Shown: piece after piece, positions 1-24,034 of the stretch | How positions within the stretch are numbered: position 1 is the first letter of the stretch | How the letters are laid out: every line of letters begins with the position of its first letter | Origin: a virus | Virus genome (UHGV): UHGV-0029496 | Reading direction: 5' to 3' (one strand) | DNA: 24,034 nucleotides | Position numbers and translations under genes: made by a program | Notes under the pieces: generated by a model | The model's input: only the letters and a program-made list of their open reading frames with translations | Databases searched by the model: none | Told to the model about the DNA's origin: nothing

Positions 1-497
1 TCCAACTTATCCTGAACAGTTCTGTATACGGTGCCGTCAACGACAGTTGGCAGCCCGTATTTATACCTAACGGCTTCCGGGAAACTGCCGTCTGACCACA
101 TTGTTTCTAAATCGCTACGTAAGTCCGGGTCTGTCTGCGGTTTCCAGCTAACGTTACCTACCGGGTTAAAGGATGCAGGAACCACAACAGGCAACGTACC
201 TGCGTACGAATACCATGTTTTACTTACAGGGTCATACACCACTTTATCGCGGTCGTTAACTGTGAGAGTGCCGCCAGTTGAAAAGTCCCACGACACTGGG
301 GAAAAGCCAGCATCACGTAACACGGCAGGGAGCGTCTTCTGCGTCTGCCCGGTTACCTGGTTGGTCGCGTAATCAATATCAGCGCCGCCAGCAACGCCGC
401 CGGATTTGCCCGTGATAACCTCTGCTTCGAAAATCTGGTGTTTCTTGGCGGTTTGTAAATCCGCCAGGCTTAAAACGTCACCGCATCCGCTTGACAT
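1..497 (-). CDS. Tail fibre / tailspike-like protein, N-terminal part (gene runs off the window start)
   Basis: ATG at 497 preceded by AGAGGA SD 8 nt upstream; hand translation MSSGCGDVLSLADLQTAKKHQIFEAEVITGKSGGVAGG... stays open to position 1. Not in the ORF track because it has no in-window stop. Last gene of the tail module by position. Confidence 0.5.
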   Translation of the reverse strand, partial: MSSGCGDVLSLADLQTAKKHQIFEAEVITGKSGGVAGGADIDYATNQVTGQTQKTLPAVLRDAGFSPVSWDFSTGGTLTVNDRDKVVYDPVSKTWYSYAGTLPVVVPASFNPVGNVSWKPQTDPDLRSDLETMWSDGSFPEAVRYKYGLPTVVDGTVYRTVQDKL

Positions 498-511
498 ATA
501 TAGAGTCCTCT

Positions 512-3139
512 TTAGCTAAAACCGTTGCTGAATCCGCCGGAGAAACCGCGACCGAAGGGTGCGACACCGTCGTATTTATAGAAATCCGCTTCATAGTTAA
601 CCCCGGTAATCTTAACTGTTCTGTCATCTCCGGGGTCAACTGTAGAAACAAGAATCATCTGAGCATTATGCCTTGCTTCGTTGCCGAATGAAAACTCAGT
701 TTTTAGTGCGCTATTCCCTGTGTAAATTGCCTCCTGCGGCGCGGATAACATAACCACTTCACGGTCATGACTTCCAGGAACTACAGCGACGCTCTGGACA
801 CCACCGTCGCGCTTCTTAAGGATTAAAGAGTGGTCGTCACCCGGAGTAAATGTGACAGGCTGTGATAAAGTCAGAGTAAGACCATTAACGGCAACAACAT
901 AGCCGTCTTGAGGCGCTACGCGCGAACCTTTAACGACGCTTATTGCGCGACCCGGCAGCACAAAAACTCCCTCTTCTGTCGCTGTAAAGGACACCGTGAC
1001 TTTCTTCAACAGGTTCTTCTGGTACCGACGGTACGCCGCCCAGTACGCCTGACGATAATTACGTATACCTTTGGAGTCATACGTTTCAGTATTAACACCA
1101 CCTTCGGCTGGGATGCTGATGGTCTCTTTTACGTTAGTATCTGGGTCGATGTAGGAGAACTTAAGACTATCATATACCTGAGCGTCGTTGAACGTTCGGG
1201 TCCACTTCTCCGTAGCTGTAGTCTTGCTGCGATGTGTGAACACCATCTCCGGGCCAATCCGCGGGCGCTCGAAATCCAGTAATATGTCCTGCCCTTTACG
1301 ATATGGTATGCAGAAAATAGCGTCGGCTATTGTGCTGATTATGTCCTGCATAGTCATTTTATAATCGTCAAAAGTGTAGCAGAATTGACCGGCCTCTGCG
1401 TTACCGAAATAGTTTTCTATCTCGTTCTGAGTCGCTAACAACTTGTCCATATTGGATGTGGTTAGGTTGAGATTACCTACTACCGGGTCGCGGGCAAGAC
1501 GGATTAAGGACTGAATCGCCTGAGTATTTGGTGTCATAACCGTGTCGAATACGCCGTTGCCGAGGTATTTGTACACCATCTCTGTGGCAACCATACGTAG
1601 TTGCGGCTGCTTAATCTCCGCGGCCCGCGGCGTCTGCTTACGTGCGGAGTGCACGGTAGTACGGTTGCCGTAATGCGGTGTAGTGTCGCGTACCTGCCCA
1701 TAAAGATTGATGTAGGAAACCTCATCTACCACGGTTCCCTCAAAACTGAGGTCCAGGTCAGTGACGCGGCGGGCACGTACCCTAACTTTCGACCGCATGG
1801 GCAAGTCGGCGTAAATAGTAACACCTGTGTAATCCGCAGAACGACCTGATATAACGGCCTGTTTTGAGTAAACATCACCGTACGGCACGCCAGTTCCATC
1901 AAGGAGTTGATACTGAAGCTCGACAGTTACCGACGTGCGCAATTTACTGCCGTTGTCTTTATACATACCATTCGCGGCCGCGATGTTGGCTACTACACGT
2001 TCAACTTCCAGGCGGTTTAAGGTAGTCCAGTCCGTTAACGACTTATCGTAAGTGTTCGACGGTGAAATCCATGCTTCGGTACCTTGCGTTAAAGGAGTGA
2101 ATCCCGATGGCAATTTTTGCCATGCTGACAACATCCCTCCGACGGCTACTCTTACCTCAAAGTCATCTACGTATGTAACAGTATAGCTACCACTGACGTT
2201 AGCCACGTCTTTTACCAGAATAAGGTTAAAAACAGCTATGTCCCCAACTGATAAAATCTCAGAGAAAGCAGAGTCGCCAGTGTTATCGCGGACGACACCA
2301 GTTGCCCCCTGCAATGAAATCTCACCGGTATCACTGGGATTAACCCTGATGTCGTTCTGCGCTTTAAGAACAGCCCCATCTACCTCGTTCGAGGTAATAG
2401 TTATGTATAGATTTTGATTAATAGGATCCCCTACCAGAAGCTGAGGCGTATTTGTATTGTTAGGGGATGTAAATGGGGCGTATACCGCTACAGAAGTTCC
2501 TGTAATCTCCTGCACTTTAGTATCGCCGTCTGTGATGTCTTCGGCTTTAATATCAAGATACCCGCGACCGGCGTCATAGTAGCCGTATTCAACTACCACA
2601 CCTGCGTCATTGAAGACCTTATACGTAGTCATGAGGTCATTAGGGATAGTCTGGACCCTGCCGCAAATATCATACGACCGTTCATACGGCCGCGGTTTAT
2701 TGTTTCGGTCAGTCAGGCTGTTGTTGGGAGACTCCGCCTGCTGGTTCGCTAAACTCGTTTTAGGCGTTTTCTGCGACGGAGAAATCAACTTGGTAATAAA
2801 TTTAAGCACACCCAAAGGGTCAAGGAGTTTACCCAGAAAACCACCACCGCCGCCAGCACCCTCGATGATATGGAAAACGTCATCTTCTTTCAGCGCTTCG
2901 AAGTTTTCCGTTACGTCTGTATCATCACCAATCTCGCCGCGGTAAATACGCACAGGTACCCCGTCTGGGATGTTAGCAACGACGTATTCCATCGGAGGTA
3001 CGTTATACCGTTTGCGGTCAAAAGTACCGTCTTCGTTACGGGTGTAATGTAATATCAGCGCCAAAATTCTATCTCCGCATAAGTTTCGCGCAAGTCTTCC
3101 AGTCGGTCTAACCGTACCTGGCGACTTGCTAGCTCGCAA
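512..3139 (-). CDS. Tail tip protein: gpI-like N-terminal domain fused to a large J-like central fibre / host-specificity protein
   Basis: 875-codon ORF. N-terminal VRIYRGEIG...VFHIIEGAGGGGGFLGKLL resembles lambda tail assembly protein I (VIHIVPRVAGAKSGG). Track start is TTG at 3139; alternatives are TTG 3064 (GGAGA SD) or ATG 2992. Position after K-like gene. Confidence 0.6.
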   Translation of the reverse strand: MRASKSPGTVRPTGRLARNLCGDRILALILHYTRNEDGTFDRKRYNVPPMEYVVANIPDGVPVRIYRGEIGDDTDVTENFEALKEDDVFHIIEGAGGGGGFLGKLLDPLGVLKFITKLISPSQKTPKTSLANQQAESPNNSLTDRNNKPRPYERSYDICGRVQTIPNDLMTTYKVFNDAGVVVEYGYYDAGRGYLDIKAEDITDGDTKVQEITGTSVAVYAPFTSPNNTNTPQLLVGDPINQNLYITITSNEVDGAVLKAQNDIRVNPSDTGEISLQGATGVVRDNTGDSAFSEILSVGDIAVFNLILVKDVANVSGSYTVTYVDDFEVRVAVGGMLSAWQKLPSGFTPLTQGTEAWISPSNTYDKSLTDWTTLNRLEVERVVANIAAANGMYKDNGSKLRTSVTVELQYQLLDGTGVPYGDVYSKQAVISGRSADYTGVTIYADLPMRSKVRVRARRVTDLDLSFEGTVVDEVSYINLYGQVRDTTPHYGNRTTVHSARKQTPRAAEIKQPQLRMVATEMVYKYLGNGVFDTVMTPNTQAIQSLIRLARDPVVGNLNLTTSNMDKLLATQNEIENYFGNAEAGQFCYTFDDYKMTMQDIISTIADAIFCIPYRKGQDILLDFERPRIGPEMVFTHRSKTTATEKWTRTFNDAQVYDSLKFSYIDPDTNVKETISIPAEGGVNTETYDSKGIRNYRQAYWAAYRRYQKNLLKKVTVSFTATEEGVFVLPGRAISVVKGSRVAPQDGYVVAVNGLTLTLSQPVTFTPGDDHSLILKKRDGGVQSVAVVPGSHDREVVMLSAPQEAIYTGNSALKTEFSFGNEARHNAQMILVSTVDPGDDRTVKITGVNYEADFYKYDGVAPFGRGFSGGFSNGFS

Positions 3140-3420
3140 TGACTGACCATACCATCATAATATACGCCAGCGTGCCAGATTACACGGTTTCTGTGCCGTG
3201 TTGCCATCAGCACGGCATCGAAGTTTTGCGGAGTTTCTACGCGTACGAGGCCTTTAGTGTCTTTATGGCCTTCTTCGAAGGCGTCGTTAATCTGTGTTGG
3301 TGAAGCGACGTTAAACTCTGGCGTAAAAAGACCAGCGTCGGTACGAACGTTACGCACGTGGTGCCAGCAATTACGACGGCGAAAATCGTACGGTAACCCA
3401 GTATAAGAATTAATGTTCAT
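3055..3420 (-). CDS. Tail assembly protein, NlpC/P60-like (lambda gpK-like)
   Basis: ATG at 3420 overlaps the upstream stop (ATGA). Cys-His motifs NCWHHV, WHAGVYYDG, SHCEL fit an NlpC/P60 peptidase core; lies between L-like and I/J-like genes as in lambda. Confidence 0.55.
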   Translation of the reverse strand: MNINSYTGLPYDFRRRNCWHHVRNVRTDAGLFTPEFNVASPTQINDAFEEGHKDTKGLVRVETPQNFDAVLMATRHRNRVIWHAGVYYDGMVSHCELASRQVRLDRLEDLRETYAEIEFWR

Positions 3421-3932
3421 GTAGACAAAACACCACGTAACAATGGGATTACCGAAGGGGTCATTAGTTCACCGGTGGCTCTTTGGTTCAACATAGGGAC
3501 GCCGACGTCAGCTGTGAATATCCCCTTTTCCTGGTTTATCGACTGCAACTCGTATACAACTGGCCCATCAGCCGGGTAGGTTAAATCTGTGCTGACGAAA
3601 CGGCGGAATATGAACTTAGGTAACACCGTATTGTCCGGCGGTATGCGGTCCATCTCATCGTCTAATTGGTTACCGATGTCAGGTAATGCGAACGACGCCC
3701 GCTGGTCCATGTCGTTATTGTTGGCGGCTCCTTTAGCCTCCATAGGGGTGGCTTCAAACGTAACGACTTCGCCGGTCTCTAACGTCGCCGTCAGGTCGGA
3801 AGTTCCGCGGACAAGCAAATACCGCTTCGAAAGAAGCGGGTGTACTATCTCCAGCGTCGTGTAGTCAATTTCGCCGTCGGGATTTGAGGCCAGCTTACGG
3901 CGATAGGCAGCTTCTACTGATTCCTGGCTCAT
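3417..3932 (-). CDS. Minor tail protein, gpL-like N-terminal domain
   Basis: 171 aa; position between M-like and K-like genes; loose pattern resemblance to lambda gpL N-terminus, but lacks the C-terminal Cys cluster. Confidence 0.4.
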   Translation of the reverse strand: MSQESVEAAYRRKLASNPDGEIDYTTLEIVHPLLSKRYLLVRGTSDLTATLETGEVVTFEATPMEAKGAANNNDMDQRASFALPDIGNQLDDEMDRIPPDNTVLPKFIFRRFVSTDLTYPADGPVVYELQSINQEKGIFTADVGVPMLNQRATGELMTPSVIPLLRGVLST

Positions 3933-3935
3933 AAA

Positions 3936-5306
3936 TTAACCGTCCACATTAAAGTCGATACGAGTGATGTATTTACTACCCCACACGGAATCTGCCTGTG
4001 GAATAATGGCGTAATCATCTACAGCCGGAACGTTCACCATGGAGCCATCTGAATAGGCAATGTCGATACTTGTTGCGCCGTTCATTACTACTTTTGCTGA
4101 TGCCGTCGTGCGCGTTCCTGGTGACAATTCGGTTACTATCGGGGACGAGGCAAAGCCGCGTTTTTCTATTTGCGGATTGAAAACAATAATTCCGCTAATA
4201 CCATCTCCCTGAAATGAGCCGTTTGTTGCAGAGGCGTATAGCATAACCCTGTACTGAGCTGATAACGAAGATAGCCTCGATGCGTCGAAAGATATTGATA
4301 CAGACGCATAACCACCAAGATCCGCAATAGATGCCACTCCACCGAACGATGATTTGATAACTTTGCTATCAATGTCTGCAACAACAGATGCGACGTCAAA
4401 ATTATCCGAGTTTCTTATATATAATCTTAAAAAATCCAAACCATTACCAGCCGCTATGACGCTGAATGTAACATAATCTTCTGCATCTAATTGCATGTTT
4501 TGAGAAAAGTAATGAGACCCGCTGGTTGTAGTAGCGATCACTGAAAATATATCCGATGTAGCTTCTCTATTGACTGTGACGTTTGTTAGTGAAGAAGATG
4601 AAATGTCTCCTGAATTTATATAAAGATTTTCAGAATAATATTCTGGAGGCACCCGTCCGACAGCAACCCCATCGATAAACGTAAGGGGCCATTCATTTAC
4701 GGCGGACTGCACAAGATTACCGTTTCGGTTGATGTAATAAACCTGCGGCCCGTCATACACAATGCGACTATCCAGCGTGAGCGCCAGAAGGTTGATCGGC
4801 GGATAGCCGGCTGGCCCTTCATCGCTCCTGATGCGCGGGAACGTAGTCTCATAGTTCGCGTATACTTTCAGGAAACTACCCAGACAATCCCCGTAACAGC
4901 CATACAAATCTGGCAGATTCTTAGTAAGACATGTGTCTTCCTGAATTGCTGTGCGCTCTGCTGTAGCAGTAAACGTAATGACCCAGTTTTTACCGTCGTC
5001 TGTGCTATCGCTAATGTCGGACGTAATAAGAACCTTGTGGTCTTCGATACCTAAACCGGTATCATGAGGCATGATGAACGAAGATGCCCCGCCGTCTATG
5101 TTATTCAGGAAGCTATAGAAAGCCTGACGGCCTAGTGACGATACGACCAGGGTAACGCTAATAGGTACCGGTTCGAAGTATGTATCACGCCCCTGTCGAG
5201 GCACGCCACCTTGCACTTCTGTACGCCAGATATTACTCCCTCGCGTTTGGGAGTACCCCTTCGACACTATTGGTCGAAGGGACATAGGGAATCTCAAATC
5301 ACTCAT
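3936..5306 (-). CDS. Distal tail protein, gpM-like N-terminal domain with long C-terminal extension
   Basis: 456 aa directly after the tape measure gene; N-terminus has the GYSQ motif seen in lambda gpM (GDGYSQRAP); about 340 extra residues, partly encoded by a visibly AT-rich segment (about 4380-4700). Confidence 0.55.
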   Translation of the reverse strand: MSDLRFPMSLRPIVSKGYSQTRGSNIWRTEVQGGVPRQGRDTYFEPVPISVTLVVSSLGRQAFYSFLNNIDGGASSFIMPHDTGLGIEDHKVLITSDISDSTDDGKNWVITFTATAERTAIQEDTCLTKNLPDLYGCYGDCLGSFLKVYANYETTFPRIRSDEGPAGYPPINLLALTLDSRIVYDGPQVYYINRNGNLVQSAVNEWPLTFIDGVAVGRVPPEYYSENLYINSGDISSSSLTNVTVNREATSDIFSVIATTTSGSHYFSQNMQLDAEDYVTFSVIAAGNGLDFLRLYIRNSDNFDVASVVADIDSKVIKSSFGGVASIADLGGYASVSISFDASRLSSLSAQYRVMLYASATNGSFQGDGISGIIVFNPQIEKRGFASSPIVTELSPGTRTTASAKVVMNGATSIDIAYSDGSMVNVPAVDDYAIIPQADSVWGSKYITRIDFNVDG

Positions 5307-5309
5307 TGG

Positions 5310-7619
5310 TTAATACCCCGGCTGGTTTCGTGTAGCCCGGCGGGACTTGGAGATTGCACTGTTGCTGTCTTGTAACGCCGCCGATACTGTTTCACTGATG
5401 ATAACACGTAACCGCCCTTCGTCGTCACGCTCTGTAACGGCGGAATCAACTCGTCCGGTGGTGTTGTTGACGATTGTCACGCTGTCACCGCCTGACTTGT
5501 TGCCGTTCTCGCCCATAATCTGGCGCATTTGTTCGGCGGTACGGACGCGTGATGCCCCCGCTGGCATAATAACTTCAGGCTTGTTACGTTCGGCGATGGT
5601 GGATAGTTGCCCGGCGGCTAAGTTACCGCCCTGCTCACGAGCCGAACGAATCTTACCAATGTTCGCCAGACCTGCTGCTACCGCTGCCGCGGCAGCTACG
5701 GGGCCGAGTACCCATCCGACAATAGGAATCGCGGACGCAGATTTATAAGCCTCGATGGCGGAGGTGTATGTGGCTATTGTAGCCTGAGCAATAGCAAACG
5801 CTTTATACGCGCTAGACGCTTCACCAAGTGACGACTTAATATTGTCCGCCATCATGCCGAAAGCGTTACCCGTAGCGTTGGCGCGCTTCAAAGCATACTG
5901 GCCGTTTATCGCGTTAACCGCGGCCTGATACTGTTCCTCGTTTATAAGATTTTGTTCCCGGTACCGGTCTGCAACGTCCAGTTTTTGCTGTTCCTGAATC
6001 TCGAGAAGCTCAAGCTCAGCGGCATTCTGGCCCATAATCTGGGCCATGAAGTCTTCACCTTTCTGGTTCTTTTCCTGCCGTTCTTTCTCTCGCTTGGCGA
6101 GTTCTTCCTGGCGTGCGGTGTCCGCCTCCAGCATAATCTGAGTTTTGGCGTTTTCGTACTGCTGCTGGCTTATTGTTCCTGCTCGGTTGAACTCTTCGAG
6201 TTTCGCCAGTTTCTGTTCTTCCGCCGCGGTGATACGAGAAATTTCGTCTCCGGTTGTACGGTCAACCGTAGCTAGGAAATCTTCTGCGGCTTTCTTCTGG
6301 CGTTGTGCTGCCATTTCTTCACGTTTGGTCTGTGCCGCCAGACGTTCCTCGTTCGATTTAGCCTCTCGGTCGGCCTTCTCTTTCTCGGCCTTGTCAATGC
6401 GGGCGATGTCTTGCTGCGCTTCCGCGTCACGAGCGGCATTATACGCTGCAATCTGTTCTTTGGTGACGGCTTCACGTTTAGCGAACGCCTGTTTATCGAG
6501 TTCAGCTTGCGCCCGGATGCGCTCACGGTCACTTAGGATGGCGATTTGCTGGTTCTTAACAATGGCTTCGTTCTGTTCCTGGAATCTCTGCGTGGTTGAG
6601 TTGACGTTACGACCAAGATTCTTTTGAGCCTCCGCTGCCGCGTTTGCTGACTTCTCCGCGTTCTCCAGTGCCGTGGCGTTCTTGTTGGCATTGTCAGTAA
6701 GGCGTATAAGTTCCGGGTTCAACTGTTCCGTGTTACCTAGCCAGTCGGTGAACACATCGGCGATGCGACGGGCGTTCTCCGCGGTCGGCTCTTTGTTAAA
6801 CGCACTCTGCGCCGCTATCATCTCCAGCGCCTGGTCGCGGTTAACCCCGAACTTACTGCTAAGCTCCGCAATGTTCTGCGCCAGCATGTTGACGCCTACG
6901 ATATTACCCTCGTAAGTGCCGCCGAGTTTTTCTAACGTGTCGCCTACATCAACGCCCTTAGATACCAATGCATCATACTGGCTAATCGCCGATGCCGTGG
7001 ATGCTTTCCACGTTTCCCACGATTCTGCGTCCTCGCGAATGGCTTTAGCTGTTTGCTGCGCGATAAGGTCCGCGTTGGCCTTAGCTAGAGCAAGCTGAGT
7101 CTCCGCCGCTTCTCTGCTGATTTGGGTAAGCTGGATAAGGCCGTCTGTCAGTTCAAGAGAACCGGATGCCGTTTGCTGGAAAGTATCTTTTAACTGCTTC
7201 TGCGCAGCTTCGAGGTCTTTTGAACTGCCTTCTGCTTCGGTTAGCGATTTATACAGGACACCGCCAATTGCTGACGCAAGAGCAATTACAGCCCCAAGCA
7301 CCGCACCACCGGGGCCGAAAGCACCAGCAAGTTGGGAACCTTGCTGCCCTATCGCAACGAATGCAGACGTACCGGATTGCAACTGGACTACCATGTCCTG
7401 CACCTGGTAACCAACCTGCTCGGCGGCATTGCGGAACTTGGCAAAACCGTCGAACACGGCTTTAGACGTAGCGGAATTTACTTTATTAACATCCGGCGTT
7501 AGTTTGTTTACAGATGTGTCCGCCCGGTCTGCGGATGCCGCCATAGCGTCAAGCTGTTTAGCAGCTGCATCAGCGCCTTCTGTTTTTACTCTGGCAATTA
7601 GGGAAGCCGTATCAGCCAT
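5310..7619 (-). CDS. Tail tape measure protein
   Basis: Long Ala/Gln/Glu-rich alpha-helical ORF downstream of the G/T chaperone pair, with Gly-rich hydrophobic segments. Track start is TTG at 7634; first ATG is at 7619 (MADTASLIARVK...). Confidence 0.8.
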   Translation of the reverse strand: MADTASLIARVKTEGADAAAKQLDAMAASADRADTSVNKLTPDVNKVNSATSKAVFDGFAKFRNAAEQVGYQVQDMVVQLQSGTSAFVAIGQQGSQLAGAFGPGGAVLGAVIALASAIGGVLYKSLTEAEGSSKDLEAAQKQLKDTFQQTASGSLELTDGLIQLTQISREAAETQLALAKANADLIAQQTAKAIREDAESWETWKASTASAISQYDALVSKGVDVGDTLEKLGGTYEGNIVGVNMLAQNIAELSSKFGVNRDQALEMIAAQSAFNKEPTAENARRIADVFTDWLGNTEQLNPELIRLTDNANKNATALENAEKSANAAAEAQKNLGRNVNSTTQRFQEQNEAIVKNQQIAILSDRERIRAQAELDKQAFAKREAVTKEQIAAYNAARDAEAQQDIARIDKAEKEKADREAKSNEERLAAQTKREEMAAQRQKKAAEDFLATVDRTTGDEISRITAAEEQKLAKLEEFNRAGTISQQQYENAKTQIMLEADTARQEELAKREKERQEKNQKGEDFMAQIMGQNAAELELLEIQEQQKLDVADRYREQNLINEEQYQAAVNAINGQYALKRANATGNAFGMMADNIKSSLGEASSAYKAFAIAQATIATYTSAIEAYKSASAIPIVGWVLGPVAAAAAVAAGLANIGKIRSAREQGGNLAAGQLSTIAERNKPEVIMPAGASRVRTAEQMRQIMGENGNKSGGDSVTIVNNTTGRVDSAVTERDDEGRLRVIISETVSAALQDSNSAISKSRRATRNQPGY

Positions 7620-7983
7620 CTTCTCTGCCCTCAAATATTCCGTCTAAGCCCATGATAACCTCGGCTTCGAACAAACTTATGCCGTAACCGGCGACATCAC
7701 GAAACGCTACCAAATCTTGCCATTTGAGCGCATCGCGCGGGATTATAACGATAGTATCATCTGTTTCGCGCTGTAGGAATTTAATGGCACGGTATTTCTC
7801 GAACACGTCGATAAGAGAAACGGGGCATTCTGGCCCCGTCGCTTCTTTCATCTGCGGTTCTTTAATCACGCCCATTGCAATCAAAGCCGCCTGGTGCCCT
7901 GCCGCGATGTCGTCGAATTGCTTACGTTTGTGGCGGTCGACAAAGCACCATTGCGCAAACTCATACAGCGCTTTTACTTTTCC
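7612..7983 (-). CDS. Tail assembly chaperone -1 frameshift extension (gpT-like), expressed as a G-T fusion
   Basis: The -1 frame relative to the G ORF is open from 7998 to the stop at 7612-7614 and overlaps the last G codons; slip candidate G-GAA-AAG at 7977-7983 (minus strand) just before the G stop. Confidence 0.45.
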   Translation of the reverse strand, partial: GKVKALYEFAQWCFVDRHKRKQFDDIAAGHQAALIAMGVIKEPQMKEATGPECPVSLIDVFEKYRAIKFLQRETDDTIVIIPRDALKWQDLVAFRDVAGYGISLFEAEVIMGLDGIFEGREDG

Positions 7984-8390
7984 GAGAGTTTCTCGCGGCT
8001 ATCAGTATGGTGCTTAACTACGGCTTCTGCCAGTCCGCTGTACTGGTCAAACAGGTTAGCCAGCGCCTCTTTGCTGAACGGTTCGTCGAATGACCAACCG
8101 GTGACGATTTCCACGGCAAGCTGCTTGTTCAGGTCCATCACCCGCCAGCCCTTCTCATCGTTATAGCGCGCCCAGTTATTCAGTGCCTCGCACTCTTTAT
8201 CTAATGGCGCAAGTTCTTCCGTAAGGCGGCGAATTGCCGTTGTGTAGGCGCGGCCCGCACGAACACCCGCGTCACAATCGGGGCCAATGACCTGCAACCA
8301 TTCGCCGGAGTCCTTACCACTCGGCAGAAGGATAGGCATTTTAGTGCCGGCGGCGTGGCGGTCGGCAAAATAGAAATCAGAAAGTTTCAT
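7974..8390 (-). CDS. Tail assembly chaperone (gpG-like)
   Basis: 138 aa acidic protein immediately upstream of the tape measure gene; AAGGA SD before ATG 8390; followed by an overlapping -1 frame ORF. Confidence 0.55.
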   Translation of the reverse strand: MKLSDFYFADRHAAGTKMPILLPSGKDSGEWLQVIGPDCDAGVRAGRAYTTAIRRLTEELAPLDKECEALNNWARYNDEKGWRVMDLNKQLAVEIVTGWSFDEPFSKEALANLFDQYSGLAEAVVKHHTDSREKLSEK

Positions 8391-8482
8391 TCTTTAATCC
8401 TTTGGTTAAGAGGTTACGGGTTAAGGTTGACGCGCCAGACGGGAACCACCCGCTTTTCGTGTGCGACACTAGGCGCAAACTT

Positions 8483-8516
8483 ATTCTAGCACACTACTTG
8501 CACACCCCAATATAAT
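8483..8516. promoter_or_regulatory. Divergent promoter candidates in the 164-bp gap between the chaperone gene (minus) and the plus-strand cassette
   Basis: Plus strand: perfect TATAAT at 8511-8516, about 40 nt before ATG 8555, weak -35. Minus strand: TAGAAT (plus 8483-8488) with TTGGGG 16 nt upstream. Confidence 0.25.
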
Positions 8517-8554
8517 AGGGTACTATTCACCTGTAACTTACTGAGGAAATAATT

Positions 8555-8881
8555 ATGCGTAAATTAGTATTAGCTCTGGGGTTTATGTCTTTTGCGGCTT
8601 TTGGGTCCTCGTGCGAACAGGCATTTAGTGAATCTGTTCTTATGACTTCTGGTGTGCTTGAGAAAGCCGACCCTACTATTGTAAAGGCATTTAGGGACTC
8701 TACCGTTCGCGAGTGTGAGGCCGCCGTGGAGGTTGGTAAATCGGGCCTACCCCCGCAAGCCGTAACATACACGGTAATACGTTCGGTAGAGAAAAACGGA
8801 GATGCGTTTTACAGCCTACTGACAGCCACCCGTCTGCAAATGGTAATGACGGGTTGGGCAGTAGGCGCAGAAAGTAAATAG
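8555..8881 (+). CDS. Small secreted protein or possible lipoprotein
   Basis: GAGGAA SD 6 nt before ATG; N-terminus MRKLVLALGFMSFAAFGSSC is a classic signal peptide with Cys at 20 (non-canonical lipobox); three Cys in total. Confidence 0.6.
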   Translation: MRKLVLALGFMSFAAFGSSCEQAFSESVLMTSGVLEKADPTIVKAFRDSTVRECEAAVEVGKSGLPPQAVTYTVIRSVEKNGDAFYSLLTATRLQMVMTGWAVGAESK

Positions 8882-8945
8882 TTGCCTTTATTTAAAGAAC
8901 GCACTGTGGCTAAATAGGACAAATCCTAAACACGAGGAAGTAAGT

Positions 8946-10076
8946 ATGGCCCAGAAGAAAATAACCGACGAACAGTTACAGGAAGAATTGAACGCCGGGA
9001 TGAAGAATATCGACATCGCACGTAAATATGGCATCTCAGACCGCGTTATTCGTATCCGTAAAGCGAAGCTGGCTAAGAAAGGTGTAGGCCACGGGCGTGA
9101 CGTTAGTCACCTTGTGCCGGACGGTTACAAGATTAAAGGAACGTCGTCACTGGTGGACGAGTTCGGCAACACTAAGTTGCAATGGGTTAAGACCGACACC
9201 GATGCCGAACGTCAGGTCGAATTGATGAAAGCCGTAATCGAAGGAATGAAGTCAGAGATTACGCCAGTTGCGCCTGTTAAAGCCATTCGCGCTAAACGCG
9301 ATGACAAGCTACTTAATCTTTACACGGTATCTGATTTTCATCTCGGTATGCTGGCATGGGCGGATGAGAGCGGCGACGACTGGGATATGAAGATTGCGGA
9401 AGACCTGTTCTCCCGATGGTTCGACGCGGCATTCCAGAAAGCACCGGATGCAGGAACAGGAGTTATTAATCTGTTAGGTGACTTCGCACACTTTGATAGT
9501 CTTGATGCCGTTACGCCCGAGTCGTGCCATGTGCTAGACGCGGATACGCGCTACCAGAAACTTGTCCGCTACATGATTCGCATGGTCCGCCGTGTTGTTG
9601 ATATGGCGCTGGTTAAGCATAACACCGTAAAACTTTTAATCATTCAAGGTAACCACGACCCTGTCGGCTCCGTATGGCTGTCCGAAATGTTCTGCACATT
9701 GTATGACAACGAACCTCGCGTATTTGTGGACACCTCCCCCGACGTATACAAGATGGTTCAGCACGGGAAAACTACACTATTCATGCACCACGGACACCGT
9801 GCGAGATTCGACGCCATAGAGTCGGTAATGATTTCTAAATTCCGTAAGGCTTTCGGAGAAAGCACATACAGCTACGCCCACGTAGGCCACCTGCACCATC
9901 AGAAGATTGTAGAAAGCCGTAACATGATTGTTGAGCAACACCGCACCTTAGCGGCTAAAGACGCCTACGCCTCTCGCGGCGGATGGATGTCAGGCCGTAG
10001 CGCGAATGTAATTACTTATAGCGCCGAATATGGTGAGGTCGCTCGTTTAACTATTTCACCGGAGATGCTGGGATGA
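8946..10076 (+). CDS. HTH domain fused to a calcineurin-like metallophosphoesterase (Mre11/SbcD-like motifs)
   Basis: GAGGAAG SD; N-terminal HTH-like segment IDIARKYGISDRVIRIRKAKL; motifs DFHLG (DxH), GDFAHFD (GDxxD), GNHD, HHGH, GHLHH in the canonical order. Confidence 0.7.
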   Translation: MAQKKITDEQLQEELNAGMKNIDIARKYGISDRVIRIRKAKLAKKGVGHGRDVSHLVPDGYKIKGTSSLVDEFGNTKLQWVKTDTDAERQVELMKAVIEGMKSEITPVAPVKAIRAKRDDKLLNLYTVSDFHLGMLAWADESGDDWDMKIAEDLFSRWFDAAFQKAPDAGTGVINLLGDFAHFDSLDAVTPESCHVLDADTRYQKLVRYMIRMVRRVVDMALVKHNTVKLLIIQGNHDPVGSVWLSEMFCTLYDNEPRVFVDTSPDVYKMVQHGKTTLFMHHGHRARFDAIESVMISKFRKAFGESTYSYAHVGHLHHQKIVESRNMIVEQHRTLAAKDAYASRGGWMSGRSANVITYSAEYGEVARLTISPEMLG

Positions 10077-10303
10077 CTTCAAAATACAACCGCACAATGA
10101 CAAACACCCACGGCAGCACTATGACTGTAGACGTTTACGATGTTCTCCGTGCTTTCGACATCCGCGACCCAGCGCTACAGCACGCATTAAAGAAACTGCT
10201 GTGCATGGGCTTGCGTGGTCACAAGGACACCGGGACCGACTTAGCGGAAGCGATTGAAAGTCTGGAGAAGTTACAGGAATACCGGAGTAATATTGATGAG
10301 TAA
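10073..10303 (+). CDS. Small hypothetical protein, translationally coupled to the phosphoesterase gene
   Basis: ATG overlaps the upstream TGA (ATGA at 10073-10076); 76 aa, helical and charged (DPALQHALKKLL...DLAEAIESLEKLQE). Confidence 0.55.
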   Translation: MTSKYNRTMTNTHGSTMTVDVYDVLRAFDIRDPALQHALKKLLCMGLRGHKDTGTDLAEAIESLEKLQEYRSNIDE

Positions 10304-10451
10304 GAAAAAGCGAACCCCAAACAACAACAACAACAACGTCCCGTATACCCCGCTGCCGTTTCCAGAGCCTAACAAGCCCTCGCCGCTTATGTCGGACAAC
10401 GAATGGCGGCGGGTCGCCAGAATGACCATCCGCCTGAGAAGACTGGCTTGA
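10296..10451 (+). CDS. Small Asn/Pro-rich basic protein
   Basis: ATG 10296 with GGAG 9 nt upstream, overlapping the end of the previous ORF by 8 nt; 51 aa MSKKKRTPNNNNNNVPYTPLPFPEP...; contains the (AAC)6 tract. Confidence 0.4.
   Translation: MSKKKRTPNNNNNNVPYTPLPFPEPNKPSPLMSDNEWRRVARMTIRLRRLA
10320..10337 (+). repeat. Perfect trinucleotide microsatellite (AAC)6, in frame (Asn6)
   Basis: aacaacaacaacaacaac read directly. Confidence 0.9.
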
Positions 10452-10463
10452 CCGATAAATAGT

Positions 10464-10483
10464 AAGGCCCTGAAAGGGGCCTT
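10464..10483 (+). terminator. GC-rich hairpin after the three-gene operon (weak terminator or attenuator)
   Basis: aaggccc-tgaaag-gggcctt, 7-bp stem, no clear U-tract. Confidence 0.3.
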
Positions 10484-10496
10484 ATCGCAACAGGAG

Positions 10497-10991
10497 ATGA
10501 TTATGGACTGGAATGAATTTTTCATATACGACTTAATTTCAGGAAGGATATTTAACAGAGTAACACGTTCCGGGAGGGCTAAGGCTGGAGAGGAGGCAGG
10601 TACGGTACAGCGAGACGGATATAGAAGGATATTTTTCAGGGGTAAATGGCACGCGGCGCACCGTATAGCTTGGGACTTAAACAATACTAACAATAAGCTA
10701 ACCTCGTCAGATCAAATAGACCATCTAGACCATAACCGAATAAACAATAGGCCGCTTAACTTAGCTAAAAAGTCCAATGCGGAAAACCATAAAAATATGT
10801 CAAAACAGCGTAATAATAAATCAGGAGTAACCGGGGTTTACTGGAACGCGAAAGAAAGGTTGTGGTACGCACAGATATTCAACAATAACGTAAAAACACA
10901 CATCGGGTGCTTTAAAACGCTACTAGATGCAGTTGCCGCAAGGAGAGTTGCTGAAAGAGATTTAGGGTTCCACGAGAACCACGGTAAATAG
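10497..10991 (+). CDS. HNH homing endonuclease with C-terminal AP2-like DNA-binding domain
   Basis: HNH core AHRIAWDL...IDHLDHNRINNRPLNL; C-terminal GVTGVYWNAKERLWYAQI...IGCFKTLLDAVAARR is AP2-like; Asn-rich and AT-rich codon usage unlike neighbours. AGGAG abuts ATG 10497, so ATG 10503 may be the true start. Confidence 0.75.
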   Translation: MIMDWNEFFIYDLISGRIFNRVTRSGRAKAGEEAGTVQRDGYRRIFFRGKWHAAHRIAWDLNNTNNKLTSSDQIDHLDHNRINNRPLNLAKKSNAENHKNMSKQRNNKSGVTGVYWNAKERLWYAQIFNNNVKTHIGCFKTLLDAVAARRVAERDLGFHENHGK

Positions 10992-10992
10992 T

Positions 10993-11016
10993 AAGGCCCC
11001 TTTCGGGGCCTTTTCC
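10993..11016. terminator. Bidirectional rho-independent terminator between convergent genes
   Basis: aaggcccc-tttc-ggggcctt followed by ttttcc on the plus strand; also U-rich on the minus strand. Sits between the plus HNH stop (10991) and the minus major tail stop (11017). Confidence 0.7.
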
Positions 11017-12183
11017 TTACGCGTAGCTAATACGCTGTATTACAATAGAAGATTGATATTGATTGCCTGTGGACTGTCCTTCTATGCTCTGAGTTATTGA
11101 TTCTGGCCCCCCAATCTCTGGTGTAACCGCCGTAAGTTCTGCGCGTTTCAGGCTGAAAGACATAGCCCCGTTTACCCCGGCCAGAATAGAGTTAATCTCC
11201 ACCTGCTGTTCGTTGATAAACTTCTGAATCATCACCATGTCGTACAGCTTGCCGGAGATAGAGAAGGTGTTAGCCGCGCGACCACGTTCCACGAACGCAA
11301 CGCTACTGTTGCCGAGTTCGAACTGTGCGGAAGCACCGTTGTCGTTGGTGATGGTCAGAGTATCGCAACGCAACGGCGTAGAGCCGTCGAACACAGACAC
11401 ATCTACAGATGAGAACGGCTCATCGGTAAACGTCACCTGAGAGAAATCAGAGCCTGCTGGCGGTGCGGTAAGAATCTCCTGACTCAGGCCGATGAACGGG
11501 AAGCTGCCAGTTACCATAGCGTTAACCGCCTGCTCTACGGTGAAGCCGGAGATTTCCACGCCTTTGGTGAGCATATACGCGTCCGGGTTGCCGCACTGGC
11601 CCTTGAACCACGTCAGGATGGAGAACGTCTTACATGCGTTACCGGTTTCCAGCTTGTCACCCGTTTTTGCGTCAGTGGTTACTGTCTCAGCCGTTAGCGT
11701 GTGCTGAATGCCAGCACCCGTAACTACCAGAGCGGAAACCGCAGTTACGATGAACGGTTTGGCGTTGTCGCCGGTTAAGCCGGTGAACGCAATCAGGTCG
11801 CCAACTTCTACGCCGTCAGTGACGAAGCTACCCGCCGCGCGAGTGAACGTCTTGCCAGTTGGCTCTACAGTGATGGACGCGCCCGTAATTTCTGCCCCAG
11901 CCTGCCATGTAGAAGTCATCGCGCCTGCAAGGAAATCATCCTGGCTACGGGAGCTAAGTTCAATAGCATACTCCCCGCTAACCTGCTTGTTACCGGTTCG
12001 GATGGATGTAGTTTCACGGCTGCCGTCGAGTTCGTTGGAAGTAAGCGCATCGCGGGTTACGGCAGGAACGCCGCCAGTGTTACGCAACGGTGACCATACC
12101 GGGTTAGTCGGTGTTACGCCCGGGGTAGTTTCCGCCACATAGAATTGCGCGGTATTCGCGCCCTTAAAAGGAGTTGTAGCCAT
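11017..12183 (-). CDS. Major tail (tube) protein
   Basis: 388 aa Thr/Gly/Ser-rich beta-type protein after the neck genes; AAGAGG SD before ATG 12183 (track start is GTG 12189); TGAATATG junction with the upstream gene. Confidence 0.6.
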   Translation of the reverse strand: MATTPFKGANTAQFYVAETTPGVTPTNPVWSPLRNTGGVPAVTRDALTSNELDGSRETTSIRTGNKQVSGEYAIELSSRSQDDFLAGAMTSTWQAGAEITGASITVEPTGKTFTRAAGSFVTDGVEVGDLIAFTGLTGDNAKPFIVTAVSALVVTGAGIQHTLTAETVTTDAKTGDKLETGNACKTFSILTWFKGQCGNPDAYMLTKGVEISGFTVEQAVNAMVTGSFPFIGLSQEILTAPPAGSDFSQVTFTDEPFSSVDVSVFDGSTPLRCDTLTITNDNGASAQFELGNSSVAFVERGRAANTFSISGKLYDMVMIQKFINEQQVEINSILAGVNGAMSFSLKRAELTAVTPEIGGPESITQSIEGQSTGNQYQSSIVIQRISYA

Positions 12184-12185
12184 AT

Positions 12186-12602
12186 TCACAGCCTCTTGGT
12201 GAATGCAATAAAGTTAATAGACAATGGTCGTTTGGCCCATCCGTTCTCTACAATCAGCGGCCCCAGGCTAACCGATTGAACCTCGGCGCAGATGTCGTTA
12301 CGTGAAAATGACTTACCTGCTTTAAACGCCGTGTTAAGTAAGTCTGCCATTTTATTGATTGGCGCGCTACCTTTCACCGATGCGTAGTTAATGTCAACCT
12401 GATAAATACCTGAGCGTTGTTCCGTGAAGAACAAATCAGCCTGCTCGGTATCCGCAAGTAACATGTAACTTGCCAGATACGGAGTATCGGTTGACGTCGG
12501 CGCGTCGATGTTTTCAAGCGCGACCTTGATGCCGTTGGTGGTTCCGAAGGCTACCAGTGGCACATCGAACGCTTTTGTTAAGTCCTCAAAGTAGCCCATC
12601 AT
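12186..12602 (-). CDS. Neck protein, tail-terminator-like by position
   Basis: 138 aa; start overlaps upstream stop (ATGATGA); immediately upstream of the major tail gene. Confidence 0.4.
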   Translation of the reverse strand: MMGYFEDLTKAFDVPLVAFGTTNGIKVALENIDAPTSTDTPYLASYMLLADTEQADLFFTEQRSGIYQVDINYASVKGSAPINKMADLLNTAFKAGKSFSRNDICAEVQSVSLGPLIVENGWAKRPLSINFIAFTKRL

Positions 12603-12994
12603 TTCACCTTGTTGGCTTCTTCGTTAATGAGTTGCTGGAAGCGGGACATGTTAGTCCTGACAACCCCGGAGGGCGCTTGTTGCGACCAACCATACTCCAG
12701 CCGTTGTGCATACGGCAGATTATTTGTCAGCGTGAATTCGCGCCAGTCCGCAGCTTTCAGCACGAAACTCGTAGCGTTTCCGATTGCTATGTTTCCTGAT
12801 TTATCTGTAGCATCCGTAACCCCTGAAGCAGGATTACCGCCAGACGCCATCCAGTTCATACGAAACCGACCAGTATCTACCGGACTCGCCTTTATGATAG
12901 CGGAAAACAGCTTGATAGACACCTGACGCATCACCTTCTCAGGGTTCTTCTTCGCCTTTTCCACGAACTTAGAGACATCGAGCGCGAAACTCAT
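12599..12994 (-). CDS. Neck / tail completion protein (hypothetical)
   Basis: 131 aa; ATGA overlap with the upstream gene; position in the head-tail joining block. Confidence 0.4.
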   Translation of the reverse strand: MSFALDVSKFVEKAKKNPEKVMRQVSIKLFSAIIKASPVDTGRFRMNWMASGGNPASGVTDATDKSGNIAIGNATSFVLKAADWREFTLTNNLPYAQRLEYGWSQQAPSGVVRTNMSRFQQLINEEANKVK

Positions 12995-13350
12995 TTTCTC
13001 ACCTGAATAAAGTATGCCACGACATCACCATTAACCATCTTCTTCTCGATGGCTACGACAGACCATTGCCCGCCGTCGAATTGCACCTTGTCTTCCATCT
13101 TCGGAACGACACTACAATCGGCTTTAACAATCACGTCACCAGCTTGAATAGTCGTACCGTTCACCCGTTCCGCGTTTACCGGAACTGGAACAGCCCTCAA
13201 CGGCAGCACTTCATCCGCAGACCATACGTACTCGCCGAGGGCTTCGTCCCACACTTTCGAGCCAGCGCGAATCAGAGATACCGTGCTGCCGAATTTGGTT
13301 AGCAGGCGTGTGCCCACGCCTTGCATACGTTTACTGAAAGCTGTGCTCAT
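12991..13350 (-). CDS. Neck / head closure protein (hypothetical)
   Basis: Track ORF 12991..13404 starts at a non-ATG codon; ATG 13350 has GGAGG SD and a TAATG overlap with the upstream stop, giving 119 aa. Confidence 0.4.
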   Translation of the reverse strand: MSTAFSKRMQGVGTRLLTKFGSTVSLIRAGSKVWDEALGEYVWSADEVLPLRAVPVPVNAERVNGTTIQAGDVIVKADCSVVPKMEDKVQFDGGQWSVVAIEKKMVNGDVVAYFIQVRK

Positions 13351-13964
13351 TACGCGGCCTCCAGTCTCGAAATAACCAGTAGCGCAGATGGCGCTGTACC
13401 CCATGCGGTTACGGTTGCGGCCTGCGGGTATACGCCGCCGAAGTTACTCCCGGAGCTATCCCGCATAATCTGAACGGCAAACGTCTGACCCGCTGTCGGG
13501 TTGATAACTACGCGGGACTCAATCGGGATGGTTACGTCGGCGCTTACCAGCTTAGTTGCTGCGGGGGAACCGTACTGAGCGCCGTTCAGAAGAATGCGCG
13601 ATAACAGGATAGATGTCCCACTGGCGCCCGTGCGCCCCGCCTGTAACTTGATTCGAACGGCATAGTTACCCGCGGTGTTGAACGTAACCAGCCCCGCAGC
13701 ATTAATCATTACTGGATCAGATGCGCTACCCTGAGCGGAGCCGAAAGTTAACTGCAACGCCGTGTCTAATGCGGTGGGTGCTTGCGTTACGGTCGACGAG
13801 GCGCGGAGAACTTCAACCTCTTTAACACCGGCCGCGGCGTAAATAGGCGAGTCTGCCATCTGGGTTAATACCCCGCGCAACTTCGATGGCGTGATAAGTC
13901 CGGTTGTGTTGTCGGGTAGCTCCGCGCCGATTAACGTAAATATCTCTGTTTTAGTCTTCACCAT
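13350..13964 (-). CDS. Hypothetical structural protein
   Basis: 204 aa Ala/Thr/Gly-rich; GGGGA SD; lies between connector-like and closure-like genes. Confidence 0.4.
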   Translation of the reverse strand: MVKTKTEIFTLIGAELPDNTTGLITPSKLRGVLTQMADSPIYAAAGVKEVEVLRASSTVTQAPTALDTALQLTFGSAQGSASDPVMINAAGLVTFNTAGNYAVRIKLQAGRTGASGTSILLSRILLNGAQYGSPAATKLVSADVTIPIESRVVINPTAGQTFAVQIMRDSSGSNFGGVYPQAATVTAWGTAPSALLVISRLEAA

Positions 13965-13966
13965 TG

Positions 13967-14479
13967 CTATCCCCGGTACACGTTAAACGAGAAGCCATTG
14001 TTAAGACCGCCACACAGTAACGGGCGTAAGGCGTCGTCCGCAGCGGTAATCGCGGTTGTGGCACCACTGTTACCATTGTTGAAGTAGGTCACCGTTACCG
14101 CACCCTCGACACGCTCAGTCTGCACGGAACGCCCGTCTGAGTTAGCCCGGACATCAGTACCCGCGCCATACGTAGCAGCGGCGGTTACCTGCGCAAGAAT
14201 TACCTGCTTCGGGATGGCGTTGTCAGCTACGGGGAACCCGTTTAGTGTTACACCAGTGCGAGGATAAGCCAGAGACTGTTCAGCGGACACACGGCGCCCG
14301 CACATCTGCGGTTCTGCAAGCCCTACATAAGTAGCGCCGTTGCGCAGGGCTACTTCGGCGGCGGTATCGTCTTCCGGTAGCTCAAGGCCATAATTAGCCG
14401 CTAACGCGCGGGCGTCAGCCAGGCTAACGTAACTGTCAGCGTCAGGTACTATTGACCCATCTTCCACGATTAGCGGCAT
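13967..14479 (-). CDS. Head-tail connector / adaptor (gp6-like pattern)
   Basis: GAGGAA SD; N-terminus ADSYVSLADARALAANYGL...DDTAAEVAL resembles the usual start of gp6-like connector proteins. Confidence 0.45.
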   Translation of the reverse strand: MPLIVEDGSIVPDADSYVSLADARALAANYGLELPEDDTAAEVALRNGATYVGLAEPQMCGRRVSAEQSLAYPRTGVTLNGFPVADNAIPKQVILAQVTAAATYGAGTDVRANSDGRSVQTERVEGAVTVTYFNNGNSGATTAITAADDALRPLLCGGLNNGFSFNVYRG

Positions 14480-14482
14480 AAA

Positions 14483-14662
14483 TTATTCCTCTGACTTACG
14501 GCGACGACGCTTAGTACCGCCGCCGTTGTTGTGCGCTTCTTCGTTGTCCGGTTGAGTCGCAACCAGTTCATCCGCTTCTACAACACCGCGAACGGGCATC
14601 ACCTGACCGTTAACAATGTCAACGTGGGTGTACTTTTCACGGATTACGTAATTATCTGCCAT
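14483..14662 (-). CDS. Small protein with basic C-terminal tail
   Basis: 59 aa found by hand (below the track cutoff): MADNYVIREKYTHVDIVNGQVMPVRGVV...GTKRRRRKSEE; AAGGAAAGG SD before ATG 14662; fills an otherwise unexplained gap. Confidence 0.45.
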   Translation of the reverse strand: MADNYVIREKYTHVDIVNGQVMPVRGVVEADELVATQPDNEEAHNNGGGTKRRRRKSEE

Positions 14663-14677
14663 GACCTTTCCTTATTA

Positions 14678-14693
14678 CGGCCCCGAAGGGCCG
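14678..14693 (-). terminator. GC hairpin between the decoration gene and the small gene (attenuator-like)
   Basis: cggccc-cgaa-gggccg, 6-bp stem. Confidence 0.3.
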
Positions 14694-14698
14694 TTGTA

Positions 14699-15040
14699 TT
14701 AAGACACAGTTGCTACAGTGCTACTGGAGATAATATTACCATACACATCATGAACAACCACTTTATACGTGCCTGAATCTGCGGTAGTAGTGGACGCCTT
14801 CGCATAGGAAGCAGCGTTTGCCCCGGCGATAGCGTTGTTGTTCTTGTACCACTGGTAGGAATATGGCTCCAGACCGCCAGTTACGGCTACGGTCAGTGTC
14901 ATGGTTTCACCCGCGGTAACGGAGGTAGTAGCCGCCAGTGCGGAAGAGAAAGACGCGGGAGAAATAGTCTCCATGTCAATCTTAGCACCCACTGTATCCG
15001 CAGAAACACCAGTAGTGCGTCGTTTTAGCACGTCTGCCAT
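14699..15040 (-). CDS. Ig-like domain head decoration protein (Hoc-like)
   Basis: AAGAGGA SD; 113 aa with Ig-type signature YSYQWYKNN...SGTYKVVV; immediately after the major capsid gene. Confidence 0.55.
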   Translation of the reverse strand: MADVLKRRTTGVSADTVGAKIDMETISPASFSSALAATTSVTAGETMTLTVAVTGGLEPYSYQWYKNNNAIAGANAASYAKASTTTADSGTYKVVVHDVYGNIISSSTVATVS

Positions 15041-15056
15041 TGAGGAATCCTCTTAG

Positions 15057-15085
15057 TAAATGAAAAGAGGGACCGAAGTCCCTCT
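15057..15085 (-). terminator. Rho-independent terminator after the major capsid gene
   Basis: agagggac-cgaa-gtccctct (8-bp stem) followed on the minus strand by UUUCAUUUA. Confidence 0.5.
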
Positions 15086-15101
15086 CGATTATATCTTAAC
15101 C

Positions 15102-16154
15102 TTAAGCCCCGACACCAGTTACCAGGAAGGCAATCGGTACATGCTTACGCTCAACCACACGGTTCCAGTTGGAGGCGTTCGCCAGGTCCTGCCAGGAAGC
15201 AGAGCGGGCGATAGTCTCGGTGCCGTTACCGGTGATTACCGCACTGGTGAAGCTGTAACCAAACGGATGCAGCAACCAGGTCTTACGGGTCCACAGGGTT
15301 TCAACGCCACCACCGTTACCGCGAGACGCTTCGCGCTCGTATTCCAGCGGGTTAGACGGAGAACCTTCACCATAACCAATAGCGCCGTTGCCGAAGATAA
15401 TGGAGATGAACTTACGGCTAGGGCCAGTACCGACTACGGTCATGCTGTCGTCAACAATCACACGGTAGCCCTGGTAGGTGGCGAACATGGTGTTGTTATC
15501 GGCATCGCGGATGAAGTCGATAAGCTGCTGCTTACGCGCCTGTGCATAAACGAAACTGTGCATCGCGATAGCGCCCAGTACTTCACCGCCGTTACCCATC
15601 AGAGCATCGCCCATGGTCTGGGTAGCGTCGATGAATGCGCCCGCGTCGAAGCCCAGAGTCGCGGACACGTCTACTACCATGTCGTTCTGCACGTGGTAAG
15701 CATCGGTAGCGGTTACGTTGTTGTTGTACAGACCTAGCGCAGTAGCAATCAGACGGCGTTGTGCCTGACGCTGCCAGAAGTTATCCAGACGAGAAGCCAC
15801 GGATTGCAGCGGGTTCTGGCTGGTCAGTTCTACAGTCAGGTCAGCCTGTCCAAAGCCTTCGTTCAGGTAAGCTACACGAACGTCCATCTCACCGGTTTGC
15901 ACGTTACGAGGGGTGGCGATGTCCTGATATACGTCGTTCGAGTAGTTCGGCTCGATAGAGGTATCAATCGCTTTCCAGTACGGCAGAACAGCTTTGTTGG
16001 ACGGGCCGTTAGCGATAGCCGCTGCGTACGGAGTCGGGGTCAGAATACCGGACTGGAAGAACGCGGTTTTCTCTACCGGGTCTTCTGTCATGTAAGACAG
16101 AATGACCGATTCTTTACCAGTTACGATGTCGCCGATAGTAGTAATTGCCATCAT
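15102..16154 (-). CDS. Major capsid protein
   Basis: 350 aa directly after the scaffold gene, followed by decoration gene and terminator; GAGGAAAA SD; start overlaps scaffold stop (ATGATGA). Confidence 0.8.
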   Translation of the reverse strand: MMAITTIGDIVTGKESVILSYMTEDPVEKTAFFQSGILTPTPYAAAIANGPSNKAVLPYWKAIDTSIEPNYSNDVYQDIATPRNVQTGEMDVRVAYLNEGFGQADLTVELTSQNPLQSVASRLDNFWQRQAQRRLIATALGLYNNNVTATDAYHVQNDMVVDVSATLGFDAGAFIDATQTMGDALMGNGGEVLGAIAMHSFVYAQARKQQLIDFIRDADNNTMFATYQGYRVIVDDSMTVVGTGPSRKFISIIFGNGAIGYGEGSPSNPLEYEREASRGNGGGVETLWTRKTWLLHPFGYSFTSAVITGNGTETIARSASWQDLANASNWNRVVERKHVPIAFLVTGVGA

Positions 16155-16855
16155 TTTTTCCTCAGGGCTTTAAGTTGCCGTTCAAATTCGGCAGGGTTCG
16201 ATTCGTACAGAGCGATACGCTCCGCTTCACTCATGTCTTTAAACGCTGGTGCGGCCCCGCCACCTTTGCTACCGGAAGCCCCGCCGCCGGAAGCTGCATT
16301 TGCTTTAATCAAATGCGAAAACGCTTTGTGTTCGCGCAGATATTTGCGGAACTGTTCCGGGTCAGTCGTGATTACATTGCCATCTGCACCAACAAACTTA
16401 GTAACCACATCATCGCCTTCGAACTCAGTCTTAACGAACGGCGCAAGAATGTCTACTGCTTCCGGGGTGATAAAGTCGCCCGCGAAAGAGCCTAACACCG
16501 CTTTACGTTCGCTGCCGAGGATGCGCTCTGCCATTTTGGAGATGCGGCCATCTTTCTCGGCTAACACCGGGTCATACTGGCTACGAATCGTCTTTTCGAA
16601 CTCGTCCATCTTACCGGCGGCTTTTAACGCCTCCTGGTGCGCGCGCTGCCGTTCTTCTTCGGCCTCTTTTGCTTTACGAGCGGCTTCTTTCTTCTCCGCC
16701 AGCAATGCTTCCTGATTAGCCTTAAGCCCGGCAACTTCTTTCTCGATCAGCGCCTGAACTTCTTCGGCGGTGAACATTTTCGGCGCGTCACCGCCGCCAG
16801 ATTTATCTTCTGCCCCAGCTTCTTCCTGGAACGGATAACGTAAAAAACGATTCAT
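16151..16855 (-). CDS. Capsid scaffolding protein
   Basis: Charged Ala/Glu/Lys-rich coiled-coil sequence (EEVQALIEKEVAGLKANQEALLAEKKEAARKAKEAEEERQRAHQEALKAAGK) directly upstream of the capsid gene. Track start is TTG 16909; first ATG is 16855. Confidence 0.7.
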   Translation of the reverse strand: MNRFLRYPFQEEAGAEDKSGGGDAPKMFTAEEVQALIEKEVAGLKANQEALLAEKKEAARKAKEAEEERQRAHQEALKAAGKMDEFEKTIRSQYDPVLAEKDGRISKMAERILGSERKAVLGSFAGDFITPEAVDILAPFVKTEFEGDDVVTKFVGADGNVITTDPEQFRKYLREHKAFSHLIKANAASGGGASGSKGGGAAPAFKDMSEAERIALYESNPAEFERQLKALRKK

Positions 16856-16909
16856 AGTCAGTATGTCCCCTGGACTTTGGAACCCGGGCCACCCGGATTT
16901 ACATGTCAA

Positions 16910-16928
16910 GAATAAATTATTCCAACAT
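16910..16928 (-). repeat. Copy A of a repeated intergenic motif (minus orientation ATGTTGGAATAAnnTATTC) abutting a TTGACA hexamer
   Basis: 12/12 identical core (ttattccaacat, plus 16917-16928) and 17/19 over the extended motif with copy B at 17692-17710. Confidence 0.5.
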
Positions 16929-16937
16929 GCAAGGCAA

Positions 16938-17201
16938 CTATTCCAGAATATTCCTCACGTAATCCTGCAACATGAACACTTTCAGTCTCAGTTGCCGTAC
17001 GCATTCGGCGTTCTGAACATCAATAGCCAAATCCTCGTCTGTGTCGCTACTTGGCGCGGCCAGTTTGCACGGCGGCTGCATCATCGTCGTATCCGGGGAT
17101 GGAATTGGCGTTTGCGACGGCGCGGGACTTGAGCTGCACGCGCTCAGGGTCAAAAGTGCACACGCTGCGACCAGGCGTTTTAATGTACTTAACGACTTCA
17201 C
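16938..17201 (-). CDS. o-spanin (Rz1-like outer-membrane lipoprotein)
   Basis: GTG start with GAGGT SD; signal peptide plus perfect lipobox LSAC; Pro-rich mature part (CSSSPAPSQTPIPSPD); starts inside the Rz-like ORF in another frame and extends past its stop. Confidence 0.55.
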   Translation of the reverse strand: MKSLSTLKRLVAACALLTLSACSSSPAPSQTPIPSPDTTMMQPPCKLAAPSSDTDEDLAIDVQNAECVRQLRLKVFMLQDYVRNILE

Positions 17202-17433
17202 GGGTAATTACCTCTGATTTCGTCTTGCCTTCGTTGTCAGCGGCTGCGGCCTTTGATTCGTCCTGCTGCTGCCGTTGTGTTTTCTTCGCCAGCTCGGCCT
17301 GCGCTTTCTGCTGTTGCTGCGAAACGAGATTAGCCCGGCCTTCGTTCCACCCTTGAAGATAGTTGTATTTCCCGTAAGCGAAAACGAGAAACGCGGAACA
17401 TGCCGTGGTTATGATTGCTGCTTTAAGATTCAT
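17047..17433 (-). CDS. i-spanin (Rz-like)
   Basis: AAGGAG SD; N-terminal transmembrane segment AAIITTACSAFLVFAY followed by a Gln/Lys/Glu-rich coiled-coil region; overlapped by the lipoprotein ORF. Confidence 0.55.
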   Translation of the reverse strand: MNLKAAIITTACSAFLVFAYGKYNYLQGWNEGRANLVSQQQQKAQAELAKKTQRQQQDESKAAAADNEGKTKSEVITREVVKYIKTPGRSVCTFDPERVQLKSRAVANANSIPGYDDDAAAVQTGRAK

Positions 17434-17457
17434 GTTTCTCCTTTCTCGATAAGTAAA

Positions 17458-17477
17458 GCCCCGCCTTAAAGCGGGGC
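17458..17477 (-). promoter_or_regulatory. Hairpin in the 5' leader just upstream of the Rz-like RBS
   Basis: gccccgc-cttaaa-gcggggc (7-bp stem), followed on the minus strand by UUUACUUAUCG and then the SD. Confidence 0.35.
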
Positions 17478-17656
17478 GCTAGTCCTTATCATTTAAACAT
17501 AGAAACGGCGTAATCTCAGTAAACCAGTTACTTTTTACACAAGCAATAGACTATGGCCCTTCCGAACGCGTCAGCGACACTACACTCAGTGCTAACGCAC
17601 CGCTCCGTTCTCCTGCCGCGCCGCGGTCGCTTGTTCATACTTCACAAGCTCAGGTG

Positions 17657-17685
17657 GAGCTTATCATATTTTTAGTGAAAAGTCA
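17657..17685 (-). promoter_or_regulatory. Sigma70-like promoter candidate driving minus-strand genes
   Basis: Minus strand TTGACT (plus 17680-17685), 17-nt spacer, TGaTAAGCT extended -10 (plus 17657-17662). Confidence 0.3.
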
Positions 17686-17691
17686 ACTATT

Positions 17692-17710
17692 CGAATAGTT
17701 TATTCCAACA
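17692..17710 (-). repeat. Copy B of the repeated intergenic motif, 6 nt upstream of the TTGACT -35 candidate
   Basis: See copy A; core ttattccaacat at plus 17699-17710. Confidence 0.5.
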
Positions 17711-17744
17711 TTTACAATTGAGGGGAATAACTGGAATAATCACA

Positions 17745-17770
17745 GGCATTAAAAAGCCCCTTTCGGGGCT
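17745..17770 (-). terminator. Rho-independent terminator after the Ig-like gene
   Basis: aagcccc-tttc-ggggctt (7-bp stem) followed on the minus strand by UUUUAAUG; starts 6 nt after the stop codon. Confidence 0.7.
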
Positions 17771-17775
17771 TCAGT

Positions 17776-18237
17776 TTATTCCGGCTTAGTAACCTTCGCC
17801 GCTTTGCTTACGGCCTCTACACCATCGGCATCGGTGGCTTTAACGAAGTATTCACCGACTGCATTAACTGTCAGAGACAGAGCCTCTTCCGGGGCGTTTA
17901 CCACTTCCTTACCGTCTTTGTACCAGGTCAGAGCATACGGGGCTTTACCCGCCTTAACTTCGACAGTGATAGTCGCACTGCCGTCTGCCAGTTCAGCGTC
18001 TTTCGGCTGTACCGAGAAGTACACGTCACCTGCATTGACCAAATACGGAATCTCATAAACCATACCTGCCGCGGGTAACGCAATACCGGTCTTGTCAGCA
18101 AACGGCATATCGTCTACAGGCGAACCCAGTACACTTTCATCTTCAATAAACACCACGTTCTCACCAGAGCCAGACACACGGGCGTACTGGACTACGCGAC
18201 GCGACGGCACATCAGTTACTTTGAAAAAGCCCATCAT
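17776..18237 (-). CDS. Ig-like domain protein (minor capsid or decoration candidate)
   Basis: AAGGGG SD; ATGATG start overlaps the upstream stop; C-terminal Ig-type signature YALTWYKDGKEV. Confidence 0.5.
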   Translation of the reverse strand: MMGFFKVTDVPSRRVVQYARVSGSGENVVFIEDESVLGSPVDDMPFADKTGIALPAAGMVYEIPYLVNAGDVYFSVQPKDAELADGSATITVEVKAGKAPYALTWYKDGKEVVNAPEEALSLTVNAVGEYFVKATDADGVEAVSKAAKVTKPE

Positions 18238-19313
18238 TATTCCCCTTTCAGATAATCAGCAACACGTTTATCGAGTTCCGCCATCTGCTTAAGCGTGAGC
18301 GGATTCCCGAAACCATCTACAGATATTACGCGAAACTCTTCCGGCGATATACCGCTGTTGCGGAAAATCTTACCGCGGGTCGGTCCGAGTGCTTCATCCT
18401 GAAACCATGCTGGTTGTTGTTTCAGGAACTCGTAATAGGTTGTGTCCGCGCTTACCTGAGTACCCCCGTCTGCACCCTTAGCCGCACGTTTTGCACCTTT
18501 ATCGAGGAAGTCGAACTCGGAACTGATTACCGGGGCCGTGCACGATCGACAGTTCGGATGGGCTGGGGGCATTGGACCTTTACCGATTTCCCACGTCATC
18601 CCATCTCTGGCTCTGCAAATCGTACTGGTACGGCTGTCCAGCGTCGACACCCATTCGTACTTCTCGATGATGTCGTCGTTCTGGCGGTACGTCTCGTTAC
18701 GCGCTTCGTTGGACACGTGCGACAGCGCGGTGCGGATTACTGTAGCTGCGTTACGTTCAGAGATGTCGGCAAGCCCACCCGCACCAACAACATTCTTAAC
18801 AATCTGCCGTGTGGTTTGACCTTGTACAAAACCCATCTTAACACCGGTTACCAGGCGCGATACTTCTGTTTCCCCCCAGCCATCCATCAGCTTCGTGAAA
18901 TCAACAGGCTTGTCACTTAACGATAATGGCTGAAACTCGGCCGCGGCCCACACCTGTTCCGCGGTAGGTGTGACAAATTCCGCGTTAACGTTGGTGGTAA
19001 GTGTCTTTACGTTCCACTCGGCCTCATACGCCGCCAGTTCCTTAAGGTCTTCTGTCAGCTTCGTTTGCCAATCACCGGTAAGCCTGGTCAATGCTTCTTC
19101 CAGGTCGCGCAACAATTTATTCAGTCGCGCAGTGCTGCGCCCATCGTCGCCGAATAACAGCACCTGCCGTTTGATTTCATCTCGCATCTCCTGGATGAAC
19201 GGTGCGAGGTCTTTCACTTCACCGGATGCGGTGCGTTGTAGCCATATCTGGTGGCTGATTAGTGATGTCAGTAAGCTCATAGATAAACCCTGTGGCGCTA
19301 AAGTTAATAGCAT
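18237..19313 (-). CDS. Head morphogenesis protein (Mu gpF / SPP1 gp7-like)
   Basis: 358 aa immediately downstream of the portal gene; C-terminal conserved PMPPAHPNCRSC motif characteristic of Mu-F-like proteins. Confidence 0.8.
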   Translation of the reverse strand: MLLTLAPQGLSMSLLTSLISHQIWLQRTASGEVKDLAPFIQEMRDEIKRQVLLFGDDGRSTARLNKLLRDLEEALTRLTGDWQTKLTEDLKELAAYEAEWNVKTLTTNVNAEFVTPTAEQVWAAAEFQPLSLSDKPVDFTKLMDGWGETEVSRLVTGVKMGFVQGQTTRQIVKNVVGAGGLADISERNAATVIRTALSHVSNEARNETYRQNDDIIEKYEWVSTLDSRTSTICRARDGMTWEIGKGPMPPAHPNCRSCTAPVISSEFDFLDKGAKRAAKGADGGTQVSADTTYYEFLKQQPAWFQDEALGPTRGKIFRNSGISPEEFRVISVDGFGNPLTLKQMAELDKRVADYLKGE

Positions 19314-19314
19314 A

Positions 19315-19339
19315 CTATAAGAAAGCCCCTTTCGGGGCT
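19315..19339 (-). terminator. Hairpin between the portal and head morphogenesis genes (partial terminator or attenuator)
   Basis: agcccc-tttc-ggggct, the same 18-mer as at 17752-17769; followed on the minus strand by UUCUUAUAG. Confidence 0.4.
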
Positions 19340-19349
19340 ATATGTGAAC

Positions 19350-20831
19350 TTACTGCTGATTGGCGTCCTGTTGTTGCGCCGACTGCGGAATCTCTCCTGA
19401 TACCTGAGCAACAGCACCTAATGGTAGGGGTGCGTCCTCAATCGCAGTCTTAATCTCCTCGTCAGTCCAGTCAGTAACCCCCGCCTTACGCAATGCCGCG
19501 TAGTAAGCAGTAGCGGGTAGCAGGCCGGCGTTAATATCCGCCATCCACTGCGCTCGTTCGGGCGCGGTCATCGGTTGCAGGAAGAACTCCATATTCAGTT
19601 TGAACTCAATCTCTGTGCCTTCACGCAACCCTAACATCGCAGCTACCCAGCGCAGCGCATCGGTGTACGCCATGCTTACGTTACGCGCGATTGTCGCCAT
19701 AACAGACGTGTCAGCACCACGTTGCAGGCGGGCCGATTCAGCGGTGATTTGCTGTGTCGGGGTGATAAGCTGCGCGCCAATCTGGATGGCCTGATTCTCT
19801 TTATCCAGCATGTTCTGTTTGGCGAGGTTATTCTCTCCCGCCTGGACCAGAAACGCGTTGCCGCCGTACCCGATGTTATGACCCGAACGTGACCCCATGC
19901 GCACGCCGTGGGGGTTGGCTTCTTTCCACTGTTCTATGCCCATGTTCTCCCCCGGGGCGATGAACAGAGTAGGCTGGCCAACAACGAAGCTGGACTCCTC
20001 ATTGTCTGCGCTGTTGCGGAAATGCCCAATATTAAGCTCAGCCAACGGCAGTAGAGGCGCATCGTCGATGGTCGCGTCGTTGTTGCTCGCCCCGATAAAC
20101 GTGAACGGGATTTTGCCGCGTAACTGTTCCCCAAGTTCCGGGAATATTTCGATTACTTCATCCTGGGCACCACCTTCGGCATCGAATCTGTAAATGCGCT
20201 GGCGGTAGCGCCCGTCAATCAGGTCAAGGACGCGGTATTGTTCACCGAACTTGGTTTCGAACTCTGCACCGGGTTCTGAGTATTCCCATACCTCACGCAG
20301 CACGACCATCGTCACGCGGTTAACTGAACCGACGCGAGTCAGTCGCCAGTTGATGATGTTCTCTGCGGTGTAGAATGCGATGACCGGGTTTAATAATCCA
20401 GCATTCTGTTCGGCCGCCGTGGCCGCAGCAGTCTCCGGGGCATCAACCAGCAACCCACCGCGGCCTACAGAGTCAATCTCCATCAGCGTATCCTGCGCGT
20501 GCTGCCACAGACCAACACCGGAGCCGTCCGCATTGCGTAACAGGTACTCCAGTTCAGGCGGAATAATTTGTTCCGGGTCTTTGCGCATCACCGACCCCAC
20601 CATCCCCGCCAGGGTACGCTTAGTGAAGTTGTAGCAGATAGCACCGTTCTCGTATTCTTCCTGGCGCTGGGCCGCGTAGGTCGGGTCAGGCTCATTCTTT
20701 CCGACGTTGCGAAGATAGCGAATAATGTCGCCTTCCAGAGCGTGGCGTACCTTCTGCCATTTATCGAAGTGATGCAGCCATTCCCGGTGTTTTGTCTTAA
20801 CACCTTGATTCTGACCGTTCATAGTTAACAT
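19350..20831 (-). CDS. Portal protein
   Basis: 493 aa between the terminase/HNH genes and the Mu-F-like gene; GGAG SD 9 nt before ATG 20831; size and position typical. Confidence 0.8.
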   Translation of the reverse strand: MLTMNGQNQGVKTKHREWLHHFDKWQKVRHALEGDIIRYLRNVGKNEPDPTYAAQRQEEYENGAICYNFTKRTLAGMVGSVMRKDPEQIIPPELEYLLRNADGSGVGLWQHAQDTLMEIDSVGRGGLLVDAPETAAATAAEQNAGLLNPVIAFYTAENIINWRLTRVGSVNRVTMVVLREVWEYSEPGAEFETKFGEQYRVLDLIDGRYRQRIYRFDAEGGAQDEVIEIFPELGEQLRGKIPFTFIGASNNDATIDDAPLLPLAELNIGHFRNSADNEESSFVVGQPTLFIAPGENMGIEQWKEANPHGVRMGSRSGHNIGYGGNAFLVQAGENNLAKQNMLDKENQAIQIGAQLITPTQQITAESARLQRGADTSVMATIARNVSMAYTDALRWVAAMLGLREGTEIEFKLNMEFFLQPMTAPERAQWMADINAGLLPATAYYAALRKAGVTDWTDEEIKTAIEDAPLPLGAVAQVSGEIPQSAQQQDANQQ

Positions 20832-20835
20832 AGTC

Positions 20836-21450
20836 TTACTCCGTAGTTAGTTTACGATATACAGCCGCGCACTTTCGCCCGCAGGTGACACGAGGTTTAT
20901 AGCGGTTATGCTCGTGAGTAGCGCCGCAGACGGGGCATATAGCTGTTACGTTATCTACCCCCGAAGCCCGTCTATGTGCCGCTAAGCATCTTTTAGAACA
21001 AAAACAATTCTCGCCCTTTGTCGGTATGGCCGTAAACTCTTTGTTGCAATAAGAGCATATTTTTTCAACCTTAACGTGAAGTTTGTCTTTTGTGGCTTCG
21101 TAATGTGCCTTATGCCACTGCCGGCCTGCTTCACTGGCGTGCCACTCTTTAGTTAAATGCTGGTGCTTGCGGCCCATTTCGGCCGACCTGGCACGCGCTT
21201 CATCAGTAGAGAAATGCAGATAGCTATGGTCTGACGCCGAAAGCATCTCTAGGTTTTCTATTTGATTATTTGAGCGGTCTTCGTCTTTATGGTGGATGTC
21301 ATACCCTTCTGGGATTTCCCCGTTGAAATATGACCATACAACTCTGTGCAACCTTTTAACAATTGATGAGTTCATAAAATAGTTACCACACAAATAGTAA
21401 CGCGTACCGTTAAATTCTTGGATTGTTGGGGATATAACTTTTACTCGCAT
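20836..21450 (-). CDS. HNH endonuclease with C-terminal Cys-rich zinc-ribbon region
   Basis: HNH core YDIHHKDEDRSNNQIENLEMLSASDHSYLH; Cys clusters CSYCNKEF, CFCSKRC, CPVCGATHEH, CGRKC. Track start is TTG 21477; ATG 21450 follows an AGGAGG SD. Confidence 0.8.
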   Translation of the reverse strand: MRVKVISPTIQEFNGTRYYLCGNYFMNSSIVKRLHRVVWSYFNGEIPEGYDIHHKDEDRSNNQIENLEMLSASDHSYLHFSTDEARARSAEMGRKHQHLTKEWHASEAGRQWHKAHYEATKDKLHVKVEKICSYCNKEFTAIPTKGENCFCSKRCLAAHRRASGVDNVTAICPVCGATHEHNRYKPRVTCGRKCAAVYRKLTTE

Positions 21451-21506
21451 ATAGCCTCCTGATTGTTTACCTGACAATATCAGTAAGACCGATGCGAGTA
21501 AATACG

Positions 21507-22742
21507 CTATAACGTGAATCTGACAGGAGTGTTGATAACAGGGCGGACAACAGGGAACAACCTATGCATACAATAACCTAAACTGTCGTTCCAGTCGTCG
21601 ATAGCCGGGTGAGTTTTAAACTTCTCCGGTTCACCATTATCGTTATACCCCTGCGTCTCCAGTGACTGCGTCAATTTAGGGCATTTTGAAGTGTTAACCC
21701 TCAAACGGCTATGTGACAAAAGAGCGTTAACCGCGTTTATTCTGTCTTTAACGAATGGGTTCTTACTCGGAGCGTTAACACGTAAGCCGGCCTTTTCGAT
21801 GATACCTATGTCGGATAACGATGCGTTAGTGTGGCCTGAGCGACCAGAGGCGTCAGGGTAAACCGTAACCGTATGGCCCGGATACCGTATCCTGACATTA
21901 TTGACGAAGTCGTCGGTATTATGGCTGACAAACTCATCAACAACCGTCGGGTTGCCGTCTTCGATAATGCTCACGGTGGCGCAACAGCCGCCGATGTTAA
22001 AGTCCAACCCTATGTGCAGAGCGTCTCCGTTCTGCAAGGTGCGAGTGGAGTCATGTGTGTTTCGTTTGAAATAGTGATACACCTTATTGGCCGTCAAACT
22101 GACAAATTCACCGTTGATATACATATCAGCCAAAGCCGCGTCGTAGTTCCTTCGTATCTGCTCGACGTAGCCGTCAGGTAAATATGGGTTCGACAATGTA
22201 GACGCCTTAATCAGTTCCGTAGAACTGTCAGCGTTAGTAACCCAATAGTCATACACAAATCCGGAGAATCCCTGGTCGGGCGTAGTCACGGCGGCAATAC
22301 TGTTCCCGCCCCTACATGGCTGTCGGGTGCGCTCTGAAATTTTACGCCACACCAGGGACGCCTGTTCTTTAGTAAGAACGTCAAGTTCATCGGCGACAGA
22401 ATGGGCTACTTCAAAAGCGATTAGACGGTTCGGGTTGTCATAGGACCTGAAAAACATAGTACCGTACCCCTTAACATGGATACTGTATTCCGATTTGTTG
22501 AGGTCATACTTAAGCCCCATCATATTCAGGTCATCAACCACACCAGGGATGGCGCGCAGCTTCAACAGGTCATATGTAGGCATGGTGTACAGGGTGTTTA
22601 TCCCGCGCTCGCGCAACATGAGATACAGGAGGCGCATAGTGGCCGCGCGGGACTTGCCCGCCCCCAGTCCAGCGACAATAGCTGGATGTGTCTTTGTACT
22701 GAATACAAAGTCCTGTTGGGGTTCTGTTAATGGAATATCCAT
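21507..22742 (-). CDS. Terminase large subunit
   Basis: Walker A GLGAGKS near the N-terminus, Walker-B-like LIAFEVAHSVADE, C-terminal Asp-rich nuclease-like region; TAATG overlap with the upstream small ORF. Confidence 0.85.
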   Translation of the reverse strand: MDIPLTEPQQDFVFSTKTHPAIVAGLGAGKSRAATMRLLYLMLRERGINTLYTMPTYDLLKLRAIPGVVDDLNMMGLKYDLNKSEYSIHVKGYGTMFFRSYDNPNRLIAFEVAHSVADELDVLTKEQASLVWRKISERTRQPCRGGNSIAAVTTPDQGFSGFVYDYWVTNADSSTELIKASTLSNPYLPDGYVEQIRRNYDAALADMYINGEFVSLTANKVYHYFKRNTHDSTRTLQNGDALHIGLDFNIGGCCATVSIIEDGNPTVVDEFVSHNTDDFVNNVRIRYPGHTVTVYPDASGRSGHTNASLSDIGIIEKAGLRVNAPSKNPFVKDRINAVNALLSHSRLRVNTSKCPKLTQSLETQGYNDNGEPEKFKTHPAIDDWNDSLGYCMHRLFPVVRPVINTPVRFTL

Positions 22743-23254
22743 TACTCGCCCCCCGGTTTAACAGCCTTAACGAAACGAATCTCGATAGGTTCAGAACCCT
22801 CGCCAGTCGATTCTTCTTTCTTATTCAGGCCCAGCTTCGCGGCAGCAAACGTAGCAGAGATACCCGCGGCCCCTGTCTCAGTGAAATACGCCTCTTCCAG
22901 CGCCTGTGCTGTCTCCCAGGCTTCTGCAAATGCGGGAATCTCGCGCAGCCACAGTTTGATAATCGGGATGGTGACGCCGATGTGTAAGGCGAAGCGGGCC
23001 AGTGACGGCGGTTTATCCTGAATCAGCGGGCGCTCGTCACCCTTAGACGTAGGCACAAGTTCCCATGACGTGCGGTCGAAGAAACGAATCAATTCGTCAC
23101 AATAGTCCGGGTCCCACAACGCGGCGGAATTACGGGATGATTGATAAAGGCTCTGTTTGCCGCGCGGTCGTTTACGGCGACGGTTTGCGCTAACAGCTTC
23201 TTCATGTGCAGCTTGCACCACCTCTGGCGATGGCTGCTTGAGTTTCAGCTTCAT
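22742..23254 (-). CDS. Terminase small subunit (by position and HTH-like segment)
   Basis: Directly upstream of and overlapping the large terminase gene; basic N-terminus (RRRKRPRGK) and helix-turn-helix-like LARFALHIGVTIPIIKLWLRE. Track start is GTG 23293; ATG 23254 follows an AAGGGGA SD. Confidence 0.5.
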   Translation of the reverse strand: MKLKLKQPSPEVVQAAHEEAVSANRRRKRPRGKQSLYQSSRNSAALWDPDYCDELIRFFDRTSWELVPTSKGDERPLIQDKPPSLARFALHIGVTIPIIKLWLREIPAFAEAWETAQALEEAYFTETGAAGISATFAAAKLGLNKKEESTGEGSEPIEIRFVKAVKPGGE

Positions 23255-23294
23255 AGAATCCCCTTGCATATGCGTCTGACCATCAGAGCGCACC

Positions 23295-23325
23295 AGACGC
23301 GCCCTACGCGTCTAAAGGGATTATA
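23295..23325 (-). promoter_or_regulatory. Promoter / operator candidate upstream of the terminase genes
   Basis: Minus-strand TATAAT (plus 23320-23325) about 65 nt upstream of ATG 23254; inverted repeat agacgcg-cccta-cgcgtct (23295-23313) just downstream of it; GGGATT direct repeats nearby. Confidence 0.25.
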
Positions 23326-23345
23326 TAAGGGGATTGGGCGGGATG

Positions 23346-23372
23346 TACAGAAAAGCCATCCGTAGATGGCTT
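23346..23372 (-). terminator. Terminator-like hairpin upstream of the terminase genes
   Basis: agccatc-cgta-gatggct (7-8 bp stem) followed on the minus strand by UUUCUGUA. Confidence 0.45.
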
Positions 23373-23478
23373 GTCGGTCAGTTATATAGGCCGCGTCGTG
23401 GTGCTCTTTTACCATCGCCGCCGTAATGGTCGTTAGCTACGGCGATAGTCCAGGCGTTCGGGATGATTAACAGTTTCA

Positions 23479-23655
23479 TCAGCAAATATCTACCAGTACG
23501 TCGTAATTATCGCTTAGATACTGTAACGCATCCCCTCTTTCTACAAACTCGTCGCCAACAGCAAATGTTCCATCAGAGACGTCGATTAGGAGGTCATCGC
23601 GCCCGATAAACTGGAATACCACCTGCCCGTTGTCGTCAAGAAGCGTATGCAGCAT
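23479..23655 (-). CDS. Possible small acidic protein (58 aa)
   Basis: Hand-found ORF MLHTLLDDNGQVVFQFIGRDDLLIDVSDGTFAVGDEFVERGDALQYLSDNYDVLVDIC; no recognisable SD (A/U-rich upstream), so coding status is uncertain. Confidence 0.3.
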   Translation of the reverse strand: MLHTLLDDNGQVVFQFIGRDDLLIDVSDGTFAVGDEFVERGDALQYLSDNYDVLVDIC

Positions 23656-23676
23656 AAGTAATAATAGTTTTTTTGT

Positions 23677-23913
23677 TCATTCCCCACTCTCCTCTTTAGC
23701 AATACGTTGCTCAGTTTTAGTGATACCTCGGCGCGTGAATAATACCGGGCTTGTCTTAACGTGCGTCATCAGACGGTTGTTATAAATTACGTGGCGCTCG
23801 CAGTTCACGTCTTTGCTGTACTTCGCAATCGTCATTTCGTTGATGCCGGTTTGTCGGCATGTCTCGGCCATCGTACCAAATTCTTTAATCAGGTTCGGAA
23901 TGCTGGTAATCAT
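23677..23913 (-). CDS. Small HTH DNA-binding protein
   Basis: HTH-like segment TMAETCRQTGINEMTIAKY. Track start is GTG 23937; ATG 23913 forms an ATGA overlap with the stop of the upstream minus-strand frame. Confidence 0.55.
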   Translation of the reverse strand: MITSIPNLIKEFGTMAETCRQTGINEMTIAKYSKDVNCERHVIYNNRLMTHVKTSPVLFTRRGITKTEQRIAKEESGE

Positions 23914-24034
23914 CCTAAGAAATTCCTCGTTGTCCACATAGCATTCGGGTACTTGTTATCGCGGTCCCGTACTACGGCAATCATGTTTCCGCGCTGCATC
24001 AGGCAAAAGTGCCGTTGTTGTTCGCCGTTGTAGC
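23910..24034 (-). CDS. Hypothetical protein, C-terminal part (gene enters from beyond the window end)
   Basis: Minus-strand frame open from the window edge to TGA at 23910-23912 (...AVVRDRDNKYPNAMWTTRNFLG*), with the stop overlapping the next ATG. Confidence 0.35.
   Translation of the reverse strand, partial: YNGEQQRHFCLMQRGNMIAVVRDRDNKYPNAMWTTRNFLG

Follow-up and report, generated by a model that had tools for sequence, protein, structure and literature searches.

A conserved half-site cassette at two predicted late-cluster promoters of Kagunaviruses: a candidate shared operator

Does a short sequence that recurs in two gaps of a phage late gene cluster mark a common control element and, if so, of what kind? 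The question is raised by the virus genome UHGV-0029496, of which a stretch of 24,034 nucleotides (the window) was analysed. The window is from a Kagunavirus (Guernseyvirinae) and carries its structural genes on the minus strand. A preliminary description had pointed to a 12-mer within a 19-bp motif, found beside −35-like hexamers ahead of the scaffold/capsid genes and of the spanin genes, and had proposed a shared regulator or an UP element. Kagunaviruses and Jerseyviruses are often isolated with a view to phage therapy or to biocontrol in food, and their transcription program is essentially unmapped. No start-site mapping was found in the literature on the Guernseyvirinae, the single Kagunavirus transcriptome (RNA-seq) paper gives coarse timing classes only (PMC12645636), and the published promoters are PHIRE or BPROM predictions, with the PHIRE lists (PMC9825357, PMC7203180) lacking these two sites. 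The reading preferred here, to which a probability of about 0.45 is given, is that the 12-mer and 19-mer are the visible part of a half-site cassette in two sigma-70-type promoters of the late cluster, serving as a shared operator for a dimeric regulator.

The repeat and its surroundings

The two copies and the genes around them are as follows.

16917–16928, minus strand: first copy of the 12-mer (site 1), TTATTCCAACAT (minus strand ATGTTGGAATAA), exact match
17700–17711, minus strand: second copy of the 12-mer (site 2), exact match
16151–16855, minus strand: head scaffolding gene, downstream of site 1, with the major capsid gene (15102–16154) next
16938–17433, minus strand: i-spanin gene (17047–17433) with the embedded o-spanin gene (16938–17201), downstream of site 2
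17754–17771, minus strand: terminator of the upstream Hoc-like gene, from the sequence and a scan

The 12-mer is indeed present twice, with the second copy one position away from the 17699–17710 first given, and the extended 19-mers GAATAAATTATTCCAACAT (at 16910) and GAATAGTTTATTCCAACAT (at 17693) agree at 17 of 19 positions, as described. Each copy falls in a gap between genes and has minus-strand genes downstream of it. The pair alone is weak evidence and does not go beyond chance, since the window holds eight direct pairs that match at 17 or more of 19 positions (block shuffles gave 0–3); by our own arithmetic, about 17 repeated 12-mers are expected in 24 kb. A shuffle test for the 12-mer, post hoc for this word, gave at least two matches in 1 of 100 shuffles. 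What does exceed chance is the clustering of the 6-mer TATTCC/GGAATA, backed by the conservation and genome-wide exclusivity described below: of all 100-bp stretches in the window, these two gaps are the richest in it (four and three copies), and a cluster of at least three arose in 1 of 300 shuffles.

Module breakpoints and insertions cluster beside both sites. Searches of the window and the region for tRNA genes and Rfam families gave no matches, the best sub-threshold Rfam E-value being 1.1. A 35-amino acid open reading frame in the gap at 17434–17775, listed as a hypothetical protein in one record, was not accepted as a gene because a 1-nt indel breaks its frame in many Kagunaviruses and Jerseyvirus has no ATG for it.

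Two predicted promoters

The following elements were recognized at site 1.

16932–16937, minus strand: −35 hexamer TTGCCT, 17 bp from the −10
16909–16914, minus strand: −10 hexamer TATTCT, with a predicted start near 16902
16916–16924, minus strand: alternative extended −10 TGGAATAAT, overlapping the −10 region
16904–16909, minus strand: TTGACA of the preliminary description, between the −10 and the predicted start
16865–16899, minus strand: 5′ leader of the scaffold mRNA, with a first hairpin at 16881–16899 and a hairpin containing the ribosome binding site at 16865–16875

The scaffold/capsid promoter is predicted from these letters to be TTGCCT-N17-TATTCT, with the motif forming its spacer and −10. 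The TTGC of the −35 is invariant in 21 sequences from six lineages; in the −10, T-TAT is invariant and the hexamer reads TATTCT or TATATT in all six. The first eight spacer bases differ among lineages, with the hexamers and their spacing kept, and the arrangement has the geometry of a sigma-70 promoter (a hexamer spacing of 17 ± 1 bp, and a −10 whose second base is A and sixth base T). It matches at 8 of 12 positions, below the scan threshold of 9/12, and so was found by reading the sequence. Both leader hairpins show compensatory changes and the fold energy is −16.7 kcal/mol. The conserved 5′ hairpin begins 2–4 nt past the predicted start, which is consistent with that start.

Site 2 has a different layout.

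17658–17666, minus strand: extended −10 TGATAAGCT, with a predicted start near 17651
17681–17686, minus strand: −35-like TTGACT
17434–17651, minus strand: structured noncoding leader, presumed to be driven by the site-2 promoter, with an intrinsic terminator at 17458–17477 just before the spanin ribosome binding site
17711–17740, plus strand: antisense promoter-like TTTACA-N18-(TGg)AATAAT, from the promoter scan, built on a direct repeat

Three genera share the pattern TGnTAnnCT at a constant 17-bp spacing, as an extended −10 (TGn followed directly by a −10 with A second and T sixth) that reads TGATAAGCT in Kagunavirus, TGTTACGCT in Jerseyvirus and TGATAACCT in Cornellvirus. The −35-like hexamer varies among relatives (TAGACT, TCGACT, TGGACT). 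The terminator of the Hoc-like gene makes site 2 a likely point of re-initiation. The site had been placed ahead of the spanin genes; it is upstream of them, but not directly, as a leader of about 215 nt and a terminator intervene. A sigma-54 reading of TGGAATAGTTGC, made by eye, was dropped, the spacing being short by 3 nt.

This geometry decides what can be kept of the idea that a 19-bp UP element or regulator site lies at a fixed distance upstream of a TTGACA or TTGACT −35 at both places. Both hexamers are present (TGTCAA at 16904–16909 and AGTCAA at 17681–17686 as the window is written), and at site 2 TTGACT stands 17 bp from the −10 with the motif upstream. The placement is not equivalent, however: the gap between hexamer and motif is 0 nt at site 1 and 6 nt at site 2, and the motif spans about −29 to −11 at the former versus about −60 to −42 at the latter. 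The site-1 TTGACA has no −10 at 16–18 bp and is not conserved: Jerseyvirus has TTGTTA in its place, and two further lineages (E and F) have TTTAGC or TTTTTA. UP elements consist of A and T tracts at −40 to −60, upstream of the −35. The site-1 motif, lying inside the conserved core promoter as the spacer and −10 itself, cannot be one, and the site-2 motif fits in position, but TGTTGGAATAAACTATTCGAAT has no A or T tracts. With neither sequence resembling the UP consensus in our reading, and the ATGTT part of the motif not conserved, this model is very improbable; of the two proposals first made, the shared regulator is the better reading and the UP element finds no support.

Half-sites, their conservation and a possible binding protein

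Further elements lie around both promoters.

16910–16922, either strand: GAATAA-A-TTATTC (minus strand GAATAATTTATTC), the inverted repeat of site 1, which overlaps both spacer and −10
16938–16954, minus strand: GGAATATTCTGGAATAG, further half-sites that adjoin the −35 of site 1 on its upstream side and overlap the o-spanin stop codon
17693–17705, either strand: site-2 inverted repeat, minus strand GAATA-AAC-TATTC, centred at about −48 from the site-2 start
17724–17738, minus strand: direct repeat TATTCC-AGT-TATTCC, about 17 bp upstream of the site-2 palindrome
17687–17698, either strand: palindrome CTATTCGAATAG, in Kagunavirus only, between the inverted repeat and the −35 of site 2

The conserved unit is the half-site TATTC(C)/GGAATA and not the whole 12-mer, the ATGTT part of which is specific to Kagunavirus; a Kagunavirus with the spacer of the Jerseyvirus type (L005) was also found. 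The additional half-sites had previously been missed. A single inverted repeat, GAATA-N3-TATTC, is present at each site, accompanied 16–18 bp upstream by two more half-sites. The site-1 inverted repeat is identical in Kagunavirus, Jerseyvirus and Cornellvirus. At site 2, the half-sites are kept with all spacings fixed, and the 3-nt palindrome spacer varies among the three genera (AAC, CTT, AAT). One Kagunavirus (L016) has an N4 spacing in the site-2 palindrome. With the centres ATT, AAC, CTT and AAT all represented, the arms are conserved and the centre is free, as is expected of an operator dyad. Between the Kagunavirus and Jerseyvirus consensus sequences, all 22 half-site columns of site 2 are identical, the direct repeat at 12 of 12 columns, compared with 17 of the 30 remaining columns in the stretch from the direct repeat to the −35 (p = 1.9e-4, Fisher test). 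Within Kagunavirus, half-site polymorphism is not significantly below that of the neighboring positions (p = 0.15).

In the complete genomes of K1ind1, SETP3 and FSL SP-031, which belong to three genera, GAATA-N3-TATTC is confined to these promoter regions, with the exception of one additional copy at the o-spanin ATG of FSL SP-031 (a Cornellvirus); genome-wide counts of the palindrome thus did not turn up many extra copies in coding DNA, which had been named as grounds for dismissing the motif, and the other such ground, a lack of conservation in related genomes, did not apply either. The palindrome is absent from the genomes of Pantoea AH01, Serratia Eta and Klebsiella VLCpiS11a. The composite site-2 pattern was found in 47 IMG/VR contigs with one match each; those that are full-length or nearly so measure 40–48 kb, and several short partial contigs are included. 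The cassette is specific to one group of the Guernseyvirinae. In other lineages, this place is taken by another promoter cassette or by another repeat (TTTGCGAG, together with a palindrome), which points to exchangeable regulator/operator pairs.

These observations support the view that the repeat is functional, promoter-associated and conserved. That it is a chance similarity, or linker DNA kept merely as a recombination junction between gene modules, is barely credible: the eight comparable pairs and the breakpoints and insertions next to both sites would fit, but in three genera short half-sites are conserved amid variable linkers, their spacing is fixed and the 42-kb genomes have them at no other place, and recombination linkers would be conserved as continuous blocks.

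The main rival, which we consider unlikely, is that the half-sites are elements intrinsic to promoters and require no dedicated regulator. GGAATA would recur as part of the extended −10 TGGAATAAT, on the gene strand at site 1 and in antisense at site 2, there perhaps as the promoter of inserted leftward genes; TATTCT would be the −10, and the other half-sites AT-rich upstream DNA or decayed copies of the cassette. Much at site 1 agrees with this. TGGAATAAT is present there in three genera, the Jerseyvirus variant L034 has a broken half-site and keeps TGTAATAAT, lineages without GGAATA still have a second −10-like hexamer in the spacer, and lineages D and F also show tandem −10-like hexamers there. 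Both halves of the site-1 palindrome can be explained as promoter elements (TGGAATAAT as an extended −10, TATTCT as the −10), which speaks against an operator. At site 2, the scan reported the plus-strand TTTACA-N18-(TG)AATAAT, and in Cornellvirus both direct-repeat copies read TGGAATAAT in antisense, with a leftward gene starting about 65 nt beyond. In Kagunaviruses with an inserted gene, however, the antisense −10 has lost its final T (AATAAG, AATACG, AATAGG) and TATTCC stays, which makes it less likely that the direct repeat is there for an antisense promoter alone. The second direct-repeat copy is left unexplained in Kagunavirus and Jerseyvirus (GGAATAAC in antisense), as is the site-2 palindrome: the last T of a −10 is missing from its left half in Kagunavirus and Cornellvirus, as is the TG in Jerseyvirus, so that, judged by its letters, it is not a usable −10 on either strand, and it is nonetheless conserved at 10 of 10 positions around a variable spacer.

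Under the operator reading, a dimeric, sequence-specific DNA-binding protein would recognize the half-sites and co-regulate both promoters. At site 1, the regulator would occlude the −10, which lies under the inverted repeat spanning the spacer and −10, and transcription would begin near 16902, giving an mRNA protected by a 5′ hairpin. At site 2, the extended −10 promoter would restart transcription past the Hoc-like gene terminator, passing through the structured leader and a leaky terminator into the spanin genes, and the regulator would sit upstream (repeat centre near −48), possibly bridging to the direct repeat. As the palindromes occupy very different promoter positions, it is not evident that one mode of regulation would serve both.

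The half-sites could instead be bound by a transcription factor of the E. coli and Salmonella hosts, or by one of their nucleoid proteins (Fis, IHF or Lrp, for example). The motif is found in phages of these two hosts and is absent from the Pantoea, Serratia and Klebsiella relatives, and the sites are AT-rich and palindromic. The host pattern is, however, fully confounded with phage phylogeny, and no G-N13-C (Fis-type) frame could be read at either site. We know of no host factor with a TATTCC half-site, and the consensus sequences of Fis, IHF, Lrp, CRP, Fur, Zur, IclR, RcsB, CpxR and DnaA gave no convincing fit. Binding by a host factor is judged improbable.

It is more probable that the phage itself encodes the regulator, and just one candidate, given here, matches in its distribution.

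23677–23913, minus strand: NinH-like helix-turn-helix protein of 78 amino acids (PHROG 268), a candidate binder by co-occurrence

This protein matches Pfam Phage_NinH with E = 1.8e-4 and 21.8 bits, below the family cut-off of 29.8, and some close relatives carry a precomputed PF06322 match. In a Kagunavirus-based screen, it was the sole predicted DNA-binding open reading frame present in the tested palindrome-bearing genomes and not in Pantoea AH01; Serratia Eta and Klebsiella VLCpiS11a lack it as well. A search limited by its peptide patterns gave no NinH-like match in one full-length, Cornellvirus-like contig that carries the cassette. The AlphaFold model has an N-terminal three-helix bundle with a middling mean pLDDT of 67; the protein has no sequence match in the PDB, and Foldseek matches of the model were not significant. 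Phylogeny and host both confound the link between protein and motif. Lambda NinH prefers G-N13-C (PMC7166090), and no such frame with a 15-bp core is found at either palindrome, which is G-N11-C. A speculative and rather improbable proposal is that this protein, encoded just upstream of the terminase genes, mimics Fis, binds GAATA-N3-TATTC and tunes or times the expression of the scaffold/capsid and spanin genes. If true, the NinH family would gain its first defined regulon and physiological role.

The analysis yields two predicted internal promoters, a candidate operator common to the most abundantly needed head genes and the spanins, and a candidate regulator. As an instance of gene regulation in phages, the arrangement is useful to know and rather ordinary. 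Should the sites be confirmed, they could serve as handles for engineering gene expression in these phages.

Comparison with known systems

The middle and late promoters of Mu depend on the activators Mor and C and have a dyad centred at −43.5. Like these, site 2 has a dyad (centre at about −48) just upstream of a weakly conserved −35. In contrast to them, it has a good extended −10 and may need no activation, its dyad centre is some 4–5 bp further upstream, and the site-1 dyad lies over the −10, an arrangement not known from Mor or C promoters.

Closer to home is the PHIRE “phage promoter” motif of Kagunaviruses, TAATAG-N4-CTATTCA (PMC9825357, PMC7203180), which is likewise repeated, partly palindromic and intergenic in the same phages, and contains a −10-like hexamer. 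It differs in sequence and dyad spacing (AATAG-N4-CTATT), and its approximately seven copies stand at most transcription-unit starts, the two studied sites not included. In the window, it was found at 8514 only, with a weak copy at 19307, and neither studied site matches it.

The sites of Fis and lambda NinH (PMC7166090) are pseudo-palindromes for a small helix-turn-helix dimer, as may be the case here, where a NinH-like gene co-occurs. Those sites are 15-bp pseudo-palindromes with G-N13-C, whereas the outer G and C are here 11 nt apart, and the local protein is a distant, below-threshold relative of lambda NinH.

The operators of lambda OR and OL, bound by CI and Cro, and those of N15 Cro offer the last comparison. 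Here the sites lie not in an immunity region but in the late structural cluster of a virulent phage, they are confined to two loci, and the 13-bp GAATA-N3-TATTC is another sequence for which the cognate protein is a candidate only. In common with the lambda and N15 operators, however, the sites are short dyads with a variable centre, several to a control region, which overlap or flank sigma-70 hexamers and are replaced by other site types at the same place in other lineages.

Repeated half-sites in two late-gene gaps

Kagunavirus genomes (Guernseyvirinae), ST20 and K1ind1 among them, match the region at 16000-18500 with about 92% identity. The structural genes lie on the minus strand in the order portal, head morphogenesis, Hoc-like, gap, i-/o-spanin, gap, scaffold and major capsid, and no tRNA or Rfam family was found in the window. 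The gap upstream of the scaffold and capsid genes is referred to as site 1, and that upstream of the spanin genes as site 2.

Features of the two gaps and their flanking genes
17776-18237, minus: Hoc-like protein gene (gap to spanins, 342 bp)
17754-17771: strong terminator of the Hoc-like gene, upstream of the site-2 array
17724-17738: direct repeat TATTCC-AGT-TATTCC, site 2, 17 bp upstream of the inverted repeat
17693-17705: inverted repeat GAATA-N3-TATTC, site 2
17458-17477: intrinsic terminator ending the site-2 leader (-17.2 kcal/mol, z = -2.0); the spanin ribosome-binding site follows after 12 nt
16938-17433, minus: i-spanin and o-spanin (gap to scaffold, 82 bp)
16938-16954: extra half-sites GGAATATTCTGGAATAG, site 1, just upstream of the site-1 -35
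16910-16922: inverted repeat GAATA-N3-TATTC, site 1
16151-16855, minus: scaffold

A preliminary description had reported a 12-mer, TTATTCCAACAT, repeated identically in both gaps, and exact copies are indeed present at 16917-16928 and 17700-17711 (the second had been placed one base too low), with 17 of 19 positions matching between the 19-mers at 16910 and 17693. Taken alone, the pair is weak evidence. Repeats of 12 bases should turn up by the dozen in a sequence of 24 kb, and the window holds eight direct pairs that match at 17 or more of 19 positions, several being terminator hairpins (0-3 pairs in block shuffles). When the window is ranked by 100-bp clusters of TATTCC/GGAATA, the top two coincide with the two gaps, and clusters of at least three were seen in 1 of 300 shuffles. 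Raw counts of TTATTCC are inflated because three minus-strand genes (14483, 17776 and 18237) terminate in ...GGAATAA, that is, Glu then stop, which has nothing to do with the promoter sites. Terminator hairpins of nearly the same sequence, AAAGCCCCTTTCGGGGCTT, stand between late genes at 17748-17771, 19317-19339 and 10993-11011, so that the late cluster is split into several units needing re-initiation or read-through.

Two predicted promoters and their leaders

At site 1, TTGC is invariant among 21 aligned sequences of six lineages and corresponds to a -35 TTGCCT (16932-16937); 17 bp downstream a T-TAT, likewise invariant, corresponds to a -10 TATTCT or TATATT (16909-16914). This spacing, with TTGACA lying after the -10, identifies the 19-mer as spacer and -10 of the predicted scaffold/capsid promoter. 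The earlier proposal of TTGACA (16904-16909) as the -35 was rejected, since it follows the conserved -10 and has no -10 of its own 16-18 bp downstream; Jerseyvirus has TTGTTA in its place, and lineages E and F have no recognisable counterpart. Nor do the two motif copies share a position relative to a -35-like hexamer, as TTGACA adjoins the motif at site 1 and TTGACT lies 6 nt off at site 2.

The scaffold mRNA leader (16865-16899, minus) holds two conserved hairpins with compensatory changes across lineages, one at the predicted 5' end and one enclosing the ribosome-binding site. A start near 16902 would put the first (16881-16899) 2-4 nt from the 5' end, and its outer pairs covary (TA, TG, AT, GC; AT, CG); the second, smaller hairpin changes from GUCC/GGAC to GACC/GGUC. 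Stable bacterial and phage mRNAs can carry stabilising 5' stem-loops, and by analogy that of the scaffold mRNA may be stabilising. In Escherichia phage P AB-2017 (L123) a swap of the scaffold/capsid module has its breakpoint exactly at the scaffold start codon and leaves the site-1 promoter and leader untouched.

The site-2 array keeps a fixed spacing in three genera, past the Hoc-like terminator, and runs TATTCC-N3-TATTCC, a 16-17 bp linker, GGAATA-N3-TATTC, N6, a variable -35 (TTGACT, TAGACT, TCGACT or TGGACT), N17 ending in TGn, and the -10 (TAAGCT, TACGCT or TAACCT). Its sequence is that of an extended -10 promoter (17658-17666); the start, predicted near 17651, would put the palindrome centre near -48. 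The noncoding leader of about 215 nt between promoter and i-spanin gene (17434-17651, minus) has covarying helices (36 pairs predicted by RNAalifold, 9 with changes on both sides), with possible pairing of its 5' end to the stretch directly before the spanin ribosome-binding site; it has no Rfam match and may attenuate spanin expression in a regulated way. A small ORF in the leader was rejected as a gene, its frame being broken in relatives; one GenBank record annotates a 36-aa protein there. An insertion hotspot separates the Hoc-like gene from site 2 (17740-17775), and the gap there ranges from 321 to 1590 bp in relatives (L004-L061); the inserted genes are oriented leftward and come with a PHIRE-type promoter, which lies about 25 nt away from the direct repeat.

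Conservation of the half-sites and a possible shared operator

Among 58 related loci fetched via the scaffold protein, together with complete genomes from several genera, the unit kept is the half-site TATTC(C)/GGAATA. The ATGTT portion of the 12-mer is Kagunavirus-specific, and one Kagunavirus (L005) has a Jerseyvirus-type spacer instead. Between the Kagunavirus and Jerseyvirus consensus, half-site columns are identical at 22 of 22 positions and intervening columns at 17 of 30 (p = 1.9e-4), with a variable palindrome centre (AAC, CTT or AAT). In the complete genomes of K1ind1, SETP3 and FSL SP-031 the palindrome and direct repeats are confined to these gaps, apart from one palindrome copy over the o-spanin ATG of the Cornellvirus-type spanin cassette. 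This third exact GAATAAATTATTC spans the start codon of a separate o-spanin gene (ATGAATAAATTATTCCTG, MNKLFL), at 26069 in L062 and likewise in L009 and L045-L053, and may be a third operator or an accident of the coding sequence. None of the Pantoea AH01, Serratia Eta and Klebsiella VLCpiS11a genomes carries the motif. The composite site-2 pattern has 47 matches among 2.9 million IMG/VR contigs, one per contig, and all those cross-referenced fall in this phage group. The motif is real, conserved and promoter-embedded; no description of the TATTCC cassette was found in the literature searched.

Of the readings considered, a shared operator bound by a dimeric DNA-binding protein has the best support, because the arms are conserved and the centre free, only two promoters carry the sites, and two extra half-sites stand at a fixed distance. 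Binding at site 1 would cover the -10, and repression is therefore proposed there; at site 2 the protein would sit upstream. The preliminary description was largely right in what it observed and wrong in its promoter geometry, and its shared regulator is plausible. The main rival needs no dedicated regulator, GGAATA being kept because TGGAATAAT is an extended -10. The TGGAATAAT of site 1 is on the gene strand and that of site 2 is antisense; in Cornellvirus the antisense copy could drive a leftward gene. This rival covers site 1 and some of the direct repeat, but it leaves the site-2 palindrome and the second direct-repeat copy unexplained, and in Kagunaviruses with an inserted gene the antisense -10 drops its final T while TATTCC stays.

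For a shared operator, a binding protein was sought among K1ind1 ORFs present in SETP3 and FSL SP-031 and absent from AH01. Three real genes emerged, only one predicted to be DNA-binding, a 78-aa NinH-like protein (23677-23913). It is missing also from Eta and VLCpiS11a and, one unexplained exception aside, accompanies the cassette in IMG/VR contigs, a co-occurrence confounded by phylogeny and host. Its score falls under the Pfam cut-off, the PDB contains no relative, and its structural model is of modest confidence, with local, non-significant helix-turn-helix matches. It is a lead, although an improbable one, to the protein that binds the sites.

Exchangeable cassettes and known elements

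The site-2 place is taken by an unrelated promoter cassette in lineage D and the mosaic locus L046, and by TTTGCGA(G/A) repeats in lineages E and F (L055, L056, L061, L058, L059 and L125). Ahead of the spanin gene there are 5-6 copies of TTTGCGAG and a perfect palindrome, ACTCGCAAAATTTTGCGAGT, in lineage E, and repeats of the related TTTGCGAAA in lineage F; TTGCA repeats precede the scaffold gene of lineage E. The cassette is therefore exchangeable at a conserved position, and the repeats suggest exchangeable cassettes of regulator and operator. In an odd promoter-like arrangement, TTGACA or TTGCAC occurs only 7-8 bp upstream of TATAAT ahead of the spanin leader in L046, L050, L057 and L063, and at 8498-8516 of the window, too close for a sigma-70 -35.

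Two Kagunavirus papers (PMC9825357, PMC7203180) give the PHIRE motif TAATAG-N4-CTATTCA as "phage promoters", with 5-7 copies per genome at transcription-unit starts. The window has it at 8514-8530 (plus), with a weak copy at 19305-19322 (minus). The motif contains TATAAT, and since its dyad AATAG-N4-CTATT overlaps the -10 and start region, it may be another operator. The sites described here were rejected as PHIRE motifs, as UP elements and, on spacing, as Fis/NinH-type sites; lambda NinH prefers G-N13-C, whereas the palindrome here is G-N11-C. They would work similarly to phage operators that overlap core promoters.

Follow-up and report, generated by a model that had tools for sequence, protein, structure and literature searches.

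A very probable Jersey-family spanin gene pair and a candidate leader RNA among the structural genes of a Kagunavirus-like phage

Two overlapped genes on the minus strand of the virus genome UHGV-0029496 very probably code for a "Jersey"-family two-component spanin, carried by a Kagunavirus-like virulent siphophage. The 24,034-nt stretch of DNA analyzed here (the window) is ~90% identical to Kagunavirus phages, with phage hz69 as the best match over 91% of the window, and it represents the structural half of the genome of a Kagunavirus-like siphophage from the subfamily Guernseyvirinae. The gene pair is already known, being annotated in GenBank and belonging to a family described in Kongari 2018. 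The pair includes the following elements:

17047 to 17433, minus strand: putative i-spanin gene, 128 aa, ATG start (open reading frame, match to phrog_2536, similarity to Sciku, and AlphaFold helix)
16938 to 17201, minus strand: putative o-spanin gene encoding an outer-membrane lipoprotein precursor, 87 aa, GTG start (open reading frame and PHROG matches)
17047 to 17201, minus strand: two-frame region of 155 nt, comprising the 3' end of the i-spanin gene and the 5' end of the o-spanin gene
17371 to 17421, minus strand: codons of the predicted transmembrane segment of the i-spanin, residues ~5-21 (Kyte-Doolittle maximum at the N-terminus)
17136 to 17201, minus strand: predicted signal peptide of the o-spanin with lipobox LSAC, lipobox codons at 17147-17136 and predicted lipidated Cys22 (regular expression and PROSITE PS51257-like match)
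17438 to 17443, minus strand: Shine-Dalgarno sequence AAGGAG of the i-spanin gene, a strong consensus site kept in two alignments of relatives
17211 to 17214, minus strand: Shine-Dalgarno-like GAGG, 9 nt upstream of the GTG start of the o-spanin gene (Sciku has an annotated ribosome-binding site here)

The pair was assessed against the published characteristics of two-component spanins (Summer 2007, Kongari 2018). The i-spanin gene comes first and the arrangement is overlapped, one of the three (embedded, overlapped, or separated) known for two-component spanins; the o-spanin frame is +1 relative to that of the i-spanin and runs beyond the i-spanin stop codon.

Both proteins match PHROG families named "Rz-like spanin": the 128-aa protein is assigned to phrog_2536 (E 1.3e-54) and the 87-aa protein to phrog_5672 (E 8.8e-30) and phrog_1267 (E 3.7e-20), with weaker cross-matches of the pair to the spanin families phrog_1152, phrog_8821, and phrog_456. 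In tblastn searches, the i-spanin and o-spanin of phage Sciku were 83% (E 8e-69) and 87% (E 4e-43) identical to the window proteins at the amino acid level, and the nucleotide identity of phage K1H to the pair ranges from 81 to 97% by segment. A 1-kb query around the pair retrieved 214 phage records at high stringency, and the 496-nt pair itself retrieved 487 at low stringency; many of the matching GenBank records carry the labels "i-spanin/o-spanin", "Rz-like spanin", or "putative spanin". Curated i-/o-spanin annotations are present in Sciku, Shemara, and BPS11T2, the Sciku record citing the K1G spanins as its basis.

In the classification of Kongari 2018 (PMC6139136), phages Jersey, SETP3, K1G, K1H, K1ind1-3, and others constitute one overlapped "Jersey" family, which is characterized by a 155-bp overlap (phage Jersey) and by the constant o-spanin cysteines Cys45 and Cys67; in FSL_SP-031 a related pair of the "separated" form overlaps by 8 bp. 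The window pair shares the similarity of both proteins, the 155-bp overlap, and both cysteines with this family; together with the PHROG assignments, these features bear out the overlapped i-spanin/o-spanin architecture proposed in the preliminary description. Protein lengths (128 and 87 aa), cysteine pattern, and a position between a Hoc-like gene and the scaffold gene are likewise common to the family and the window, and in conserved parts the amino acid identity to Sciku and K1H reaches 83-98%. The differences from the family are only allelic: the membrane-helix segment represents the allele of Salmonella phage skrot, not that of most Kagunaviruses, and the locus is at most ~92% identical at the nucleotide level to any deposited phage. 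Neither protein matched the Pfam Phage_lysis or Rz1 models at E up to 0.1, and for the o-spanin the scores of Pfam PF23793 (LysC; 14.9 bits, E 0.027) and NCBIfam NF038368 (P2_Rz1; 18.6 bits, E 0.0016) were below the cut-off of 27. Since none of the curated Pfam or NCBIfam models was above its cut-off for the i-spanin or the o-spanin, the family assignment is based on PHROGs, direct similarity, and the literature, and the pair is best viewed as a member of the Jersey family that is a functional analogue of lambda Rz/Rz1 and not a demonstrable homologue.

The hydropathy maximum of the 128-aa protein is located at its N-terminus (Kyte-Doolittle 19-residue mean of 1.59, residues ~5-21, AAIITTACSAFLVFAYG), as the originally suggested N-terminal transmembrane helix implies; the value is borderline relative to the classical threshold of 1.6. 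Hydropathy analysis revealed no further hydrophobic stretch after these residues, the remainder of the protein being rich in Gln, Ala, and Lys, with Cys92 as the single cysteine past the membrane segment. The N-terminus is hydrophobic, with variable sequence, in all relatives examined; hydropathy, the structural model, and the relatives concur in a predicted single N-terminal transmembrane domain, corresponding to type II inner-membrane topology. The single-sequence AlphaFold model contains one confident helix (residues 3-63), supporting a membrane helix plus a helical stalk. The coiled-coil body proposed for this protein is thus borne out only in part, residues 68-128 in the C-terminal half having pLDDT <50. 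For the Jersey-family i-spanin, two helices connected by a linker with two beta strands were predicted (Kongari 2018, PMC6139136).

The 87-aa protein starts with MKSLSTLKRLVAACALLTLSAC and has the features of a lipoprotein precursor, namely a lipobox and a Ser, not an Asp, at position +2. Its predicted mature part of 66 aa contains 8 Pro and cysteines at full-length positions 45 and 67, and the earlier reading of a GTG-started frame with a signal peptide, a perfect LSAC lipobox ending in Cys22, and a Pro-rich mature region holds in every part. Periplasmic cysteines characteristic of spanins are thus predicted in both partners (Cys92 of the i-spanin, Cys45 and Cys67 of the o-spanin), and every relative keeps them, Shemara and Serratia phage Tsm2 included.

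The second frame is open, with the start at the same position, in ten annotated relatives and ~45 viral contigs; of the contigs drawn in by a pattern scan, L014, L023, L030, L038, and L039 were discarded as chance matches inside unrelated coding sequence. The start codon in relatives is GTG, or ATG in wksl3 and L053, and the lipobox cysteine is retained throughout despite a diverged signal peptide (LSAC, LASC, LSGC, or LNGC; ITGC in Shemara and LTAC in Tsm2). Within the 109 nt unique to the o-spanin gene, substitutions relative to the window number 96, 42, and 13 at codon positions 3, 1, and 2, respectively, and the majority of changes in the 155-nt overlap fall at position 3 of the i-spanin frame. 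Both frames are under purifying selection.

The deposited genomes offer a different picture of this gene. Records such as those of skrot, TS3, and fBC-Eco01 annotate for the o-spanin a 144-147-nt ORF (47-48 aa) that starts at an internal ATG; in the records of hz69, ER20, wksl3, and Tsm2 it is unannotated, and the Tsm2 o-spanin was recovered by translation. Taken at face value, such short or missing annotations in several GenBank records would mean that only the 128-aa gene is real, with the 87-aa frame silent or giving rise to a soluble peptide of 47-48 aa from the internal ATG (Met40/41). The GTG start of the 87-aa ORF could be cited in the same sense, as could the match of phrog_5672, a 47-position profile built on the short form that covers only residues 41-87. 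We consider this very improbable: upstream of Met40 the frame is open in all relatives, with a start codon, a Shine-Dalgarno sequence, and the lipobox cysteine, and o-spanin starts are commonly mis-called, 196 unannotated genes and 64 wrong starts having been documented in Kongari 2018 (PMC6139136).

The minus-strand genes of the window start with the small and large terminase genes, followed by those for an HNH endonuclease, portal protein, SPP1-gp7/MuF head morphogenesis protein, and Hoc-like Ig protein (PHROG scans); after the Hoc-like gene come the spanin pair, scaffold, major capsid, decoration, and connector proteins, tail tube, and tail genes. The site between the Ig-like/Mu-F-like genes and the scaffold gene, noted before, was thus recovered, and the same position was found in four Guernseyvirinae genera or lineages when relatives were checked for it. 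The scaffold gene and the relatives with the order Hoc-like, spanins, scaffold, capsid are as follows:

16151 to 16855, minus strand: scaffold gene, next downstream of the spanins, ATG at 16855 (phrog_206, E 2.7e-54; 702 nt in relatives)
Kagunavirus: Sciku, K1H, hz69, and fBC-Eco01
Jerseyvirus: skrot, ER20, BPS11T2, wksl3, and TS3
Cornellvirus: Shemara
Unclassified: Serratia phage Tsm2

Judged from these genomes, all of the subfamily Guernseyvirinae shares this fixed placement of the spanins. A location between the Hoc-like/MuF genes and the scaffold gene, with probable co-transcription with scaffold and capsid, might suggest a morphogenetic role for the pair, for example as a membrane-anchored accessory of assembly or scaffolding. 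However, neither protein shows similarity to structural families, and the export or membrane signals found in both are unneeded in cytoplasmic head assembly. In relatives, the site is an insertion hot spot for unrelated genes (sliding clamp, phosphatase, HNH). It thus behaves as a module boundary and not as part of the head assembly set, and a morphogenetic function is very unlikely.

The spanin pair is not part of a contiguous holin-endolysin-spanin cassette. The statement that the window lacks a holin and an endolysin proved correct, tblastn with the proteins of relatives detecting no homologue in the window (all E > 0.3). A search elsewhere located these genes in Sciku and hz69, on the same strand: in the 43-kb Sciku genome the antiholin/holin and endolysin genes occupy 40133-41196 and the spanins 5826-6321, and in both phages the lysis genes are ~8 kb upstream of the spanins, with small ORFs and the terminase, portal, MuF, and Hoc-like genes in between. 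The lack of these genes in the window is an edge effect, because the hz69 endolysin gene lies only ~1.4 kb past the position that matches the right end of the window, on the same strand. The placement had been regarded as unusual, which it is not: it is the norm of the subfamily and has already been published. Separation of the spanins from holin and endolysin is in print in Schulenberg 2019 (PMC6763661) and, for fBC-Eco01, in a 2023 paper (PMC9825357), and T4 likewise has its spanin genes apart from the other lysis genes (PMC6139136).

The distance from holin and endolysin invites another view of the lipoprotein, which could act in superinfection exclusion or receptor masking, like T5 Llp or Cor, and protect the cell or the progeny, with the membrane protein as a partner or an unrelated product. 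Small phage lipoproteins encoded outside lysis cassettes are often exclusion proteins, and no genetic or biochemical test of Jersey-family spanins was found in the literature searched. Several observations speak against exclusion. A gene for a type II membrane protein invariably accompanies and overlaps the lipoprotein gene, an arrangement that is the hallmark of spanins, the lipoprotein has profile similarity to several Rz1-like families as well as sub-threshold similarity to P2 LysC, and the paired-cysteine pattern is typical of spanins. In addition, these phages possess a separate Imm-like immunity gene (Sciku), and the fully annotated Sciku genome contains no other annotated spanin candidate. 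An exclusion function is therefore quite improbable, and the pair is treated below as a spanin.

Comparison with characterized systems places the pair among several known designs. The lambda Rz/Rz1 pair follows the same design: a type II protein of the inner membrane and a small, Pro-rich lipoprotein of the outer membrane, read from two frames of the same DNA and provided with periplasmic cysteines. In lambda, however, the whole of Rz1 lies within Rz, and both share a cassette with S and R, which precede them; the small gene of the window extends beyond the large one, and ~8 kb separates the two from the endolysin gene. The LysB/LysC genes of P2 are overlapped and not embedded, as in the window, whose lipoprotein has a weak, sub-cut-off profile similarity to LysC; unlike the window pair, the P2 genes are situated within the lysis cassette. 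Spanin genes away from holin and endolysin are shared with T4 (PseT.3/PseT.2) and T7 (gp18.5/gp18.7), whereas these spanins belong to other sequence families with other neighbour genes, and the T4 pair is of the separated type. T7 genes 18.5 and 18.7 sit between the two terminase genes. The Cornellvirus spanins (FSL_SP-031, Shemara) have homologous periplasmic domains and the same neighbourhood, but their genes overlap by only 8 nt ("separated" class), the C-terminus of the i-spanin is shorter, and the signal peptide (MNKLFLLAVIIGITGC) is unrelated.

The lambda Rz and Rz1 proteins form envelope-spanning complexes that are kept inactive by the murein until the endolysin removes it. By analogy, spanin topology, complex formation, and membrane fusion can be inferred for the window pair. 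The N-terminal helix of the i-spanin would anchor it in the inner membrane, leaving the remainder in the periplasm, and the 87-aa precursor, once exported, would receive its lipid at Cys22 and be cleaved; with Ser at +2, it would be targeted to the inner leaflet of the outer membrane. Homodimers would probably be stabilized by disulfides through Cys92 of the i-spanin and Cys45/Cys67 of the o-spanin, and binding of the C-terminal parts of the two proteins would create complexes that cross the periplasm, threaded through the murein meshwork. Such complexes would build up late in infection without causing harm; once the holin has fired and the murein has been destroyed by the endolysin, the freed complexes would fuse or disrupt both membranes and complete lysis. 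Since the murein would restrain the complex, spanin genes would need only late expression and no linkage to holin and endolysin.

The control of such late expression may reside in the spacer that precedes the pair, which contains the following elements, listed with the terminator after the major capsid gene:

17754 to 17771, minus strand: intrinsic terminator hairpin AGCCCCGAAAGGGGCT with T run, directly after the stop codon of the Hoc-like gene (equivalent annotated in Sciku and fBC-Eco01)
17658 to 17686, minus strand: sigma-70-like promoter candidate P1, with -35 TTGACT (17686-17681), 17-nt spacer, and extended -10 TG-n-TAAGCT (17666-17658)
17544 to 17657, minus strand: structured leader RNA motif of ~113 nt (small hairpin and long irregular hairpin), directly downstream of P1
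17458 to 17477, minus strand: G+C-rich hairpin GCCCCGC-TTTAAG-GCGGGGC, 24 nt before the i-spanin ATG
15065 to 15086, minus strand: terminator that follows the major capsid gene (the Sciku and Shemara annotations also place one behind the capsid gene)

With a length of 342 nt and no conserved ORF, the spacer (17434-17775) agrees with the ~340-bp non-coding region initially reported. A 36-aa ORF at 17528-17638, annotated as a hypothetical protein in some genomes, was rejected as a gene, being reduced to 9 aa in hz69 and fBC-Eco01 and devoid of the start codon in the BPS11T2 clade. Identity to the window spacer is 93-96% in 181 records, among them Salmonella Jerseyviruses with spanin genes only 70-80% identical; a second, diverged allele of the spacer is found in the BPS11T2 clade. 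Before the -35 element of P1, two TTATTCC repeats and a GAATA-N3-TATTC palindrome are present on the minus strand. The idea that TTATTCC/GGAATAA marks late promoters throughout the genome was dismissed: the window and Sciku each have the double repeat only once, and several single copies are mere overlaps of Shine-Dalgarno sequences and stop codons.

The sigma-70 consensus scan yielded no minus-strand promoter in the spacer. P1 is below its threshold and so can be seen as a candidate only through its conservation and extended -10 element: TGnTAnGCT is invariant in Kagunavirus and Jerseyvirus, and the equivalent in fBC-Eco01 was predicted as "host promoter1". For the PHIRE-derived "phage promoter" consensus published with fBC-Eco01 (PMC9825357), the only match was at 8510-8529, with none near the spanins. 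Upstream, the terminator at 17771-17754 closes the packaging/head unit. The hairpin at 17477-17458, for which relatives show three independent compensatory variants, is terminator-like and is annotated as a terminator in fBC-Eco01; given its weak U tail, it is more likely a 5'-UTR structure or a leaky attenuator. No minus-strand terminator was detected in 16856-16937, between the spanins and the scaffold gene, and one is located at 15086-15065 after the capsid gene; spanins, scaffold, and capsid therefore likely form one transcription unit, of which the latter terminator is the probable end. The spanins would be the first genes of this late unit, in the order promoter/leader, spanins, scaffold, capsid, terminator.

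The ~113-nt motif directly downstream of P1 is a candidate cis-regulatory leader. Five sequence variants of it fold independently to the same shape, and the covariance model R1, which scores 138.7 bits at the window leader, recovered 70 copies in 85 sources. In the leader alignment 96.3% of the cells are paired, compared with 85.4% in shuffles and 30-38% in slid controls, and 13 of the 26 pairs are changed on both sides, one of them with five pair types, although these counts were obtained from a model-based alignment fitted to the structure and lean in its favour. Thermodynamic support is weak, with z-scores between 0.07 and -4.07, so the case for the leader is built on covariation. A search of Rfam gave no match in 16800-17900 at E up to 1. 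A second, paralogous copy of the promoter and the motif (~80% identity) was found in the early divergent region of Sciku, at 37503-37646, and at the same locus in 16 of 32 other contigs sampled, which is roughly half of the Kagunavirus genomes in the sample; the rest have unrelated sequence there. Holin, endolysin, and packaging genes follow in the rightward unit that the second copy heads.

We suggest, as a tentative and rather doubtful proposal, that P1, the ~113-nt RNA, and the hairpin together constitute an undescribed cis-acting leader of Guernseyvirinae that sets the late expression of the spanin, scaffold, and capsid genes. Possible roles of the RNA include processive antitermination in the style of HK022 put RNA and action as an RNase-processed stabilizing leader. 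In genomes with two copies, the detached spanins and the other lysis genes could be brought under one type of control.

For the spanins themselves little is added: the pair is a further species-level variant, at the customary location, of a family already catalogued, and it serves mainly as a reminder that the o-spanin genes of Guernseyvirinae are often missed or mis-started in deposited genomes. The leader RNA is the only lead that may be new; no study of Guernseyvirinae transcription was found in the literature searched. Guernseyvirinae, common phages of E. coli and Salmonella, are employed in therapy and biocontrol work, and the leader, if functional, would provide a first handle on late-gene control in this subfamily.

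The spanin genes are preceded, in both Kagunavirus and Jerseyvirus, by a candidate extended -10 promoter and, directly after it, a structured RNA motif of ~113 nt. Both elements are conserved, covariation supports the motif, and no match to it was found in Rfam. A second copy of the promoter and motif is present in 17 of the 33 sampled genomes, at the start of the rightward early/lysis unit. The features between the Hoc-like and i-spanin genes, together with the paralogous copy in Sciku, are as follows.

17544-17686, minus strand: candidate promoter and structured RNA motif, identified by conservation and covariation
37503-37646 of Sciku (Kagunavirus): paralogue of the promoter and leader motif
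17528-17638, minus strand: 36-aa ORF within the structured RNA motif
17458-17477, minus strand: G+C-rich hairpin, 24 nt upstream of the i-spanin start

The non-coding spacer holding these elements (17434-17775) is better conserved than the flanking genes, with 93-96% identity to the window across 181 phage records. These records include Salmonella phages in which identity to the window falls to 70-82% over the spanin, scaffold and capsid genes. Since the identity of the spacer exceeds that of its neighbours, the comparison points to either strong constraint or a recent exchange of the segment. The 36-aa ORF, annotated as “hypothetical protein” in Sciku and others, is not conserved and was rejected as a gene: only 9 aa of it are left in hz69 and fBC-Eco01, and the BPS11T2/wksl3/TS3 clade lacks its start. 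The hairpin before the i-spanin gene shows three independent compensatory variants among relatives (CCCAGC/GCTGGG, CCCGAC/GTCGGG and CCCGGC/GCCGGG); because its U tail is weak and the scaffold and capsid genes lie downstream, efficient termination at this hairpin is unlikely.

The 82 nt that separate the o-spanin stop from the start of the scaffold gene (16856-16937, minus strand) contain three further elements but no evident -10 element.

16923-16910, minus strand: GAATA-N3-TATTC palindrome, resembling the one upstream of the spanin promoter candidate P1
16909-16904, minus strand: perfect TTGACA
16896-16884, minus strand: hairpin CCGGG-TGG-CCCGG, almost invariant, Serratia phage Tsm2 included

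Elsewhere in the window, a 20-nt motif, TGAATAGTACCCTATTATAT (8510-8529, minus strand), exactly matches the repeated motif named a phage promoter in the fBC-Eco01 paper (PMC9825357); this is the sole copy in the window, and the divergent region in which it is found precedes the tail chaperone/tape-measure operon.

At the i-spanin N-terminus (17334-17433), the window shares its allele of the membrane segment with Salmonella phage skrot, from which it differs by one residue, and not with most Kagunaviruses. In the leader motif, the central hairpin (17570-17610) has exactly the sequence found in the second-copy (B) element of another sampled viral contig (L076), which suggests exchange between the two leader copies. 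Both the i-spanin N-terminus and the leader hairpin point to mosaicism. In many deposited genomes, including hz69, ER20, wksl3, Tsm2, skrot, TS3 and fBC-Eco01, the o-spanin gene was missed or called as a 47-48-aa ORF that begins at an internal ATG, and the “Rz-like spanin” family phrog_5672 (47 positions) derives from this truncated form.

Two free-standing HNH endonuclease genes were noted in the window.

20836-21477, minus strand: HNH endonuclease gene (PF13392, E 1e-18) between the large terminase and portal genes, a site with no gene in Sciku and hz69
10497-10991, plus strand: putative HNH endonuclease gene, carrying an HNH-like motif

In Escherichia phage fEg-Eco19 (1501-2565), an HNH homing endonuclease gene interrupts the spanin pair itself. 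The i-spanin C-terminus is replaced there by a shorter new one (119 aa), and a new signal sequence, MRLPILLLVIWCYGC, which overlaps the end of the HNH gene, now stands before the o-spanin. The insertion converts an overlapped spanin pair into a separated one, the kind of change reported for T5 versus Shivani (Kongari 2018, PMC6139136).

Follow-up and report, generated by a model that had tools for sequence, protein, structure and literature searches.

A promoter-coupled structured leader RNA predicted at the head of the Rz-scaffold-capsid genes of Guernseyvirinae phages

Introduction

Why would a phage whose neighbouring genes mostly overlap by 1-4 nt leave 342 bp of its morphogenesis operon without a gene? 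The question is raised by the viral genome UHGV-0029496, of which we analysed a stretch of 24,034 nucleotides (hereafter the window), and which belongs to a Kagunavirus-like siphophage of the subfamily Guernseyvirinae. The genes on both sides of the gap lie on the minus strand, which is also the coding strand for the elements within the gap; terminase, portal and head morphogenesis genes precede it, and the Rz/Rz1 spanin, scaffold and major capsid genes follow (Table 1). In a first-pass annotation made from the sequence alone, the gap was credited with a terminator, a promoter, tandem repeats and a hairpin abutting the downstream ribosome-binding site (RBS), and was suggested as the possible source of a small RNA or of a structured 5' leader that times capsid gene expression.

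Literature searches returned no description of this element and no transcript maps for these phages, and the promoters and terminators reported in the phage genome papers are software predictions only. Elsewhere, structured RNAs at the start of operons are known to act on transcription by themselves: processive antitermination by RNA only has been described for put of phage HK022 (PMC9378689) and for EAR and canT (PMC11658703).

Table 1 Genes and elements in and around the gap, in the direction of transcription.
Feature	Positions	Strand	Remarks
Terminase large subunit	21507-22742	-	First of the genes listed in transcription order
Portal	19350-20831	-	After terminase large subunit
Head morphogenesis protein	18237-19313	-	After portal
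Ig-like protein, 153 aa	17776-18237	-	Directly before the gap
Gap	17434-17775		342 bp, from the Ig-like stop (17776) to the Rz i-spanin ATG (17433)
Intrinsic terminator T1	17751-17771	-	GCCCC-GAAA-GGGGC + UUUUU, hairpin to U-run 17769-17751; from sequence
Heptamer repeats	17700-17739	-	Layout TTATTCC-N2-TTATTCC (17739-17724), N17, GGAATAA (17706-17700), N14, -35
Tandem GGAATAA	17724-17730, 17733-17739	+	Inverted copy at 17700-17706
Palindrome ACTATTCGAATAGT	17686-17699	both	14 bp, perfect; adjoins the -35
Extended -10 sigma-70-type promoter (predicted)	17658-17686	-	TTGACT-17-TGaTAAGCT
Promoter -35, TTGACT	17686-17681	-	Followed by the 17-nt spacer
Promoter TG	17666-17665	-	
Promoter -10, TAAGCT	17663-17658	-	
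Structured RNA core	17544-17652	-	109 nt (~105 nt); covariance model R1, MFE, covariation
P1 hairpin	17649-17629	-	GCUUGU / loop GAAGUAUGA / ACAAGC; 6 bp
Long irregular hairpin P2a-P2b-P2c-P3-P4	17626-17562	-	65 nt; comparative structure
Apical P4	17602-17587	-	Within the long hairpin
Conserved 3' tail	17567-17544	-	UUCGGAAGGGCC...GUCUAUUG
36-aa ORF	17528-17638	-	MNKRPRRGRR..., Arg- and Cys-rich; hypothetical protein in some GenBank records
AU-rich leader spacer	17478-17543	-	66 nt, nearly invariant (99%) among Kaguna-type main-locus copies
Two-tier stem-loop by the RBS	17448-17490	-	Hairpin scan and MFE
Stem-loop, upper GC stem	17477-17458	-	GCCCCGCU-UUAA-GGCGGGGC
Stem-loop, lower helix	17490-17485 with 17453-17448	-	GAUAAG with CUUAUC
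Shine-Dalgarno AAGGAG and ATG	17443-17438; 17433-17431	-	Of the Rz i-spanin, the first gene served
Rz i-spanin with embedded Rz1	17047-17433	-	First gene after the gap
Scaffold	16151-16909	-	After Rz/Rz1
Major capsid protein	15102-16154	-	After scaffold; other head and tail genes next

Results

The gap is conserved throughout Guernseyvirinae

For a 1.3-kb segment around the gap, 194 phage records of Escherichia Kagunavirus and Salmonella Jerseyvirus match at 80-95% identity; the gap alone has 181 matching records, all except one at 90-99% identity. Within the phage collection, three versions of the locus could be distinguished: a Kaguna type in 181 records, an f18SE/Jersey type in 269 and a Cornell type in 15, the last including Enterobacter phage phiEap-2 and Hafnia phage TS33. 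Together they amount to ~464 records, equal to the number with a capsid gene at least 80% identical (464). Essentially every sequenced member of the Guernseyvirinae thus appears to carry one of the three versions at this locus.

Among loci carrying the whole region in its Kaguna-type version, the coding sequences of Ig-like protein and Rz are 88% identical to the window, segment 17544-17652 about 90%, the promoter 94%, the hairpin with the RBS 98% and the spacer 99%, and the differences within 17544-17652 fall in compensating pairs. Far from being absent or unconserved in relatives, the region is in these loci more conserved, by segment identity, than the genes that flank it.

The conserved part does not behave as a gene. 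Four ORFs of at least 20 aa lie in the gap (36 aa and 20 aa on the minus strand, 40 aa and 23 aa on the plus strand) and none of them is conserved across the family, so that the long gap without a convincing ORF described in the first-pass annotation stands; the antisense 40-aa ORF was rejected as a gene on this ground. Public records nevertheless display the region in three ways, as empty, as a 36-aa hypothetical protein, or with a tRNA-Ser nearby on the other strand, over the terminator. Most type-A main-locus copies have the 36-aa ORF intact, Shashou, TU03 and other records annotate it, and the conservation of the gap might simply reflect this peptide. However, the type C, Jersey and Cornell versions have no ATG, the second copies described below meet a stop as early as 17-22 codons in, a frameshift disrupts one main-locus variant, and the annotated RBS is just 3 nt. 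Moreover, the differences between types are compensatory in the RNA, yet replace several residues of the ORF. That the gap is conserved for this peptide is therefore hardly credible. ARAGORN found no tRNA or tmRNA in the window or in 10 related loci, and both the annotated 36-aa hypothetical protein and the tRNA-Ser are probably not genes.

Terminator, repeats and promoter follow one another in a fixed order

From upstream to downstream, the gap presents as a transcription-control cassette: a terminator, repeats with a palindrome, a predicted promoter and a leader of ~215-217 nt. Every element of the first-pass list was found on the minus strand, and the leader length of ~215 nt given there was right (~217 nt here).

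T1 combines a GC stem of 5-7 bp, a GAAA loop and a UUUUU run, as expected of an intrinsic terminator, and closes the terminase-portal-head morphogenesis-Ig-like unit. The record of phage Shashou annotates the same hairpin as a terminator. Our terminator scan reported T1 in the plus-strand reading only (17754-17771), because the tool takes two U into the stem. The hairpin constitutes repeat family D4, has three copies in the window (10988, 17748 and 19317) and is reused after the portal gene. The first-pass annotation had listed a terminator and a copy of a repeated 19-bp motif; both are present, but not as separate features, since they are one and the same D4 hairpin, and one element had thus been counted twice.

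The tandem GAATAA repeats noted earlier are present as GGAATAA on the plus strand (17724-17739), a heptamer over-represented in the window (9 occurrences versus 2.9±1.9 expected). The layout TATTCC-N3-TATTCC-N17-GGAATA-N14-(-35), with its spacing, is common to the Kaguna, Jersey and Cornell types, and the sequence between the repeats differs. The heptamers are listed here as candidate regulator-binding sites for the promoter. Alternatively, on the plus strand they would fit as the -10 region of a predicted divergent promoter, TTTACA-18-TGgAATAAT (17711-17740). Opposite-strand genes of relatives are inserted exactly at the repeat site, at the boundary between terminator and repeats. The palindrome that adjoins the -35 is conserved in Kaguna-type main-locus copies and absent from second copies, and may serve as an operator or UP-like element.

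The promoter TTGACT-17-TGaTAAGCT of the first-pass annotation was recovered on the minus strand with its coordinates shifted by one. By sequence, it has the -35, the 17-bp spacer, the TGn and the -10 T1/A2/T6 of an extended -10 sigma-70 promoter, and these are kept in the Kaguna, Jersey and Cornell types, with equivalents reading TAGACT-17-TGtTACGCT in Jersey types and, in Cornell types, TGaTAACCT; both of these types have a weak -35. A generic promoter scan misses the site because TAAGCT matches TATAAT at three of six positions, and promoter-like sites in the window are no commoner than in shuffles. Transcription is predicted to start at ~17651/17650. We also considered whether a hexamer resembling a -10 element where the transcript begins (TGAGCT or TACGCT) could be a sigma-dependent pause signal; Cornell types do not keep the hexamer, and the idea is speculative.

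Compensatory changes support a two-hairpin RNA at the start of the leader

The structured core at 17652-17544, missing from the feature list of the first-pass annotation, occupies the first half of the leader. P1 begins ~3 nt past the predicted +1 and is followed by the long hairpin, whose P2-P4 helix of ~22 bp is broken by internal loops, including a purine-rich one with possible tandem G-A pairs. The invariant unpaired motifs of the core include GAGUGUAG, GGAGCG and UUCGGAAGGGCC, whereas the apical loop varies freely (GUAA, GUUA, GUCA, AUUA, CUCG). The stem beneath this loop occurs as GUGC/GCAC, GGAC/GUCC, GGGC/GCCC and GUGCC/GGCAC; likewise, one pair of the lower helix is C-G, U-A or A-U, and one of the middle helix U-A, G-C or A-U, depending on the variant.

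In a MAFFT alignment of 26 variants, fitted to no structure, 91% of the cells pair and 36 cells carry double changes; shuffles give 13±3 such cells, and controls with slid partners no more than 18. A covariance model built on the core, R1, was then used to fit 35 distinct sequences including Jersey types. Here 94.9% of the cells are paired, 15 of the 28 pairs are changed on both sides and 127 cells carry double changes, versus 35±6 in shuffles and at most 17 after sliding, counts that are not probabilities since the fitted alignment leans to the model and the sequences are related. Both alignments point the same way. About 10% of the paired cells in the R1-fitted alignment are G-U, which would become A-C on the other strand, and the fold was therefore assigned to the gene-sense strand. 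The single-sequence MFE structure of the core agrees with the comparative one. The stability of the core is not unusual relative to shuffles (z = -0.75; z = -2.2 for the MFE of the whole leader), and the evidence for the fold is therefore comparative rather than thermodynamic. An additional pairing of a repeated GCUUGUG with the 3' arm of P1 was discarded, as it is absent from second copies.

The covariance analysis that the first-pass annotation had named as a check thus returned compensatory changes in support of a two-hairpin fold at 17652-17544, and its "small RNA or structured 5' leader" takes shape as a covariation-supported, promoter-proximal RNA. Taken together, these results lead us to regard the core and its leader as a functional, promoter-coupled structured leader RNA, with a probability of about 85%.

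R1 matches the window once, at 17652-17544 (125 bits), and recovers the diverged Jerseyvirus homologues at 38-44 bits, where the helices are built from different sequence (P1 UACGCU/AGCGUA, P3 UCGCG/CGCGA, P4 GGCGU/ACGCC or GGCGC/GCGCC). It gives no match in the Cornell type, whose leader is rearranged at the same locus. The rearranged leaders keep the extended -10 promoter, a 5' hairpin (UUCGU/ACGAA), a covarying apical stem and the motif ACCGCG-CGGAAGGGYCG, and CGGAAGGGYCGAG persists in them. When pattern scans of IMG/VR were screened with R1, every contig with the RNA was Guernseyvirinae-like; the same holds, among the matches listed, for a pattern scan of JGI/ENA metagenomes followed by R1, and the remaining pattern matches were chance hits in GC-rich DNA. 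A scan of the gap against Rfam 15 at relaxed threshold gave noise, the best hit, wcaG, scoring 18 bits where the threshold is 42 (E = 0.69). The core would accordingly represent a new RNA family, though one of a general kind already familiar, the promoter-proximal structured leader.

Promoter and RNA are duplicated together at the head of a second operon

Many Kagunaviruses have a second copy of 17686-17544 ~10.6 kb upstream, with 79-95% identity. Homology between the copies starts exactly at the -35 and stops at GUCUAUUG, and the flanking sequences are unrelated. At least 17 IMG/VR contigs carry both copies; the window stops short of the expected site of its own second copy. Judged by these boundaries, promoter and RNA are one portable, duplicated module. 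Jerseyviruses have one detectable copy each, and in f18SE, which has the main copy only, the early leader is different.

In Shashou, the second copy (37536-37646) is located where a leftward HTH gene diverges from the first gene of the rightward early operon, and heads a rightward unit of ~31 kb. This unit opens with small early genes, followed by holin and endolysin and by nin-like genes, continues through those for terminase, portal and head morphogenesis to the terminator and the main module copy, and goes on into Rz, scaffold, major capsid protein and tail genes, with at least five annotated intrinsic terminators along its course. The window has a further terminator after the capsid gene (15086-15065), and the next gene is too close for a promoter in between. 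The first-pass annotation had tied the leader to the timing of capsid gene expression; the first gene downstream of it is the Rz/Rz1 spanin and no capsid gene, and the presence of the same module at the head of the Kagunavirus early operon points to a general function in transcription units rather than to a capsid-specific timer.

The core of the window is the variant found at the second locus of other phages, which suggests gene conversion between the main and second loci. It could be argued from this observation, and from the many relatives with opposite-strand insertions at the terminator/repeat boundary, that recombination or gene conversion at a gene-insertion hot spot homogenised the gap and conserved it without any function. 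However, homogenisation yields neither compensatory changes nor the Jersey fold from a different sequence, and a 179-aa ORF inserted in relatives has no Pfam domain and hence no endonuclease domain, on which ground a homing endonuclease was rejected as the cause of the conservation. We consider conservation without function very improbable.

The 3' half of the leader differs between versions

Downstream of the core, the leader consists of the spacer and the two-tier stem-loop. The hairpin that had been placed next to the downstream RBS is indeed there, at 17477-17458, 24 nt before the Rz ATG; in the window, ~193 nt of leader run to the hairpin at 17458, and Rz follows. The stem-loop is terminator-like in the window phage, with the tail UUUACUUAU, and 17477-17458 is the top-ranked minus-strand terminator-like site of the scan. 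The Jersey types show the same two-tier architecture with another sequence (UAUACG...GCCCGGC-GUAA-GCCGGGC...CGUAUA). The U-tract is decent only in the Kaguna-type main copy and weak in Jersey types and second copies, and a dedicated terminator to be overcome does not, therefore, belong to the conserved parts of the module. The spacer differs in sequence between the Kaguna, Jersey and second-copy versions, in all of which the core is kept; its motifs GCCGU and GUUUCUAU recur in other copy types. The search for structure within the spacer yielded no supported pairing, and a third structured domain there (UAGUCU/AGAUUA) was rejected because Jersey variants do not keep it.

These features could be those of a stand-alone small RNA of ~195 nt, running from the promoter to the 17477-17458 hairpin, that base-pairs with host or phage targets or sequesters a protein. 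Such an RNA would have its own predicted promoter and, in the window phage, a terminator-like hairpin with its tail; a discrete gene product would be favoured by how strongly the entire unit is conserved, and the nearly invariant AU-rich spacer is presumably comparable to the seed or Hfq region of enterobacterial small RNAs. On the other hand, no other promoter for Rz, scaffold and capsid is evident in the 24 nt between hairpin and ATG, and read-through must therefore be substantial; the U-tract is poor in Jersey types and second copies, and the spacer is unconserved between versions that share the core. Furthermore, BLAST against 5,426 complete E. coli genomes, which short targets could escape, found no related sequence. 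A trans-acting small RNA thus seems improbable.

The leader also invites a reading as a processing or stability leader, whose hairpins would shield the abundant late mRNA from 5'-end-dependent decay or serve as RNase III sites, akin to those of T7 and of the lambda N leader, releasing a translatable Rz-scaffold-capsid mRNA. P1 sits at the very 5' end, the P2-P4 helix is long and interrupted by internal loops, and the two-tier stem-loop by the RBS, which we take to resemble RNase III substrates, has its architecture preserved in Jersey types despite the different sequence. In the MFE model, the spacer after the Shine-Dalgarno sequence is in addition partly paired with GUUUCU. The RNase III hairpins of T7 and lambda are similarly long interrupted helices directly ahead of an RBS in phage mRNA; to our knowledge, however, these sites are neither promoter-coupled duplicated units nor conserved in primary sequence to such a degree. 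Invariant unpaired nucleotides or 98-99% identity over 110 nt are seldom required of stabilising hairpins and RNase III sites, and the duplicated unit is promoter plus core, without the RBS-side stem-loop. We judge this alternative unlikely.

Discussion

A possible cis-acting antitermination leader

If the core and its leader are a functional promoter-coupled RNA, what might they do? We tentatively favour a cis-acting antitermination or elongation leader, put-like in action and unrelated to put in descent. T1 would stop or attenuate transcripts arriving from the terminase-portal-head morphogenesis genes, and the extended -10 promoter, placed after the repeat sites, would restart transcription at ~17651. 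On emergence, the first 109 nt would fold into P1 and the long P2-P4 hairpin, leaving the invariant GAGUGUAG and UUCGGAAGGGCC unpaired, and the spacer and two-tier stem-loop would lead into Rz/Rz1, scaffold, major capsid and the rest of the structural operon. The nascent RNA would then act in cis on its own RNA polymerase by processive antitermination or anti-pausing, so that polymerases from the main and the Kagunavirus early-operon copies read through the stem-loop and the internal terminators.

The fusion to a promoter, the co-duplication with it, the position at the head of operons that contain terminators, the invariant unpaired nucleotides and the absence of a recognisable Q- or N-like protein are what would be expected of a cis-acting polymerase-modifying RNA. 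On the last point, 20 proteins of one genome, Shashou (19 from the early operon and the leftward HTH protein), were compared with PHROGs and none fell into a Q- or N-type antiterminator family. The single detectable copy in Jerseyviruses and the ordinary stability of the core count against antitermination, and leakiness of the internal terminators might be explanation enough. A put-like model also leaves the 99% identity of the spacer unexplained; base-pairing or protein binding would fit it better, which keeps the small-RNA and protein-binding readings alive. The more ambitious version of our proposal, a factor-independent processive antiterminator portable between early and late operons, whose nascent 105-nt RNA would bind the RNA polymerase of E. 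coli or Salmonella, confer resistance to terminators and Rho over tens of kb and constitute the first put-like system in virulent non-lambdoid phages, is doubtful.

A phage or host protein might instead be the reader of the RNA, which would then be a binding platform, used by an unrecognised antiterminator in the manner of a nut site or acting as translational operator of the first genes. The invariant unpaired motifs, the purine-rich internal loop and the persistence of CGGAAGGGYCGAG even in Cornell-type leaders are all compatible with protein recognition, and the many small early proteins with no assigned function offer candidate partners. In contrast, the Shashou proteins searched include no N- or Q-like family, inspection by eye revealed no convincing boxA, the best boxA-like sequence, UGCUUGUGUAAAA, matching at 9 of 13 positions and being absent from other copy types, and the free variation of the apical loop argues against a boxB-like recognition loop. 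Such a platform is, in our view, also improbable.

Comparison with known systems

The cis-acting leader that we favour has its closest parallel in putL and putR of HK022, which also form two stem-loops in a promoter-proximal nascent RNA (PMC9378689). As with put, two copies per genome head long phage operons containing terminators, host sigma-70 polymerase is used, and no antiterminator protein is recognisable; the core likewise lies at the predicted +1, and its second copy heads the Kagunavirus early operon. By sequence and structure, however, the core has no homology to putL and putR as read from HK022, and R1 gave no match in the HK022 immunity region (locus L045). Rfam has no put family, and the negative Rfam scan is therefore uninformative on this point. 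Put elements are ~70 nt long and belong to lambdoid phages, whereas the core is ~105 nt, occurs in virulent siphophages and has one copy amid morphogenesis genes. Put suppresses pausing and termination in cis, without protein, via the beta' zinc-binding domain, and the RNA described here may do likewise. We conclude that the core lies outside the put family.

In the window, the arrangement is also reminiscent of the lambda PR'-qut-6S RNA-tR' region, with a constitutive-looking promoter, a leader of ~190-200 nt ending in a terminator-like hairpin, the lysis gene Rz/Rz1 directly downstream and nin-like genes upstream in the genome. Unlike lambda, no Q homologue was found among the Shashou proteins, the conserved element is an RNA fold rather than a DNA site for Q binding, and in Jersey-type and second copies the hairpin does not resemble a terminator.

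Among Gram-positive bacteria, EAR of the B. subtilis eps operon, canT of Tn916 and conAn2 of pLS20 are similarly structured cis-acting RNAs at the start of long operons with internal terminators (PMC11658703). For canT, too, a small ORF (orf5) had been wrongly annotated over the region (PMC11658703), just as the core overlaps a probably spurious one. These RNAs differ from the core in their unrelated sequences, their hosts and their length (120-450 nt), and their function was shown experimentally, whereas that of the core is proposed from sequence.

Implications for Guernseyvirinae

Guernseyvirinae (Kagunavirus, Jerseyvirus and Cornellvirus) rank among the phages isolated most often for therapy against E. 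coli K1, urinary tract infection and Salmonella, and more than 460 of their sequenced genomes are present in the phage collection searched. In public records, the 36-aa hypothetical protein and the tRNA-Ser of this gap are annotations to be fixed, as they are probably not genes. These phages rely on host RNA polymerase alone and their expression programme is essentially unstudied. A conserved RNA fold joined to promoters that drive the main transcription units offers a concrete entry into it. If the RNA does modify polymerase, it would be the second natural enterobacterial RNA to reprogramme RNA polymerase without a protein, would be directly testable in E. coli, and would be usable as a compact genetic part.

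Two copies of the promoter-RNA module

The module, an extended -10 promoter followed by a structured RNA core, is found between the Ig-like gene and Rz (main copy) and, in Kagunaviruses, at the head of the early rightward operon (second copy). The window's main-locus core (17652-17544) was set against L024 (1609-1718) and L044 (6742-6850). Helices P3 and P4 of the window core carry the variant GUGC/GCAC, GUGUC. In other phages this form is found at the early-operon locus, which suggests gene conversion between both copies of the module. In type D second copies, the core is separated from the downstream hairpin by a (CTCA)n microsatellite whose length varies. In the Jerseyvirus f18SE, the early promoter is followed by a distinct GC-rich structured leader, GCGGGU...CCGC-CCUAA-GCGG...ACCCGC, and then by a terminator-like hairpin; this leader may be a counterpart, either degenerate or unrelated, to the second copy in Kagunaviruses.

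Features around the module and elsewhere in the window

The heptamers located 5' of the late promoter, which lies upstream of the core, are kept at fixed spacing in three genera and, read on the + strand, include a promoter-like site oriented toward the bidirectional terminator. The terminator-repeat junction is, in relatives, a hot spot for the insertion of opposite-strand genes, among them genes for a PAPS reductase and two ORFs, one of 70 aa and one of 179 aa, the latter lacking a Pfam domain. No gene is inserted at this boundary in the window. In some Jerseyvirus records, a "tRNA-Ser" is annotated across the terminator and the end of the gene for the Ig-like protein. Because ARAGORN found no tRNA in the equivalent loci, this annotation is probably a false call.

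Coordinates of the features discussed
Feature	Location	Strand	Remarks
(CTCA)n microsatellite	L046 ~3680-3700; also L048, L057		second copies, type D; variable length
f18SE early leader	L064 40060-39760	-	Jerseyvirus early promoter TTGACA-17-GTAAGT
TTATTCC/GGAATAA heptamers	window 17700-17739		fixed spacing, upstream of late promoter; equivalent position in L062, L123, L245-L248
Inserts at terminator/repeat boundary	L004 893-1432; L123 1401-2255; L245 104-316; L248 1-300	opposite
"tRNA-Ser" annotation	L244 572-650 (NC_073198 11305-11383)	opposite	also other Jerseyvirus records
Rz/Rz1 spanin genes	window 17047-17433		among head genes
GC hairpin, two copies	window 10464-10484, 10992-11012		mutually inverted, 95% complementary
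TGAATAGTACCCTATTAT, exact match	window 8512-8529	-	within 556-bp gap 8391-8945

Rz/Rz1, separated from holin and endolysin by ~12 kb in relatives, are the first downstream genes served by the main-locus leader. Elsewhere, a + strand ORF (10497-10991) is bracketed by both copies of the GC hairpin, an arrangement resembling a small cassette, flanked by terminators, that carries an opposite-strand gene. Finally, the motif TGAATAGTACCCTATTAT is listed as a recurring "phage promoter" in a Kagunavirus genome paper (PMC9825357), and phage Shashou carries the inverted repeat AATAG-N4-CTATT at at least seven intergenic sites, mostly ~35 nt upstream of a start codon. This is probably a promoter or operator of a second class.

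What the first reader, a model, noticed from the sequence alone, without database searches (positions are those of the whole stretch)
20836..21450. HNH endonuclease with zinc-ribbon tail lodged between terminase large subunit and portal
A second, unrelated HNH gene interrupts the otherwise contiguous terminase-portal pair. HNH proteins adjacent to terminase genes are known in some cos-type phages to take part in DNA cleavage during packaging; alternatively this is a selfish homing endonuclease insertion. The C-terminal four-Cys clusters suggest a zinc-binding DNA-recognition module.
Basis: partly seen in the sequence, partly recalled or inferred. Interest (0 to 1): 0.45.

Follow-up and report, generated by a model that had tools for sequence, protein, structure and literature searches.

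The report
Selfish HNH endonuclease gene beside terminase
The gene is real, but it is a mobile "selfish" DNA-cutting gene that landed between the phage's DNA-packaging and portal genes, not a part of the packaging machine; its relatives in other phages mostly live inside self-splicing protein elements (inteins) of the same packaging gene.

Summary
A 204-aa ORF on the minus strand (20836-21450) has an I-HmuI-type HNH core (Pfam HNH_3, E=9e-19). It also has two C-terminal four-Cys modules that are conserved across the family. It lies between terL (21507-22742) and the portal gene (19350-20831) of a Kagunavirus-like, pac-type coliphage.

The homing-endonuclease reading is supported and the packaging reading is not. 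The closest relatives (TerL up to 99% identical) lack the ORF and have only 12 nt between terL and portal. Just one of 161 related phage records carries it. A roughly 0.68-kb cassette replaced that spacer and the last three terL codons. The gene is under purifying selection. A strong hairpin sequesters its ribosome-binding site and start codon, as in known T4-type homing endonuclease genes.

The family is large (1,386 clusters at E<=1e-30) and sits in or next to terL almost everywhere examined. In 66 of 80 metagenomic loci it lies inside a TerL intein, either out of frame in a continuous intein ORF or splitting it. The free-standing form seen here is the minority.

Verdict: a new member of a known kind, of moderate interest.

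The parts
20836..21450 (-). Coding sequence of the free-standing HNH homing endonuclease (204 aa)
   Evidence: ORF and sequence. Pfam HNH_3 E=9e-19 and phrog_15471 E=2e-42. Purifying selection, 12 synonymous to 3 non-synonymous and 26 to 4. AlphaFold2 model with mean pLDDT 96.
21358..21450 (-). N-terminal four-stranded beta-sheet domain (residues 1-31), the position of the N-terminal DNA-binding sheet in I-HmuI
   Evidence: Strands E4-7, E10-13, E16-21 and E24-27 in the model. Conserved QEFNG..Y motif. The comparison with I-HmuI's domain layout is from my own knowledge of PDB 1U3E.
21223..21354 (-). HNH (beta-beta-alpha-metal) catalytic core, residues 33-76, with H53/H54, N62, N66 and H75 (plus H79 just after)
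   Evidence: Pfam match to residues 33-76. H54, N62 and N66 invariant; H53, H75 and H79 at least 90% conserved. Profile match to I-HmuI (1U3E), E=5e-6.
21079..21204 (-). Two long helices (residues 83-124) carrying the conserved EWH.SE.GR.WH motif; linker between the nuclease and the zinc modules
   Evidence: Helices H83-105 and H107-124. W103, H104, S106, G109 and H113 at least 90% conserved.
20962..21069 (-). Zinc module 1 (residues 128-163): C132-x2-C135 ... C151-x3-C155, FCS-like
   Evidence: All four Cys invariant. Profile match to the polyhomeotic FCS finger 2L8E, E=0.004. YacG-like fold, probability 0.93, rmsd 2.7 A over 37 residues.
20842..20952 (-). Zinc module 2 (residues 167-203): C172-x2-C175 ... 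C190-x3-C194; a tandem repeat of module 1
   Evidence: C172, C175 and C190 invariant, C194 at least 90% conserved. Same strand-strand-helix layout as module 1 in the model.
21455..21459 (-). Shine-Dalgarno GGAGG of the HNH gene, 4 nt before the ATG
   Evidence: Read directly from the sequence.
21433..21511 (-). RNA hairpin running from the terL stop codon to HNH codon 6. It pairs both the SD and the AUG of the HNH gene and is a predicted translational throttle.
   Evidence: MFE -28.8 kcal/mol, z=-4.2, 0 of 200 shuffles fold as well. The same structure is kept in all five HNH-carrying genomes, with no covariation available because they are too similar. Comparable SD/AUG-occluding hairpins occur in PAE1, SN1 and EauM-23 homologues. 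This mechanism is documented for I-TevI/II/III, segB and mobE (PMC2988022).
20832..21516 (.). Approximate extent of the inserted cassette relative to HNH-less relatives. It replaces the 12-nt terL-portal spacer plus the last three codons and stop of terL.
   Evidence: Alignments with hz69, L020, L021 and L022 (lacking the gene) and Ec1-ASingh (carrying it).
21507..22742 (-). terL (411 aa, no intein). Its last 25 nt (21507-21531) form the densest cluster of differences from HNH-less relatives.
   Evidence: Pfam and PHROG matches. 11 of 25 nt differ from hz69 and L020, against 5-6% over terL as a whole. HNH-less L022 shares half of the tract.
21573..21599 (-). terL codons 382-390 (DDWNDSLGY), the nuclease active-site motif. 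Inteins that carry this HNH family are inserted at the equivalent point in other phages.
   Evidence: Alignment of TerL C-termini and spliced exteins, with junctions DHI|CDAGEY, DH|SYDSLRY, DDA|CDAT and IDA|CRY. Hint and Intein_splicing Pfam hits.
19350..20831 (-). Portal gene. Its Shine-Dalgarno (GGAG, 20839-20842) now lies inside the last codons of the HNH gene.
   Evidence: Sequence. Portal identification. In HNH-less relatives the SD GAGGA lies in the 12-nt spacer.

Best explanation
The ORF is a free-standing homing endonuclease gene and not a component of the packaging motor.

The protein is built like I-HmuI: an N-terminal beta-sheet, an HNH nuclease core and a helical linker. In place of I-HmuI's C-terminal helix-turn-helix it carries two tandem FCS-like zinc modules.

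The gene arrived as a roughly 0.68-kb cassette in the 12-nt gap between terL and the portal gene of a pac-type Kagunavirus-like phage. The cassette overwrote the last three terL codons and brought a new ribosome-binding site for the portal gene. No promoter or terminator match was found on its strand, so it is probably co-transcribed with the late packaging operon. Translation is probably held low by a hairpin that buries its SD and AUG.

Inferred mechanism: in a mixed infection with an HNH-less relative, the enzyme nicks or cuts the rival genome in or near the terL 3' end and portal 5' junction. Recombinational repair from the HNH-carrying genome then copies the cassette and flanking markers into the rival.

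What is shown here: the gene, its domains and its conservation; its sporadic distribution; the cassette boundaries; the hairpin prediction; and the family-wide link to terL. What is inferred: cleavage activity, the target site, DNA binding by the zinc modules, and translational repression.
For: 1. Absence from close relatives. Of 161 phage records matching the terL-portal region, only PQ561395 has the ORF. hz69, phage 26, AV104, BCH953P1 and LM02P1 (91-92% nt identity) align in two pieces that skip it. None of 32 IMG/VR loci with TerL 49-99% identical carries it.

2. Presence is discordant with the flanks. The window's terL is closer to HNH-less L020 and L021 (97.5-98.5% in 21649-21948) than to HNH-carrying Ec1-ASingh (94%). 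Between the window and Ec1-ASingh, divergence is 2.4% in the HNH, 4.6% in terL and 10.5% in the portal gene.

3. The HNH is better conserved than TerL across lineages. Against PAE1 the HNH is 46% identical while TerL is undetectable; against L013 the figures are 51% and 34%. In Shemara the HNH is 45% identical and sits antisense in the same gap, while TerL is 39% and the portal 78% identical.

4. Family context. In all 14 annotated or metagenomic contexts first examined, the gene is inside or directly 3' of terL. Of 80 IMG/VR loci, 34 are nested out of frame in a TerL-plus-intein ORF. A further 32 split a TerL intein and about 8 are free-standing after an intein-less terL. Inteins are selfish elements, so this is a homing-endonuclease lineage.

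5. Closest solved relative is the homing endonuclease I-HmuI.

6. An SD/AUG-sequestering hairpin is present, a documented form of homing-endonuclease gene regulation.

7. Related kagunaviruses are pac/headful packagers by PhageTerm, and TerL has its own RNase H-like nuclease domain.
Against: No cleavage, homing or co-conversion event has been observed; mobility is inferred from distribution.

The intein-site motif in terL (21573-21599) shows no difference that tracks with the HNH gene. The enzyme therefore either does not cut there or self-immunity lies elsewhere.

The recoded terL tail is only partly specific to the HNH. HNH-less L022 shares half of it, and the portal gene has clusters of similar density.

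All HNH-carrying kagunavirus genomes found have the same junctions. A single ancestral insertion followed by recombination of the flanks would fit as well as repeated homing.

A position next to terL that is kept across bacterial phyla could also reflect a functional tie to TerL. Two loci (L096, L110) place the gene upstream of terS, which is the packaging-HNH position.
Confidence: 0.85

Rival explanations
1. Packaging accessory. Like HK97 gp74 and the staphylococcal cos-phage HNH proteins, the enzyme would work with terminase to cut concatemers during packaging. Its place next to terL and the portal gene would reflect that job.
For: It is adjacent to terL and the portal gene and shares their strand and operon. 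The link to terL holds across phyla. Two loci have the order HNH-TerS-TerL. HNH enzymes with zinc ribbons next to terminase genes are a described class (PMC3592412).
Against: The gene is absent from more than 150 related, viable kagunaviruses, including ones with 99%-identical TerL. Relatives are pac/headful packagers, not cos.

The described packaging HNHs lie upstream of terS and have a [CxxC]2 zinc site inside the catalytic core. This protein matches only HNH_3, and its catalytic core (residues 33-76) contains no cysteine.

Shemara carries its copy antisense. Most family members sit inside inteins.
Confidence: 0.04
2. Competition weapon that benefits the phage. The nuclease would mainly serve to cut the terL-portal region of co-infecting HNH-less relatives and exclude their markers. 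It would then be kept because it helps its carrier, not only because it copies itself.
For: The gene is intact and under purifying selection across about 5% synonymous divergence. It is regulated rather than silent. Its likely target is an essential late gene. Homing endonucleases at boundaries of genetic exchange between phages are described in the literature retrieved (PMC10448857, listed; abstract only read).
Against: This cannot be separated from plain homing with the data here, because both predict the same sequence patterns. The gene is rare in the genus (1 of 161 records, plus three metagenomic contigs), which does not suggest a strong advantage.
Confidence: 0.1
3. Inactive relic. The ORF would be a decaying remnant of an old insertion with no present activity.
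For: Homing endonuclease genes often decay once fixed. No activity data exist. The copy is rare.
Against: The catalytic residues and all eight Cys are intact. Synonymous changes outnumber non-synonymous ones 12 to 3 and 26 to 4. The ORF is full length in five genomes. The structure model is confident.
Confidence: 0.03

Closest known systems
I-HmuI (PDB 1U3E), the intron-encoded HNH homing endonuclease of Bacillus phage SPO1
   Same: It is the best solved-structure match by sequence profile (E=5e-6) and the top Foldseek hit. It shares the HNH_3-type catalytic core without a CxxC zinc site. It also shares the elongated modular build of N-terminal beta-sheet, nuclease, helices and C-terminal DNA-binding module; that layout is from my own knowledge of 1U3E.
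   Different: I-HmuI is encoded in a group I intron and ends in a helix-turn-helix. This protein is free-standing and intergenic, with no Rfam intron hit. It ends in two FCS-like zinc modules.
Free-standing HNH homing endonucleases of T-even phages (T4 mobA-E; Aeh1 mobE)
   Same: Both are intergenic insertions between conserved genes, sporadic among relatives, with an HNH core plus a distinct C-terminal region. [quoted passage not shown]
   Different: The sequence family is unrelated beyond the HNH core. No late promoter inside the hairpin is evident here. The target is unknown. The neighbouring gene is terL rather than nrd genes.
Fractured genes and non-canonical inteins: free-standing endonuclease genes inside split inteins (Dassa et al. 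2009, PMC2677866), and out-of-frame endonucleases inside actinophage inteins (Gosselin, Arsenault and Gogarten, bioRxiv 10.1101/2025.01.02.630785)
   Same: Relatives of this gene, 36-51% identical, occupy exactly these arrangements in TerL inteins.
   Different: The window's terL has no intein, and the gene sits after the stop codon. The published cases involve GIY-YIG, Vsr-like, LAGLIDADG or endonuclease VII-like enzymes, not this HNH_3 plus twin-zinc family.
HK97 gp74-type and 'zinc-ribbon HNHE' packaging nickases (Kala et al. 2014, from my own knowledge as the paper is not held; Xu and Gupta 2013, PMC3592412)
   Same: These are HNH nucleases with extra zinc modules encoded next to terminase genes.
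   Different: Those genes lie upstream of terS next to cos and have [CxxC]2 in the catalytic core. From my own knowledge of Kala et al., they are required for packaging in their phages. This gene lies between terL and portal, is HNH_3 type, is dispensable within its genus, and is in a pac-type phage.

Membership tests
Free-standing HNH homing endonuclease genes (I-HmuI / HNH_3 type) | HNH beta-beta-alpha-metal catalytic core with conserved general-base His and metal-ligand Asn/His | tested here: met
   Pfam HNH_3 E=9e-19. H54, N62 and N66 invariant; H53, H75 and H79 at least 90% conserved. I-HmuI match E=5e-6.
Free-standing HNH homing endonuclease genes (I-HmuI / HNH_3 type) | Sporadic presence among closely related genomes, with a clean insertion between conserved genes | tested here: met
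   1 of 161 phage records and 0 of 32 IMG/VR TerL relatives carry it. HNH-less relatives have terL stop, 12 nt, then portal ATG.
Free-standing HNH homing endonuclease genes (I-HmuI / HNH_3 type) | Separate DNA-binding module attached to the nuclease | tested here: inconclusive
   Two conserved four-Cys modules with a confident model and weak FCS/YacG similarity. DNA binding was not tested.
Free-standing HNH homing endonuclease genes (I-HmuI / HNH_3 type) | Site-specific cleavage of the gene-less allele and super-Mendelian inheritance with co-conversion | not testable with these tools
   This needs enzyme assays and phage crosses. The only indirect signs are flank discordance and a cluster of differences at the terL 3' end.
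Cos-packaging HNH proteins (HK97 gp74 / zinc-ribbon HNHE class) | Gene located upstream of terS next to the cos site (order HNH-TerS-TerL-portal) | tested here: not met
   The order here is TerS-TerL-HNH-portal. The class order is given in PMC3592412, Table 2.
Cos-packaging HNH proteins (HK97 gp74 / zinc-ribbon HNHE class) | [CxxC]2 zinc site within the HNH catalytic domain | tested here: not met
   No cysteine in residues 33-76 (sequence). Only the HNH_3 model matches among HNH families in Pfam. The feature is described.
Cos-packaging HNH proteins (HK97 gp74 / zinc-ribbon HNHE class) | Conserved in, and required by, all phages of the group; cos-type ends | tested here: not met
   The gene is missing from nearly all kagunaviruses. 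Relatives Shashou and Snoke are pac/headful by PhageTerm. The packaging mode of this phage itself was not determined.
Intein-encoded homing endonuclease | Endonuclease lies within an intein (Hint N- and C-terminal splicing blocks) that interrupts the host protein | tested here: not met
   The window's TerL is 411 aa with no Hint or Intein_splicing hit, and is collinear with HNH-less relatives. Homologues in TJE1, Highwayman, phiCDHM19, MD07 and 66 of 80 IMG/VR loci do lie in TerL inteins, but out of frame or splitting them.
FCS / treble-clef zinc finger | C-x2-C ... (F)C-x3-C four-Cys site in a short strand-strand-helix unit | tested here: inconclusive
   Spacing and the consensus 'FCSxxC' fit. 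Profile hits to FCS fingers reach E=0.004-0.16. YacG fold match has probability 0.93 but a Foldseek E-value above 1. The Pfam VATC hit is below its cut-off.

The most novel reading that the evidence does not exclude
The window's gene may be the 'escaped' or 'pre-invasion' state of a lineage specialised on terL that moves between three habitats:
- free-standing just after terL;
- wedged between the halves of a split TerL intein;
- overprinted out of frame inside a continuous TerL intein.

Members of the three states are interleaved at 45-55% identity. The family would then be a living series showing how inteins gain and lose endonucleases. In that case the window's enzyme would recognise the terL nuclease-motif region, about 135 nt upstream of its own start codon. 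That would make it a partner for 'collaborative' homing of endonuclease-less TerL inteins.
Probability: 0.3. Interest if true: 0.6.

Novelty: new member of a known kind. Interest (0 to 1): 0.35.

Why it matters
For this phage, the result settles an annotation question. An HNH gene next to the terminase should not be read as a packaging factor. It is dispensable cargo that could be removed in engineered or therapeutic derivatives, and it marks a likely recombination hot spot in the packaging module.

More widely, the gene links a coliphage to a very large endonuclease family (1,386 clusters at 50% identity) that tracks terL across bacterial phyla. That family occurs in three arrangements, two of which are rare, recently described intein architectures. 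It therefore offers tractable E. coli, Pseudomonas and Acinetobacter phage systems for testing how free-standing endonucleases invade inteins. It would also allow tests of how two reading frames are kept open at once.

Tried and rejected
- **Group I intron or other structured RNA around the gene:** no Rfam match at E<=1 in 20500-21900.
- **Own promoter or terminator:** the consensus scans gave no minus-strand site and no excess over shuffles.
- **Intein in the window's terL:** none.
- **The dense recoding of the terL tail as a clean immunity signature:** only the last three codons and the stop are specific to HNH carriers. The adjacent tract is also present in HNH-less L022, and the portal gene has clusters of similar density. 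I keep it only as a candidate.
- **Global fold search:** uninformative beyond I-HmuI and YacG, because the model is elongated and multi-domain.
- **The search for related loci with the wide alignment A2:** failed for lack of conserved stretches; redone with the narrower A3.
- **Literature:** Kala et al. 2014 (PMC4000778) is not in the held library, so statements about HK97 gp74 rest on my own knowledge and on PMC3592412. The first literature search on Kagunavirus packaging was unhelpful.
- **P0098 (Streptomyces):** could not be placed on a contig.
- **First synonymous-shuffle script:** timed out. A retry failed on a missing file. The third run worked.

Full report
**1. What is in the sequence**

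The window carries the late and structural region of a Kagunavirus-like (Guernseyvirinae) coliphage. The terL-portal segment matches 161 phage records, nearly all Escherichia or Salmonella Guernseyvirinae. On the minus strand the gene order is as follows:
- terS, 22742-23293 (phrog_3064);
- terL, 21507-22742 (411 aa, Terminase_6N/6C);
- the ORF in question, 20836-21450;
- portal, 19350-20831 (DUF4055, phrog_145);
- a Mu-F/SPP1 gp7-like head protein, 18237-19313.

The ORF starts at an ATG that lies 4 nt after a GGAGG, and encodes 204 aa. Its residues 33-76 match Pfam HNH_3 at E=9e-19. The whole protein matches phrog_15471 'HNH endonuclease' at E=2e-42.

**2. The protein**

Alignments of 45 and 57 homologues show the following:
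- H54, N62 and N66 are invariant.
- H53, H75 and H79 are conserved in at least 90% of sequences.
- A central EWH.SE.GR.WH motif is conserved.
- Seven of the eight cysteines of the two C-terminal clusters are invariant, and the eighth (C194) is at least 90% conserved.

The two clusters are a tandem repeat of C-x2-C…(F)C-x3-C followed by a helix. An AlphaFold2 model built on 57 sequences is confident, with mean pLDDT 96. It shows a four-stranded N-terminal sheet, the HNH core, two long helices, and two strand-strand-helix zinc units.

The only significant solved relative by sequence profile is the homing endonuclease I-HmuI (1U3E, E=5e-6). The zinc units give weak hits to FCS-type fingers and to YacG. 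Its role in DNA recognition is an inference from the modular design of such enzymes.

**3. Is it part of the packaging machine?**

The answer is clear.
- In hz69, phage 26, AV104 and Kagunavirus BCH953P1 and LM02P1 (91-92% nt identity), the match breaks into two pieces that skip the ORF.
- In hz69 the terL stop is followed by 12 nt and then the portal ATG.
- A tblastn search of the protein against 50,697 phage records finds a close copy only in PQ561395 (Ec1-ASingh, 98.5%).
- None of 32 IMG/VR contigs encoding TerL relatives has it, including three with TerL 99% identical.
- Three further metagenomic contigs carry a 99%-identical copy in the same position.

Related kagunaviruses (Shashou, Snoke) are predicted by PhageTerm to package by a pac/headful mechanism. 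TerL also has its own RNase H-like nuclease domain.

The described packaging HNH enzymes lie upstream of terS next to cos and have a [CxxC]2 site in the catalytic core (PMC3592412). This protein has neither feature. I therefore reject the packaging reading (about 4%).

**4. Signs of mobility**

The cassette is about 0.68 kb. It replaces the 12-nt spacer and the last three codons plus stop of terL: F-T-L-TAG here against F-A-L-TAA in relatives. The portal's Shine-Dalgarno now lies within the last HNH codons.

Presence of the gene does not follow the flanks. In 21649-21948 the window's terL is 97.5-98.5% identical to HNH-less L020 and L021 but 94% to HNH-carrying Ec1-ASingh. Between the two HNH-carrying phages, divergence is 2.4% in the HNH, 4.6% in terL and 10.5% in the portal gene.

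The gene is under purifying selection: 12 synonymous to 3 non-synonymous differences, and 26 to 4.

The last 25 nt of terL are the densest cluster of differences in terL against hz69 and L020 (11 of 25). HNH-less L022 shares half of this tract. I therefore treat it only as a candidate target or immunity region.

In Salmonella phage Shemara (Cornellvirus), a 45%-identical homologue sits in the same terL-portal gap on the opposite strand. Its TerL is only 39% identical to the window's, while its portal is 78% identical. That points to an independent insertion.

**5. Regulation**

No promoter- or terminator-like site lies on the gene's strand, so it is probably transcribed with the packaging operon.

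The 56-nt spacer and the first codons fold into a hairpin at 21433-21511. Its free energy is -28.8 kcal/mol, with z=-4.2, and 0 of 200 shuffles fold as well. It pairs both the SD and the AUG. The hairpin is unchanged in all five HNH-carrying genomes, although they are too similar to show covariation.

Similar SD/AUG-occluding hairpins precede the homologues in PAE1, SN1 and EauM-23, but not those in Shemara, L013, L017 or L019.

Sequestration of the ribosome-binding site by a hairpin is the documented control of I-TevI, I-TevII, I-TevIII, segB and Aeh1 mobE (PMC2988022).

**6. The family, and where it lives**

This is the unexpected part. Full-length homologues (35-51% identical) occur in phages of Pseudomonas, Sphaerotilus, Salmonella, Lactobacillus, Exiguobacterium, Tetrasphaera, Acinetobacter, Clostridioides, Rhodobacteraceae and Brochothrix. 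In every case examined they lie inside or directly 3' of terL.

The HNH is better conserved than TerL across these lineages. With PAE1, for example, the HNH is 46% identical while TerL is undetectable by tblastn. The gene has therefore moved between different terL types yet keeps landing at terL.

In TJE1, Highwayman, phiCDHM19 and MD07 the 'long TerL' contains an intein, with Hint and Intein_splicing hits. The intein is inserted in the nuclease motif DH|xDAxRY. The intact HNH ORF lies inside the intein-coding region but in another reading frame, while the TerL/intein frame stays open. Synonymous-codon shuffles keep that frame open only 1 in 5,000 times (Highwayman) and 2 in 5,000 times (phiCDHM19). 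Both frames are therefore maintained by selection.

In L014, L055, BL3 and CL2, terL is split into an N-extein plus N-intein ORF, the HNH ORF, and (seen in L014, L055 and BL3) a short C-intein plus C-extein ORF.

A survey of 80 IMG/VR loci (55 clusters at 90% identity) gave these counts:

| Context | Loci |
|---|---|
| Nested out of frame in a TerL-plus-intein ORF | 34 |
| Splitting a TerL intein | 32 |
| Free-standing after an intein-less terL | about 8 |
| Upstream of terS | 2 |
| Antisense between split halves | 1 |
| Truncated contigs with a C-intein ORF downstream (probably split) | 2 |
| Unresolved | 1 |

None was in frame with the intein.

Free-standing, nested and split members are interleaved at 45-55% identity. 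The window's protein is 51% identical both to a free-standing copy (L013) and to a nested copy (L057). A profile search of 1.84 billion representatives found 1,386 clusters at E<=1e-30, almost all 200-300 aa.

In the window, the equivalent terL motif (DDWNDSLGY, 21573-21599) lies about 135 nt upstream of the HNH start codon.

**7. Relation to what is known**

Free-standing homing endonucleases next to conserved phage genes, and their hairpin control, are textbook (PMC2988022). 'Fractured genes', with a free-standing endonuclease between split-intein halves, were described for GIY-YIG and Vsr-like enzymes, and HNH was predicted as a possibility (PMC2677866). [quoted passage not shown] A hidden out-of-frame HNH in a phage methylase has also been described (PMC11855218).

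The window's gene is therefore a new member of a known kind. The family-level pattern is this: an HNH_3 plus twin-zinc endonuclease specialised on terL, found in three arrangements and well beyond actinophages. It extends those recent reports rather than founding a new category.

**8. Mechanism and confidence**

The most likely mechanism (0.85) is a selfish homing endonuclease. It would cut or nick HNH-less relatives in or near the terL 3' end and portal 5' junction during co-infection, and be copied in by recombinational repair. Its expression would be throttled by the hairpin.

What is shown:
- gene, domains and conservation;
- dispensability across the genus;
- cassette boundaries;
- the family's tie to terL and to inteins;
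- the predicted hairpin.

What is inferred:
- nuclease activity;
- target site;
- DNA binding by the zinc modules;
- translational repression.

The main weakness is that the intein-site motif shows no difference that tracks with the HNH gene, so the target and the basis of self-immunity remain open. In addition, all HNH-carrying kagunavirus copies found could descend from one insertion.

**9. Verdict**

Novelty: new member of a known kind. Interest is 0.35. The gene itself is ordinary, but it opens onto a large terL- and intein-associated endonuclease family that deserves a dedicated survey.

Noticed in passing
L006:2608-3522, L007:2857-3531, L008:2029-2718, L009:2968-3477, and 34 of the IMG/VR loci L057-L136: Homologues of the window's HNH are intact ORFs nested in a different reading frame inside TerL-intein coding regions, while the TerL/intein frame stays open. 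In AT-rich Highwayman and phiCDHM19, synonymous shuffles keep that frame open only 1-2 times in 5,000. No member of the family was found in frame with the intein.
   Followed up: yes
L014:2431-4809, L055:2425-4815, L012:727-2607, L005:506-2590, and 32 of the IMG/VR loci L057-L136: terL is split into an N-extein plus N-intein ORF, the HNH ORF, and a 70-98 aa C-intein plus C-extein ORF. This is a 'fractured gene' or split-intein-like arrangement with an HNH_3 endonuclease. One such cluster (P0047) was seen on about 25 contigs.
   Followed up: partly
window 10497-10991 (+): This is the other HNH gene (164 aa; weak Pfam HNH_3; phrog_99, E=5e-49). It lies antisense to the tail genes, next to the tail tube gene, and overlaps a 140-aa minus-strand ORF (10271-10693). 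It is also sporadic: only 5 of 83 related phage records carry it at 95-97% identity, and KMB36 annotates it as an HNH homing endonuclease.
   Followed up: partly
L096:3917-6629 and L110:3878-6319: In two IMG/VR contigs the same HNH family sits immediately upstream of terS (order HNH-TerS-TerL-portal). That is the position typical of cos-packaging HNH genes and is an exception to the rule that the family lies in or just after terL.
   Followed up: partly
L003:3001-3591 (Shemara) and L135:3684-4493: These copies of the family are inserted antisense to terL. In Shemara the copy lies in the terL-portal gap; in L135 it lies between the two halves of a split TerL intein.
   Followed up: no
window 23381-23657: Just upstream of terS, identity to otherwise 90-98% identical relatives drops to 37-47%. 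A small-gene cassette (ORFs 23251-23415 and 23479-23655 on the minus strand) appears to have been swapped.
   Followed up: no
window 17800-18600 compared with L002 (Ec1-ASingh): The other HNH-carrying phage is essentially unalignable with the window here (41-52% identity). This region holds the Ig-like-domain protein gene (17776-18237) and the 3' part of the Mu-F-like head gene. HNH-less hz69 is 85-97% identical over the same stretch, which indicates mosaic exchange close to the packaging module.
   Followed up: no
L004:4523-5110 (PAE1 Orf6); Snoke and KMB36 head-morphogenesis genes: The packaging and head module attracts other selfish elements. PAE1 has a second annotated homing endonuclease between the portal and head-morphogenesis genes. 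Some kagunaviruses (Snoke, KMB36) carry an intein in the Mu-F-like head protein, which the window's 358-aa copy appears to lack.
   Followed up: no
L004:2195-2290, L010:2916-3010, L011:2931-3025: The free-standing homologues in PAE1, SN1 and EauM-23 also have strong hairpins (z from -3.6 to -4.7) that pair their Shine-Dalgarno and start codon. Those in Shemara, L013, L017 and L019 do not.
   Followed up: partly

Follow-up and report, generated by a model that had tools for sequence, protein, structure and literature searches.

The window analysed here, a 24,034-nt stretch of UHGV virus genome UHGV-0029496, belongs to a Kagunavirus (Guernseyvirinae) phage whose genes run on the minus strand in the same order as in annotated relatives. 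Read in that direction, the features near its right end would follow one another as ninH, a frameshifted 66-aa gene, a 33-aa gene, an intrinsic terminator, a promoter, two RNA hairpins (HP1 and HP2), a Shine-Dalgarno (SD) sequence and terS (Table 1). The first-pass annotation had described the 420 bp between ninH and terS as a structured region. About 280 of these 420 bp are coding or formerly coding, and the description fits only the true intergenic sequence at 23255-23377, which contains the intrinsic terminator, a predicted sigma-70 promoter and a 59-nt leader.

Table 1. Features at the predicted junction upstream of terS, in order along the minus strand (coordinates refer to the whole window).
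Feature	Position	Strand	Description
NinH-like gene	23677-23913	minus	78 aa from ATG; the "HTH gene" of the first-pass annotation
Out-of-frame 14-codon stub	23636-23680	minus	Begins at the ancestral start of the 66-aa accessory gene
58-aa ORF	23479-23655	minus	5'-truncated remainder of the 66-aa accessory gene
Conserved 33-aa gene	23378-23479	minus	MKLLIIPNAW...GLYN; phrog_32259 at 2e-18
Intrinsic terminator (predicted)	23347-23372	minus	Stem AAGCCAUC/GAUGGCUU, UACG loop, then UUUUCU
-35 hexamer TGTACA	23344-23349	minus	Overlaps the terminator U tract; invariant in Kagunavirus and Jerseyvirus
Anti-SD copy 1 (distal GGGATT)	23327-23335	minus	RNA AAUCCCCUU; inside the promoter spacer; Kagunavirus-specific
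-10 hexamer TATAAT	23320-23325	minus	Invariant within Kagunavirus
Anti-SD copy 2 (proximal GGGATT)	23314-23322	minus	RNA AAUCCCUUU; 3' end of the -10 plus discriminator, upstream of +1
HP1 RNA hairpin	23294-23314	minus	(U)AGACGCGU-AGG-GCGCGUCU(G); predicted +1 at 23313 is the first base
HP2 RNA hairpin	23270-23293	minus	GUGCG-c-UCUGA-UGG-UCAGACGCAU; abuts HP1
Shine-Dalgarno stretch	23257-23265	minus	AAGGGGAUU; GGGG run ends 5 nt before ATG
terS	22742-23254	minus	170 aa from ATG 23254; phrog_3064 'terminase' at 6.5e-72; start as in the hz69 annotation

The upstream genes form an accessory group. The NinH-like product matches phrog_268 (4e-30) and is annotated as NinH family in relatives, while its match to Pfam PF06322 (Phage_NinH) is weak and under the family cut-off. 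Its stop codon overlaps, as ATGA, the ancestral start of the 66-aa gene, which is frameshifted in the window by one extra A in an A7 run (23668-23674); in KMB36 (L003) and in one further locus (L056), the 66-aa ORF is intact and the alignment places A5 at this position. A 58-aa ORF lacking an SD had been noted at this site, and such an ORF does exist; it has no SD because it is the 5'-truncated remainder of the frameshifted gene. Homologues occur in only two of the loci compared, and searches of Pfam and PHROG with the 58-aa product gave no match. Its stop overlaps the start of the 33-aa gene (TGATG). This small gene is annotated in hz69 and KMB36 and persists as an intact 33-codon ORF in 57 Kagunavirus and Jerseyvirus loci, with homogeneities of 0.907, 0.934 and 0.782 at codon positions 1, 2 and 3, i.e., the third position varies most. 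The first-pass annotation contained neither this gene nor the -35 hexamer or HP2, and it did not note that the GGGATT repeats are complementary to the SD of terS.

Five nucleotides past the stop of the 33-aa gene lies the terminator-like hairpin previously listed at 23353-23372 (AAGCCATC-tacg-GATGGCTT), which is followed on the minus (coding) strand by TTTTCT (23352-23347). The corresponding RNA folds with -14.4 kcal/mol (z = -5.3), and the stem is compensated in each clade: GCCAUC/GAUGGC in the window, GCCCUC/GAGGGC and GCCCGC/GCGGGC in others. A 'terminator' is annotated for the equivalent element in the record of phage Snoke. An automated terminator scan omitted the hairpin solely through its 5-T rule. 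We interpret 23372-23347 as an intrinsic terminator that probably closes the upstream transcription unit.

The minus-strand TATAAT reported at 23320-23325 is likewise present and represents the -10 of the best coding-strand promoter-like site in the window, TGTACA-18-TATAAT, with 10 of 12 matches to the sigma-70 hexamers and an 18-bp spacer. Transcription from this putative promoter would start at about 23313, the first base of HP1. Equivalents of the -10 are TACAAT in Jerseyvirus, TATAAT in Cornellvirus and Eiauvirus, and TGnTATAAT in Dhillonvirus. Within Kagunavirus both hexamers are invariant while the spacer varies, and the consensus sequences of Kagunavirus and Jerseyvirus agree completely in the -35 (identity 1.0), largely in the -10 (0.83) and much less in the spacer (0.33), which measures 18 bp in both. 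Literature searches returned no mapped transcripts from this group of phages. In the single sequence, the listed features do not exceed their frequency in shuffles (two promoter-like sites versus 2.0 expected). We regard the features as non-random because they are conserved across relatives. Within Kagunavirus, column homogeneity over 23372-23255 is 0.967 compared with 0.748 at third codon positions of terS; this non-coding stretch is conserved as strongly as non-synonymous sites.

Downstream of the promoter, a 7-bp-arm inverted repeat (AGACGCG/CGCGTCT) had been noticed at 23295-23313 and is confirmed there within HP1. The same two-hairpin minimum-energy fold was obtained for four Guernseyvirinae lineages, two Dhillonvirus lineages and Eiauvirus. 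Of the 266 cells in the HP1-HP2 alignment, 99.2% are paired, and three pairs are changed on both sides, including a C:G to A:U compensatory change in HP2, whereas slid controls pair at no more than 56%. None of 500 shuffles reached the observed pairing score, although relatedness inflates this test and independent lineages are few. Wherever only one side has changed, the pair is still wobble-compatible, and G:U makes up 33 cells, which indicates a pairing confined to the RNA of the minus strand. Because a MAFFT alignment put the Cornellvirus HP2 3' arm in the wrong place, these counts were taken from another alignment; a model-made alignment containing antisense matches and a misaligned Dhillonvirus was excluded from them. 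Single-sequence fold scores of the leader are modest in Guernseyvirinae (z = -1.1 to -2.4) and not significant in Dhillonvirus or Eiauvirus. An alternative long-range pairing of GCGUCUG with CAGACGC in place of HP2 was rejected, as a 3'-arm change in Jerseyvirus is compensated in the local HP2 arm and not in HP1.

The loops are conserved more widely than the stems that carry them. Jerseyvirus, Cornellvirus, Dhillonvirus and Eiauvirus also carry HP1-HP2 ahead of terS and retain the apical AGG and GAUGGUC, and in Dhillonvirus and Eiauvirus the same AGG loop sits on different HP1 stems. No representative of the six lineages departs from GAUGGUC; single changes in HP2 were seen in two Kagunavirus loci, of which one reads GAUGAUC and the other has its lower stem broken by a G-to-A change. 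When a covariance model was built from Guernseyvirinae and used for searching, it placed the leader at the expected site ahead of terS in Dhillonvirus (E = 0.009), in Cornellvirus (67 bits) and in Eiauvirus (E = 0.0015), and it found one copy in a whole Kagunavirus genome. A metagenome scan for remoter TerS relatives returned only close ones, and the Rfam 15 covariance models gave no match at E ≤ 1 over 22600-24034. The leader, conserved over five genera, is thus a candidate new phage RNA regulatory element.

The GGGATT direct repeats listed in the first-pass annotation are found at 23317-23322 and 23330-23335, within 10-nt repeats TAAAGGGATT/TAAGGGGATT, and they appear to concern translation of terS. 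In Guernseyvirinae, conservation of the SD extends over its G-rich core and the (A)UU behind it. Anti-SD copy 1 is complementary to the SD stretch AAGGGGAUU and is used in the minimum-energy fold of read-through RNA. Over 52 distinct sequences, pairing in the core helix between copy 2 and the SD amounts to 94.7%, and two pairs are changed on both sides; slid controls reach at most 61%. The helix is mismatched in several Kagunavirus and Cornellvirus variants, with two pairs showing eight unpaired cells each. SD occlusion is predicted in the read-through RNA of all four Guernseyvirinae lineages; Eiauvirus lacks the helix, and Dhillonvirus has a weak one. SD-like and C-rich sequences in general pair readily by chance. 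Since the repeats lie upstream of +1, only read-through transcripts can pair them with the terS SD.

Together, these data suggest a regulatory junction that is ordinary in kind, equipped with an RNA leader motif for which Rfam has no matching family. We consider it likely that the locus is an operon boundary comprising a terminator, a separate promoter, a stabilising two-hairpin leader and SD occlusion in read-through RNA, and not a pac site. The junction would separate an upstream accessory (nin-like) cluster from the morphogenesis operon headed by terS and terL, the former ending at the terminator (23372-23347). A host sigma-70 promoter placed directly against this terminator would start the terminase mRNA at about 23313, so that its first 45 nt would fold into HP1 and HP2, followed by a free SD and the terS ATG. 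The 5'-terminal stem-loop may shield the long late mRNA against 5'-end-dependent decay, and the invariant AGG and GAUGGUC apical motifs may point to a bound factor. In read-through transcripts, the C-rich repeats would sequester the ribosome site of terS and, as a consequence, the terminase would be translated only from its own promoter.

Several elements of this arrangement resemble known systems. The ribosome-binding sites of T4 genes e (lysozyme), soc and 49 are reportedly occluded on read-through transcripts, and the IS10 transposase is said to enjoy 'protection from outside transcription'. As in these cases, the complement of the SD lies upstream of the gene's own +1 and the helix can form only in longer upstream transcripts; as in Tn10, the upstream terminator would add a second layer of insulation. 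In contrast to T4 and IS10, the predicted helix is long-range and closes over a 45-nt two-hairpin domain, and the DNA of the -10 and discriminator itself encodes the anti-SD, which is duplicated in Kagunavirus. A 5'-terminal stem-loop in the ompA 5' UTR is reported to stabilise its mRNA, and a stable hairpin 0-3 nt from the predicted 5' end is likewise present in all six lineages. Two hairpins with invariant loops are, however, not needed by a generic stabiliser. Because a simple stabiliser requires no invariant loop sequences, this role is at best partial.

Two alternatives view the stretch upstream of terS as coding sequence or as packaging DNA. HP2 could be coding, with terS beginning at the GTG/ATG at 23293 and the conservation being that of a protein. 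The frame is open from 23293 in the window and many GenBank records annotate the longer terS ORF, yet this codon lacks an SD while a strong, conserved SD precedes ATG 23254, an in-frame TGA shuts the upstream extension in one locus (L073), changes in the HP2 stretch match each other across the hairpin (C:G to A:U) and are accompanied by 1-2 nt indels rather than occurring codon-wise, and the TerS protein is conserved from MKLKLK/MKIGKAK onwards. On this evidence we judge a coding HP2 extremely unlikely and assign the terS start to ATG 23254, not to the upstream GTG/ATG or beyond as in many Guernseyvirinae records. The second alternative concerns DNA packaging. The first-pass annotation had proposed a candidate packaging-initiation or regulatory site, and the conserved terminator, promoter and structured leader upstream of terS uphold the regulatory half of this proposal, while the packaging half is contradicted by the remote pac of a relative. 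Its premise, that pac sites lie directly upstream of the small terminase gene, is not general: the annotated pac of P22 is located inside gene 3. PhageTerm analysis of Kagunavirus fEg-Eco19 indicated headful (pac) packaging of the P1 type in forward orientation and placed the left end at position 1 of the record (T = 0.65, p = 2e-25), in agreement with restriction digests (PMC9038960). As terS occupies 5206-5751 of this record, the cut lies ca. 5.2 kb upstream of terS, and the equivalent position would fall ca. 4.6 kb beyond the right end of the window. The fEg-Eco19 leader is 97.8% identical to that of the window. By analogy with this close relative, and from one PhageTerm study, the published genome end thus lies elsewhere and the region is probably not the packaging initiation site. 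That the region or its repeats are a pac site, bound as DNA by TerS and with the first headful cut here or nearby, is very improbable in our assessment. Headful (pac) packaging in the family, the frequent location of packaging sites in or near terS (as in P22 gene 3), the inheritance of the leader with this TerS family across genera and the short motifs repeated in the region would all suit a pac site; like the P22 and P1 pac sites, the region offers short repeated motifs next to terS. Against it stand the sharp read-start peak (T = 0.65) and restriction mapping of fEg-Eco19, which put the cut ca. 5.2 kb away, and a conservation pattern that reflects RNA pairing, with G:U wobbles and compensatory changes that a DNA recognition site does not require. 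In addition, the leader remains ca. 75% identical where TerS has diverged to ca. 30% identity.

Among readings in which the leader does act as RNA, the further proposal that HP1-HP2 constitute a new cis-acting RNA family heading the terminase operons of at least five enterobacterial siphovirus genera, binding either RNA polymerase or another host factor for a put-like, factor-independent antitermination or anti-pausing, or else TerS, is tentative, and we hold it to be rather unlikely. One version, that HP1-HP2 modify the transcribing RNA polymerase, put-like or together with a factor, to read through terminators of the late operon (20 kb or more), is unlikely. HK022 put RNA, a double stem-loop of ca. 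70 nt, contains bulges and a triple helix and binds the zinc-binding domain of RNAP beta' (PMC9378689; PMC8632103). HP1-HP2 are similarly two abutting stem-loops at the extreme 5' end of a transcript, as in putL (PMC9378689), just downstream of a predicted sigma-70 promoter heading a long, terminator-containing operon, and their apical sequences are invariant in representatives of genera that share little besides enterobacterial hosts. Strong terminator-like hairpins on the coding strand of the late operon occur at 19339-19324, 17477-17458, 15086-15065, 10484-10463 and 7840-7819, three of them identical in fEg-Eco19, and no comparably good coding-strand promoter follows them. Partial internal terminators are, however, common in phage late operons without antitermination, and at 45-47 nt HP1-HP2 are simple hairpins with one bulge only and without internal loops or a triple helix; the covariance model detected no similarity, with no match in the HK022 early region. 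Another version, that HP1-HP2 serve as an mRNA operator for a phage protein, most simply TerS in an autogenous control of terminase translation, is quite improbable. The leader always accompanies this TerS family, occurs once per genome, has invariant loops and ends, with HP2, only ca. 5 nt before the SD stretch, and TerS carries a basic N-terminal tail conserved across clades; opposed to this is again the divergence of TerS to ca. 30% identity beside a leader RNA that stays ca. 75% identical. Binding to its own mRNA is not known for any terminase. CsrA-type recognition was dismissed, the leader loops being AGG(G) and UGG and not GGA, as was a lambda-Q-type qut site, with no -10-like pause element seen in the initial transcribed sequence.

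For Kagunavirus and Jerseyvirus, which are used in therapy and synthetic biology, the operon-boundary reading would show where the morphogenesis transcript probably starts and locate an insulating arrangement of terminator and anti-SD. The packaging question is closed in the negative for this region, at least if fEg-Eco19 is taken as a guide. The leader itself is a small, defined and testable candidate that would gain wider interest if RNA polymerase or TerS were to bind it. Starts of genome records were also considered as physical ends and discarded, since the records concerned (Bas75/76, SZH-1, Snoke, DUEC01, Jerseyvirus) begin at the called terS ORF or its RBS; records beginning here are therefore no mark of physical ends. 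In comparisons with shallow profiles, TerS aligned to P22 gp3 with an hhalign probability of 0.5% and gave no hit among PDB sequences; depositors report HHpred probabilities of 99.4-99.6% to P22 gp3/3P9A. The stop of terS overlaps the start of terL (TGATG at 22742), and in Snoke terS is called from an upstream start with a length of 195 codons.

A megablast search with 22600-24034 matched 210 phage records at 80-99% identity, nearly all of them Kagunavirus or Jerseyvirus (Guernseyvirinae). Genes in the window run on the minus strand, and annotated relatives share the minus-strand order lysin, a string of nin-like small ORFs, a NinH-family gene, a variable small-ORF cassette, terS, terL and portal. 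An HNH_3 endonuclease gene separates terL from the portal gene here; in hz69 and other relatives the two adjoin directly, and only one of 94 related phage records (Ec1-ASingh) carries HNH_3 at this junction, so that the gene looks like a recent homing-endonuclease insertion. Every feature that the first-pass annotation had named in 23255-23676 is present in the sequence where it was placed. Promoter-like and terminator-like counts in the single sequence match those of shuffles, and the argument therefore depends on relatives, for which some 90 related loci were drawn from IMG/VR, metagenomes and GenBank.

Features around the terminase genes and in the late operon
Feature	Coordinates	Strand	Details
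Late-operon terminator-like hairpins	19339-19324; 17477-17458; 15086-15065; 10484-10463; 7840-7819	-	coding strand
HNH_3 endonuclease gene	20836-21477	-	between terL and portal gene
terL	21507-22742	-	Terminase_6N/6C
terS	22742-23254	-	phrog_3064
terS ribosome site	23265-23257	-	AAGGGGAUU; ATG at 23254
HP2	23293-23270	-	GUGCG-c-UCUGA-UGG-UCAGACGCAU; abuts HP1
HP1	23314-23294	-	(U)AGACGCGU-AGG-GCGCGUCU(G); includes the 7-bp inverted repeat noted earlier
GGGATT repeats, read as RNA	23335-23327; 23322-23314	-	AAUCCCCUU; AAUCCCUUU
Promoter	23349-23344; 23325-23320	-	TGTACA; 18-bp spacer; TATAAT
Terminator stem-loop	23353-23372	-	AAGCCAUC-UACG-GAUGGCUU, then UUUUCU
33-codon ORF	23378-23479	-	absent from the first-pass list; phrog_32259 match over whole length
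58-aa ORF	23479-23655	-	
14-codon stub	23636-23680	-	
NinH-like gene	23677-23913	-	"HTH gene" of the first-pass annotation

The region had been described as a structured stretch of 420 bp, yet most of it is coding. The 58-aa ORF, correctly noted to lack a Shine-Dalgarno (SD) sequence, has homologues in just two loci, KMB36 and L056, where it forms a 66-codon gene with a good SD and an ATG overlapping the ninH stop (ATGA). Alignment with these loci reveals one extra A in the window (A7 versus A5, at 23668-23674 on the minus strand), which may reflect either a genuine mutation or a sequencing error in the homopolymer. The 58-aa ORF is thus the remainder of a frameshifted accessory gene whose ancestral start now yields only a 14-codon stub, and it lacks an SD because the extra A separates it from that start. 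Its stop overlaps the start of a 33-aa gene that keeps its exact length of 33 codons, uninterrupted, in 57 Kagunavirus and Jerseyvirus loci and varies most at third codon positions. The encoded protein has a hydrophobic N-terminus and the tail ...NDHYGGDGKRAPRxGLYN. The gene usually lies directly before the terminator; in some loci an insert separates the two, and the gene is 100-350 bp farther upstream. Because the remnant and the 33-aa gene occupy the upstream part, the true intergenic region is 23255-23377 (123 bp). The TGATG stop/start overlaps at 23479 and, between terS and terL, at 22742 suggest translational coupling.

The terminator folds at -14.4 kcal/mol (z = -5.3), and its stems vary among lineages with compensation in each case; the window's pair CCAUC/GAUGG is private, all other Kagunavirus loci having CCCUC/GAGGG. 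Within Kagunavirus, column homogeneity is 0.967 from terminator to SD (23372-23255), and in terS 0.955 at codon positions 1 and 2 and 0.748 at position 3. Immediately upstream of the terminator it drops to roughly 0.6 and the alignment becomes gapped, marking a mosaic boundary. No variation occurs in Kagunavirus in the -35 and the U tract that it overlaps, nor in the -10, and conservation within the region is lowest in the 18-bp spacer; between the Kagunavirus and Jerseyvirus consensus sequences, spacer identity is 0.33 versus 0.56 at third codon positions. Invariant hexamers around a variable spacer are, as a conservation pattern, a promoter signature, and standard promoter spacing predicts a +1 at 23313. 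There is nothing unusual in a terminator followed by a promoter ahead of terminase genes, and at least one relative already has this terminator annotated: the homologous hairpin is labelled "terminator" in the phage Snoke record.

Downstream of this promoter, the leader of the terS mRNA contains two adjacent hairpins, HP1 and HP2. The terminator-promoter-leader layout is kept in a third, Cornellvirus-like lineage (St162, vB_STM-ZS, Shemara and several IMG/VR contigs), in which TerS is about 30% and the HP1-HP2 element about 75% identical to the window's. Leader RNAs of four Guernseyvirinae lineages share a two-hairpin minimum-energy fold. Across 14 distinct HP1-HP2 sequences, standard pairs occupy 99.2% of 266 cells (shuffled mean 93.1%; none of 500 shuffles reached the observed value), and sliding the partners by 1-3 columns reduces pairing to at most 56%. 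Three pairs (13 cells) have substitutions in both partners, and the covariation score is 0.245 versus 0.141 for shuffles (0/500), a signal drawn from about four lineages and few independent events, with some 10 substitutions, one of which breaks a pair. One-sided changes are all A:U to G:U, C:G to U:G or G:C to G:U (33 wobble cells). None of these would pair on the complementary strand, which assigns the pairing to the minus-strand transcript rather than to a palindrome in the DNA. By these comparative measures, HP1 and HP2 are conserved RNA structures.

The element extends beyond the subfamily. A covariance model trained on the Guernseyvirinae alignment alone found it at the expected place in Dhillonvirus (E = 0.009) and Eiauvirus (E = 0.0015), and detected exactly one copy each in the window and in the complete genome of the Kagunavirus fEg-Eco19. 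Dhillonvirus, whose TerS is about 35% identical to the window's over the central part, carries upstream of terS a terminator and an extended -10 promoter (TGTTATAAT), then HP1 as AGAUGGC-AGG-GCCGUCU (AGGUGGU-UGG-GCCACCU in the divergent locus L120) and HP2 as AUG-u-UGCCGA-UGG-UCGGCGCAU. In the Eiauvirus Edwardsiella phage eiAU-183, TATAAT is followed by HP1 as GGCGGGCC-AGG-GGUCCGCC and HP2 as GCG-uu-UGGA-UGG-UCCA-c-CGC. Stems differ across lineages, that of Eiauvirus HP1 entirely, and the loops are constant: apical AGG in HP1, save UGG in L120 and one Cornellvirus-like locus and GGG in one Kagunavirus variant, and apical GAUGGUC, save GAUGAUC in one Kagunavirus locus. The predicted +1 sits 0-3 nt ahead of the HP1 base in every lineage. 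The region has no Rfam match, and we found no description of this two-hairpin leader in Rfam or the literature searched; HP1-HP2 thus appears to be a phage RNA motif that is new but of a generally known kind, small in size and conserved over a wide range.

Both GGGATT repeats, read as RNA, are complementary to the terS SD stretch. They lie upstream of +1 and are therefore present only in transcripts that pass the terminator. In Kagunavirus, Jerseyvirus and both Cornellvirus-like lineages, such read-through RNA is predicted to form a long-range helix that encloses HP1-HP2 and sequesters the SD; the 130-nt Kagunavirus RNA has z = -4.3. Its 8-bp core (-10-proximal AAUCC.. with ..GGAUU) is 94.7% paired over 52 distinct sequences, with two pairs changed on both sides, versus at most 61% in slid controls; in Jerseyvirus, where the -10 reads TACAAT instead of TATAAT, the bases following the SD have changed to match, from AUUA/AUUC to AUUG. 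Dhillonvirus has a weak version of the helix and Eiauvirus lacks it, which makes the helix a Guernseyvirinae addition to an older hairpin core. The terS ribosome site would thus be blocked in read-through RNA and free in RNA from its own promoter. Occlusion of this type is a known device: in T4 e, soc and 49 and in IS10, the ribosome site is blocked in outside transcripts and free in own-promoter transcripts, a design that the one predicted here from sequence resembles. With the stop of terS and the start of terL overlapping, terL would probably follow terS. Many database records start terS at a GTG/ATG within HP2 (13 extra codons; e.g., loci L002, L003 (KMB36), L072 and L074 and the L121 region at the fEg-Eco19 record start), and Snoke terS is called from further upstream (195 codons). 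These upstream starts are probably mis-called, given the SD-backed ATG and an in-frame stop within the extension in locus L073.

A stable stem-loop at +1 is a classical protection of E. coli mRNAs from 5'-end-dependent decay, and the +1-proximal stem-loop geometry, relative to the predicted +1, is kept in all six lineages. We therefore rank first a plain reading, in which a promoter-proximal leader would stabilise the terS message and the terminator and anti-SD repeats would insulate it. Loops that stayed invariant across a divergence that rewrote the stems nevertheless argue for a specific partner, either RNA polymerase or TerS, readings that taken jointly we hold to be unlikely without being far-fetched. 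As a candidate, HP1-HP2 might act on transcribing polymerase like put, the HK022 antiterminator RNA. The late operon contains strong coding-strand terminator-like hairpins, three of them identical in fEg-Eco19, with no comparably good coding-strand promoter after them, which raises the question of how late transcription passes; the element is, however, much smaller and simpler than put, and we found no similarity between them. TerS itself is the other candidate partner, as the element always accompanies this TerS family. The late-operon hairpins lie in intergenic gaps and have tight loops (GNRA, UUCG and others) with U tracts.

The region had also been proposed as a packaging-initiation or regulatory site. 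Its conserved terminator, promoter and leader bear out the regulatory part; the packaging part is not supported by our analysis, since a close relative is cut about 5.2 kb upstream of terS. PhageTerm placed the left end of fEg-Eco19, whose leader shares 97.8% identity with that of the window, at position 1 (T = 0.65, p = 2.35e-25) and gave redundant ends, a distributed right end, permutation and forward orientation ("Headful (pac), P1" type), and eight restriction digests were stated to be consistent with this organisation (PMC9038960). In this record, terS (g18, HHpred hit to P22 gp3) spans 5206-5751 and HP1-HP2 5146-5190. With the record ends joined, the cut is intergenic, just past a terminator hairpin (CGCTGCTACCCAGCAGCG) and T runs; ACGCAACAAT occurs twice just beyond the cut, along with a promoter-like TTGCAC...TATAAT. 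We regard this neighbourhood as a candidate location of the actual Kagunavirus pac region. The window's right end corresponds to about position 4571 of the record, so the cut site falls outside it. P22 pac lies inside its gp3 gene, and the depositors deemed gp3 homologous. For the Kagunaviruses Snoke and Shashou, pac-type headful packaging was reported with no position given, and for fBC-Eco01 no obvious termini.

Many GenBank and IMG/VR record starts fall within or beside the element; each case checked coincides with the called terS ORF, its ribosome site or a copied earlier start, and they thus reflect convention. In four Dhillonvirus isolate genomes (records L109, L112, L113 and L116), the TATAAT of the terS promoter stands at position 1. 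This shared start also looks like a copied convention, because the report on Dhillonvirus EE09, with a 10-nt 5' cos end (ATCTTAAGGG) and a record reordered on predicted termini, places the terminase genes at CDS37/38 (PMC10673088).
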